Below the pieces are notes generated by a model. That model was not told the origin of the DNA and ran no database searches. It worked only from the letters and a program-made list of their open reading frames with translations. A stretch of 64,000 nt of DNA from the human T2T-CHM13v2.0 reference genome, Homo sapiens, in the NCBI RefSeq assembly GCF_009914755.1, contig NC_060938.1, one strand, 5' to 3'. This document shows positions 1 to 64,000 of this stretch, one piece after another. How positions within the stretch are numbered: the stretch's first letter is position 1; each line of letters begins with the position of its first letter. The position numbers and the translations under genes were made by a program.

Positions 1-304
1 CAACGGGACCCTCCTGCTGGCCCACGTGGCTGCCAGAGCCCATGCTGGCACGACGCTCCAGCAGGTCGGCGTCCCTGCGGAACACACTACCGGTGACATG
101 GCTAGCATGACCCTCCTTCCTGGCAGTGACACTGTTGATGTGAACCCCAGTTTCACATCTGTCATTTGTAAATAGGACCACTTTCCCTTTTCTCTCTCCC
201 TTCCATTCACAGGGCTTTTCATTCTCTCTCTTTCTGCCTCCGTTTCAGATATTTACTCACCTTTTTCTCTCTCACTATGTCTGCCGTGGTCTCCATGAGA
301 GTGC

Positions 305-640
305 GCCACATAAGTTTCCGCCATTAAAAGTCATGAATTGAGTGGCTTTTAGTATAACTGTGGTCGTGCAATTTCAATTTTAATTCGCAATCCATTGTAG
401 AACGTCTTATCACCCCCGACCAGAGAAGAACCCTGTAGACATTAGTCACTCCTCATTCTCTCTCAAACCCTCTTCCTGACCCTCAGCCCTAGGTAGCAAC
501 TACCTAGTGCGATCAACCCCATATGCACAGATATCCATATTGTGGACATTTCCTACAAACGGAATTGCACAATAGGTGAGCTGTTATGACTGACATAACA
601 CGTAGCACAATATTTTCAAGATTCATCCACATTGTAGGCT
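305..640 (-). mobile_element. Old L1M (L1MB/ME-like) 3' end fragment
   Basis: Resembles antisense L1M 3'UTR motifs (gagtggcttttagtata...tagaacgtcttatcacccc...ggacatttcctacaaacggaat...caagattcatccacattgtag); diverged. Confidence 0.6.
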
Positions 641-694
641 GACCCACAGGGGGAAACCATTTTGTGGGGAGTTTTAGTGACACCGGGTGTTTTG

Positions 695-800
695 TCCTTC
701 TTTTCGTCCTTCTTTCCTTCCTTCCTTCTTTCCTTCCTTCCTTCCTTCCTACCTTCCTTCTTTCCTTCCTTCCTTCCTTCCTTCCTTCCTTCCTTCCTCC
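695..800 (+). repeat. (TTCC)n simple repeat
   Basis: Direct tandem ttcc/cctt units. Confidence 0.95.
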
Positions 801-1059
801 TATTTGTCTCTTACTCCTTCTGCCCTCTCTCTTTCATATGCCTTAGGTGCATCCCACATTCTGCGTTTTTTTGGGGAAATCCTCGACAGGTGCAGGAAAA
901 TTGTGTTATTGTAACTATTTACCGCTATCTCTCTTTCACGGCTCTCCATCAGTTGTGAACATCTATTGGTTTATCCCAAGTCACTAAGCATATTTTTATT
1001 AGGTACACCTGTTTTTCCTTATACAGCTGTTTCTGGAGTATAGGGTCGCATACTCACAA

Positions 1060-1155
1060 ACCCAGTGTAACTCAGAAACGCATCTAATATTCCAATAAAC
1101 CCATCTTAACGTTGAAAAATCATGAATCAAACCATCATAAGTTACGGTTTGTCCG
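1060..1155. mobile_element. Tigger4/Zombi-type DNA transposon remnant
   Basis: ccaataaacccatcttaacgttgaaaaatc...aaccatcataagtt resembles the Tigger4a core. Confidence 0.45.
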
Positions 1156-1534
1156 TGGATATGGGTGTCATCAATTCCATTGTATTCAGTAATGCTGTAC
1201 ACCATTAACAATGGCAGACTGATTGGGAGTGTATATTGATAGCATTATAACAGTCAGTTATTAGAGGGATACTTCTTTAACCTGACTGAAGAAGTGATCT
1301 AATGGCTTTAGTACAGTGCATGATTATGTGAGATGTTTTGAGACAGAGTAGTACATTTGTGAATGAAATTTTATGGCTTTTTTTCACTTAGTAGGAACCA
1401 TTGTGTGTGGAAAAGTGAGAAAATTGCTTTCTGCTGTAGGGTCTGGCATTCATTGTGGATTTAAGCTTATTTTTCTGTGAGCAAATCTTATTCAATAAAA
1501 TACTATTCTTTATACTAAAAAACAAAAACAGTGG

Positions 1535-1850
1535 TGATGTGTGGTCATTATCCTCAGCAAACTAGTCTAGGGAAAGAAAACCAAACGCCACATTCTCACT
1601 TAAAATGGGAGCAGAAAAATGAGATCACATGGACACTGGAAGGGGAACAACACACACTGGGGCCTTTCGGGAGGCAGAGCTTTAAGAAAAACAGCTACTG
1701 CATGCTGGGCTTAATACCTAGGTGATGGGTTGACAGGTGCAGCAAACCACCATGACCCACGTTTACCTTAGTAACAAATCTGCACATCCTGCACATATAC
1801 CCCAGAACTTAGAAACGAAACGAAACAAAAGAAAACGAAAAAGCAATAGC
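1535..1850 (+). mobile_element. L1PA/PB 3' end with A-rich tail
   Basis: cattatcctcagcaaacta...ggtgatgggttgacaggtgcagcaaaccaccatg...cccagaacttag followed by a degenerate poly(A). Confidence 0.85.
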
Positions 1851-2024
1851 AAAGCGCTAAAGGCAAAATAAAGTTTCCAACTCCGAAAGTGACAGACCAA
1901 TGTTTGGTTCAAATCATGGTTCTCAGCCCAGGCGCCATAAGGTCAGGATAAAGAATTTGATTACATATTGTAAATAAGACATGCAACAAATGACCAGAAA
2001 GATTATTCTCAACATATGTGTGTC

Positions 2025-2490
2025 TTCTAATTCAATGGTGACACTATCTACCGGGACATAGCATTAGATTCCAAAGGGCTGAGTCCCGCCAGACAGGCCT
2101 CCCACACTCATAACAACGGGAAGCCCTACGTTGTATTACCTGTGCTTCTCAGCAACTGGCTATAAATCAGGTTGCCACCACTCCCAGATTTAGTTGCATT
2201 CATTGGCTGGAAGAGCTCACAGCACGCAGAGAAACACTTACATTTGCCGTTGTATTTTAGCGGACATTGCAAAAAGTTCAGAAATAAATGTGGGGCCCGG
2301 CATGTGGGGAGGGGTGCACTGCCTTCCAGGAAGTGTTATCCAGAAGCTCTCTGAACCCAGTCCTTTTGGGTTTTTATGGAGACCTCATTCTATAGGCATG
2401 ATGGGTTAAACCATAGGCTATTGGTGATCAACTCCACCTGAGGCTCTCAACCCTCCCTGGAAATTGGGGTTGAGGCTTTGCCATTCTCAG
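2025..2490. mobile_element. MER21-like LTR
   Basis: acactatctaccgggacatagcattagattcc...gggctgagtccc and cagaagctctctgaacccagtccttttgggtttttatggag match recalled MER21B/C motifs. Confidence 0.7.
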
Positions 2491-2557
2491 TCTGACTAAA
2501 AGAAGTTACCCAAACGGAATTTTAAAACAGATGAGCATAACTGGACTCTTAATTAGA

Positions 2558-2568
2558 TGATTGGATTA
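2558..2568 (-). promoter_or_regulatory. Perfect DUX4 binding motif (TAATCCAATCA on - strand)
   Basis: + strand TGATTGGATTA at 2558-2568 matches TAAYCYAATCA; an overlapping near-match TAATTAGATGA lies at 2550-2560. Confidence 0.65.
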
Positions 2569-3030
2569 TCTGGACACACACCTTGATATTCCAAACCGGA
2601 GCACCCTCATCCAACGAATGCTCCACCCAACTGGCTCCCAAGTCTCCACGTGGTTCCAGAGCAAAGGAATGTTTATACAACGCATATCTCTACTTTTTCT
2701 TCAAAGTCTTTTCGCTTACACGGAAAGACTTCTTCAACTGCCATGCATCAGGGTCAGGGGGAGGTCTTGTTGCAACACACATCTGTGGATCTCCGGGATT
2801 TGATTGTGGCAAGGATGCTGCTGGTGTCGAAACCACAACGTGGGAACCACAGAACCACTGTTTGGTTTTCAGTGTTTCAGTGCATACAATTCCTAATATA
2901 TCTGGCCAAGAAAACTTGGAAGTTCTTAGATTGTCCCAAAGGTGGCGCATGAAATCAAAGCAGGAGAACAGTTTCCTACGAGGTGTAGCCTGGGAAAGTT
3001 GGGGGTGACTGATGGAAAGGAGGAGTGAAG

Positions 3031-3101
3031 CTCCGCCCTTTCCGCTGCTAGGCTGCGCCCGAGGCTATTTAAACCCACCCTGGCTGGCCTGTACTCAGAT
3101 C
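3031..3101 (+). promoter_or_regulatory. Core promoter: GC box, TATA-like box and Inr (predicted TSS A3097)
   Basis: CCGCCC 3033-3038; TATTTAAA 3066-3073; TCAGATC 3095-3101 matches YYANWYY with +1 A exactly 31 nt after the TATA start; local CpG cluster at about 3030-3190. Confidence 0.6.
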
Positions 3102-3221
3102 TTCGCGGAGCGGATCAGCGGCCTGAGCGTTTGGCGGACTCTGCGTGGACTTGGAGCTCACGGCGTCTTGCGACTTGAAAGCGGATTCAGAGGACAGGAC
3201 AGAACACTTGGGCAAGTGAAT

Positions 3222-3360
3222 CTCTGTCTGTCTGTCTGTCTGTCTGTGTGTCTGTCTCATTGGTTGGTTGATTTCCATTTTCTTAAGGGGCACATACCTC
3301 ACACCGCACACACAGAAACACACACACACACACACACACGCACACACACGCACACACACT
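3222..3360 (+). repeat. (CTGT)n and (CA)n microsatellites, inside a putative 5'UTR intron
   Basis: Tandem units at about 3222-3258 and 3305-3360. Confidence 0.9.
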
Positions 3361-3420
3361 CCTTCCTTCTGCGAGTTAGAAAATTAGTAGGGGCCCCTGG
3401 GAGCTGCAGGTTTCCTAATC

Positions 3421-6012
3421 ATGTCTGCACCTAAGAACAGTAGGGTCTTGTCTGGCTCTTCTTATGAACGGTCCCCCAGCCTGGACTCCCCAAGGTCCAT
3501 GCGAGCCTCACCCAGCTTCTCCCTCTCCCCTCTCAGAAACTCAGGCTTAAGGGGAAGCTCCTCACCAGGGATCCGGACCTACTATTCACCATCACCTAGG
3601 GCTTCACCACACTCACCTCTGTCATCACCAGAATCCCACAAGCGCCCATTTCCCTGTCCTCACCGTGATGGGCAATCAATGAAGCCATCGGGCTCTCCCG
3701 TGTCCTCCTCTGAGGATTCCTCAGAGTCCCCACGATCATCAATAATATACCACATGTTCTTACTGCCATCACCCAGCAGCTCACCCCCAGCTCTCGGGGG
3801 GTCTCCTGTGTCTCCCAGCTACTCTCCAAACAACCCCAGATTTCAGCTGGAGTCAGCCCCCCACACCCAGGAATCACCTACAAACTCACGAGCCTCACGG
3901 TGCTCCACCCCTGTGTCTTTCATCTCTTCACCCCCAGGCCTCAGGGACTCTCCTGTGGCTCCCAGTTCCTCTCCAGCCATCCCCAGGTTCCTGCGGGAGT
4001 CAGCCCCATGCACCCAGGAGTCCCCCAGAGACTCACATGTCTCGGGAGAATATGAGCGGTCCCCCAGCCCTGACTCCTCAAGATTCAGGCCTGCCTCACC
4101 CAGCTTCTCCCTCTCCCCTCCCAGAAACTCAGACCCAAGGGGCAGCTCCTCACCAGGGATGTGGAAGTACTCTACATCATCCCGCAGGGCTTCACCACTC
4201 TCACATCCATCATCAACAGAATTCCACAGCTTTACGTTTCCCTTTCCTAACCAAGCAGGACAGTCACTCATGTCATTGTGTTCTCCCGTGTCCTCCTCTG
4301 GAGATTCTTCACAGTCACCTCATTCATCAATAATATACCATATGTTCTTACTGCCATCATCCAGCAGCTCATCCCCAGCCACCCATGACTCTCCTGTCTG
4401 TCCCAGCTACTCTCCAACCACGCCCAGATTTCAGCGGGAGTCTGTACCCCACACCCCAGAAACACCTACAAACTCACAGACCTCAGTGAGATCCTGGCCA
4501 GTCTCTCTCACGTCTTCACCCCCAGCCCTTACGGACCCTCCAGTCTGTCCCAGCTACTCTCCAACCACGCCCACATTTCAGCGTGGGTCAGTTCCAGGAA
4601 CCCAGGGATCACCGCCAAGCCCACCACTTTCACTGAGTTACTCCCCAGTCTCTAGCACGTCTTTATCTCCAACCCTCAGGGACTCGCCTGACTGTCCCAG
4701 CTACTCTCCAAACACGCCCACACTTCAGCGGGAGTCCGTTGCAGGCACCCAGAAATCACCACCAAACTCACCAATTTCACTGCGTTACTCCCCAGTCTCT
4801 CTCATGTCTTCACCATCCCTCAGGGACTCTCCTGTCTGTCCCAGCTACTCTCCAACCACGCCCACATTGCAGCTGGAGTCAGTTCCAGGCACCCCGGAAT
4901 CACCACCAAACTCACCAATTTCACTCAGTTACTCCTCAGTCTCTAGCACGTCTTTATCTCCAACCCTCAGGGACCCTCCAGTCTGTCCCAGCTACTCTCC
5001 AACCACGCCCACATTTCAGCGTGGGTCAGTTCCAGGAACCCAGGGATCACCGCCAAGCCCACCACTTTCACTGAGTTACTCCCCAGTCTCTAGCACGTCT
5101 TTATCTCCAACCCTCAGGGACTCGCCTGACTGTCCCAGCTACTCTCCAAACACGCCCACACTTCCGCGGGAGTCCGTTGCAGGCAACCAGAAATCACCAC
5201 CAAACTCACCAATTTCACTGCCTTACTCCCCAGTCTCTCTCATGTCTTCACCATCCCTCAGGGACTCTCCCGTCTGTCCCAGCTACTCTCCAACCACGCC
5301 CACATTGCAGCTGGAGTCAGTTCCAGGCACCCCGGAATCACCACCAAACTCACCAATTTCACTCAGTTACTCCTCAGTCTCTAGCACGTCTTTATCTCCA
5401 ACCCTCAGGGACTCTCCTGTGTGTCCCAGCTACTCTCCAACCACGCCCACACTTCAGCGGGAGTCAGTTCCAGGCACCCCGGAATCACCACCAAACTCAC
5501 CAATTTCACTCAGTTACTCCTCAGTCTCTAGCACGTCTTTATCTCCAACCCTCAGGGACTCTCCTGTCTGTCCCAGCTACTCTCCAACCACGCCCACATT
5601 TCAGCTGGAGTCAGTTCCAGGCACCCCGGAGTCACCACCAAACTCTCCAGTTTCACTCAGTTACTCCCCGGTCTCTCTCATGTCTTCACCCCCAGCCCTC
5701 AGGGACTCTCCTGTGTGTCCCAGCTACTCTCCAACCATGCCCAGATTTCAGCGGGAGTCAGTTCCAGGCACCCAGGTATCACCTACAAACTCAGCAGTTT
5801 CACTGAGTTACTCCCCTGTCTCTCTCATGTCTTCACCCCCAGCCCCCTGGGACTCTCCTGTCTGTCCCAGCTACTCCCCCACCACGCCCAGATTTCAGAG
5901 GGAGTCAATAGTCTTTATAATTTGGTATGTTTTTGCAGTGGCTGTTACCAGTTGTTCCTTTCCGTGTTTAGTGCTTCCTTCAGGAGCTCTTGTAAGGCAG
6001 GCATGGTGGTGA
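3421..6012 (+). CDS. Putative 863-aa Ser/Pro/Thr-rich tandem-repeat protein encoded by the ACRO1 array (CTD-like PSYSPTTP motifs); last ~35 codons read from antisense L1
   Basis: ATG with A at -3; no stop in 2589 nt; 49-aa repeat; length variants are in frame; upstream core promoter. Expression cannot be shown from sequence. Confidence 0.5.
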   Translation: MSAPKNSRVLSGSSYERSPSLDSPRSMRASPSFSLSPLRNSGLRGSSSPGIRTYYSPSPRASPHSPLSSPESHKRPFPCPHRDGQSMKPSGSPVSSSEDSSESPRSSIIYHMFLLPSPSSSPPALGGSPVSPSYSPNNPRFQLESAPHTQESPTNSRASRCSTPVSFISSPPGLRDSPVAPSSSPAIPRFLRESAPCTQESPRDSHVSGEYERSPSPDSSRFRPASPSFSLSPPRNSDPRGSSSPGMWKYSTSSRRASPLSHPSSTEFHSFTFPFPNQAGQSLMSLCSPVSSSGDSSQSPHSSIIYHMFLLPSSSSSSPATHDSPVCPSYSPTTPRFQRESVPHTPETPTNSQTSVRSWPVSLTSSPPALTDPPVCPSYSPTTPTFQRGSVPGTQGSPPSPPLSLSYSPVSSTSLSPTLRDSPDCPSYSPNTPTLQRESVAGTQKSPPNSPISLRYSPVSLMSSPSLRDSPVCPSYSPTTPTLQLESVPGTPESPPNSPISLSYSSVSSTSLSPTLRDPPVCPSYSPTTPTFQRGSVPGTQGSPPSPPLSLSYSPVSSTSLSPTLRDSPDCPSYSPNTPTLPRESVAGNQKSPPNSPISLPYSPVSLMSSPSLRDSPVCPSYSPTTPTLQLESVPGTPESPPNSPISLSYSSVSSTSLSPTLRDSPVCPSYSPTTPTLQRESVPGTPESPPNSPISLSYSSVSSTSLSPTLRDSPVCPSYSPTTPTFQLESVPGTPESPPNSPVSLSYSPVSLMSSPPALRDSPVCPSYSPTMPRFQRESVPGTQVSPTNSAVSLSYSPVSLMSSPPAPWDSPVCPSYSPTTPRFQRESIVFIIWYVFAVAVTSCSFPCLVLPSGALVRQAWW
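3463..5907 (+). repeat. ACRO1 147-bp satellite array (diverged 588-bp duplicated head plus 11 core monomers)
   Basis: cccagctact anchor at 4402, 4549, 4696, 4840, 4987, 5134, 5278, 5425, 5572, 5719, 5866 (spacing 147 or 144); further anchors at 3814 and 3961 (variant cccagttcct); 147 bp is the ACRO1 unit length. Confidence 0.9.
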
Positions 6013-7200
6013 CAATATCTCTCTGCATTTGCTTGTAAAGGATTTTATTTCTCCTTCAATTATGAAGCTTAGTTTGGCTGGATATGAAATTCTGGCTTGA
6101 AAATTCTTTTCTTTAGGAATGTTGTGTATTGGCCCCCACTCTCTTCTGGCTTGTAGGTTTTCTGCCAAGAGATCCACTGTTAGTCTGACGGGCTTCCCTT
6201 TGTGGGTAACTCAACCTTTCTCTCTGGATGCCCTTAATATTTTTTCCTTCATTTCAACCTTGGTGAATCTGATGATTTTGTGTCTTGGGGTTGCTCTTCT
6301 TGAGGAGTATCTTAGTGGTGTTCTCTGTATTTCCTGAATTTGAATGTTGGCCTGTCTTGCTATGTTGGGGAAGTTCTCCTGGATAATATCCTTAAGAGTT
6401 TTTTCCAACTTGGTTCCATTCTTTCTGTCACTTTCAGGTACACCAATCAAACGTAGATTCAGTCTTTTAACATAGTCCTCTATGTCTTGGAGGCTTTGTT
6501 CATTTCTTTTCACTCTTTTTTCTCTAATCTTGCCTTCTTGCTTTATTTCATTGAGTTGATCTTTAATCTCTGATATCCTTTCTCCTGATTGATTGAATCA
6601 ACTATTGATACTTGTGTATGCTTCATGAAGTTCTTGTGCTGGGTTTTTCAGCTCCATGAGGTCATTTATATTCTTCTCTAAACTGGTTATTCTAGTTAAC
6701 AATTCGTCTAACCTTTATTTTTCAGACTCTTAGCTTCCTTGCATTGGGTTAGAACGTGCTCCTTTAGCTCGGAGGAGTTTTTTATTACCCACCTTCCGAA
6801 GCCTACTTCTGTCAATTCGTCAAACTCATTGTCTGTCCAGTTTTGTTCCCTTCCTGGCGGGGAGTTGTGATCTTCTGGAGGAGAAGAGGCATTCTAACTT
6901 TTGGAGTTTTCAGCATTTTTGCACTGGTTTCTCCCCATCTTTGTGGATTTATTTACCTTTGGTCTTTGATGTTGGTGATGTCTATACTATTCCTTTCTGT
7001 TTCTTAGTTTTCCTTCTAACAGTCAGGTCCCTCTCTGCAGGTTTGCTCGAGTTTGCTGGAGGTCCACTCCAGACCCTTTTTGCCTGGGTATCACCAGTGG
7101 AGGCTCAGTTGGAAATGCATGAACCACCTGCCTTCTGTGTTGATCTCACTGGGTGCTGCAGGCCGGAGCTGTTCCTATTCAGAAATCTTGCCAGATCTCC
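5908..7200 (-). mobile_element. L1PA (about PA7-PA10) fragment: internally deleted 5'UTR plus disrupted ORF1, cut just after the ORF1 stop
   Basis: Minus-strand ORFs give L1 ORF1p peptides (NEQSLQDIEDYVKRLNLRLIGVPE; RISYPAKLSF); L1 5' end motif ggagctgttcctattc near 7165-7200. Confidence 0.92.
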
Positions 7201-7983
7201 TGTAATACTTTAATGAATGGGTGTAGTCCTCTCTTCTCAAGGTCCCCAAATATCTTGAGGTTCCTGGGCCCTTCAGAAAGTGACATTCTTTACTTCTTAC
7301 CACAAGGATAGCAACTTTGTAAAGGACCTTTGTAGACAGGACATCAAGCCAGTCATTCTAAGGGGCTTTGTATTGGTGCTATAAAGTCAACCTCAATTCC
7401 TTAAAGTGGTCTGGTTGTATCTGCCATTCGAGTTAAAGCCTTGATAAAACAAACAGTGTCTCCAATTGAATCTTGTTACCAAAAACAGATTCTTATTGAA
7501 ATTATGTAAATAATTATATTGCCATAATTTAAGAATGCTCACGAATGGCTTCTGAATTCTGGAGAAATCAGCTAGGGAGACAGATAAATGGCTCAAATTT
7601 TTGTTCACAATGTAGTTTATCTAATGTATTGTAAGTTAAAAATAGCTGAAAAGGAAAAAAATTCTTGACTTTGGAAAACAAAACATAAAGAGGATCAACA
7701 ATGTTTCTAATGGAAGGGCCATGGATAAAATCTTTTCCTTCTTTTATAAGTTCAGTCCCATATAACTAAATCTTGTTCTGCTTGATTTCAAATAGCAATT
7801 CTCATTCAGTTTTTTGTGTTTTGCTTGATTTCAATTAGAAATTCTCATTCAGCTTTTTAGAGTCCTGGAAGATTTTCCTAGTCCAATGGTATGATCCCCA
7901 AAGTTATCTGAAACCATATTCAAGAGAACTTGTCAGAATCCTTTCCATTAGAAGTAATTTAGATGATAGCTGATTGTAAAGGC

Positions 7984-8277
7984 TTTTTTTTTTTTGAGAC
8001 ACGGTCTGGCTCTATCACTCAGGATGGAGTGCAGTGGCATGATCTTGGTTCACTGCAATCTCTCCCTCCCAAACTCAAGCCATCCTCCTACCTCACCCTC
8101 CGAAGTAGCTGGGACCATAGGCATGCATCATCATGCCTGGCTAATTTTTGTATTTTTGTAGAGACAGGATTTTACCATGTTGCCTAGGCTGCTTTCAAAC
8201 TTCTTAGTTTAAGCAATTCACCCACCTCGACCTTGCAAAGTGCTGGGATATTTACACGCATGAGCCACCATGCCCTG
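7984..8277 (-). mobile_element. AluJ-like
   Basis: Poly-T followed by gagacacgg...gagccacca. Confidence 0.9.
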
Positions 8278-8699
8278 CACCATGCCCAGCACCGTGCCCT
8301 GCATGGCCTCCAGCACCATGCCCGGCCTGTAAAGGGTTTTAGAGAAGAACTTCAATCAATCACCGTGGATGACAAAAACTTAGAATAGCCTTTGGTTAAA
8401 ATCCAGTGGAAGTTCTCAAATCTCAAGAAAATTTAGTTATTTGTATTATATGTAGCATTTTAAGATCACAGCCAGAATCATGACTGATGGCAACGCATCA
8501 GATCCATCAGACTTCCACAAATTTTATATAATCTTTAGAATATTTATATTAATAATATATCTATACACATACAACTTTAGAAAATATTTAACATCATCAA
8601 AATTATGACTGAAACCCTATTAGATTTTTATAATTTATATAAGGTTTAAAATATTTATATTAATAACATACCTATGAAAGTAACCAAAAGAAGATTTAA

Positions 8700-8991
8700 G
8701 CTGGGCACAGTGGCTCATGCCTGTAATCCCAACACTTTGGGAGGCCAAGTTGGACAGATCATCAGAGGTCAGGAGTTCGACACCTGCCTGGCCAACATGG
8801 AGAAATCTTGTCTCTACTAAAAATACAAAATTAGCCGGGCATGGTGGCACGTGTCTGTAGTCCCAGCTACTTGGGAGGTTGAGGCAGAAGAATTGCTTGA
8901 ACCTTGGGGCAGAATTTGCAGTGAACCTAGATCATGCCACAGCACTCCAGCCTGGGTGACAAAGCAAGATTCTGTCTCAGAGAAAAAAAAA
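8700..8991 (+). mobile_element. AluS-like
   Basis: gctgggcacagtggctcatgcc...A tail. Confidence 0.93.
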
Positions 8992-9109
8992 GAAGATTTA
9001 GTGTTATTTATCTTTTGGCAATGCTTCCCATACAATGTTACCAACTAAGTTTTAGCAAAGATGTCAAAAAATTGAAAACATTTGACCTAAACGGAATGGC
9101 AGTTTATTG

Positions 9110-9412
9110 TTTTTTATTTTATTACTTTTTTGAGACAGGGTCTCACCCTGTTGCCCAGGCTGTAGTGCAGTGGTGAAATCATGGCTCACTGCAGCCTCAA
9201 CCTCCCAGGCTCAGGTGATTCTCCACCTTAGTCTCCCAAGTAGCCAGGACTATGAGCACTTGCTACCACACCTAGCTAGCTTTTGTATTTTTAGTAGAGA
9301 TGGGGTTTTGCCATTTTGCCCAGGCTGGACTTGAACTCCTGGGCTCAAGTGATCCACCCACCTTGGCCTCCCAAAGGGCTGGAATTACAGACAAGAGCCG
9401 CTGCACACAGCC
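9110..9412 (-). mobile_element. AluJ-like
   Basis: Antisense Alu dimer. Confidence 0.9.
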
Positions 9413-10560
9413 ACATGTCATTTTTAAATAACATTCATTTAATTAGCATGACAACCAAAAGACATCAAAAGCAACATAGAAGGTTACATGGAAGTGAAAA
9501 CTGAAAACCCTCAGTTTTCCCAAGTAATTAAAAAAAAATAAAGGCAACACATGGATTATCTTGATAAAACCTAAAATATTTATTACAGGCCAGTCATTTA
9601 AAGGGTAAAAGCTCCTGTGGCATAATTGTGTCTTCTTATGGGAAGCTAATTTAAATCACTTGGAAGTCAAACCAATGACAAGGAGACTTGAATTTAATTA
9701 GACATAGAAAGAGTGTGTCCAGGGTCATGAGTGAGCATAATATTACAGAGGAATGTAAACAGGAAAACCAGAGCATAGAGCAGTGGGGATCCATAGCTCA
9801 CAATGATAGCATGGAAGTTTCCTGGTTACATGAAGTAATTAAGACATATTTAAAAGCCAAGAGTACAAAATTAGACCTGATGAAAAAGCTGAAGTAGTTA
9901 TCATCCCAGCCAAGCAGGAAACCCAAGCCTTTTATTCCTTCTCAAGAAGAAACAGAAGAAAATTGTGTGATCTGTGAGTCATGTGTAACATGAAAGTACA
10001 GGAAACGTTGAACTTCTGATATACAAATCTGAAAAGATTTTATAGTAACAGATATCAGGATTAAAAGTCAATATTTATTACCTCTTATTATGAGCAAATA
10101 AATACATTAAGAAAACCTTGTTGTTTTAACCAAATTTTTTTGCTTTTTATCACTATGTTTTTAATATTACAGCTAATTTAAATAAACTTTATAAACAATC
10201 TATCTGATCTCAATCAGTTTTGACCTCGAGGTAAGATTTACATAAACTTTTAATAACCTTGTATAATTTTTTCCATCTTTCCCAACTTTTTATACATATT
10301 TAGTTTTATCTATCTTTTTTATTCCTTCAATTTAAAATAATCCTTAAAAATCTCTAAGCGAATTTACTTTCTCTGAAAGAAAAACCCGTATACATTTTGC
10401 ATACAGAATTGTTTCTCTTGTATCTAGTAGTCTTAATCACATATATCTACCAAGATATTAACACTTAGTAACCCTTATTTTAATAAAAAACTTAGGAAGA
10501 AAGAAATCTTGAATTGTCATATAGCAGTATCTTACATATGAGAATGATTTCATAATTTAG

Positions 10561-10881
<321 letters not shown>

Positions 10882-10960
10882 TAAGTTTTAAATTGGAAAT
10901 AACCCAGATATTTAATGAGTATCTATTATTTAATTTAACATAACTAAAATTTCAAAAATA

Positions 10961-11232
10961 GGCTGGGCATGGTGGCTCACACCTGTAATCCCAACACTTT
11001 AGGAGGCCAAGGCAGGAGTATCGTGAGACTAGCCTGAGCAAAATAGCGAGATGCTGACTCTACAGAAAAAATAAAAGTTAGCTGACCATGGTGTTGCATG
11101 CCTGTAATTAACAGCTTCTTGGGAGGTTGAGGTGGGAGGATCCCTTGAGTGCAGGAGGTCAAGGTTGCAGTGAGCTGTGATCATGCCACTGCACTTCAGC
11201 CTGGGTGACAGGCAGAGACACTGGCGCAAAAA
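10961..11232 (+). mobile_element. AluJ-like with internal deletion
   Basis: ggctgggcatggtggctcac...ggaggtcaaggttgcagtgagc. Confidence 0.88.
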
Positions 11233-11712
11233 CATTTCAAAAATACATTAAAATGTCTTGTATAGACACTTATCCATTTACATTTACTTATTTTTGACAG
11301 TTTATCTAGAGTATTTGTGAGAACTGAGGTATTAGACAAAGCTAGTCATCATTTCTAGGTTATTTTCTTTTTAACCATGTTATAGCCTGTGAATATCAGG
11401 TGTTCACATAAGTGAGGATTTCAAAGTTAAATACTAGGGTATTTTACCAATAACTCAGAAAATTACATTATTTTTGTTCAACAAACCGTATTAAATTGGT
11501 CTTATGTATTTAAAAAATCACATAAACAAATATTCTTTTTTTCACTGTGTTTTAGCTTTATAACCTTCATGCCAAACCCTAGCACCTTAAAATATCTAGC
11601 AAATGTAAATATAAAACACAGTCAAAAATGTATGCTGACAATTCTGAAGACATTTCTATTTTTATTTTATCAATACTTTTTAAATTATTTGTATTTATAA
11701 AAGAACTCTTTT

Positions 11713-12454
<742 letters not shown>

Positions 12455-13179
12455 TGTGGCTAGAATGGTCCATAATATATAACCAGCTCGAGTCCCAGAA
12501 AACCTAGCAAGCTTAAGGTTAGAGCTTCTCATTTTGGCCTTTTCAAGATTAAATCTCCTTTAGTAAGCCCTTCCCCTCTAGGGAGGTACTTGCCAGAGCT
12601 CTGTCTGAAGTTGGTTTTCTGATGCCCTGTTGTTTCTGTTCTGAATCGTTTATTTCTCATTATAAGAGCTCAGCAAAGCAGGCAGAGTTAAAAAGCAGAG
12701 ACATGAAGGCTTTAAAATCATGGACTTCACTCGTACACTGAATCTCAGGTCCCCAGAAAGACAGAAACACCATGGGACCACAGCAAAGGCAGAAGGAGGA
12801 GTGAGAGAGGGAGGTGGACAGAACAACAAACAGGAATTGGCTCTCAATTTTTCACGTGTGCCATTTTCTTTAGTTTTTTCTAGTTTATGAAGTCTCTTTG
12901 TTCCAGTTGAGCACACAGATAAACTAGAAATCTCACAAGGCTTTTGCTGAGAACATCAAAGCCTTTAACCTCTGTTGGGCCAAATATTTAGACCAAAAAT
13001 ACAGATAGACACACAAAAGCCAGAACCAGACCAGAATGAGTAGCTCAGTAGCTATAGCCTTTATTCCCTTTATTCTTTAGGGTTCGAACTCAAACCAGAT
13101 TCAGGATTCTAACCAAACCAGGACCCCCCTGGGGTGAAACTGAAACCCCACAGTCTAGACAAGGTTGGGGGTCTTTTTA

Positions 13180-13475
<296 letters not shown>

Positions 13476-13597
13476 GCTTGTTCTTTTCATTTCATCCTGA
13501 TCTCCGAATACAGGAGAGTAGCTGATTTGGTGTTCACTAACAAGCACAGAAGCTTTGTTATATTTACAGTGTCATTCTTGGCAAAACCTGAAGTTTT

Positions 13598-13810
13598 GCC
13601 TCCCGGGTTCATGCCATTCTCCTGCCTCAGCCTCCTGAGTAGCTGGGACTATAGGCGCCCGCCACCTCACCCAGCTAATTTTTTGTATTTTTAGTAGAGA
13701 TGGGGTTTCACCGTGTTAGCCAGGATGGTCTCGATCTCCTGACCTTGTGAACTGCCCACCTCAGCCTCCCAGAGTGCTGGGATTACAGGCGTGAGCCACC
13801 GCGCCCAGCC
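13598..13810 (-). mobile_element. AluY, 3' end (tail) missing
   Basis: gttcatgccattctcc and gttagccaggatggtctcgatctcc AluY diagnostics; stops abruptly at 13598. Confidence 0.9.
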
Positions 13811-16800
13811 AGAAGCTCTAATTTCAATGATGATTGTGCTTTTTCTCTTCCTCAGCATCTGATTCATGATAAAATTTCAGGTGTCTTGATGGTATCTAAA
13901 TCAGTTGTTGATTCGGTCCTGGAGGAACACAAGCATAATCTCTATGCCAAGTTATAATTTTACCTATTTCCCAACTTTTTGTTATTGGATCTCTCCACCA
14001 AACCAGTTGTTCTGCTTCTGTCTTTGCAGCTGGTTTCTGTAGATGCTGTTCAGCTGCTGGTAACATCTGGCCTTTGGGCAGGCTCAAAAATTTGAAAGTT
14101 AATAATGTTAGATTCAATTGTGTATGGGCTATCCCATAATCCCTGTTTCTCCCCCTTTTTTTTGTTTTTATTATCAGTTGTTCATCTGTATGCAATCGTA
14201 ACTGAGCATTTTCAATTCACTGTGTGGAATGAATTATGTATGAAGAATCAGAAATCACATTAACAGGCATATCAAAAGCAGTCAATACCTCAATTACATC
14301 TACAAGCTCCGCTTTTTGAGCTGAAGTATACGGTGTCTGGAAAACTTTACCTTTTGATCCAGAATAAGAAGCTTTACCATTACTAGACCCATCTGTGAAA
14401 CAACGAAAACGCTTAGCAGGCTGCAGGTTGTTTACTGCAGGAATTGTAAATGCAAACCGTTCACAGTCTTGCTCAGCTAAAAGGGTAGTAAAGAAACAGT
14501 CTTTTAAATCTGTGACTATTAAAGGCCAATTTTTTGGAATTATAGTAGGAGAAGGCAATCCTGGCTGTTATGTTTCCATAGGTTGTATTTCTGAATTGAT
14601 GGCTCTTAAGTCAGTTAACATTCTCCGTTCACCTGATTTTTTCTTAATTATGAAAACTGGAGAATTCCAAGGGGAAAATGTTGGAGCTATGTGCCCATTT
14701 TCTAATTGTTCAGTAACTAATTTCTCTAAAGCATCCAGTTTCTCTTTGCTTAGCAGCCATTATTCTATCCAAATTGGCTTATCTGTTTACCATTTTAAAG
14801 GTGTAGGTGCTGGAGGCTTAACAGTGGCCACCATCAAAAATGGTATCCTAATCTTTGGCAGGAACTTTGTCTTTCCGTTTGAAGCAGTTCTTTCAAATCT
14901 TGCAATATTTTTCTACTCCTATACCAGGGACATGCCCCATTTCGTGCATCATATGTTGACTTTGAGGGCTGTATAATTGTTATGGAATTAGAACTTGTGC
15001 TCCCCATCGTCATAATAAATCTCTCCCTCATAAATTTATAGGTACAGAAATTGCAATTGGTTGAACAGTTCCAGGTTGTCCATCGGGCCCTTCACAATGC
15101 AAAATATAGCTACTTTGATACACTTCTGGAGCTTTAGCAGTTTCCACTGTGTTAAATTGAGTGGGCTGAATTGGCCACATGGACAGCCAGTGCTGTAGAG
15201 AAATGATTGAAATGTCCACTCCTACTAAAAAAAAAAAATAGTATCTACCAAACCTTTAAAGTTCTTTCCCTGGATAGTTATTTCACAGATAGGAGGTTTA
15301 TCAGTAATTTGATTTACCCAGTAAGCTGCCTTGCCTTTTTTATTTGTGCTTCCAAATCCTCCAGTTCATTTAATTTCACTTTTTCCCATTCTCACATACG
15401 GCACACTCAGGAGCTGTGCTATGCTCATTCCTGGCTGTTCTTTCCAGGGAACAGAAGTAGATATCACAATTTGAATTTCTTCATTGTAATCTGGATCAAT
15501 GACTCCAGTGTGTATTTGTACCCCTTTTAAACTTAAACTAGACCTTCCTAAAAGTAATCCCATTGTCCCTCCTGGCAACGGTCCACAGACTCCTGTTGGG
15601 ACCTTTTGCGGGGGTTCCCCAGGCAGAAGGCTCACAGCTTTTGTGCAGCATAAATCTACTGCGGCACTATGGGCTATGGTGGGGGACAGATAATGTATGG
15701 GGGTGAGGGAGTGGCCTGAGCTGGAAATGCCCTTGTTTAGAACAGGGCCTGGGATGGGCCCATCAGGGAGTTTCCCAAAATCGGGTTCCCTTCTTTATCA
15801 AACTTAGAGTGACACTGATTAGCCCAAAGTTTTCCTTTTTTACATTTTAGACATATTTCAGGATCAGCAGTTTTCTTTTTTCACCTATCTGGTGGCCTGA
15901 CTTGCTGATTTTTTTTTTACATTCTTTTTAGTATGACCATGCTTCCCACAGTTAAAACAAGCTCCAGGAAATAGAGTATTTCCTTTATCCACTCTCAGTC
16001 CTGCCATCGCCTGTGCCAACAAAGTAGCTTTATGTAGATTATCTCTGATATCATCACAGGCCTTGTTATAATCAACTAAATGTGCTTTCCCTCTGATAGG
16101 TCACAGAGCAGCCTCGCAATAGGGATTAGCATTGTCGAAACTAATAACTGCAACACTATATCCTAAGCAGCCAAATCTGCAATCATCTTTTTAAGAGACT
16201 TCTGTAACCAAGCTATAAAATGCACATATGGTTCTCTTGGTCCCTGTTTTATAGCACTAAATGAAGGGTATTGTTCTCCATATGAAGTGATTTTTTCCAA
16301 GCTCTAATGCACACTCCTCTAAGCTGTTCTATGGCATCATCCTGCTTGACCACTTGTGCATGTAAACCAGCCCAGCCACCAACCCCCAAAAGTTGGTCTG
16401 CAGTTATATTAATTTGAGGTTGGGCCCAGGCATTGAGAGCAGCCTGAATGGAAGCTTCATCTGCCCACTAAATTTTAAATTGTAAGAACTGAGCAGGAGT
16501 TAGACAAGCTAGAGTAAGAGTGTCCCAGTCAGTAGGAATCATCCGACTGGAAACAGCAACATTCTTTAACAGTCCCATTTCAAAAGGAGAACCTGGTCCA
16601 TACTGATTTATAGCTTGTTTAATTTTTTTGAGTAATTTAAAAGGAAAAGGCTCAAATGTAGCTATAATATTTCCCTGTTGATCTGGGGGGTGTATTCAAA
16701 CAGGGAACTGCCAAGCCTCTAAATCCCACTTTTGTCTAGCTTGCTGAATTCCTGCCTGAATAGAACTAAGCAGTCGCTCAAGTCACCAGGGCAACTACTT

Positions 16801-17186
16801 TTCACCCAGTGTCCTCCAGAAAAGAAAGATCTGGAGGGTCGTTTTCTTCAAAATAATAATGAGGGGGTGCAGAAGGGTAGGGATGAACCTCTCCCTCCTT
16901 TTCTGCTTTAGCTTTAGGTGGCAAATAAACCTGGTCTGTAACCTCTACTGTTACTTTGTTATACTCTCCTTCCTCCTCATTATCAGTGTGAAAAAGTTCC
17001 AAGGTAGAACGAACCACAGCCCACACTTGTCCCATTGTTACCCTGATGCTTCTGAGCTCCCCTTCTGACTCACCACGGGGATTGCTTTAAGAGTACTCGG
17101 ATGTCCTCCAGCTAGTTCCACATTCTCCAATCGTTGCTCCAGCGATCCTTTGACCTGTATTCGAGCCCCCATGAATGGGCACCACT
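13811..17186 (-). mobile_element. HERV-K HML-3 (HERVK9) internal: PBS-Lys, defective gag, dUTPase-pro and deleted pol
   Basis: Gag N-terminus MGQVW...PSAPP at 17035; dUTPase GRSSL...GVIDPDY; [15 protein letters not shown]; RNase [16 protein letters not shown]; IN WWRDPITKSWE; degenerate PBS about 17167-17184. Confidence 0.9.
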
Positions 17187-17626
17187 TGCTGAGACCAGGT
17201 CGGTTGGGGAGACCCTAACCCAGCAGCACTAGAGGAATTAAAGACACACACACTGAAATATAGAGGTGTGAAGTGGGGGTCTCACAGCCTTCAGAGCTGA
17301 GAGCCCTGAACAGAGATTTACCCACGTATTTATTAAGAGCAAGCCAGTCATTAGCATTGTTTCTATAGATATTAGATTAACTAAAAGTATCCCTTATTCT
17401 TAAGGCACAGATCACTCATGCTATTGTTTGTGGCTTAAGAATGCCTTTAAGTGGTTTTCCACCCTGGACGGGCCAGGTGTTCCTTGTCCTCATTCCGGTA
17501 AACCCACAACCTTCCAGGGTGGGTGTTATGGCCATCAAGAACATGACACAGTGATGCAGAGATTTTGTTTATGGCCAGTTTTGGGGCCAGTTTATGGCCG
17601 GATTTGGGGGGGGCTTGTTCCCAACA
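17187..17626 (-). mobile_element. MER9 5' LTR of the HML-3 provirus
   Basis: Minus strand begins tgttgggaacaagcccccc...ctggccccaaaactggccataaacaaaatctctg and ends ...ggtctcagca. Confidence 0.9.
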
Positions 17627-19402
17627 GTTCCTCAGGGTAAGGGTGCCCTAACTCCTGTGGGGACCTTCTTTCGTGGCTCCTCAGGAAGTAAGGAGATGGG
17701 AATTGTGCTGTAGAGGTCTACAGCAGCACTGCTTGCTGAGGCGGGGGACAATTGCTGTACATTTGTAAGGGCAGTGGCTGTGCTGGGTATGCCTCAGTTT
17801 GTTGAGGGGCTTGAGGCAGGTCCCTCTTCCTATTTCCTCAAAGAGGTTGTTCATCTTTGCTAAATTTAGAATGACACGGACTTGCCTAGTGATTGCCTTT
17901 CTTACACCAGGGACATACACTGGGTCTTTTCTGTTGATTGATGGTAGTAGTTTTCGTCTTTTGAATTCCTTTCTACATTCCTTTCTTGTGTCCAATTTGC
18001 CCACAATTAAGGCAAGAGCCTGAGAAGTGAAACATATTTTTTCTTACTCTTAATCTAGCCATAGCCTGAGCTAAAAGAATAGCCTTATGTAAGTTACCTC
18101 CAATGCCATCGCAAGACTTAATATATTTAGTTAAATGAGCCTTCTCTCTCAGATATCTAATAGCAGTTTGACACTCTGCATTAGCATTATTGTATGCAAG
18201 AAGGTGAATTACAACATCCTGAGCTGTTTTGATCATTTACGGCTTTATACACAGCCTCTTGGAGCTGAGCAATAAAATTAATATATGGTTCTTTAGGTCC
18301 TTGTCAGACAGAACTGAAATAAGGATACTTTTCCCCGGTAACATTTATCATTTTCTATGCATGTAAGCACATGAAGCACAGCTGAACAATGACAACATCT
18401 TCCATTACTGCTTGATTCTCTAATCAACCCCAGTTAGGGCCAACTCATATTAACTGATCAAAGAAAACAGGCACAGGTGGCTGCAGGTGTGTGTTTTCTT
18501 TTGCCTGAGTTTGAGTTCACCAGCCTACCAAGTTTTAAACTGCAAGTACTGAGATGGAGTGAGAACAGGTTTTGTCAAAGTATCCTAATTATATGGTATT
18601 AATCTATTATCAAGAGCCATATTTTTAATAAAGATGGCACAAAAAGAGAGTTCAGTCCATATTGACTAATGGCTTGCTTAAATTCTTTAGTAACTTAAAA
18701 GAAAAAGCAGGCTAATTAGCTATATTCTGTCCTACTTGCTGGATTATAGTAACGGGAAATTGCCATGCTTCAAGGTCTCCCTTGGCTTTAGCTTTTTGAA
18801 TAGAATTTTGTCTAGCACCACCAATTGCTCCATGTTTTAATGTTGTAACTACAGGAGCAGTAAGTTTTTCAGCTAATTTATTTTCTCACCCATTTAGGGG
18901 AGAGAGAGGAGGTGGCCATTCACTTAATTCAGCAGGTGGAGCCAACGGGCTAGTAAAACATACTTTTTAAAGTTTTTCTTTCTTTTCTTTAATCTCCTCC
19001 GGTAGCTGCTCCTCACACTCAGAATTTGAAGTTAGTTTTTTACACTCATCCTCCTCTTCCTCATCTGAATCTGCCTCATCATCTGTTTGAAATGGCTCAA
19101 GGGCTGCCTTTATTAGTGCCCACACTGACCATATATAAACTGGAATTTCTGATCCATCTTTATATGCCTTTTAAAAATCTCTTCCAATTCTCTCCCATTG
19201 ATCCAACTTTATAGTCCTTTGCTCTGGAAACCATGGGCAAAACTGCTTTACTGTACTAAAGAGTGATAACACATTCTAAGTACTAAATTTCACTCCCCAT
19301 CTTTGTATGTCCTCGGGTGTCTTTTGATGATGTGTCCTCTGCTTTCATATGCTCTAGCCTTCCTTCACCGGGTCTTTGTCACTCCATGTTGGGCACCAGG
19401 AA
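17627..19402 (-). mobile_element. HERV-K HML-1 (HERVK14) internal: PBS-Lys plus defective gag
   Basis: Gag CA/NC peptide LAYNNANAECQ...CDGIGGNLHKA...CLNCGQIGH; PBS tggtgcccaacatggag at 19382-19398 (- strand). Confidence 0.75.
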
Positions 19403-19689
19403 TGTTGGGGTGATCAGACCCAACACTAGGTCATGGGGGTGATGAAGTCCGGCAGAGTCAAAGGAATGAGAAAAAGACAGTTTGAGAGAGAAAGTGGGAC
19501 CAGGAGACCATCACGAGTGTGGAGTCTGCAAAGTCCCCAAGCTCTGGGAGCCCACGCTATTTGTTGGTGCTCAAACAAAGAAACAGGTGGTGAGGATGTG
19601 GGGGTTAAAAGGAAATGGTGTATCAAGTGAATGAGAAACATATGGCCCTGCCTCAGCTTCTCTTCCAACACTCAGCTTTTCTCCCAACA
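19403..19689 (-). mobile_element. LTR14-type 5' LTR, internally deleted (about 290 bp)
   Basis: TG...CA termini; minus strand starts tgttgggagaaaagctgagtgttgg. Confidence 0.75.
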
Positions 19690-20472
19690 CATTCCCCTTA
19701 GGAACAGGAATAAAATAGGGATGCCTGTTCTCCCCACTCCTGTTTAACAAGTCCTAGCCAGAGCAAGCAGGCAAGAGAAAGCGATAAAAAGCATCCAAAT
19801 AGGAAACGAAGTCAAATTATCTCTCTTCACTGATGATGTGATTCTACACCTAGAAATCCCTAAAGACTGTGCCAAAAGGCTCCCAGAACTGATAAAAAAA
19901 ACTTCAGCAAACTTTCAGGATAAAAAAAATCAACATATAAAAAGAAGTAGGATTGCTGTTCACCAAAAATATTTAAACTGAAAGGTAAATCAAGAGTACA
20001 ATCCTGTTTACAACAGCAACCCCCAAAATAAAATAAAAGAATATTTCTAACCAAGGAGGTAAAGGATATCTAAAAGGAGACCTGCAAAACACTGCAGAAA
20101 GAAATCACAGATGTCGAAACAAATGGAAAACCATTCCATGCTCTTGGATTAGAAAGATCAATATTGTTAAAATGGCTATACTGCCAAAAGCAATCTACAC
20201 ATTCAACACTATTCCTATGAAACAACCAGTGTCGTTTTTCACAAAATTAGAAAAAAATATTCTAAATTTCGTATGGATTTTTAAAGAGCCCAGACAACCA
20301 AAGGAAATCTAAGCAAGAAGAACAACACTGGAGACATCACATTACTTGACTTCATACTATACCCTAAGGCCACAGTAGACAAAATAACATGGTACTGATA
20401 TGAAAACAGACACAAAGACCAATGAAATAGAATAGAGAACCCCAAAATAAACACATGCACCTACAGCCATCA
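19690..20472 (+). mobile_element. Old L1 (L1PB/MA) ORF2 fragment
   Basis: gaagtcaaattatctctcttcactgatgat; attccatgctcttggattagaaagatcaatattgttaaaatggc. Confidence 0.85.
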
Positions 20473-21055
20473 GCTTTCCCAGGATAACACAAAGAGAGCC
20501 AAGTGGCACCTGCACATTACACTGCAGAAGAAAAACCCAAGCTCAAGAAACCCCAACTTGTGTTATTGGAAGTTCACTTGGCTGTATGCTTCCCAAGAGG
20601 GAGAAATTATCTGCATTATACTAGACAGTAAATAAACTTTTCCTTTGTTCCAGAAGGAGGTACTGGTTTTCTATTCCAAGGCTGTTTTCTATACAAACAT
20701 GCTTGAAAACAATCATTTGGAACAATAAAGTCATTGTCCATCCTTGCAAAATGTGCAGAAATTAAAGACCCAAAAATTGTTTCTCTACCAATTTCTATTT
20801 TTTAAAAATCAAATTTTCCCCATATAATATGCTTTTAATATGTGATCATATTCTGAAATCGTCTTGGCATTTACCCCCATTTCTGAGTCCAGAAGGATAC
20901 AATAGATTTAATTTAATTTAGTAACACTTCAAATAGTAGTGATTGTAATAGCAGAGCTAGATTGTAGCATAAAGAAAAAATAATAATATTATTAGGTGAC
21001 ACTTACAAAAAATGCTAGTCACCATTTCTAAGTGTCATGGTAAGTACAGTGATTA

Positions 21056-21242
21056 TTTTCTTTCTTTCTGACTCTTTTTTACTTTATTTTTTATTTTTTT
21101 TCCATAGGTTATTGGGGTACGGTGGTATTTGGTTCCATGGGTAAGTTCTTTACTGGAGATTTGTGAGATTTGGGTGCACCCATCACCCGAGCAGTGTACA
21201 CTGCACCCTATTTGTAATCTTTTATCCCTCGCCTCCCTCCCT
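21056..21242 (-). mobile_element. L1PB 3' end
   Basis: Poly-T followed by ccataggttattggggtac...ggtgcacccatcacccgagcagtgtacactgcaccc. Confidence 0.85.
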
Positions 21243-21942
21243 ATTAAATAATAGACCAAAAATAATGGGTTTAGAATAAATGAGTTCAAATGAATTGTCA
21301 AACGTATGTGGGAAAAGTAGAATCAGTTTTTGAGAAAAAGCAAAAAACTCAACAGAAATGCTAATAAAGCATCATCCCTTCATGGCTAGAGCTGCCAGTA
21401 TCCCAGAACACCAATATCAGCTAGGGAAATTTTGTAGAAGTCCCAGATGTACTAAATGTTCTGTGAATACACAGAGATATAATTATAACTGTTACCTGCA
21501 TGTAGAGTAAAGATGAGAAGGCATTGGTCATGGTGGCAGCTACCTCAGGAGTTACAAAGCAGACGTGGTTCCAGGACAGTATATGTCAGGGCAAAGCTGT
21601 CCTCGGAGGCTATTAGGAGCTGGTTATGGCACAGACATTGTAAGTCAGATGGTCTCATTACTTTCAATGACAAAACCAAAATTACTTTTGCATCAGCCAA
21701 TACAACGGCCTGGCAAGAGCACAGAAAAACGCCCTGTGCTGATGCAGCACAATTCCTTCATTCCCTTCTCCAAAACCCCCTCTTCCAATTCCACTGAAGA
21801 GAGAATCTGATGGAAGTCCTGTGTAAGCAGGCTCAGATATATCTACCACTATAGATAGTAGAGGTGATTCACAAATGCAAGCCTATCAAATACATCATAA
21901 ATAAGTTACACGTTTAATTTTTTTTGAAATTAGGGATCATGA

Positions 21943-22442
21943 TATGAAAGTTATCAGAAACAAAACTGTCACTAATGTTTAAAAAGAGAAGAAAAAACCT
22001 GAACAAATAGATTCAGAGAAGGCCTTGAAGAGAGGGTTCTCATGCTTCTAGGCCTGATAAAAACTATTACAAAATACCACAAAAACCACAACCTTGCACA
22101 AAGGCCATAGCAACCTTACACAAAATACACTTCTGTGAGGACATCTATCCAGCAACCGCCTGCCCAAACTTCAACTGACATTGACCTTGTTGTTGATCTT
22201 TATATTCAAAGGTAACTATATCAAAACAATTATAGAAGCCTCTTCACTTTTCCCTTATTTATTTTTTTCTACTCCCCCATACTTCCAGGTTGATCATTTT
22301 TCTTTTAAAGACCTTGTCTTCCTTTACCATTTGAATCTATATAGTTTGCTTTGTCATGCATATTCCCATTGCAGTGCCCTCCTCCCTAAGATGTGTCTTT
22401 TTCCTTTAGAGAGCCTTTCTCTGTTTGTTATTTAGGTTTACA
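21943..22442 (+). mobile_element. MER4-group solo LTR (MER65-like)
   Basis: tgaaagttatcaga...gaaggccttgaagagagggttctca...ctctgtttgttatttaggtttaca. Confidence 0.55.
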
Positions 22443-24788
22443 ATGAGAAGGCGTGTAAAGTATTTTTACTGTCTTCCTAGGAAAAAATCACTGACTTACA
22501 GTATTTATATTTATTTATTTACATTCCTGGGGATGAGGAGTTAAAGATTTCATATATTTTCTTATTGGGAAGATCCAAGTTTTCATGTGAGCAAAACTGA
22601 ATATGTAAATTGATATGTAAATTATGCTGCAGATAATATGGTCAAATGTTTACTTGTATTTAATTTGTTACACATGAATATTGCATATGTAAGATAATAT
22701 ACTAAGAAATTATCACATTTAATGAAATGCTTTAATCAAATTCCTGATTGAATTTTTGATATCAATATCTTTTTCATTGTTTAATCCATCTTTAGGGTGA
22801 ACAGGGCTTTATAGGCCAAAGTTATCACTTCTGTCTAAATTGTCTGAGTTACAGAACTTTTTGAATTTATTATGTTGTCACAGGAAGTTTCTTATTGCTG
22901 TTTAAAGGAGTGTCTCTCAATATGAGGCAGAATGCAAATGCACTGAAGGGCATATACCTTGAGATTCTGTTACTGAAGCCAAAGGTTGCCAATTTCTTGT
23001 AGATCCTGCTAGAGTTAAACTTCATTTAAGTAATCATTAAAAGCTGCATTTATTCCCTCACTTGAAATTTTGATTTCACACTATTAGGACTAATCCTCTA
23101 AGTCTTTGCTAAGTTATGTTCCTCTTTTTCTTGTAGCTTGACTTTGATGATCTCTATATGCAACTTCAATTGACATAAATAAAAGTACATTCAGGGCAAG
23201 AGAGTTTACTTAAATATTATTTTGTTATTCAAAATAATCACAAAAGCACTCATCGTAGGAAAACTTGTGAGGACTCAAATATAGGGAAATACTTTTTCTT
23301 TCTAAGGCATAATTCTGTAAAAAAATTCACCTTAATTTGAATATACATGGGAAAATATCCTTGTTCAATAATAGTCTATATTCACTCTGTTTTCTTCCCT
23401 CATAGACCAGCCGGTTCACTATTATTCTCCAAATGATGTGTGCCTCTCTAGAGTCCAGGTTATCTGCATATCTAATTTTTCCCACAAATTACTGTTTTGA
23501 ATTGCACTGAATTCAATTTAAGGGGATGTCATTTATAAACAGTGCAAATATATACTGCACGAGGGATCTTAAAAATCATACGTATGGTTTGATCCATAAG
23601 CTCATATGAGCGTGCAATGTCAATTTTTTTCATGTTTTTTTAAGTCCACTTAAATTTTATTTTAAGCCACCATCTGCCTGTGCTGTTAGGGCAGTTAGCC
23701 CTCAATCATTTTAAGATGCTCCCTTCTAAGTACTGTGATAGTGATAGAGATGTCACCAGTCAAGTGTCCTAGGAAGCCGACTCCGAGTTGGAGATTTGCA
23801 TGCAAGGAGGTTGAAATGATATTCCCAACACCTGTGGAAGAGTGAAAGCAATAGGATTGGGTGGAGCAGGAAGTCGGCTGGAATGCAATCACTATCATGG
23901 CCGCAGTGCACTCTACAGGGATCTTGGTGAGTTTACCTAATGACCTCAAATTGGAGCAAGCAAACAAGGCCATTATATTTCTGTACCAAGCAGTTCTCGG
24001 ATGTGGGATGCCTTGAGAAGGGACATGGATTTGGATGAAGGAACTTTACTGTGCTGTGAGTATTGTTGACAGGAGTCAGCTGTCAACACTCCCAGGAGAA
24101 GGGGAATTATGCTTTAGTCACTGAGGCGGCATCTAGTGTCAGACCACAGCCTTGTTAAGCAGAGCCAGAATTTGGAAGATGGATGGTGGGTTTAACATTT
24201 GGGGCTTGACATCTTGCCCCCACAAGCTGCTGCTGGCCTCTTCCTTGTCCATTTCTGTGTGGCTTGTTTAGGCCCCCCAGCTTCCTGCTTCTTCTTTACC
24301 ATATTTGGAATGCAAAAATCTACACGTAATTTGGCCCATGGTCCCTTCTGCTTAGACATATCCTTGTAGCTATTTTTTTTAAAAGATGACTATGCCTTCT
24401 AGAATATTTGAAGAAACTGCCGAAGTCACCACTGCTCACCAAGAGGCCTTCGTTTTTTCCTCTTCTTAACCATGGGAAAGGAATGTAGGAGTGTAGGGAG
24501 TGGATATTTTCTAACCTGGAAAAAACTCATTTTACCCTATATAATTTTTTTAGCAAATTCCTTCTTTGCCCTTACTCCACAATCTTTCCAAATTCTCCCA
24601 AATGCTCAAGCTTTTAAAAAACAAAAGACAGAAAAGATAGCAAGTTATTAGTTTTTCCAGCAAACCTTTTCTTTCTATTCGTTTACATCAGTGAGCTTAG
24701 AATAACTCTGCTTCTGGAACTGGGAAAGGGACTTGGGAAAAGAAAGAAAAAAAAAGCTCTCAAAGTTTAACATCACAAAACATTATAG

Positions 24789-25110
<322 letters not shown>

Positions 25111-27534
25111 TGCTTTGTAATTTTTACATCATATATCCCGTGTTAGACCAAGAGCTTGTAAAAGCCAGAAGACATACACCATTTATAGTTCAATTAGATG
25201 TTCACTGATAAAACTGATTCTTCCATCTGAGGGTGGTATTTGTAGTTACAGTAATGTAGATGACAATCTAAGTTATGTTCTATAAACTGTGTCACTGACA
25301 TCTCAATCTACAGCTAACTTTAATTTTTTAAAAGCAGAGGAGTGGGTTGTACAGGTTTAGAAATACATCCATTAAGCTAGTTAAGTGAGATAGATTCAAA
25401 CCTTCAACTCACTGGAATATTTACCAAATTGTCTATTCATTAGCTAAAGGAACCATATAAACAAGGTACTTTTCAAAATTCAAAATTATGTAAGGCTTTA
25501 TTTCCTTTTTATGCTGTTATGAATTGGATTGTAGAGGTTATAAGGTAAAATAAGATTACTTTTACAGTAAAACATACAACACATTGTCACAAGAGGGCAA
25601 CCTTTGAACATGAATTTATTCTCAGGCATTCCTTGAAATTTTGAGACAGTTACTTTAATTAACACAACTAAATAATAAAACACTACAGAGGATTTAAGAA
25701 GATACTTTGACTTATGCATATTGTTACTTTTTTATTACTGCTAGTGGAAGATGTAATCGATAAGGAAGGTAAGGGCTGAATTTGTTTTATCTAAAAAGAC
25801 AAATTTCTTTGGGTTTTAACTTTCAAACATCAAGATAGTAGGTCAATGTCTAAATGAGTGTATCAAAGTTCTCACACTAGCACATGTAAATCCACCTCTT
25901 ATCTACCCAAAACTCTAACCAAGCAAAGGCAAGTTGGAAGAATCAGACAAATGTAAGTGCCTAGGATACATAAATGCCACTGGATTTTATGTTTTTAACT
26001 TTCAACCTCCCAAGTTTCAGTAAGAGACATGTTATTTGGAGAAGTTGCTAAAGTGTAGTTGTATGATGTCTCTGTGTACGGTTAGTCTGGACCTCTTTCT
26101 GTCCGGTGGTTGCCCTCAACTGATTAGAGTCACCTCTCTAAAGACCATGCTTATGTCCCTGGAGCAGTCCACAGCACTAGCAATATCTGATCTCCACCTT
26201 TTTCCAATTAATATTTCTGTACTTACTGAATTGGAAAACATACAGGTGATTTTTTCCTGGTCACTTGTAGTTTTACAACACTCCCCCCACTTCCCCACCA
26301 CTGCCCCAGGTTATTTTGATGCCAGCCAAAGTGTGAGAACTACTGGCAGCTGCTGGCAGACAGCAGCAAAGGCCCAAATCCTCGGTGTGATTTCAAGACC
26401 CATATCTGGTTTTCAGCCATATTTCCTTCTCCTTCTCACAGCTGAGCCCACTCCTCCTCCCTCACCACCTGTAGGCTATGCTTTCCAGCCTGTGTCCAGG
26501 ATTAGTCCTGATGTAAGGCACGTGGGGTTTAAGGATCTCTCTCTTCAGTCTTATTTCTGCACCATCTCTGACAGATATATTCCAGTTGTGATCATGGGGC
26601 TACCTCCTTTTGTTTCCAGTCCCATGCTCTTTTTCTCTATCACATTCTACCTTGTAATAACCTAAGTCTTCTGGTGGGCAAGTTCTTCCTCAATCAAATT
26701 TGTGTTTATGATTGTGTTGGGGATTGGCTTAGTAATCCAGGTACTGCTACTGCCTTGAAAGCGGAGACTGCATCCTTCTGTCTGGATTTCTTGAGTTTCT
26801 GGATTGTAAACCTTATTAGGGCCCATTTTTCCTAGAATTGGAGCCTCTACTTTGTTCTTGCTACCTTAGTTCACCCAGAAAGCACGATCTCTGCCTGAAT
26901 TTCAAAGGGTTGGCTAGTTTAAATATCCTTTTGTAAGACTTTTGTCTTCCTGTGGGGTGATTTTTTCATCTTACATACCATTGCTAATCTTTTTATCTTG
27001 AATGTAATTGAAATAGTTTTAATCTGTGTTACCAGCAACAAGAACCCCTTTTATGAGATGGAGAGGCCAGGTCAGTCTCATAACATGTGTCCCCCTTCGT
27101 GTGTTGAATTTATGTCAGAGCCAGGTTCTTTCCTATTTGATGTCTCTCACCAAATTCCAGTGTTTATGCCCTAGGAGGTGCCCAATAAATTCTAGAGTTG
27201 ATGCAAGCTGTAATTTTAGAGAAATTAAGTTAGCAAGTAGAATTAGATTATATACAATCTAATCAACTTTTTTCTTTTTTCTGAGGATGACCAAGATTTG
27301 GGCTTCAGTGACAATAGTTGTCCCCTAAATATTTATACTCAGAATCTAGGATTACCAGTACAATGTTGAATAGAGGTGATGAACACACACATTCCTTTCT
27401 TGTCCTAATCTATGTAGTTTAAATATTTACACTTTCACCATTAAATATAATGTTTATATGTCTTGTTGTGGATGCTTTCCATCACTTTGAGAAAATTTCC
27501 TTTTCTAGCTTGCTGAGAGTTTTTTTTTAAATCA

Positions 27535-28155
27535 GCAATAGATATTTCTCCAAAGAAAATATCCAAATGACCAACAGATACATGAAAAAAATGCTCAGCC
27601 TCACTAATCATCAGGGAAATGCAAATCAAAACCACAAAGAGATATTGCCTCAAACCTGTTAGAATAGTCTTATTAAAAGAAAAAGATAACGAGTGTTAAC
27701 AATGGGGAGAAATTGGAACACTTCTACAGTGTTTCTGGGAAAGTAAAGCTGTGCAGCCTCTATGGAAAACAGTACGGTGGTTCCTCAAAAAAATTAAGAA
27801 ACTAGAACTACCATATGATCTAGCAATCCACTTAAGGTTATTTCTCTGAAAGAATTGAGATTGGGATGATTCTCAGGCTCATTGCAGCATTATTTACACT
27901 AACCAAAATGTGGAAATGAGGTTAATGTCTATTGGCAGATGAATAGATAAAGAAAATGTGGTATATTCATACAACGGAATATTATTCAGCTTTAAAACAA
28001 GAAAGCCCGGCAATATGCAACATGGATGAACCTAGAGGACATTAATGCTAAGTAAAGTAAATCAGTCACAGAAGGACAAACTGTATGATTCCACTTGTAT
28101 AAAGTATCTAAGATAGCCAAATTCATTAGAATCACAGATTAGAATGGTGATAGCT
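27535..28155 (+). mobile_element. L1MA/MB ORF2 end and 3'UTR fragment
   Basis: aatgctcagcctcactaatcatcagggaaatgcaaatcaaaaccaca; catggatgaacctagaggacatt. Confidence 0.85.
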
Positions 28156-28159
28156 CTTT

Positions 28160-31150
<2,991 letters not shown>

Positions 31151-33699
31151 TGTAGAGATAGGTTCTTCTATTTTCGTTTGAAGAGTGACTCTTTTCTAAC
31201 ATTAGTCTTTTTTCTGTAGTCAAACACCAAACTTTCACTCCTGAGCTATATGCAATGGTTGAAATCTCTGCTCTTTACTAGCAATTTAGCTGTTGTTTTC
31301 TGCTGGATTCTATGGAGTCTCTTTTTATGAATGTGAAATGTAGCAGCCATCATATATCTGAATGAAGTTGAAGTGCTGATTTTAGATTTTTACTCTGTGA
31401 CATTCTCCTCTGTGACTTTCAGTTGTGTGAGATTTCCTCCCATGTCATTCAAATTTCCCAGTTCTTCTTTTCTGTCAGCCTGGAACTCTGTGCTCTTATT
31501 CCTCAAGCTAGTAAAACTCACCACTTTACTCGTAGACATCTAATTTTGCACAGACTGGGAAGCGTCATGAGGTGTGAAGTTGCACTGATGCAAATTTAAA
31601 TCATTGCAATTTTCTTTATTCAATGGTCAAATACTTCATCAGTGGTTGAATATTCTACTATTTCTGCCTGTTTTCTGTTTCTCATTGCCATCAAATGGGT
31701 ATTTAATTTTTTTTACAGTTAATAGTTTTTTTCCCTGCATTTGAGTTAGACCTGAGCTACTACCACATTTTGTAATTCAAACTTTTTGTCTAACAATGTT
31801 TTAAAAAACTCTTTATTTGGAGGGAATTCTCAAATTTCTAAATACTCTACAAACATTAGGATCAGGGCTCACATTCCCAGTTTCCCTTGTAACCAGATGT
31901 ACATATGGAAAATGGCTTCAGCTAATGAAGCATACCCACATATTTGAAACTCAGAAAAGTGTTAAGAGGAACTGTAGATATCATTTTAGTTGATGCAAGG
32001 ATGGAAAAAAATAACCAACTTTCACTGGTGAACTTTGTCTTCAATCATTGTTTTCCCATGGGTAAGTGGCTAATTTTCTGGCCTAGAGGTGGAATTGGTG
32101 TGTTGGTAACAATTGATTTGATGATAACCTGCTTTTGTCTTTTTAAAAATTGCTAATCCACCATTGTTTCTGGTCCTGTTTTTTACTTATGCAGTGTATA
32201 ATCTCTCATGCAAAATTTAGTTCTTTGTTTCTCAGCTTAAACTGGATTTTGATGAGCAGTTTTCAACTTCAAATGAAAGAAATGGCTGTGGTTGATGTTA
32301 GACAAAAATAAAAAGATGGAGTTAAAGAAATATGTTTGTCATCTTGTAATATTAAATAAATGAAACTGAAAATTCAACAGTTCTGCTTCATAAAAAAATA
32401 GAAATTTTCTACTGTTTTTCATTATTTTTGAAGCTATATGATTAAATGAAATTTCTGCCTCATGGAAGGTTTTTAGAACTATGTAATAATACCATACAGA
32501 CCATTAGGAGAGAAATGAATAAAGACTGAAAGAAGTAAGCACCGTGTGGTAACGTAGATGGCACATAGTTGTGTGCATGGAGCCCTAATACATTTTACCA
32601 TGCAATTTATACAATAAATGTTAGTTTCCTGTGAACCTGCTAATTAATATGACTTTCTCAAACATTTCCTTAACCTAAACAGTTTAGGTTTCCTGTAGAT
32701 AGACTGCATGTATTCTCATCTTTAACCTTTCCATAATCTTTCCTAATTACAGATGTCATTGGTTCTTAATAGCAAAAGAACAGCAGTAGCTTATAAAGTT
32801 ATATTATTTGTTTTTTACTAATATGTGAAGTGATTTTGTCTTTCATTTCACCTCTAAAGCTAATTATGTCTTCTAAGTTAACAAAAATTCCAGATCATAC
32901 TATCATTAGTTTAAACTTTACAATGAATTCATTCTTTCCGTTTATTACTAGCCTGCATTATAGCAATATTTAGCTAATGAATTCTCAAAATATTTCTTGA
33001 AAGGTGAAAGAGTACCTCAAGTAAATGGTGTAATTAATTTATTTATCAGAATTTTAAATTAAGTGTTCTGTTTAATCTCAAAGGGGTACCAATGAAGTTA
33101 CGGCATAAGGAGTCCGTGGTTAATAAAATGGCAAGAATTAAAAAAGATTATTACATTTTTTCCTCATACTATGATGGCTATAATTTTTTAAAACAGTAGA
33201 AATGTTTAATTTTTAAAGGCTAATAGTGTCTATTTAATTCAAAGATGTGAGGTCTTCAGTTCAACTTGTTGTTTGAAATTTGAACAGCTTTTTCTTGCTG
33301 TTGTTCAATACAGTTATCAAACAGTCCAGGCAGGCCTCTGGAGTTACATATATGTATGTGGCTATGTGCGTATATATACATAGAAGTAGAAATTGCATAT
33401 AATCAATTTACATAAGACTTTTGCTTTTGATGAAAATTCTTCTAAAAGTGAATATAAATTAATAGCATATGGAGCCTACAAAAATTGTCTAATAGGGAAG
33501 TAGGAAAATATAATTTGTGAAGAAAAAGTTCGCTAAAACAGACTTTTTATTTTTACATGTAATAACTTTATATTGAAGGGTTTCCAGAAATATAAAATAT
33601 TATAGGGCACTTATCCTGAGACACACGAAGGAGACAAGGGATAGAGCTAGGATGGAAGTGAAAATAAAGGACAAATAGAGATAAATACTTAAGTGGAAA

Positions 33700-33947
33700 T
33701 GAAACACTGCATGTTCTCACTCATAGGTGGGAATTGAACAATGAGAACACATGGACACAGGAAGGGGAACATCACACACCAGGGCCTGTTGTGGGGTGGG
33801 GGAGGGGGGAGGGATAGCATTAGGACATATACCTAATGCTAAATGACGAGTTAATGGGTGCAGCACACCAACATGGCACATGTATACATATGTAACTAAA
33901 CTGCAGGTTGTGCACATATGCCCTAAAACTTAAAGTACAAAAAAAAG
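33700..33947 (+). mobile_element. 5'-truncated young L1PA 3' end
   Basis: catgttctcactcataggtgggaattgaacaatgag...cctaaaacttaaagta plus A tail. Confidence 0.93.
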
Positions 33948-35863
33948 TCATCAAACAGGTGGTAATTTTAAAACATGGCTTTTCCAGGCAGCAAATTTTC
34001 TGAATGTATCACAAAAGAAGATAAATTGTGTGTCTATATAGGTCATGTCAATGAAATAAACAATAAAGGTTACTTATTGGAATATTGAAAGTGGTTGATA
34101 ATAAATTAATTATTTATATTTATGGTAAAAGCAATAAACTTGATTTTTAGGGGGTTCAATGACTTCCTGAAAATATCCTCTCACAGATTTTCTAACAGTG
34201 TCTAGTTGGCAAAAGCACAGCTCCAAATAGCTATTTCTGTCAACGTCTACAGAACATTTACAGTTCGATTTCCAAAAGTTTCCATTTCTACTGACCTTAC
34301 AAATTTGTAAAATGAATGCCCACCAGGAAAAAATATTAAGTGATAAAATTAATTGGATCCTACAAGTGAAAATCTAGGCAAGGAAAATCTTCCTTCTTAA
34401 TGAATGATTTTTATGTCTCTTCATTCTTGTCCTTCTAGGTAGAGCAACACTCTGGAGACCTTATTTTGAGGCATTTCACCACCAGAGTAAGTGTGATGTA
34501 TGACTAATTAGTCCACCCACAGGGAGCTGGTGAAATTAAATTGGAAGTTATTTCCTAAGTGGCATATCTTGGAGTAAAATTCATCTAATAACAGCTTTCA
34601 TAAGAGAACATAAGCTTAAAAGACAATATTTTTCATTCAACTTTACCAAACAAAGTTCAAATTTAGGTGTCCAGTTGTGAAGTTTGGTTGTGTGTGGATT
34701 GTACAGTGAAGGTACCAGTGGACAACAGTTGCTCATCAAGTAAGTTTATACAAAAGCTTTTGGACAAGTCCAGCTCTAGATAAAATTCTAAAATATTTCA
34801 TGCTTGTGTTCAGAGTTTCTTTTTCTCTCTCCAAGGTAACACACATATCAAAAGACATATGGGTTGTGGGTAGAACTTCCTAAAATTGCTGGTGAGAAGT
34901 GTGCCATGCATAAACATACTTCACTAGCTTGAATTTTCTGTTAGTCTCACAGGAAACAATTACAATCCTGTATGTTTTTCTATCTCCACACACTCCTGAA
35001 CATAGAAAGACCAAGTAACATCCCTGGTTAAGATGTGTACAGGTTACAAGACATGTCTAAATATATTCACCAAGAGGTTTATTATTTTCACAATGGCATT
35101 CACTAAATCAGTTGTCAGTGTAACATTACTCAAGGAATAAGTAGGGTCTTTAATTTATCAAAGGTTGTAGTCCACCCCAAGTTGGATCACTGAAGAACAT
35201 AACTATAGATAAGGTCACTCAAAAGCACAAATCCAGGTAATAAATATTCAGTGGTAGTTTATATGCACTTAGCAATTTGAATGCTGGGAAATGTAGCCCA
35301 GAAAATCAATCGACATTGAACTATTAAAGAGGCATTCATGGCACCTGCACTTTGAATCTCTTCAGACTCAGGTTAAACAGGAGACACGGTAGCTCATGTA
35401 TACTGCAAAAACCCTTCCTCTTTCCTTTTTTATCTATGAACCTGCCCTTTTCAATGTTATCTAGATGCCTGAAGGTATGAATACCCTTGATCTTAGTAAA
35501 AAATGGTACCACCCATCAGCAAAATCTCACTGATCAGTGTCTATGTTACCTCACTGAGTTAGCCTTTTGTGTTGTTGTGGCCCAGAATGACAATGTTGAC
35601 AGAATCCAAACCAGTAGTTGGAAAGTTAATGTTGGATGCATCTTTGACAATTGATGGAATGACCTGAAATCAAATGTGAGGCAGTGGAGACACAAGAATG
35701 CTATTCAGGCAGTGAGTGATCTGTGGAGATACTAAATGAAATATCTGGAAGGAATTGTAATCTTGCAACTATGCTTTTATGTGTTTTTTGACATAAACAG
35801 TTTCTATTAATGGTGAATCTGCAGTGTCCATTTCCCATGCAGTTCCCATAGTGTTAACTAATA

Positions 35864-36238
35864 CAGTCATGTGTCACTTAATGACAGGGGTGTGTCTGAG
35901 AAATGCATTGCTGGACAATTTTATTATTGTATGAACATCACAGAGTTTACTTACACAAACCTAGATGCTATAGCTGATTACATACCTAAGTTAGGTGGTA
36001 TAGCTTATTCCTCCTAGGCTACAAACCTGTGCAGCATGTTACTGTACTGAATACTGTAAGCAATTGTAACACAACAGTTAAGTATATCTATACTTATTTG
36101 TATCTATACAGTAAGTGTATCTATACATGTCTAAACATACAAGAGGTACAGTAAAAGTACAGTGTTATGATTTTATTGCACCACTGTCATACATGTGCAC
36201 TATCCTTGACCAAAATGTTGTTATGTGATGCATGATTG
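35864..36238. mobile_element. Tigger3/GOLEM (MER7-type) non-autonomous DNA transposon
   Basis: TIRs cagtcatgtg...tgcatgattg flanked by TA on both sides. Confidence 0.85.
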
Positions 36239-36730
36239 TAACAAAAGAATTAATTAAAGATAATATTTAAGTGCCTATTGAGATTTCAATGAAGAAATGA
36301 ATATTTGTAAATTCTGATTACCTTAAGTGGGAATTGACTTTCTTCCTGTTTCCATGGCTGTTCTTGTGAAAGAGCATAGCTTTCCAAAACCTGAAATCTC
36401 TGACAAATCTTGCAATTCTCTATTGCCTGCAGTATGAAGGTCACCTGGTATCAAATGATGCAAAATGGTAGATTATAAAGACCTGTACTTTCTTGTCAGT
36501 TCCTAAACATAGCAAGCATTGGTCTATCTTGAACATTTCTGCAGTTATAAACTAGCCTTGGGTCATGATTTTCTGCCTTTTTATCATAAACAAGATTTAA
36601 TTTACAAGATGTCCTTTTAATGCGTAATGTGAATAGTAAGTGCCAGTTATGAAGCCCTATTTTCTTCCAGCATTTTAATTGTCAAATCTGTCCAGTCAAG
36701 ATGCATTGTTAGAGGCTTCACTGACAACAC

Positions 36731-36733
<3 letters not shown>

Positions 36734-36765
<32 letters not shown>
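36734..36765. repeat. (TG)n
   Basis: Direct. Confidence 0.95.
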
Positions 36766-36767
<2 letters not shown>

Positions 36768-37177
36768 TATATACATATGATTGAGCAGGATTTAATGTAA
36801 GTCAAAACAGTCTCAAATTTCTTAGGACAATACAGCTTCCTTGGCCATTCCCTTGGAGCTCTGAGTTGAGGAGCTGGTGATGTGTATTTCTTTTGCATGT
36901 TGTCCACATTATCCCTATGCAGACCTTCCATGGGCTTGGTTTTTGAACCAGTGATGAGGAAGATCATTAGAATTGTTTTGCTCAAAAAGATTCCTCCATT
37001 CTTCTGTATAAGCAATGGCAATTTTCCCAGGCCAATATTTCTTCTTTTGAAATGGTAAATTTTGAATATTAACTGGTTAGTATAATCCCATAAAATAACA
37101 AAGTTTGAGCCCTATGAACTGTGTTTTAGGCCAAAGTTGTGTTTTATGCTAAATCATCATTTACTCCTTGTATGATC

Positions 37178-37350
37178 TTTTTTTTTTTTTTTTTTTGAAA
37201 CAGAGTCTCGCACTGTCACTCAGGCTGGAGTGCAGTGACACAATTTTGGCTTACTGCAAGCTCCGCCTCCCAGGTGCACACCATTCTCCTGCTTCAGCCT
37301 CCTGAGTAGTTGGGACTACAGGTGCCCACCACCACACCCGGCTAATTGTT
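37178..37350 (-). mobile_element. AluY-like right arm only
   Basis: Poly-T followed by gaaacagagtctcgc...cccggctaatt. Confidence 0.88.
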
Positions 37351-38999
37351 TTTTAAGATTAAGGGTGAAATCAAAGCTGCTCCCCTATATTACATTCATA
37401 AATGAGAATGATTAAAGCAAGCTATTTATTTATTAGAAACACATACTCTAAATTAAGCATCTAAGACATGACAGCCTTTCAAGAGACATCAATTTACTTT
37501 TTAGGGTCTATAGCTATATTTGTATTCATGTTATTGGTGTCCATAATATTTCATTAGATGTTCTGGGTAAATTGATAAATGGAAATAATGTATGTGATAA
37601 GGAGAACAACCTAGGCCTCCTGGAGGGCCCCTTACAACTCAGCTGGTGTTAGCAGAAATGCCTGGGTGTAACAGTGAGAAACAACCTTTCAAAAGTTTTG
37701 AGCAATTTTTCAGGCAGAGGAATATGTATACCAATCCAGGCAGCAAGATAAGTGGAGGTCAGTTAAAAGATCAGTGTGTGATTACATTTCATTTTTAGGT
37801 TTCTACTGAGAGGAAATATGACACTCAGTTATTATTTTCTCTGCATACCTCTGGTTATTTTGTCACAACCTTTTATGTAAGCTACTACCAAACACTGGGT
37901 TATCCAAGATCTATGGGTCGTATTCAATATTTCCTTTTCCCTCAACTATTAACACGTTTGATTCCCTTTGGAACTTTCTCCCCTATTTCTCCTTTCAACC
38001 TATTTTCTCCAACCACACTGAGTTAATAAGCCTCTTATATACTCTCATACCCTGTTTTATCTAAAGAGATTTCCTTTTTCTACTATTATACCCACCTCAT
38101 TCCCTAATTTATTTCTTCTTATTTCTCTCTCTATTTTTCATTCTTTTAGGCACAGCTCATGTCTCATGACTTTCAATAAGTTTTTCTTCTGATATTCCCA
38201 GCTCGAATTAGGTACATCCCAATCAGTTTCCTTAGACTTACAACTCTGCATATTATTGGCTTGCAATCTGTCTTAGGCTGGGAATTAGCTCCTTGTAGGC
38301 AGGGGCTAGAATTTATTTTCTCTTATGTCCATAATGCCTGACACAGGAACTATTCTCACATACAAATTGTAGGGCCATAATGCCTGAGAACATATGTATA
38401 TTGTAGTGACTCATAAAGGCTTGAAATAAATTTTTAAAATGATTAATTGGGAAGTCCATGAACTTGACATCTTGATGTAGAAGAAAAGCAAGGGCAGATG
38501 AAGAAGTTATACAGGATACTTGAAATACCAGAAGAATATAATCAGAGAGCAATAAATTAATCCTAGATTTTTAGATGTGAAGAAGTTCTGAGAAATATTT
38601 GAAGACATCGCTCTAGGGATGAGTACATAACAGAGACCATTAGCCAGATTCAGAGCTTTTCAGAGTGAAGAAATTGCTTTGCAGGGGGAAGGACTGTTGT
38701 ATACTAAATAGAATTTGTCATTAAATGGAAGACTAAGCAAGAGGCTGATGATCTGTGGATGAGAGACGCAAAAAGGTGTGGAGATAGAGGTAAATGCCAT
38801 AATCTACAAAGAAGATATTTTTGAACCAGAAAGAAATAATAGGTCTAGAAAGTAATAAAAGATAAATAGTTAACTACATTGTAATGTGGTCTGAGAACTC
38901 ACTAAAGGCATAACCATTGATATTAACTTCCACTTTGCTTCCAGACAAAATATTTTAAATATCTTAAAAATTGCATTTGATATTATATGATTCATCAAG

Positions 39000-39205
39000 A
39001 CAGAAAGTAAAGCTGTAGTTGCCCTGGGAGGGCAGGGAATGGGGAGTCACTTTTTAATGGGTGACAAAAGACAAAAAGAATTATGGAGATGGGTGGTGGT
39101 GATGCTTGCACAACATTGTGAATACGTTTAATGACACTGAATTGTATACTTAACAGTGGTTAAGATGCAAATTGTTGAGTGTGTTTTGCCACAATTAAAA
39201 AATGG
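39000..39205 (+). mobile_element. L1MB 3' end
   Basis: ggagatgggtggtggtgatgcttgcacaacattgtgaat...actgaattgtatactt. Confidence 0.75.
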
Positions 39206-39824
39206 AAAACAATAGTATTTGAAGATATGGCCCATTTCATCTGGTAGCTAGCTGTATGTGTCTGCTCAGCTGTGGATAGATATTTATGCTGTTTCTGAAC
39301 TGGAGGTTACTGGTATTCTCTAAGGTATAGGAAAATTGATCTTATGTGGCTAACTGAGGTGGATATAGTTGTATCAGTCAGACAGTAATGATATAATCAT
39401 GATAGTTTACATTTAACACAATTTACATGTGTTATACTTTAGAAAGCACTTCATAGATATTATTACTTCATACCATTTTCCCCTTACCATATTTGTCTCT
39501 CCTTTCTCTGTTGACTTCAGAAAATGTCTCTTCCACACTACTCAATTCATCTCCTTATTTTGTCGAAATTTTAAGTCTCAGAGTCTCCAAAAAAAAAACT
39601 CCAGACAAGTCTCATCAGCTTTTGGTCATTGATTAATCGATGCCCTTAGAGGCTTTCCCTTCCCCTTCTCAATTTAACATAGCTTCCAAATACACTTGCC
39701 AGTAAAACAAAGTTGTTTATATGGTTTTGTATTTCTTCCTGTTGAATTATGAACATTTTTTCATATTGACATTGATTTCCATCTGGCCATGAAATACTCA
39801 AGGTGAAGAAAATGAAACAAAATT

Positions 39825-40050
39825 GTTAATATTTATCAAGAGCCAGGTACTGTTTTCAGTGTCCTAGAAGCATAAACTAGTGTAATGCTCACCTCTCATA
39901 TGAGAGGCAATAATGGATGAAACTATAAGACCAAGACACAGAGAGTTAAGGGAAATTTCCCAAGATCACACAGCCACTGAGGATATGAACTAGATTTTGA
40001 CTTCAGGCTATTTACCCCAGAACCTGTGCTTTCAGCCGTCATTTGTACTG
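39825..40050 (+). mobile_element. MIR
   Basis: gacacagagagttaag...cccaagatcacacagc core. Confidence 0.65.
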
Positions 40051-41899
40051 CTTCCCTAAATTACACTTGAGTACACTGTGACGTAAAATTTCACCCAGGA
40101 CACTGATTATCTGGGGAACTTTGCAACTTATTCTGAATATGACTCAGTTTTCTTTTCTGTACAGAGATAAAGTCAGTATATACTCCATAGATTCTTTATA
40201 AGTATTATATGAAATGACACATGAGAAGGCTTTAAAAGGACTTGGAAAGCAATAAGCTTTTTTGTTTTCAATCATTTTTCAATAGGTTATCAGTGTTGTG
40301 AATGGTTCATGAAAAATGACTTTGGGCTCAGTGAGTAACTGAAATGTTGTTGCCTAATAGTGTGTTTAATATTAATATAATAGTAACAAATGTTATTGTT
40401 GAGTAATAGTTATTTGGCTTTTCACTGCTTTTCTTTTCTAGTGTTTTAGTCAGAGACTTCTTAAGTCTCCTCAAGTGTGTACACATTTCTTAAATTTGTT
40501 GGAAAGTACCAAATATAAGATATCTTGCATTTTTTTTCTTCCTTAGTAAACACTAAATTCCATCACGCAGCAGAAAAAGGGCTCTGTTATTGTCGGTACA
40601 ATGGTTTAATATTCACTTTTATTCCCTGTATTGTAGTTCTGATTTAATTGCTATTTAGAATAAAACTTGTTCCTTATTATATGCATTCATAATTATAAAA
40701 TTTGTGTTTTAATGCCTTCTACACATATACTGTGCTTTTCTTTATTTCCTTATATCTTTTACTGTTTCATGATCCTGGTATGTGAAATCTCATTAAGTGT
40801 TGTTGGAGGATTTGCTGGGAATCTCATCTACATAGTAATGTCTCAAGTTTGTAGCATCTTTAAAACATAATAGGAGATGGAATTCACAACAGAGTAATAA
40901 GCCTCCCGCTTTAGACAATATATTTGTGATTGGTATGACTTTGTTCCCAGAGGGCAGTTAGCAACACAATATTATGGCTATGTGTACAAGGAAAACAAAT
41001 TTTAAAAATCTCCTTTAAAAAAAACTGTTCCCAATCCTAAACAATATCATGCACAGAATCCGTTTCCACCTCTTCATATGGAAGCAGCTCTGGGTGGACA
41101 TCTAGAAAGTTGGATAACTATTTATCACATATGATCTGCAAAGGGAGAGATTTACAAGAAAGTGTTAAATTTAATCCATAGGAAAGCAAAATGAAAAATC
41201 AATGAATTTTCCATTTGTAGTTTTCCCTAGGGGCTCTACTCCCAAGATGGCTTAAATGCGTTAGAATTAAATGACTAGGCACAATTGTTTGTTAGTGACA
41301 TAAAAGCAAGGTAAGCTTTTCTGCTTTATGAGTCCAAGCACAGGGACACTTGGTTTTCTTTGGAAGGATATCATAAAGGCAATGTTTATGAGTAATCCCT
41401 CATTGTCTTTTCTTCTATAGCATTCAATGGTATGTACTATAATTTAGAAATGAAAACTACTTAAAGACCACTTGCTAAGTTTCATGTATTTCAAATTCTC
41501 AGATCCTGAGTGTTTAAATTATGCCTATATTTCTTCATAAAAAAACACAATCTTTGCCAAGTTAGAAAAAGAAAAAGTCATATTCCCATTTTTAACTCAA
41601 TGTAATCAGAAATTTGGACAGTTTTTAGCCTTCAATACATTATGTAATTTGGGTAACAGGCTGAATAAAAGTAAGGAACTTCAGTTAAATTCAGAGAGAA
41701 GCTAGTAATTATTTCTAAGACTCAAATATATGGAACAGATCTCTGATCTCTGATATTAAGGGTAAGACCCTCAAAAGTGACCCAAAATGTGTAATTGTGG
41801 GATTATTTTGGGAGGAATCATCATAGATTCTTACTGCTATAAATACAGTCAAATGTCAGATAAATATACTCCACTGAAATGTTTTCTAGGAATGAAGTT

Positions 41900-42260
41900 G
41901 GAACCAATGTTGGTAATTTTGAAAGTCATGGAGAGTGTTTCAGATGATAGAAGTCGGGCAACTATCCCAGGTTTAATAAATAAGCAAATGCTGAGTTCCA
42001 AAAATGCTGTATCAATGAGCCTCATATTGATCCTGAGCACAATTTCAGGAAGGTCCATTAAATGGCTCTTTTGAGAGCACTTAGGATAAAAGGCTGGCAG
42101 CAGGGATTCACTAAGAGCAATGGTGCCAAACTTGCCTCTTTGACATTGTTATCTGACTGATAAAGGTAGGCTATAGCAGTACACAATACAGATATTTCCA
42201 GGGTAAAGCTGTTGAGCTGCTGTAATTTTCCTTGCCTCTTCACTATCTTCTCCTATAGTT
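41900..42260 (+). mobile_element. L3/CR1 LINE RT remnant
   Basis: tgagcctcatattgatcctgagcacaattt...gagcacttagg...cagcagggattcactaagagcaatggtgccaaact resembles the CR1 RT region (vSLtsipgKi...HL...QhGFtk..sCqT). Confidence 0.6.
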
Positions 42261-44042
42261 GACTCCCAAGGAAAAGATAGTTGACTTTTAATGTAGAAAT
42301 GTATGTTAATTGGCAAAAACAAACAAATGAAACCATAAACTATCCTTTAGGCTTCTCTCTGCTCAGTTATTAGATCATATGAATGTGCCCTTAGGAAACA
42401 CAGAAGGTCCACACTATTATAGAGACAAATTTCTTACATTCTCTGCTGTTTAATGCTCTTCAAAAGACTTATCATACTTCACTAATTTGATTACCAACTA
42501 CTTGAACACAGGAACAAATGTGCTTGTTAAAAATTTTGCATATTATGAGGGCATTAACTTTTAAGTATTCGATTGTTAAGACAATGCATATTATCATAAA
42601 CCATAGAAGGCACACTTATTACCTCCTTAAGAACCAGTCTCTATTTCTCTGCTTCATAGAACTCCCACCTCATTGAGGGATTGGACATTTGTTTCTTCAA
42701 TTGGCCCTCTTCAGCCCTAGGATAAATAGTGATTAATCTAAGCCAGTGGTTTTTGGCTCTGTCTGAGCCAATGCCTCTACTTCATAAGAAATTCTTCAAA
42801 GACCCCTTCATTATTCTAAACTATTAGTGAGAACACAATGTATGCATTCAAGTTGTTGAAAATATTAATGTTATGCTGAAGCTAACAAAGGAGAAATAAT
42901 TTACTGTCAATATATAATCCAAAATGTATATAATTGTGCCAGAACATTTACATATCAAATACAATAGAACATAATGAAATTTTCATATCTTCGCCCATAC
43001 CTTGAAACATTGTAAATAAAAAGCCACAAATATAGTTTCATTGAATAACCAAATGCCAAAACTGCGATTTCTATTGTTGACATGATTGATCTGCATTGGT
43101 AAATGTAATAGATACTTTCTGTTTGCCCCTTGTCCCCTGTTATACTCCCCTATTTACTAGCTTTTTTCCAAGTGGAATGGTCCATATTGAATATCTCAAT
43201 CGGTTCTCTTGCTCATTGCCTTCTACACATGTTCATGAGATTAAAGGGAAGGAGGAAATGGGATTGGGGGTTATTGCCTAAACTCCCTCTCTGCCAGGTC
43301 TCCTTCACCAATCTTTTTCATACGAAAATTAGTTTTTCCTTGTGTGATCAGGGCAGTTTACTCCCCAGGACTCTGCCTGCCGCTACTAACCCAGAGATAT
43401 TTTGGGGTGTGATTTCTGTGATTCCTTCACCCTTCTCCCCTGATATTTTCGTAAGTAGTCTCTTTGGAAATAAACCCATATTAAATTATCTTAGTTTGTG
43501 TGTGTTCTCTTTTTCCTATTGAGACTCTGAAATGAGTATCTAAACGAAAAAATCTACCGTCTTTTCTCATATACATAGTAGTTTCATTCCTGCAAAATTC
43601 ATGGCATATTAAAACCATGCAAAAGTACTTGGCACTAAGCAGTTACATTTGGGATTGTATAATTAAACAAAGCAGGTTATTCACCTTCATTACGTTAGAA
43701 AGTCATTCAGGACATACAGCCATCATTGATTAGGAGCGGCTATCCCATGTTACTGGACTTATGGCATCCCTGTTTTCCAATCCTTAAAGTTTTTCCTTAA
43801 AGTTCCAAAATGCCGTCACTTATTCTTTCCTGCCATTGGATTTTTTCACATGAAGTTGTAAGGCTGGGAATGCCATATCCATCTTGAAAACATAGGTAGA
43901 AAGATAAGAGAATCACAAAGAAGTGGATCATGTTGAATTAACTAAACATTGATACCATCTATTTGTTGTGCGATTTGGTCAAAGTTGCTGCGTATTTTTT
44001 TCTACAATTAGTTGACTATTCTGTTACTTGAAGCTAAAAACT

Positions 44043-44366
<324 letters not shown>

Positions 44367-44464
44367 AAAACATTTTAGCCAATAGCACAGCACATTATTT
44401 CATTTAATTTTTTCAAAAGTTGCCAGTAATTTCAATTAAAAAATATTATATAACATGCTTAATG

Positions 44465-44817
44465 CAATACAAATGCTTTTCAATGTACAATGGGGTTAAG
44501 TCTTGATAAGCTGATCATAAATTGAAAATAGAGTCAGTAAAAATGTATTTAATACCTAACTTACTGAACATCACAGCTTAGCCTGGCATACCTTTAATGT
44601 GCTCAGAACACTTACATCAGCTGACAATTGGGCAAAATCACTGAACACAAAACCCACTTTATAATAAAGTATTGGATATTTTATGTAATTTGTTGAATAT
44701 TGTACTGAAAGTGAAAAGCAGAATAGTTATATTCTATTCAAAGCTATCACTTTTACTTCATCATAAAGTAAAAAAAAAATAATAAATTGAACCATTATAA
44801 GTTGTTGACCATCTGTG
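44465..44817. mobile_element. Tigger4b/Zombi
   Basis: gaacatcacagcttagcctggcatacctttaatgtgctcagaacacttaca motif. Confidence 0.75.
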
Positions 44818-46054
44818 TATATGTATGTGTGTGTGTACCTATATAAACATGTATGTTTATATATATATTTGTGTGCGTATATATCCTCGGTGTGTGTGTA
44901 AGTGTGTGTGAGTGTGTGTGTGTATGAAATTGTAGAAAAGTAATATTTCTTATCTTATAGATATAGCATGTTAGCATGTTGGTACCTATCTTCCTGAGAT
45001 GTGAAATTTTACATGGATAGATGTGTACATTTACAGTTGTACACAAAGAGAAACATATTCTGTAGGCTCTTTGTTTTTCTGCAGTTTCATTCGACACTAT
45101 CTGGTTTATATGGATGATTACATATATAATGCTAGGATGAAGGTTCTTCTCTATAACTTTGAAACTTCATTATCAACCCTTGGTATATTCTTAGAGTGGG
45201 ATTTGATTTTAGAATTAAGATCCTTGTTTCAGGACTCTAGACTGTTAACACACAGAGCTAATAATTATTCAGAATGGTTGGGTTAGTTCACTTTCCCACA
45301 GATGAGACATCAAAAGTCCAGGCTGCACAGCCTCATTAACACTAGATTTTCTGGACATTTTATATAGTATTTCATCTGATATAAAAAGTAGAATTCTAAT
45401 TTAATTATGGTTGTTATTTTATTTTTACCTTTTTAGTCATTATGAAAATGTTTAACTATATGAAAAGCCAGAAAAGGGTTTTTTTTATGGTAGTACTTCA
45501 GAAGTATTTGTGATGCTTAATTTTTAAAAATTAACTCTAAAAGAATCTTGAAATGTCTGTTTAATAAAATAGGAAATAAATACTGGTCACATTGGTGAAA
45601 AATATTTGTTTAAAATTAAAATATCTGCAGCAATCCTGTAGATATTAATAGTTTTTAAAGAATGACATCTTCAAAATATAACTGTTCTAAACTAATATGT
45701 CTCTATTAATACATATAGATACATATATCTAAATAAATCTGAAGACTTCAAATTCCAGGTACAATATAATTTTTTTCTATCCTGTGATTTGTCATTCAGG
45801 AATTTGTAATTTGAGCAGAATTATGTTGCCCTAACCACATGTCTGTCTTTTCTCTTACCTAAAAAATGTTATTTTATGTAAAATTGTTTTAAAGGTCAAT
45901 TTGCATGTTTGAAAAGCATCTTGTACAATGTTTCATAATATATTGCATATTTGGTTACATTGTTTTAACTGTGTAAATATGGTTTAAATCTGTGATGCTC
46001 TTTAGTGCTGATCATGATGCAAATCAAATTTATCTGTATAAAAGGCCCCTGTTA

Positions 46055-52187
<6,133 letters not shown>

Positions 52188-53566
52188 TAATTTATGACAT
52201 TCAAAAGATCAGATACATTTACCCTCTTCTGAATTTTAATTGCTGATGGAAAGATTGTGAAATCTCAAGAGGATAATGAATCAGCTTCTGATTATATTCT
52301 GGAATTACAATTTGATCACCCATCCAAGAATGCGTATTCACTTTCCTTTACATTAGACGCATGCATAATACCATGCTGAGTGATGCTGGAAAAAGTGAGT
52401 CTTCAGTAATGCCCTCATGAAATTACAGTCTCACTACACCGAGGTATTTTCTTTTTAACCCTTTCTTTCTTTTCTGCTGTGAATATGTGCCTTCTAAGAG
52501 GTGAACGACTGGGAAAAACTGAAAAAGAACCTTCAACTAATTCAGTAACTAGCTTTTGTATCTTCTAACAATTTTTATCTCCAGAAAGCTCTAATTTTCA
52601 TTCCTTTACAAGCTTTATTTCTCTCTCCTTTCCAAAACCAGACTTTGCTCTGTTTGTTTTCTATACCTTTTTAGAGATGCCTACAATAGATAAAAACTAT
52701 GACATATTCAATACATCTGAAAAGTTTGCATTGCCATAGATAAGAATGAATTATCTGTTTATAAAGAAAAAAAACAATAAAAATATGAACCAAGAAAGCA
52801 CAGAAGGTAGTAACCACATTTAGATGTTTATCGTAGAATCATCTTTATAATCCATCTGTTACAATTCCACAGAGCAAATTACAAGTAATTGTGAAGTTTC
52901 CCCTCATTTTATACGTTTGGTCTTATAAGGCATACAACACAAATTTTAATTACTTTTCTTTTTGGTATTTCGATCTTAATTTGGTCAAGTCGCCACTGGG
53001 TAGATGATGGAGCCTCATGAGACATACAGTCTTCTTCTAGCTTTGTTGATGTGAATATTACTGTGTATTTTTCATTCACTTATTATTTTACAAGGCATGC
53101 TTCATTAAAAATATGTCAGCATCTCATTGACAAATCACAAAATTTTAAAGGCACAAGAAAAAAGCAATTTATTTAAAACATTCCTGTGTAAAAGTAGTCA
53201 CCACTCTTACTATTCTTCAAATATTTTTATTATATTTAAACGCAAGCCTAGTTTTATCTCGAGTGTCTGACCTTGATGATATTGTATACTTTAAACTTAG
53301 AAAAATTGAACTCTATTGGAAATTTCCTACAGATCAGCTTTTCTAGATGACAAGCGCCTTGTTTCAGCCATGGAGATGACAGCAAATTAGGTTCTCAGGG
53401 ATTCTGGCCTCTGGCATCATCTCAGTTGTTTATAATTGAAGTTGGCTCTGATGAGAACTCAGCTTAGATGCATGGTTGGACTGCTGGGCTTAAGGCTGGC
53501 CTGCCAGGAGGTTGCGTTGAGGTGTAACTAGGCAAAGAAAGAAGGAGTTTATTGAGGCACTACTGA

Positions 53567-54002
53567 CAATAGGAAAGACTTGGAACCAACCCAAATGTCC
53601 AACAATGATAGACTGGATTAAGAAAATGTGGCACATATACAGCATGGAATCCTATGCAGCCATAAAAATGATGAGTTCATGTCCTTTGTAGGGACATGGA
53701 TGAAGCTGGAAACCATCATTCTCAGCAAACTATCACAAGGACAAAAAAACAAACCCCGCATGTTCTCACTCATAGGTGGGAATTAAACAATGAGAACACA
53801 TGGACACAGGAAGGGGAACAGCACACACTGGGGCCTGTTGTGGGGTGAGGGGCTAGGGGAGGGAAAGCATTAGGATATATACCTAATGTAAATGACGAGT
53901 TAATGGATGCAGCACACCAACATGTCACATGTATACATATGAAACGAACCTGCACGTTGTGCACATGTACCCTAGAACTTAAAGTATAACCAAAAAAAAG
54001 AA
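53567..54002 (+). mobile_element. 5'-truncated L1PA 3' end
   Basis: gacttggaaccaacccaaatgtcc...cctagaacttaaagtataa plus A tail. Confidence 0.93.
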
Positions 54003-55350
54003 GGGGTTGGGCAAAATTGCCAACAATCTTCAACTATGAATTTTATGAGTAGGGGCTTCCCACACAATCAGGCACTCCAAGTTGGAGAAACAAGGGATGT
54101 TGAATTGAAAGTTTAATTTTTTAGGCTTGATAGTCAGATTAGGGAAGTTTTGGGTACACCTTTCCCACTCTAGAGCCCTCTCCCTAACTCAGGGCCAATT
54201 TGGGACATGGGCTCAATGGAAAAGAGTGCCGAGATCAATTAGAAATATCCATCATGAACATAGGAGGCAGGCATTCTGGCCAAGGGGGTGCATCTTCCCA
54301 CTTTGTAATCCAGAGTGCGATTTCTTCTTGCTATCTGTCCCTCCATAAATAAGCGTTGGGTGAAGGACAAGCTAGTTACAACTGAGGATGGAATGAGATT
54401 TTAGCAGAATTGCAAAATGAACTGAAAGCCACAAAACTGTTCCTCTGTGAACCAGCAGAGAGATCTGTGGAAGGCAAAGGAATAGGAGCCAAGAGGCCAG
54501 ATAACATTCCTGCTTCCCTTACATTGTGAGAGTGAAATTGTCAGCAACCTATATCAGTAATTAACCAGAGGCTTTTTAGAGAGTAAGACTTCTGATAGAT
54601 ACCTCAATAGCTGAAGTTGCTCTTCAGTACTGCACATAACCTGTGGACAGATTTTCATCATTATTAATTCATTTATTCAACAGATAGATATTAAATTCAA
54701 GGCATAGTTCTAAACTATGCAGTCAATTACAAAAAAAAATAATGAAGGGCATTAGCTCTGCTTCCTAGGACGTTAAAAGTCTAGCGCTAAGTGAGACAAA
54801 TAGGGTTCCCACATCAAGTGCCTGGGCTCCTGTTATAACCTGGACTCTGCTTCCATTGGCTTATCTTGTTTCTGTTTTGGTAAATCCATCATTTGTCTTA
54901 GTCCCTATCCTTGCCATGCTCACCCACCAGTAGGTGGGCCTCCTTGACCATAACTACAGACATAGATCTTTGATTGTTTCTTTTCAAATATTTGCTTACT
55001 TTAGAGCTGCAGTCAAATGTTGTTTGGACCATAAGACTCTAAGGCTGTGTGTGGTTGAAACTGTCTTGAGACTCAAAGAGCTATTGAGGAAGGGATTTGG
55101 TAGCTGAACTCATTTGAAGATTTTCTCTGTCTCTCACACATCTGGGGCTGAATAGCTTAACGTTTAATTTCTACATCGATGATAGTTTAATAGCCATTCA
55201 TGCAAATCAGTTCTGCTGTGAGTTATTTTCCTACTCCAATAACAAGTAACGCATTCCTTAAATTTAGTGTACGTATAAATTCTACATGGTAAGTGAAGCT
55301 GTCTTTATGCATTGCTGCTATAGAATATACTAGATTGTGTAGGTTTTAGA

Positions 55351-56026
55351 GCCTGGGGCTCTCCCTCAGGGGGCTTTCGTGAGCCAGGGAGCGAGGGCCG
55401 TCCCTGTGCTCCAGGCCAGCCTGGCCGTGCCGGCAGAGGGGATCTCCCAACCTGCCCCAGCACGCGGGGATTTTCTCTAAGCCACCCCGGCTCCTCCGGA
55501 AGGGGCGCTCTCCCACCCTCAGGCTCCTCGGTGGCCTCGGCACCCAGGCAAAAGCCGGGAGGACTGGGAACCGCAGCGTGACGGCCTGCTGGGCCCTTGC
55601 GCGGTGGAACAGCCTGGGCCCGCTCAAGCGGGGCCACAAGGCCAAGGTGTGCTTGCGATACCCGCGTCCCAGGGGAGTCCGTGGTGGGGCTGGGGCCGGG
55701 GTCCCCAGGTCGCCAGGGCAGCGTGGGAACCCCAAGCCGGGGCAGCTCCACCTCGCCAGCCCACGCCCCCGGAGGCCTCCGCGTGGCAGGGGCTGATGCA
55801 AGGCATCCAGGTGCCCACCGAGGTGCTCCAGGAGCCAGGGTGCTCGTCTGCACTCCCCTCCGGCCTTCTGCTGGATGAGCTCCTGGTGAGCCAGGAGTTC
55901 CTGCAGCAGGGGCTACCTTTCCTAGAAACGGAGGCCCCAGGGGAGCTGGAGGCCTTGGAAGAGGCCGCCTCGCTGGAAGAACCCCTCAGCGAGGAAGAAT
56001 ACCGGGGTCTGCTGGAGGAGCTTTAG
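55351..56026 (+). pseudogene. DUX4L: 5'-truncated DUX4-like copy with no homeoboxes; C-terminal activation domain intact
   Basis: Reads [12 protein letters not shown]...; TAA at 55478; then open to LLDELL...[11 protein letters not shown] at 56026. Confidence 0.92.
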
Positions 56027-56725
56027 GACATGGGGTTGGGATGGGGTCGGGTCGGGGCAGGGCGGTGGACTCTCTTTTGTCAGGAACACCTGGCTGGCTA
56101 TAGAGGGGCAAGTCTTCACCCCACCCCCACCACTGGGCTGACCGGCCTGGGATTCCTGCCTTCTAGGTTTAGGCCTGGTGAGAGGCTCCACACAGCGGAG
56201 AACTGCCATTTTTTCTTGGTAATCCCGTGGATCCCACCGCCGGCCCAGGTACCAGAGGTGGGCCGCGTACTGCGCACGCAAGGGTTTTTGGGCAGCCGCC
56301 TGGGCTTTGAGAGCAGCCCGGGCAGAGCTCTCACGCCTTTCCACCACCCCACCCCCGCATGACCACCCCCTCCGCACTCCCACAATCCCCCCAGAAAATG
56401 CGTCCTCCCCAGGGCTGGGTGGAGACCCCTGTCCTGAGAAACACCGGGCCCGCGCAGCGTCCAGGCCTGACAACAGTCCAGCGGCTCGCCTCTTCTCTGC
56501 CTCCACGCCACCGTCACCAGCCCACCCGTGCCCCTGCCGCCTCCCAGCTGCCACCATGGAGCGCTTGGCGGCGGAACGCAGACCTCTAGCACTCTTTGCT
56601 GGCCTCCTGGCTAGACCTGCACTCATTGTGCACACTGGCTGACGTGCAAGGGAGCCCGCTGGCCTCTCTGTGCCCTTTTCCGTCAGTGAAATTCTGGCTG
56701 AGGTTCTCCAAACACCTTCCGATGC
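56027..56725 (+). repeat. D4Z4 3' segment: exon-2 equivalent (56167-56248), KpnI unit boundary (56248-56253), partial next unit and pLAM-like exon-3 start (56615)
   Basis: ttctag|gtttaggcctggtgag...cccag|gtacc; ctggctag|acctgc...ggctgacgtgcaaggga...gaaattctggctga, matching the recalled 4qA distal structure. Confidence 0.85.
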
Positions 56726-59700
56726 TCTTTCATCAAAGCCTGGAGAATGGTTACATCTCCTGGATGATCAGTTCAGAAACATGTCACAATGCCCCTCCCT
56801 GCGGAGCCTAGAGAAGATTTGCATCATTTGGGTGATCAGTGCAGAGATATTTCACAATGTCCCCTGTACAAAAAGCCCGGGAATGATTTACATCACCTCG
56901 GTGATCAGTGCATAGGTATGTCAGAAATCCTCAGTAGGCTGAAACTAGACAAGGGTTACATCATTTAGGCGATCAGTGTAGAGATATGTGAAAATTCCCG
57001 TGTAGACAGAGCCTAGACAAGTGTTACATCACCTAGTGATCAGTGCAGGGTTAAGTCATAAAGCCTCCTGTAGGAAGAGTGTAGACAAGTGTTTCCTCCC
57101 TGTGGTGATCAGTGCAGAGATATGTCACAAAGCTCCTATAAGCAGAACCTTGAAAAGGGTTACATCACCTGTTGGATCAGTGGAAATGTATATCACAAAG
57201 TCCCTGTAGGCAAAGCCCAGACAATTGTTACATCACCTGGGTGAGCAGTGTAGAGATCTGTCACAATGCCCCTGTAGGCAGAGCTTAGACAAGGGTTACA
57301 TCACCTGGGTGATCAGTGCAGAGATATGTCAAAACGCTCCTGTAGGCTGAACCTAGACAGGAGTTACGTCACCTGGGTGATCAGTGCAGAGACATGTGAG
57401 AATTCCCGTGTAGGCAGAGCCTAGACCAGTGTTACATCACCTAGGTTATCAGTGGAGGTATAAGTCATAAAGCCTCCTGTAGGCCGAGCGTAGAGAAGAC
57501 TTCTCCCCCCAGGGTGAACAGTGCAGAGATGTGTCACAAAGCCCCTGTAGGGAGAGCCTAGACAAGAGTTTCATCACTTGGTTGATCAATACAGAAATGT
57601 GTCACAATGTCCATGTAGGCAGATTTAAGACAAGAGCCCATCTCCTCGGTGATCAGTGCAGAGAGATGTACCAATGTCCCCTGTAGGCAGTGCCTAGACA
57701 AGAGTTGCATCACCTCAGAGATCAGTGTATAGATACGTCACAAAGCCTTCTATAGGCAAAGCCCATACAAGGCTTACATCACCTAGGTGATCAGTGCAGT
57801 GATATGTCACACAAATCCCTGTAGACAGAGCCTAGACAAGAGTTACATCACCTGGGTGATCAGTGCAGATATATGACACAATGCCCCCATAGACAGAGCC
57901 TAGAGAACACTTCCATCACCTGGGTGATCAGTGCAGAGATGTGTCACAAATCCCTCTCTAGGCAGAGTAAAGAGAAGAGTCCCATCACCTGGGTGATCAG
58001 TGCGGAGATATTTCACAATGCCCCCTGTAGGCTGAGAGGGGACAACAGTTACATAACCTAGGTGATCTGTGCAGAGCTATGTCAAAACGCCCCTGCAGGC
58101 AGAGCCTAGATAAATGTTACATCACCTGGGTGATTAGAGCAGAGATACGTCACAATACCCCCTGTACGTGGAGCCTAGACAAGAGTTACATAACCTGGGT
58201 GATCAGGTCAGAAATATGTCACAAAGCAGGTGTAGGCCGAGCCTAGACAAGAGTTACATCTCCTGGGTGATCAGTGCAAAGATATGTCACAAAGCCCCGT
58301 GTAGACAAATCCCAGAAAATAGTTACATCACCTCGGTGATCACTGGAGACATCTGTCACAATTCCCCTTTAGTCGCAGCTTAGACAAGGGTTACGTCACA
58401 TGAGTGATCAGTGCAGAGATATGTCATTAAGACCCCATAGGCAGATCTAAGACAAGAGTCCATCACCTGAGTGATCAGTGCAGAAATATGCCACAATGTC
58501 GTCAGAAGGCAGATATAGACAAGAGTTACATCACCTGCGTGATCACTGCAGAGATATGTCACAATGCTGCTGTAGGCAGAGCCTAGACAAAAGTCCCATC
58601 ACCTGGGTGATCAGTGCAGAGTTATGTCACAATGCCCCCTTTGGCAGAGTAAACAAATGTTACATCACCTGGGTGATCAGTGCAGAGTTGTGTCACAAGC
58701 TCCCTGTAGCCAGAGCCTAGACAAGAGTTACATCAGCTGTGTGATAAGTGCAGTGACATGTCACAATGTCCCTGTAGCCATATCCTTGACAAAAGTGACA
58801 GCACCTGGGTGATCAGTGCGGAGATATGTCACAATGTCTCCAGTAGGCAGAGCCTAGACAAGAGTTACATCACCTGGCTGATCAGGGTAGAGATATGTTA
58901 CAATGCCCCCTGTAAGCAGATCCCAGACAAGAGTTGCATCACTTCGGTGATCAGTGCAGAGATATGTCTCAATGACCCCTGTCGGCAAAGACTATAGAAG
59001 AGTTACATCATGTTGGTGATCAGTGCAGAGATATGTGAAAATGCCCCCGTAGGCAGAGCCTAGACAAGAGTTACATCAGCTGGGTGAGCAGTGCAGAGAT
59101 ATCTCACAATACCCACTGTAAGCAGAGCCTAGAAAAGAGTTACATCACCTGGGTGATCAGTGCAGAGATATATCATAAATCCCACTGTAGGCAAAGCCTA
59201 GACAAGTTTTACATCACCTCAGCGATCAGTGCAGAGATATGTCCCAAAGTCCCTCTAGGCAGACCCTAGACAAGAGTCACATCTCCTGGGTGATCAGTGC
59301 AGAGATAAATCACAATGCCCCCATAGGCAGAGCCTAGACAAGTGTTACATAACCTGGGTGATCCGTGCAGAGTGATGTCACAAGGCCCTCTCCAGGCACA
59401 GACTAGAAAAGAGTTACATTACCTGAGGGATCAGTGCAGTGATATGTCACAATGCCCCCTGTAGGCAGTGCATAAAGAAGAGTTGCAACACTTGGGTGAT
59501 CAGTGCAGCGATGTATCACAATGTCCCCTGTAGGCAGAGCATAGAGAATAGTTGCATCACCTGGGAGATCAGTGCAGAGATATGTCACAATGTCCCCTGT
59601 AGGCAAAGCCTAGGCAAGAGTTACAACACCTTTGTCATCAGTTCAGGGATATGTGAAAACGTCCCTGTGGGCAGAGTCTAGACAAGAGTTACGCCACCTG

Positions 59701-61830
59701 GTTGATCGGTGCAGTGATATTACACAATACCCCCTGTAGGCAGATCCTAGAAAAGAGTTGAATCACCTACGTGATCAGTGCAGAGATATGTCACAATGCC
59801 ACTGTGGGCAGAGCCTAGAGAAGAGTTACATGGCCTAGGTAATCATTGCAGAGATACATCGCAATTTCCCTGTAGGCAGAGCCTTGACAAGTGTTACATC
59901 AGCTGTGTGATCATTGCAGGTATATGTCACAATGCACCTTGTAGTCAGATCCTAGAAAAGAGTTACATCACCTAGGTGATCAGTGCAGACATTTGTCAAA
60001 ATTCCCTGTAGGTAGTGCTTATAAAATTGTTATATCACCTAAGTGATCAGTGCAGAGTTATGTCACAAAGCTCCTGTAGGCAGAACTTAGATGAGTTACA
60101 TCACCTGGGTGATCAGTGCAAAGGTATGTCACAAAGCCCCCTGTAGGCAAACCCTAGACAATAGTTACATCACTTGGGTGATCAGTGGCGAGATCTCTCA
60201 CAATTCTCCTGTCGGCAGAGCTTATACAACAGTTACATCACCTGGGTGATCAGTTCAGAGATATGTCACAATGCCCTCAAAGGCAGATCCAAGACAAGAG
60301 TCCATCACCTGGCTGATCAGTGCAGAAATATGTCACAATGCCCCCTTAGGCAGAGACTAAACAAAAGCCCCATCACCTGGATGATCAGTGCAGAGTTATG
60401 TCACAAAGTCCCTTTAGGCAGATCCTAGACAAGTGTTGCATCACTTGGATGATCAGTGCAGATTTATGTCACAATGCCAATGTAGGCAGAGCCTAGACAA
60501 GGGTTACATGACCTAGGTGATCAGTGCAAAGATACAGCGCAATGTCCCTGTAGGCAGAGCCTTGACAAGTAGTACATGACCTGAGTGATCATTGCATGGA
60601 TATGTCACAAAGCACCCTGTAGGCAGATTCTAGAGAATAGTTATATCACCTGGGTGATCAGTGCATAGATATGTCACAAGCCCCTGTAAGCAGAGCCTAG
60701 ACAAGAGTTATATCTCCTGGGTGATCAGTGCAGTGATATTTCACAATGCCATGAAGCCAAGCCTAGACTAATGTTACAGCACCTGGGAGATCAGTACAGA
60801 GATATGTCACAATGTCCCCAGTAGGCAGAGACCAGGCAAGAGTTGGATCACCTCGCGATCTGTGCAGAGATATGTCTCAATCTCCCTGTGGGCACAGCCT
60901 AGGCAAGAGTTACATCACCTCGGTTAACAGTGCAGAGACATGTCATAATGCCCCTGTAGGCAGAGCCTACACAAGTTTTACATCACTTAGGTGATCAGTG
61001 CAGAGATATGTCACAATACCCCCTGTAAGCAGAGCCTAGACAAGAGTTACATCACCTGGGTGATCAGTGCAGAGATATTTGACAAGGCCCCTTTAAGCAG
61101 AGCCTAGACAATAGTTACAACACCTGAGTCATCAGTGCAGAGATTTGTCACAATGCCCCTTTAGGCAGAGCTTAGACTAGAGTTACATAACCTGGGTGAT
61201 CAGTGCAGATATATGTCACAATGCCCCCATAGGCAAATCCAAGACAAGAATCCGTCACCTGGGTGATCAGTGCAGACATATGTGACAATGCCCCCCGTAG
61301 GCAGAGCCTAGAGAAGAGTCCCAACACCTGGGTGATCAATGCAGAGATATTTCACAATGACCCTGCAGGCAGAGCGTAAGGAAGAGTTAAATCACCTAGA
61401 TGATCAGTGCAGAGATATGTCAAAAGGCCCCCTATAGGCAGAGCCTGGACAAGAGTTACATCACCTCGGTGATCAATGCAGCGATATGTCACTATGCCCC
61501 TTAGGCAGAGCCTAGTCAAGCGTTACATCACGTCGGTGATCAGTGCAGAGATATGTCACAAAGTCCTCATACACAGAGCCTAGACTAGAGTCCCATCACC
61601 TGGGTGATCAGTGCAGAAATATGTCACAATGCCTCCATAGGCAGATCCAACACAAGGGTTACATCACCTGGGTGATCAGTGTAGAGATATGTCACAATGT
61701 CCCCATAGGCAGAGCCTAGACAAAAGTCCCATCACCTGGGTGATCAGTGCAGAGATATGTCACAAAGCCCCTGTAGGCAGAGCCTAGACAAGAGTTACAT
61801 CACTTTGTTGATCAGTTGAGAGATGTTTCA
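56726..61830 (+). repeat. Beta satellite (68-bp Sau3A/BSR), about 75 diverged monomers
   Basis: Repeat gatcagtgcagagatatgtcacaatgcccctgtaggcagagcctagacaagagttacatcacctgggt. Confidence 0.97.
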
Positions 61831-61834
61831 TGCT

Positions 61835-63894
<2,060 letters not shown>

Positions 63895-64000
63895 GACCCC
63901 GGGTTGGGACGGGATCGATCGGGGCAGGGCGGTGGCCTCTCTTTCACGGCTAACACCTGGCTGGCTATGGAGGGGTGTGTCTTCCCCCCACACCATCCAC

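What the first reader, a model, noticed from the sequence alone, without database searches (positions are those of the whole stretch)
2550..6012. ACRO1 'satellite' looks like a complete protein-coding gene: DUX4 site, TATA/Inr promoter and an 863-aa CTD-like repeat ORF
Seen: the 147-bp array is one open frame from ATG 3421 for 2.6 kb. The unit is exactly 49 codons and the only length variant in the core is -3 nt, while the other forward frames give only short ORFs. Upstream are a GC box, TATTTAAA and a consensus Inr with canonical -31 spacing, plus a perfect DUX4 motif about 530 bp before the predicted TSS. Known (recalled, unverified): ACRO1 is annotated as a non-coding acrocentric satellite inside a multi-kb composite unit, and has been reported as DUX4-inducible and as Pol II-binding RNA. 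Inference: the ACRO composite is a tandem, repeat-masked gene family expressed at embryonic genome activation or in FSHD, encoding a disordered, proline-directed-kinase-rich protein.
Basis: partly seen in the sequence, partly recalled or inferred. Interest (0 to 1): 0.92.

Follow-up and report, generated by a model that had tools for sequence, protein, structure and literature searches.

The report
Truncated copy of hidden ACRO gene
This stretch is a cut-off end copy of a 6-kb repeat whose intact copies look like a real, intron-free gene for a roughly 1,000-residue serine/proline-rich protein, hidden inside what is catalogued as the ACRO1 satellite.

Summary
ATG 3421 opens an 863-codon frame through the 147-bp array, and a DUX4 motif (2558), TATTTAAA (3066) and an Inr (A at 3097) lie upstream.

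This copy is not a complete gene. At 5907 it runs into L1-like DNA. It therefore lacks the family's last 168 codons, the TGA stop and the ATTAAA signal.

Intact ACRO units elsewhere in the same genome carry a 945-1091-aa ORF from the same ATG to a shared C-terminus. Of 16 copies picked by place, 11 were intact. About 223 copies exist in the genome.

The reading frame has been kept by selection:
- An old chr2 paralogue shows no indel in 2,679 ORF bases, against 14 in 2,986 flank bases.
- An internal duplication that is 22% diverged has no gap.
- Marmoset has a collinear 832-aa predicted protein.
- Short (about 300-360 aa) homologues keep the start, one repeat unit and the tail motifs.

Amino-acid constraint is weak (omega 0.65-1.05). 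Translation and the start site could not be tested here.

The CTD-like translation was published in 2020. I found no paper describing the full gene architecture or its evolutionary support.

Verdict: a coding macrosatellite, with the window holding a degenerate member.

The parts
1..96 (+). Last 31 codons and the TGA stop of the preceding ACRO unit's ORF. That copy's ATG is about 6.2 kb upstream, outside the window, and its ORF is frameshifted.
   Evidence: Frame 0 of window 1-96 reads the family C-terminus and then a stop. Window 1-1189 aligns to canonical unit 5798-7001 at 94%. The preceding copy, L003, loses collinearity near ORF nt 705 and stops at codon 304.
323..328 (+). ATTAAA, the candidate poly(A) signal of the preceding unit, 229 nt after its stop.
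   Evidence: Position. The canonical unit has the same spacing.
503..5907 (+). The part of this copy that is homologous to the canonical ACRO unit.
   Evidence: Canonical unit 1-5387 aligns to window 503-5896 at 93.4%. Similarity ends inside a 147-bp unit at about 5907.
2558..2568 (-). DUX4-type motif TAATCCAATCA.
   Evidence: Located. The motif is kept in 37 of 42 distinct copies, including the old chr2 copy.
3033..3038 (+). GC box CCGCCC.
   Evidence: Read.
3066..3073 (+). TATA box TATTTAAA.
   Evidence: Located. Kept in 40 of 42 copies.
3095..3101 (+). Initiator TCAGATC, with the predicted +1 A at 3097.
   Evidence: The start site itself is inferred, not shown.
3097..3420 (+). Predicted 5' leader with (TCTG)n at 3223-3257 and (CA)n at 3307-3359. 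It holds no upstream ATG.
   Evidence: Of 42 copies, 40 have no ATG in the last 330 nt before the start. The microsatellite lengths vary between copies.
3421..5907 (+). The first 829 codons of the family ORF. The 33-mer that ends in this ATG occurs 223 times in the genome.
3463..4018 (+). First copy of the old 588-nt in-frame duplication.
   Evidence: ORF nt 43-598 against 631-1186: 78.2% identity, 121 differences and 0 gaps.
4051..4606 (+). Second copy of the old 588-nt in-frame duplication.
4387..5907 (+). ACRO1 array of 147-bp (49-codon) units, each made of seven degenerate heptads.
5908..6012 (+). Read-through of 34 codons plus a stop in L1-like flank. This is not family sequence.
5908..6978 (.). 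L1-like repeat that replaces the 3' end of the unit.
   Evidence: 81.5% identity to 50148-51210. Both stretches are masked in NCBI's file, according to the hub note. The name L1 is recalled, not tested.

Best explanation
Window 2550-6012 holds the promoter, the leader and the first 829 codons of one 3'-truncated, array-edge copy of the roughly 6.2-6.6-kb ACRO composite unit.

The intact unit is an intronless gene. The '147-bp ACRO1 satellite' is the internal 49-residue coding repeat of a 945-1091-aa protein. That protein is rich in serine, proline and threonine and is probably disordered. It has a fixed N-terminus and a shared, non-repeat, Cys/His-containing C-terminal tail.

Selection has kept the frame open for tens of millions of years while letting most residues drift. 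This step is shown.

Transcription most likely starts about 31 nt after the TATA box and is switched on by DUX4 through the conserved upstream site at embryonic genome activation. The mRNA would end after ATTAAA. These steps are inferred from motifs plus published RNA data.

The window's own copy lacks the tail, the stop and the poly(A) signal. It is most likely a dead or crippled member.

My sub-odds are:
- truncated edge copy: 0.95
- frame kept by selection: 0.85
- translated into a working protein in human embryos today: about 0.5
For: 1. Canonical unit. L045 (chr15) has the ATG, 993 codons, a TGA stop and ATTAAA at +229. The window matches it only up to 5896/5907.

2. Census.
- Sixteen copies were chosen by place only. 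Ten run from the ATG to the shared C-terminus (993 aa x5, 1042 x2, 1090/1091 x3). One is open to the locus end (1100 codons). Five are broken.
- Thirty copies were chosen by DNA similarity. Twenty-one are open for all 826 codons held.
- Overall, 42 of 58 distinct copies are open and 16 are broken.
- ORF lengths differ by whole 48/49-codon units.

3. The old chr2 paralogue against the canonical unit.
- ORF: 2,679 ungapped nt, 177 differences, 0 indels.
- Flanks: 2,986 nt, 311 differences, 14 indels, of which 12 are not multiples of 3.
- My arithmetic expects 6.8-10.8 frameshifting indels in the ORF, so P(0) is about 1e-3 to 2e-5.
- The repeat-number region shows only 3-nt indels plus two compensated pairs.
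- Homopolymer density is similar in the ORF and the flanks.

4. Internal repeats. All 23 self-matches have offsets of 0 mod 3. The 588-nt duplication has 121 differences and 0 gaps.

5. Other species.
- A marmoset 832-aa predicted protein is collinear from Met1. It is 70.7% identical over 345 aa with one 1-residue gap, and the tail is 74.8% identical over 159 aa with no gap.
- Short homologues P0018 (355 aa) and P0027 (361 aa) keep MSAP..., IIYHMF, SPVSPSYSPT, GLTAT and CPSTCYCHTLA.

6. Nonsense variants are rare.
- 1 observed against 9.3 expected among 328 variant events (P=0.0009). The control frames gave 6 against 8.7 and 3 against 7.8.
- 4 against 10.6 in 52 copies (P=0.02). The control frames gave 6 against 7.5 and 7 against 7.3. 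Frame-0 stops are seen in at most 2 copies, while control-frame 'stops' reach 10 and 20 copies.

7. Promoter motifs are kept even in the chr2 copy, whose promoter is 12.7% diverged.

8. Papers, passages read.
- DUX4 induces ACRO1 RNA (PMC8990217, PMC12776069).
- ACRO1 RNA peaks at the 4-cell stage in data the authors call mRNA-biased (PMC6545021).
Against: - There is no amino-acid-level constraint. The omega-like ratio is 0.92-1.05 among human copies, 0.78 and 1.0 against chr2, and 0.65 for the old duplication with control frames at 1.74 and 0.82. Differences are not enriched at codon position 3.
- The ORF diverges less than its flanks at all three codon positions (6.6% against 10.4%). Gene conversion or an RNA/DNA-level constraint could also cause this.
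- 16 of 58 copies are broken.
- The nonsense deficit is modest once scaled by the control frames. It weakens further if three excluded broken copies are counted: about 6 against 10.6.
- No gene is annotated here in RefSeq, according to the hub note. Pfam gives nothing.
- Boots et al. found no stable ACRO1 transcript in HeLa and found strong cis-inhibition of elongation (and the abstract).
- The marmoset and other primate proteins are automatic predictions. I could not see their DNA.
- No start-site, ribosome or peptide data were available to me.
Confidence: 0.7

Rival explanations
1. Ex-gene now decaying. A primate gene was captured and amplified as a composite satellite. Its frame was selected in the past, but the human copies are now neutral DNA, and any RNA is a by-product of DUX4-opened chromatin.
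For: - The omega-like ratio is about 1 among human copies, and 16 of 58 are broken.
- The chr2 copy carries 4 in-frame TGA codons in its tail.
- The arrays are only about 3% diverged, so there has been little time to decay.
- There is no RefSeq model here (hub note).
- No stable RNA was found in HeLa.
Against: - Nonsense variants are fewer than expected and stay at 1-2 copies, unlike those in the control frames.
- The large distal arrays on chr13, 14, 15, 21 and 22 hold full-length ORFs.
- The promoter motifs and the uATG-free leader are kept in nearly all copies.
Confidence: 0.2
2. The function lies in the RNA or DNA, not the protein. ACRO1 RNA acts as a Pol II-binding aptamer that silences its own locus (Boots et al.), or the array acts as chromatin, and the open frame is incidental.
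For: - ACRO1 RNA was selected by Pol II in genomic SELEX and blocks elongation in cis, dependent on orientation (PMC7714431, abstract and passages).
- All three codon positions diverge more slowly than the flanks.
Against: - An RNA or DNA constraint does not explain why only 3n indels survive.
- It does not explain why the non-repeat N-terminus and tail stay in frame up to a shared stop.
- It does not explain why short homologues keep peptide motifs at about 45% identity.
- The two roles can coexist.
Confidence: 0.08
3. An ordinary non-coding satellite. The frame is open only because one C-rich 147-bp unit without stops was copied many times.
For: - A single 147-nt unit is open in 28% of shuffles.
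Against: - 0 of 2000 shuffles of the region were open, and the 210-codon non-redundant part is open in only 1.4%.
- The units are 14-30% diverged yet have no stop and no frameshift.
- The frame runs on through non-satellite sequence to a shared stop.
- Orthologous ORFs exist.
Confidence: 0.03

Closest known systems
ACRO1 satellite / ACRE / ACRO_Comp composite (Boots et al. 2020, PMC7714431; Hoyt et al. preprint 10.1101/2021.07.12.451456; acrocentric-evolution preprint 10.64898/2025.12.22.696095)
   Same: - A 147-bp unit.
- A roughly 6-kb higher-order unit made of a long array, a spacer and two more units.
- Found on acrocentric short arms plus chr1, 2, 3 and 4.
- Primate-only, and the translated unit resembles the CTD.

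My counts and places agree with these descriptions.
   Different: - Those papers treat it as a satellite or composite repeat and as an RNA aptamer.
- Neither the main text nor the supplement text of Boots et al. holds 'open reading frame' for ACRO.
- The start codon, tail, stop, poly(A) signal, promoter and frame-conservation evidence are not described in them.
- One preprint (PMC12746033, passage read) calls it 'a putative protein coding gene' in passing.
Coding macrosatellites: D4Z4 encoding DUX4. Others, such as RS447/USP17 and the TAF11L arrays, are recalled and not tested.
   Same: - A tandem multi-kb unit, each unit carrying an intronless ORF.
- Primate-restricted and sited in heterochromatin.
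- Copy number varies.
- Linked to cleavage-stage and FSHD expression.
- Edge or partial units differ in their 3' ends.
   Different: - Here the ORF itself contains a satellite of 49-residue repeats.
- Each unit appears to carry its own poly(A) signal.
- The product has no known domain.
- There are about 223 copies on at least 8 chromosomes.
RNA polymerase II RPB1 C-terminal domain
   Same: - Seven-residue periodicity: lag-7 identity is 0.198 against 0.113 +/- 0.010 in shuffles.
- The 49-residue unit equals 7 heptads, with YSPT and SP motifs.
- The only PDB sequence matches are RPB1 CTDs, with a best E-value of 2e-8.
   Different: - There is no polymerase body.
- The heptads are degenerate: 8 YSPT and 17 YSP in 993 aa.
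- Common descent is not shown, and a low-complexity match of this size may be convergence.
DUX4-induced, primate-specific multi-copy gene families (TRIM43, ZSCAN4 and TAF11L12 are named as targets in PMC12776069)
   Same: - A DUX4-type motif lies upstream.
- The RNA is reported as DUX4-induced and as peaking at cleavage stages.
- The family is multi-copy and fast-evolving.
   Different: - It lies in satellite-annotated DNA and is absent from gene lists.
- DUX4 binding to this site was not tested here.

Membership tests
Protein-coding gene under selection | An open frame longer than composition and repeat structure allow | tested here: met
   0 of 2000 shuffles of the region were open. The non-redundant 210 codons are open in 1.4% of shuffles.
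Protein-coding gene under selection | Indels confined to multiples of three while the flanks take any length | tested here: met
   ORF: 0 indels in 2,679 nt. Flanks: 14 indels (12 not multiples of 3) in 2,986 nt. Internal repeats are all in phase. Unit lengths are 147 or 144.
Protein-coding gene under selection | dN/dS clearly below 1 | tested here: not met
   Values are 0.65, 0.78, 1.0 and 0.92-1.05, and the control frames overlap them.
Protein-coding gene under selection | A deficit of nonsense variants | tested here: inconclusive
   1 against 9.3 expected (P=0.0009) and 4 against 10.6 (P=0.02). One control frame is also low (3 against 7.8), and excluded broken copies soften the result.
Protein-coding gene under selection | The same ORF in other species | tested here: met
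   The marmoset 832-aa protein is collinear from Met1 to the tail. Piliocolobus and unnamed short forms also exist. These are predicted proteins only; their DNA was not seen.
Protein-coding gene under selection | A capped, polyadenylated mRNA, ribosome footprints and peptides | not testable with these tools
   Only published RNA-level statements were available.
ACRO1 / ACRO composite | 147-bp tandem unit inside a roughly 6-kb composite on acrocentric arms | tested here: met
   Period 147. Unit spacing is 6.0-7.0 kb across 223 places on chr1, 3, 4, 13, 14, 15, 21 and 22, plus chr2.
ACRO1 / ACRO composite | A match to the Dfam ACRO1, L1PA10, MER21B and L1MB8 models | not testable with these tools
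   No repeat library was on hand. The names come from the finding and from 10.64898/2025.12.22.696095.
Pol II CTD-type heptad repeat | Tandem 7-residue period with a YSPTSPS-like consensus | tested here: met
   There is a lag-7 signal about 8 sd above shuffles. Stacked heptads read x-S-P-x-S-P/L-x. The only PDB hits are RPB1 CTDs.
Pol II CTD-type heptad repeat | Part of RPB1, or shown to descend from it | tested here: not met
   There is no polymerase domain. Descent was not tested at the DNA level.
DUX4 target promoter | A TAAYYYAATCA site near the start | tested here: met
   One site lies 529-539 nt before the Inr. It is kept in 37 of 42 copies. In this window alone it is not beyond chance.
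DUX4 target promoter | DUX4 occupancy and DUX4-dependent initiation at this site | not testable with these tools
   Papers report DUX4-induced ACRO1 RNA. No start-site or ChIP data were seen.
Coding macrosatellite | Most tandem units carry a complete ORF | tested here: met
   11 of 16 copies sampled by place, and 42 of 58 overall.

The most novel reading that the evidence does not exclude
The roughly 223 ACRO units are a working, DUX4-switched gene family. Its product would be a 1,000-residue mimic of the Pol II CTD, with about a hundred degenerate heptads and around 100 SP/TP sites. Made in bulk at the 4-8-cell stage, and in FSHD muscle, it would compete for CTD kinases, phosphatases, prolyl isomerase and CTD readers, or join Pol II condensates. 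In that way it would tune genome activation and add to DUX4 toxicity. The same sequence would act twice: as protein, and as the Pol II-binding RNA of Boots et al.
Probability: 0.12. Interest if true: 0.95.

Novelty: new member of a known kind. Interest (0 to 1): 0.78.

Why it matters
If this reading is right, one of the most acrocentric-specific 'satellites' of apes is really a gene family of about 200 copies. It has been missed because it is repeat-masked and multi-mapping.

- It would add a large, unannotated item to the DUX4 and embryonic genome activation programme, and to the list of candidate FSHD effectors.
- It would give a protein-level reason for the conserved structure of the ACRO unit.
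- It would show that satellite annotation can hide coding repeats.
- It makes a concrete question testable: is there a cellular CTD decoy?
- For annotation, copy-number changes in ACRO arrays that have been seen between generations (PMC12746033, passage read) would become gene-dosage changes.

Tried and rejected
- A MAFFT alignment of 30 copies across the array part mis-registers the 147-bp units, and its consensus was not open. I dropped it and used ungapped collinear groups instead.
- The 'open_frame_aa' column disagreed with my own translation for the chr14:161k copy (662 aa), so I did not use it as a census.
- Pfam gave no family for the window ORF, the canonical protein or the marmoset protein.
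- Rfam found nothing in window 1-8000.
- The AlphaFold2 model of the 179-residue tail, built with 13 aligned sequences, had mean pLDDT 52 and no secondary structure. I therefore ran no fold search.
- A Fisher test on 3n against non-3n indels is weak, because the 3-nt events in overlapping HSPs may be the same events (2-4 events). I rely on the zero count in ungapped stretches instead.
- I could not decide whether the promoter is LTR-derived (MER21B). No repeat library was available, and the genome search scores only the top candidates.
- Two papers could not be fetched by the ids I recalled.
- Literature searches for a described ACRO gene found none: 'ACRO1'+'DUX4', 'ACRO1', 'ACRO'+'composite'+'acrocentric'+'open reading frame', 'RPB1-like', a five-term DUX4/satellite search, and 'composite elements'+'T2T-CHM13'+'ACRO'+'PRO-seq'.
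- Supplementary figures of the bioRxiv preprints were not seen. Supplementary Figure 11 of PMC12746033 may name an annotated gene in ACRO arrays.

Full report
**1. The observation**

- An ATG at 3421 opens an 863-codon frame that ends at 6012.
- Over 3421-5907, frame 0 has no stop in 829 codons. The other two forward frames have 8 and 17 stops, and the reverse frames have 35-89.
- Tandem Repeats Finder reports a 147-bp array at 4387-5907: 10.4 copies, 86% matches, 0% indels, with a 438-bp higher order.
- The repeat motif recurs every 147 or 144 nt, always in the same codon phase.
- TATTTAAA (3066), an Inr (TCAGATC, A at 3097), a CCGCCC box (3033) and a minus-strand DUX4-type motif (2558-2568) are all present.
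- The 324-nt leader has no ATG.

How much of this exceeds chance?
- Shuffles of the whole region give 14.4 stops on average and were never open (0 of 2000).
- A single 147-nt unit is open in 28% of shuffles, so an open array proves little by itself.
- The non-redundant first 210 codons are open in 1.4% of shuffles.
- The DUX4 motif alone is not beyond chance in 64 kb: 0.75 expected, and 54 of 100 shuffles had one.

**2. What this copy is**

The whole genome holding the window could be searched.
- The 33-mer ending in the ATG occurs 223 times with at most 3 mismatches, and the reversed control pattern occurs 0 times. The first 100 places listed are all exact. They are spaced 6.0-7.0 kb apart on chr1, 3, 4, 13, 14, 15, 21 and 22.
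- A full unit from chr15 (L045) has the same promoter and ATG, then a 993-codon ORF ending in TGA, with ATTAAA 229 nt later.
- The window aligns to that unit only from 503 to about 5896-5907 (93%). After that point it is L1-like DNA that matches another masked repeat in the window.
- The window's copy therefore lacks the last 504 nt of the ORF (168 residues), the stop, the 3' UTR and the poly(A) signal. Its last 35 codons are read-through into the flank.
- No remainder of the unit lies downstream in the window.
- Window 1-96 is the end of the preceding unit's ORF with its TGA, and that unit's ATTAAA is at 323. That preceding copy is itself frameshifted.
- The window thus holds the edge of a two-unit, degenerate cluster.

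**3. Is the family a gene?**

Census.
- Sixteen copies were chosen only by position, in arrays and solo sites not yet sampled.
  - Ten run from the ATG to the same C-terminus (993 aa x5, 1042 x2, 1090/1091 x3).
  - One is open to the end of the fetched piece (1100 codons).
  - Five are broken.
- Thirty copies were chosen by DNA similarity. Twenty-one are open over all 826 codons held.
- Overall, 42 of 58 distinct copies are open and 16 are broken.
  - By first disruption, eleven broken copies carry nonsense changes (some shared between copies) and five carry frameshifts or rearrangements.
- The intact copies sit in the large arrays. The broken ones are mostly solo or edge copies.

Deep-time tests give the clearest answer. 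I compared an old paralogue on chr2 (88-91% identical) with the canonical unit.
- Flanks: 14 indels in 2,986 aligned nt with 311 differences. Twelve of the 14 are not multiples of three.
- ORF: 2,679 nt align without any gap, with 177 differences.
- Scaling by length or by substitutions, 6.8-10.8 frameshifting indels were expected. This is my arithmetic, and it gives P(0) of about 1e-3 to 2e-5.
- In the part where unit number differs, only 3-nt indels and two compensated pairs (+2/-2 and +1/-1, within 10 nt) appear.
- Homopolymer runs are about as dense in the ORF as in the flanks.

Inside the ORF, a 588-nt duplication is 22% diverged (121 differences in 556 nt) and has no gap. All 23 internal repeat matches are offset by multiples of three.

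Other species.
- A marmoset predicted protein of 832 aa is collinear from Met1. It is 70.7% identical over the first 345 residues with one single-residue gap, and 74.8% identical over 159 tail residues with no gap.
- A colobus 'RPB1-like' prediction and unnamed short forms also exist.
- Two short forms (355 and 361 aa) consist of the N-terminal segment, one or two repeat units and the tail.
- The more distant short form is only about 45% identical. It still keeps MSAP at the start, IIYHMF, SPVSPSYSPT, GLTAT and CPSTCYCHTLA.
- This fits the supplement of Boots et al., which says all primates share a short element with two ACRO repeats.
- The gene therefore predates the satellite. The array is an expansion of its internal coding repeat.

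**4. What does not fit a classical gene**

Amino-acid constraint is weak or absent.
- Omega is 0.65 for the old duplication (control frames 1.74 and 0.82). It is 0.78 and 1.0 against chr2, and 0.92-1.05 among human copies.
- Differences are not concentrated at third codon positions.
- The ORF diverges less than its flanks at all three positions (6.6% against 10.4%). Gene conversion or a nucleotide-level constraint could also cause this.

Nonsense variants are fewer than expected, but the signal is moderate.
- In 31 collinear copies: 1 against 9.3 among 328 events (P=0.0009). The control frames gave 6 against 8.7 and 3 against 7.8. Nine structurally odd copies were left out.
- In 52 copies: 4 against 10.6 among 267 events (P=0.02). 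The control frames gave 6 against 7.5 and 7 against 7.3.
  - Left out were L003, L012, L044, L056 and L057 as non-collinear, and the chr2 copy L043.
  - L012 and L056/L057 carry early stops, at codons 379 and 157. Counting them gives about 6 events.
- Frame-0 stops occur in at most two copies, whereas control-frame 'stops' reach 10 and 20 copies.

Together this reads as selection for an open frame and for bulk composition. That pattern is typical of a fast-evolving disordered protein, with weak selection per copy in a 200-copy family.

**5. The product and how it may work**

- The canonical protein is 49% Ser+Pro+Thr and basic (pI 9.3), with 80 SP and 18 TP sites.
- The 49-residue unit is seven degenerate heptads. 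Lag-7 identity is 0.198 against 0.113 +/- 0.010 in shuffles.
- The only matches among solved structures are RPB1 CTDs, with a best E-value of 2e-8.
- Pfam finds nothing.
- AlphaFold2 gives the tail no structure (mean pLDDT 52).

Promoter conservation.
- The DUX4 site is kept in 37 of 42 copies and the TATA box in 40 of 42.
- The Inr is kept in nearly all copies.
- All three are kept in the chr2 copy, whose promoter is 12.7% diverged.
- 40 of 42 leaders lack an upstream ATG.

Published RNA data.
- Passages I read state that DUX4 induces ACRO1 RNA (PMC8990217, PMC12776069).
- ACRO1 RNA peaks at the 4-cell stage in data the authors describe as mRNA-biased (PMC6545021).
- It rises after cleavage (PMC12287470).

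The likely mechanism is as follows. DUX4 binds upstream, Pol II initiates at the Inr, and an intronless mRNA of about 3.5 kb ends after ATTAAA. It is translated into a CTD-like disordered protein. Only the frame conservation is shown; the rest is inferred.

**6. Known or new**

- Boots et al. 2020 (abstract and sections 7 and 12 read) published the 147-bp unit, the 6-kb 'ACRE' and the 23-of-49 identity to the CTD. They proposed an RNA aptamer role.
- Their main text and supplement text do not mention an open reading frame for ACRO.
- The T2T repeat preprint and the 2025-26 acrocentric preprint describe ACRO as a composite repeat.
[quoted passage not shown] Its supplementary figure was not visible to me.
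- Six literature searches found no description of the gene's full anatomy or of its evolutionary support.
- The kind is known: a coding macrosatellite tied to the DUX4 programme. This would be a new, large and unusual member.

**7. Verdict**

- The family-level interpretation is largely supported by sequence and evolution, but unproven at the RNA-end and protein level.
- The claim that this particular copy is a complete gene is wrong.
- Confidence in the overall reading is 0.7. Interest is 0.78.

Noticed in passing
window 56750-61824: A 5-kb tandem array with a 68-bp unit: 74.5 copies, 76% matches, with a 137-bp dimer period. By recall this fits beta satellite, which is common on acrocentric short arms.
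   Followed up: no
window 3223-3257 and 3307-3359: The (TCTG)n and (CA)n tracts in the predicted leader vary in length between ACRO copies in steps of 4 and 2 nt. The more distant short homologue P0018 still shows a TH-rich stretch, as a translated (CA)n tract would give, just before its MSAP start.
   Followed up: partly
proteins P0005 and P0004: A protein annotated in Plasmodium ovale wallikeri as 'hypothetical' / 'PIR superfamily' is 97% identical to the human ACRO ORF. It is most likely human DNA in that assembly. The marmoset and colobus homologues are named 'RPB1' or 'RPB1-like' only because of the heptads.
   Followed up: partly
L043 (chr2:132.72 Mb of the same genome): An old ACRO copy, with the start of a second unit behind it. 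It keeps the promoter motifs and a 745-codon frame, then has four in-frame TGA codons in the tail but no frameshift up to the shared stop.
   Followed up: yes
canonical unit positions 1056-1343 (L045, minus strand), homologous to about window 1560-1850: This roughly 290-bp piece of the unit is about 70% similar to three other places in the window (33714, 46073 and 53714). All three are masked repeats of about 300 bp, so it is probably a SINE-type insert within the composite.
   Followed up: no
window 4037-4333, frame +1: A 98-aa ATG ORF lies in the +1 frame of the repeat. Predicted proteins from decayed copies elsewhere (P0006, P0017, P0025) switch between this frame and frame 0. This shows what frameshifted copies look like.
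   Followed up: partly

What the first reader, a model, noticed from the sequence alone, without database searches (positions are those of the whole stretch)
4390..5907. Each ACRO1 monomer encodes an RNA Pol II CTD-like heptad (PSYSPTTP vs YSPTSPS)
Seen: each 48/49-aa core unit has CPSYSP(T/N)(T/M)P, often with a second YSPVS or YSSVS, and many SP/TP sites. Known: the RPB1 CTD consensus is Y1S2P3T4S5P6S7. Here Y1-S2-P3-T4-(T5)-P6 is retained with a phospho-acceptor at position 5 in most units. Inference: the protein could be a CTD mimic or decoy, a CDK7/9/12 substrate, or a condensate scaffold, and might cross-react with phospho-CTD antibodies. The resemblance at RNA level may already have been noted, but I know of no characterised protein.
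Basis: partly seen in the sequence, partly recalled or inferred. Interest (0 to 1): 0.75.

Follow-up and report, generated by a model that had tools for sequence, protein, structure and literature searches.

The report
CTD-like heptads in ACRO1 satellite
A satellite repeat on the short arm of human chromosome 14 reads in one frame like a worn copy of the RNA polymerase II tail; the likeness is real but already published, the repeat lies inside a long reading frame inherited from an old mammalian gene, and the human copies show no sign that the protein sequence is being preserved.

Summary
Window 4387-5907 holds 10.4 ACRO1 units of 147 bp. Boots et al. 2020 (PMC7714431) already published it: 23/49 identity and the heptad repetitiveness.

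I found the following in none of the ACRO1 papers I read. The array is the middle of a roughly 900-1340-aa ORF carried by each 6-kb ACRE unit. Its ATG, N-terminal part and Cys/His-rich C-terminal tail are colinear with predicted proteins of marmoset, two baleen whales and an unnamed 355-aa protein; a sheep protein matches the repeat region. So the array is an expanded coding repeat of an old mammalian gene, not a primate-only satellite.

Human copies show no amino-acid constraint: missense 332 against 327 expected, synonymous 133 against 127. The YSPTTPT heptad varies mostly at second codon positions. The window copy is cut at 5907 and lacks about 330 codons. Pfam's CTD model does not match. 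The CTD-decoy protein idea remains untested and is unsupported for this copy.

The parts
1..93 (+). Last about 31 codons of the ORF of the preceding ACRE unit. The window opens inside an ACRE tandem array.
   Evidence: blastn of the chr3 ORF C-part, positions 898-990, to window 1-93 at 92%
94..3390 (+). ACRE inter-ORF spacer. Window 1-2229 and 1-5776 align to a chr3 ACRE unit at 95% and 94%.
   Evidence: megablast of L021 against the window
2558..2568 (-). DUX4-type motif TAATCCAATCA (consensus recalled from memory), about 860 nt upstream of the ATG.
   Evidence: One match in the window, 0.75 expected by chance. The motif sits at the same relative place in 20 of 22 ACRE copies that could be examined. 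These copies are close paralogues, so this is a lead only.
3307..3359 (.). (CA)n microsatellite just upstream of the ORF
   Evidence: TRF; sequence
3391..6012 (+). Stop-to-stop open frame of 873 aa. The ATG is at 3421 with A at -3.
3421..4386 (+). N-terminal, non-satellite part of the ORF: a duplicated module (…SSIIYHMFLLPS…), each followed by two diverged ACRO1-like units.
   Evidence: Translation. It has 0 stops, against a mean of 6.6 in dinucleotide shuffles, P(0)=0.0025. Residues 1-134 are 42% identical to whale P0007 (E 4e-6) and 41% identical to P0035 (E 3e-11).
4387..5907 (+). ACRO1 array: 10 units of 147 or 144 bp plus a 57-bp stub, organised as a 438-bp higher-order repeat. Each unit reads as 7 degenerate CTD-type heptads.
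5908..6012 (+). Breakpoint and unrelated sequence into which the frame runs before stopping. ACRE homology ends at 5907.
   Evidence: Full copies elsewhere continue …RFQRESASHTPESP… for about 330 more codons. No C-part match lies beyond 5907 in the window.

Best explanation
Window 4387-5907 is the central repeat region of the long ORF carried by the last, 3'-truncated unit of an ACRE (ACRO composite) 6-kb macrosatellite on the chr14 short arm.

Shown: the 147-bp ACRO1 unit encodes, in the ORF frame, seven degenerate heptads of CTD type. Ser/Thr is at positions 2 and 5, Pro at 3 and 6, and Tyr at position 1 in two of the seven. There is a 21-nt sub-period in the DNA.

Shown: the whole ORF (ATG, N-terminal IYHMF module, 49-aa units, Cys/His-rich tail) is colinear with predicted proteins of non-human mammals. 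ACRO1 is therefore an expanded internal coding repeat of an old mammalian gene that primates amplified as part of a 6-kb unit.

Shown: the human copies, this one included, accumulate missense and synonymous changes in neutral proportions, and this copy lacks the last about 330 codons.

Inferred: this locus is a truncated, protein-wise unconstrained copy. What the family is known to do is at the RNA and transcription level. It is switched on by DUX4 at the 4-cell stage, and its nascent RNA binds Pol II and stalls elongation in cis (literature). It is not known to act as a CTD-decoy protein.

Inferred: the CTD likeness most probably reflects an S/P-rich disordered repeat built from 21-nt subunits, not recent descent from POLR2A.
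For: Array and frame. Heptad register above composition. phmmer against PDB hits only RPB1 chains below E 0.001 (13 of 14 listed, E 8.6e-8 to 3e-4), with heavy bias scores.

The ACRE unit and ORF recur. The 27-mer matches 2109 places in the genome with at most 2 mismatches. Of 30 arrays sampled on chr1, 2, 3, 4, 13 and 14, 21 are open through the array, with ORFs up to 1101 aa, the same upstream stop and Met at residue 10 or 11. ORFs of 956-1339 aa lie on chr15, 21 and 22.

The gene is old. Hits include marmoset P0004 (832 aa, 67% identity) and Rice's whale P0007 (34%), gray whale P0009 and sheep P0015 (matching the repeat region only). A profile search gave 76 proteins at E<=1e-3 and 20 at E<=1e-30. 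tblastn with composition correction runs colinear from the ATG, E 1e-9 to 1e-19. The human C tail is 46% identical to P0035 over 184 aa, E 2e-34. The N part matches at E 4e-6 and 3e-11. The N part is open against P=0.0025 in shuffles.

Evolution in human is neutral. Variable columns by codon position are 71/82/85 (N part) and 56/77/67 (C part). Observed against expected events are missense 332/327.2 and synonymous 133/126.9. NG86 omega is 0.54-2.15 in frame, against 0.44-2.6 in the control frames. Array monomer events fall 58/55/70 by codon position.

Truncation.

Literature: DUX4 activates ACRO1 transcription (PMC8990217 and PMC12776069, passages). ACRO1 RNA peaks at the 4-cell stage (PMC6545021, abstract and passages). 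ACRO1 RNA is a Pol II aptamer that blocks elongation in cis, and no stable transcript was seen in HeLa (PMC7714431).
Against: Most copies keep the frame open: 21 of 30 arrays, 32 of 36 N parts and 22 of 32 C parts without a stop or gap.

Nonsense events are fewer than a neutral spectrum predicts in the ORF frame, 8 against 18.9. This could mean selection for an open frame. One control frame shows a similar deficit (6 against 13.4) and the other does not (13 against 14.5), so the test is not frame-specific.

The paralogues are young and homogenised, 93-100% identical, so power to detect weak constraint is low.

A conserved ATG with A at -3 and DUX4-driven transcription make translation plausible. 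I had no expression, Ribo-seq or proteomic data.

Codon-level hints of kinship with POLR2A exist. Ser at heptad position 7 uses AGY and Ser at positions 2 and 5 uses TCN in both sequences. The best in-frame DNA identity, 85 of 147, is reached by only 4 of 100 synonymous resamplings.
Confidence: 0.6

Rival explanations
1. Intact ACRE ORFs are translated when DUX4 switches them on in cleavage-stage embryos. The S/P-rich, CTD-like disordered repeat then acts as a substrate or decoy for CTD kinases and CTD readers, or as a condensate scaffold. The window copy would be a truncated member.
For: Long ORFs with a conserved ATG in most copies. The CTD register is above composition. There are many SP/TP sites. 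Nonsense events are low in frame, 8 against 18.9. The gene is conserved across mammals, so the ancestor very likely made a protein. DUX4-induced, 4-cell-stage RNA is reported (PMC8990217, PMC6545021 passages).
Against: No amino-acid constraint in human copies. Only 2 of 7 heptads have Tyr and no two canonical heptads are adjacent. PF05001 does not match. ACRO1 inserts abolish elongation of their own transcript in a reporter, and no stable RNA was found in HeLa (PMC7714431). In the whale and sheep homologues, by my reading of the sequences, the CTD likeness is weaker. No protein evidence was found in the papers retrieved.
Confidence: 0.17
2. ACRO1 descends from POLR2A CTD coding sequence, by an old gene or mRNA fragment captured and re-amplified. 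This is the speculation in Boots et al. 2020. The likeness would then be homology.
For: There is a 21-nt sub-period. The core CCC AGC TAC TCN CCN ACC is nearly identical to CTD heptad DNA. In-frame identity is 85 of 147 against 68 and 64 out of frame. The position-specific Ser codon classes are shared: S7 uses AGY, S2 and S5 use TCN. Synonymous resampling reaches 85 in only 4 of 100 trials.
Against: DNA identity is only 58%. Same-codon matches are 55 of 168 against 47.8 expected. The N and C parts of the ORF give no RPB1 or other Pfam domain match. The 49-aa unit predates primates. The cetartiodactyl units (…WQTSPVSSAESPLGWGPDP…, ALSYSPISISSAGSPLGSPS) look less CTD-like to my eye, and by my count the whale short unit has a 20-aa period. 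If the seven heptads share one 21-nt ancestor, the codon-class agreement amounts to about one observation.
Confidence: 0.1
3. Nothing biological: a C-rich, purine-poor satellite strand that happens to lack stops and happens to spell S/P/T-rich peptides.
For: The strand is 38-40% C and 16-17% G. The other + frames have few stops (4 and 7 in the array). The POLR2A CTD exon is open in all three + frames too. phmmer bias scores are very high.
Against: Residue shuffles never reach the observed CTD identity, 0 of 300. The heptad autocorrelation is reached by 2 of 2000 shuffles. The non-satellite N part is open at P=0.0025. Colinear homologues exist in other mammals with composition-corrected E values down to 2e-34.
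Confidence: 0.03

Closest known systems
ACRO1 satellite / ACRE (ACRO composite), as described by Boots et al. 2020 (PMC7714431) and in PMC12767296
   Same: 147-bp unit. 6-kb higher-order unit shared between chromosomes at 94-95%. Location on an acrocentric short arm. An in-silico translation resembling the CTD heptad repeat (23/49 in the paper; 22-24/49 here).
   Different: Both papers call it primate-specific, and Boots et al. report no non-primate homologue. At protein level I find colinear homologues in baleen whales and a repeat-region match in sheep. Neither paper, in the parts I read, mentions the roughly 1000-aa ORF; 'open reading' occurs 0 times in the main text of PMC7714431. I did not see their figures or supplements (Fig. 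3e, SI Fig. S3).
C-terminal domain of RPB1 (POLR2A), heptad YSPTSPS, Pfam PF05001
   Same: Period of 7 residues. Pro enriched at positions 3 and 6, Ser/Thr at 2 and 5, Tyr only at position 1. Ser7 uses AGY codons and Ser2/Ser5 use TCN codons, as in the human CTD exon.
   Different: Tyr is present in 2 of 7 heptads only. One heptad (FQRESVP or LQLESVP) is almost unrelated. There is no PF05001 match at E<=10. No polymerase domains are present. DNA identity is 58% at best.
Coding macrosatellites such as D4Z4 (DUX4). The category and its examples are recalled, not from a call.
   Same: A multi-kb tandem unit, each with its own long ORF. Clustered on acrocentric short arms and pericentromeres. D4Z4-like units lie 21 kb and more beyond the window end on chr14. 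Transcribed at the cleavage stage (literature).
   Different: ACRE ORFs show no detectable amino-acid constraint among human copies. No function or protein product is known.
Automatic gene models: marmoset P0004 and Rice's whale P0007 (both named 'DNA-directed RNA polymerase II subunit RPB1' by their source), gray whale P0009, sheep P0015 (hypothetical proteins)
   Same: For P0004, P0007 and P0009: the same start (MSA…), the IYHMF module and S/P-rich repeat units with (S)YSP motifs. The marmoset model and the unnamed relatives P0011, P0035 and P0048 share the C-terminal …CPSTCYCHTLA.RR… tail. P0015 matches only the repeat region.
   Different: The window copy lacks the tail (truncated). Repeat number and sequence differ strongly between lineages. 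The whale models end instead in a DUX4-like C-terminal exon.

Membership tests
RPB1 CTD repeat (Pfam PF05001, RNA_pol_Rpb1_R) | Match to the family HMM at or near its cut-off | tested here: not met
   0 Pfam families at E<=10 for the 873-aa window ORF. No PF05001 hit for two full-length copies. A genome-wide PF05001 search listed 17 matches (13 chr17 POLR2A exon, 3 chr16, 1 chr1) and none in an ACRE, though only 150 of 629 candidates were scored.
RPB1 CTD repeat | Consecutive heptads each starting with Tyr (Tyr every 7 residues) | tested here: not met
   Tyr is at position 1 in 2 of 7 heptads of the unit; spacings are 28 and 21 residues.
RPB1 CTD repeat | 7-residue period with S/T-P at positions 2-3 and 5-6 | tested here: met
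   Lag 7+14+21 identities sum to 33 against 19.6 +/- 3.4, reached by 2 of 2000 shuffles. Gapless identity to the human CTD is 22-24 of 49 against 15.8 +/- 1.3.
RPB1 CTD repeat | Attached to the RPB1 catalytic core | tested here: not met
   No polymerase domain in the ORF. The N and C parts match only the unnamed mammalian family.
RPB1 CTD repeat | Common descent with POLR2A CTD exon DNA | tested here: inconclusive
   85 of 147 in frame against 68 and 64 out of frame. Same codon in 55 of 168 against 47.8 expected. 4 of 100 synonymous resamplings reach 85. Shared Ser codon classes.
ACRO1 satellite in an ACRE / ACRO composite unit | 147-bp tandem unit | tested here: met
   TRF period 147, 10.4 copies.
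ACRO1 satellite in an ACRE / ACRO composite unit | Embedded in the shared roughly 6-kb higher-order unit | tested here: met
   Window 1-5776 aligns to a chr3 unit at 94% over 5.8 kb. Arrays recur every 6.2-6.6 kb on chr3, 4 and 13.
Unnamed mammalian S/P-repeat ORF family (alignment A1) | N-terminal MSA… start and IYHMF module | tested here: met
   Window 3421-3822 against P0007: 42% identity, E 4e-6. Against P0035: 41%, E 3e-11.
Unnamed mammalian S/P-repeat ORF family (alignment A1) | C-terminal Cys/His-rich tail (…CPSTCYCHTLA.RR…) | tested here: not met
   Absent from the window copy, which is cut at 5907. Present in other human copies; L021 tail against P0035 gives E 2e-34.
Functional protein-coding gene (in human) | Purifying selection on the amino-acid sequence | tested here: not met
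   Missense 332 against 327.2 expected, synonymous 133 against 126.9. Codon-position counts are flat. Omega overlaps the control frames.
Functional protein-coding gene (in human) | Transcript and translation evidence | not testable with these tools
   Literature only: DUX4-induced RNA with a 4-cell peak (PMC8990217, PMC6545021). No protein evidence was found in the papers retrieved.

The most novel reading that the evidence does not exclude
The 'ACRO1 satellite RNA' that DUX4 switches on at the human 4-cell stage is the mRNA of a multi-copy gene family, by my estimate on the order of 200 ACRE units from the 2109 anchor matches. The family descends from an old mammalian gene that in whales lies next to, and is spliced to, a DUX-type C-terminal exon. 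The intact copies would be translated into a 900-1340-aa disordered protein. Its 7x7 CTD-like repeats would soak up or recruit CTD kinases and readers, or join Pol II condensates, at embryonic genome activation. Selection would act on repeat composition and an open frame rather than on exact sequence.
Probability: 0.15. Interest if true: 0.75.

Novelty: already known. Interest (0 to 1): 0.4.

Why it matters

What may matter is the context found here. ACRO1 arrays are treated as a primate-specific satellite whose RNA peaks at the 4-cell stage and is induced by DUX4. If the arrays are the expanded coding repeat of an old mammalian gene, with a conserved start and a conserved Cys/His-rich tail, three things follow. 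First, 'satellite expression' at genome activation and in FSHD cells may partly be expression of a multi-copy ORF. Second, 'primate-specific' needs revising. Third, the origin of one acrocentric macrosatellite becomes traceable. Public Ribo-seq and proteomic data mapped to T2T-CHM13 can test this.

Tried and rejected
- Pfam on the window ORF and on two full copies gave nothing meaningful. Pfam on 23 homologues gave no family.
- Rfam on window 1-12000 gave no family.
- ESM Atlas with P0035 gave no usable hit.
- I considered that the S/P ORF might be the middle region of a DUX protein. hhalign of profile A1 against a human DUX4-like ORF gave probability 0.14%, so I rejected this. Only the gray-whale C-terminal 46 aa match DUX4.
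- Selection for an open frame: the nonsense deficit in frame 0 (8 against 18.9) is mirrored in control frame 1 (6 against 13.4), so it is not usable as evidence.
- The first monomer diversity scan used an anchor inside the CPSYSPTTP core and may understate its diversity. I repeated it with an independent anchor. The core is then only modestly less diverse (0.064-0.084 against 0.10-0.12). The last heptad in that run is misaligned by the 3-bp length variant and should be ignored.
- The z of about 6 for 'mean-of-best' DNA identity is inflated, because resampling treats monomers as independent. I use only the 'best' statistic (4 of 100).
- Literature search was badly framed (ACRO1 was not forced) and returned nothing relevant.
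- One search failed on a coordinate slip and was redone.
Full report
**1. The observation**

Tandem Repeats Finder reports window 4387-5907 as 10.4 copies of a 147-bp unit at 86% matches. It also reports a 438-bp higher-order period made of 147+147+144 bp. The + frame that starts at 3391 is open from stop to stop to 6012, 873 aa. Its first ATG is at 3421, with A at -3.

Sliced in frame, the array gives eight 49-aa units, two 48-aa units and a 19-aa stub. Every one of the 11 units carries CPSYSP. The next two residues are TT in 8 units, NT in 2 and TM in 1. A second YSPVS or YSSVS is present in 9 of the 10 full units. A 27-mer covering the motif occurs 11 times in the window with at most 3 mismatches; shuffles gave none.

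**2.

A 49-aa unit is 7 x 7 residues. Written in heptads it reads DSPVCPS / YSPTTPT / (F,L)Q(R,L)ESVP / GTPESPP / NSPISLS / YS(P,S)VS(S,L)(T,M) / S(L,S)(S,P)P(T,A)LR. Pro falls mostly at heptad positions 3 and 6, Ser/Thr at 2 and 5, and both Tyr residues at position 1.

- I took the human POLR2A CTD exon from the same genome (locus L009, found with Pfam PF05001). The best gapless 49-aa identity to it is 22-24 of 49.
- Residue shuffles of the unit gave 15.8 +/- 1.3, with a maximum of 21; 0 of 300 reached the observed value.
- Identities at lags 7, 14 and 21 are 11, 10 and 12, summing to 33. The null is 19.6 +/- 3.4, and 2 of 2000 shuffles reached 33.
- The DNA shows the same period at lags 21, 42 and 63: 60, 56 and 58 of 147.
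- phmmer of the array translation against all PDB chains returns RPB1 chains and nothing else below E 0.001. Thirteen of the 14 listed sequences are RPB1, at E 8.6e-8 to 3e-4, though with very large bias scores.

**3. It is already published**

Boots et al. [quoted passage not shown] They also report:

- ACRO1 RNA is a Pol II-binding aptamer that blocks elongation in cis.
- The arrays sit in 6-kb units, which they name ACREs.
- No stable transcript was seen in HeLa.
- No non-primate homologue was found.
- They speculate that ACRO1 derives from CTD mRNA.

So the likeness is in print at the protein-translation level, not only at the RNA level. I did not see their figures or supplements.

**4. 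What the array sits in**

The genome holding the window can be searched. The 27-mer matches 2109 places with at most 2 mismatches, on many chromosomes. I fetched 19 regions and found 30 arrays with at least 3 anchors on chr1, 2, 3, 4, 13 and 14.

- Spacings between anchors are multiples of 3 in 232 of 234 cases. These copies share ancestry, so this reflects very few independent events.
- In 21 of 30 arrays the frame is open through the whole array.
- The frame begins at the same upstream stop, has Met at residue 10 or 11 (MSAPKNSRVLSGSSYERSPS…), and in complete copies runs about 330 codons beyond the array, giving ORFs up to 1101 aa.
- Copies on chr15, 21 and 22 reach 956-1339 aa.

The window copy stops being ACRE at 5907, in mid-unit (…RFQRES|IVFIIW…). 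Full copies continue …RFQRESASHTPESP…. Window 1-93 is the tail of the previous unit's ORF, and window 1-5776 aligns to a chr3 unit at 94%. The finding therefore lies in the last, 3'-truncated unit of an ACRE array.

**5. The ORF is an old gene**

A protein search with a full-length human copy found:

- a marmoset model (P0004, 832 aa, 67% identity);
- a Rice's whale model (P0007, 633 aa, 34%);
- a Plasmodium ovale "hypothetical protein", 100% identical over about 30% of the query, which I read as human contamination.

The sources of the first two name them "DNA-directed RNA polymerase II subunit RPB1".

Further searches added a gray whale protein (P0009), a sheep protein (P0015, matching the repeat region only) and several unnamed ones. 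A profile search of 1.84 billion representatives gave 76 proteins at E<=1e-3, 48 at E<=1e-10 and 20 at E<=1e-30. Many of these are fragments and some are mixed-frame human contaminants.

The similarity is colinear and is not merely S/P composition:

- tblastn with composition correction aligns whale residue 1 to the window ATG and runs on for about 500 residues, at E 1e-9 to 1e-19.
- The non-repeat N part of the window ORF is 42% identical to the whale protein (E 4e-6) and 41% identical to P0035 (E 3e-11).
- The human C-terminal 180 aa are 46% identical to the tail of P0035 over 184 aa (E 2e-34). Both share …CPSTCYCHTLA.RR….
- P0035 is an N part, one unit (SPVSPSYSPTIPRF…) and the tail. This suggests a short ancestral form whose unit was expanded in primates.
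- The 332-codon non-satellite N part of the window ORF has no stop. Dinucleotide shuffles average 6.6 stops, with P(0)=0.0025.

Boots et al. 2020 reported no non-primate homologue, and a December 2025 preprint (PMC12767296, passages) repeats "primate-specific". That does not hold at protein level. In the ACRO1 papers that I retrieved and read I saw no mention of this ORF or of its homologues.

**6. Is the human protein sequence preserved?**

I found no sign of it. I aligned 36 copies of the N part and 32 copies of the C part, which are 92-100% identical.

- Variable columns fall 71/82/85 and 56/77/67 on codon positions 1/2/3.
- I counted distinct variant events against a spectrum-matched neutral expectation:

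| Frame | Missense obs / exp | Synonymous obs / exp | Nonsense obs / exp |
|---|---|---|---|
| ORF frame (0) | 332 / 327.2 | 133 / 126.9 | 8 / 18.9 |
| Control frame 1 | 346 / 323.3 | 118 / 128.4 | 6 / 13.4 |
| Control frame 2 | 322 / 311.5 | 132 / 136.5 | 13 / 14.5 |

- One control frame shares the nonsense deficit, so I cannot use it as evidence for selection on an open frame.
- Pairwise NG86 omega is 0.54-2.15 in frame, against 0.44-2.6 in the control frames.
- Among 190 array monomers (95 distinct), events fall 58/55/70 by codon position. They are 117 missense, 64 synonymous and 2 nonsense.

- The two heptads DSPVCPS and YSPTTPT are only modestly less diverse than the rest: 0.064-0.084 against 0.10-0.12.
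- Their events fall 12/16/16 by codon position.
- Missense to synonymous is 30:14, the same ratio as elsewhere (67:32).
- The variation inside YSPTTPT is mostly at second positions (ACC>AAC, ACG>ATG, ACA>AGA).
- The Tyr, Ser and Pro codons are invariant at all three positions.

That pattern points to DNA-level homogenisation or constraint, not to protein-level selection. The paralogues are young, so power to detect weak constraint is limited.

**7. Homology with POLR2A or convergence?**

This is unresolved, and I lean towards convergence.

For homology:
- In-frame DNA identity to the CTD exon peaks at 85 of 147, against 68 and 64 out of frame.
- The core CCC AGC TAC TCN CCN ACC is nearly the CTD's own.
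- Ser at heptad position 7 uses AGY codons (15 of 15), while Ser at positions 2 and 5 uses TCN codons (61 of 61). The human CTD shows the same split: S7 is 22 AGY and 4 TCN, S2 is 36 TCN and 6 AGY, S5 is 36 TCN and 13 AGY.
- Only 4 of 100 synonymous-codon resamplings reach 85.

Against homology:
- Identity is only 58%.
- Same-codon matches are 55 of 168 against 47.8 expected.
- PF05001 does not match.
- Nothing else in the ORF gives an RPB1 or other Pfam match.
- The unit is older than primates. By my reading of the sequences, the whale and sheep units are less CTD-like.
- If the seven heptads stem from one 21-nt ancestor, the codon agreement is about one observation.

**8. How it most likely works**

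- *Shown:* a truncated copy of a macrosatellite-borne ORF, with a CTD-like 7x7 repeat.
- *From the literature:* DUX4 activates ACRO1 transcription (PMC8990217 and PMC12776069, passages). The RNA peaks at the 4-cell stage (PMC6545021). The sense RNA binds Pol II and stops elongation in cis (PMC7714431).
It is at the same place in 20 of 22 copies that could be examined. The copies are close paralogues, and one match per window is what chance gives.
- *Inferred:* in human the family is protein-wise unconstrained, and this copy cannot make the full product. The established activities are at the RNA and chromatin level. Translation of intact copies in cleavage-stage embryos remains possible and is the main rival reading.

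**9. Verdict**

The functional reading is unsupported for this copy and untested for the family. These contradict "primate-specific satellite" and give a concrete, testable alternative reading of "ACRO1 satellite expression".

Noticed in passing
P0009 and P0007 (whale proteins); G000 chr14:4115633-4227905 and many other places: Both whale gene models splice the S/P-repeat ORF to downstream exons, and the gray whale model ends in a DUX4-type C-terminal motif. Its last 84 aa hit 148 places in the human genome, on acrocentric short arms, chr1 around 128 Mb and the chr10 q-end; I read these as D4Z4-like units (the name is recalled). The nearest lies 21 kb beyond the window end. The match to a human DUX4-like ORF is 50% over 46 aa, E 1e-6. 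An ancient linkage between this gene and DUXC is possible, but I did not test it.
   Followed up: partly
L034 = G000 chr19:47280923-47285200, minus strand 601-3567: This solitary copy on chr19 is the best human match to the whale protein (E 4.1e-9). It reads 697 aa, then one in-frame stop, then 290 aa. It may be the ancestral single-copy locus, now a pseudogene in this assembly.
   Followed up: partly
window 2558-2568 (-): TAATCCAATCA fits the DUX4 binding consensus (recalled from memory). It lies about 860 nt upstream of the ORF ATG and is kept in 20 of 22 ACRE copies examined, including the diverged chr2 copies as TAATTCAATCA.
   Followed up: partly
human ACRE ORF C-terminus (e.g. L021:2142-2681:-), P0035, P0048, P0011, P0013: A Cys/His-rich, basic tail (…CPSTCYCHTLA.RR…NG…HHP…) is conserved across the mammalian homologues. 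It has no Pfam family. It is the best-conserved part of the protein, and its function is unknown.
   Followed up: no
P0005: A Plasmodium ovale wallikeri 'hypothetical protein POVWA2_070090 / PIR superfamily' is 100% identical to the human ACRE ORF over 30% of the query. This is almost certainly human contamination in that assembly, annotated as a parasite protein.
   Followed up: no
window 6214-6597 (-): An L1 ORF1p fragment (Pfam Transposase_22, E 5.8e-47, plus the trimerisation domain) lies on the minus strand about 300 bp after the ACRE breakpoint at 5907. No poly-T marks a simple insertion at the break.
   Followed up: partly
window 56750-61824: A tandem repeat of 68 bp, 74.5 copies, 76% matches. 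By period and location it is probably beta satellite; the name is recalled and not tested.
   Followed up: no
L009 (G000 chr17:7416409-7419450): The POLR2A CTD exon is open in all three + frames (399, 425 and 176 aa). This is a reminder that open frames in pyrimidine-rich coding repeats are cheap.
   Followed up: no
window 3307-3359 and proteins P0018, P0028, P0056: A (CA)n run lies directly upstream of the ATG. The in-frame stretch just before the ATG (G.L.AAGF..MSA) looks similar between human and a whale-type fragment. This suggests a conserved 5' leader.
   Followed up: no
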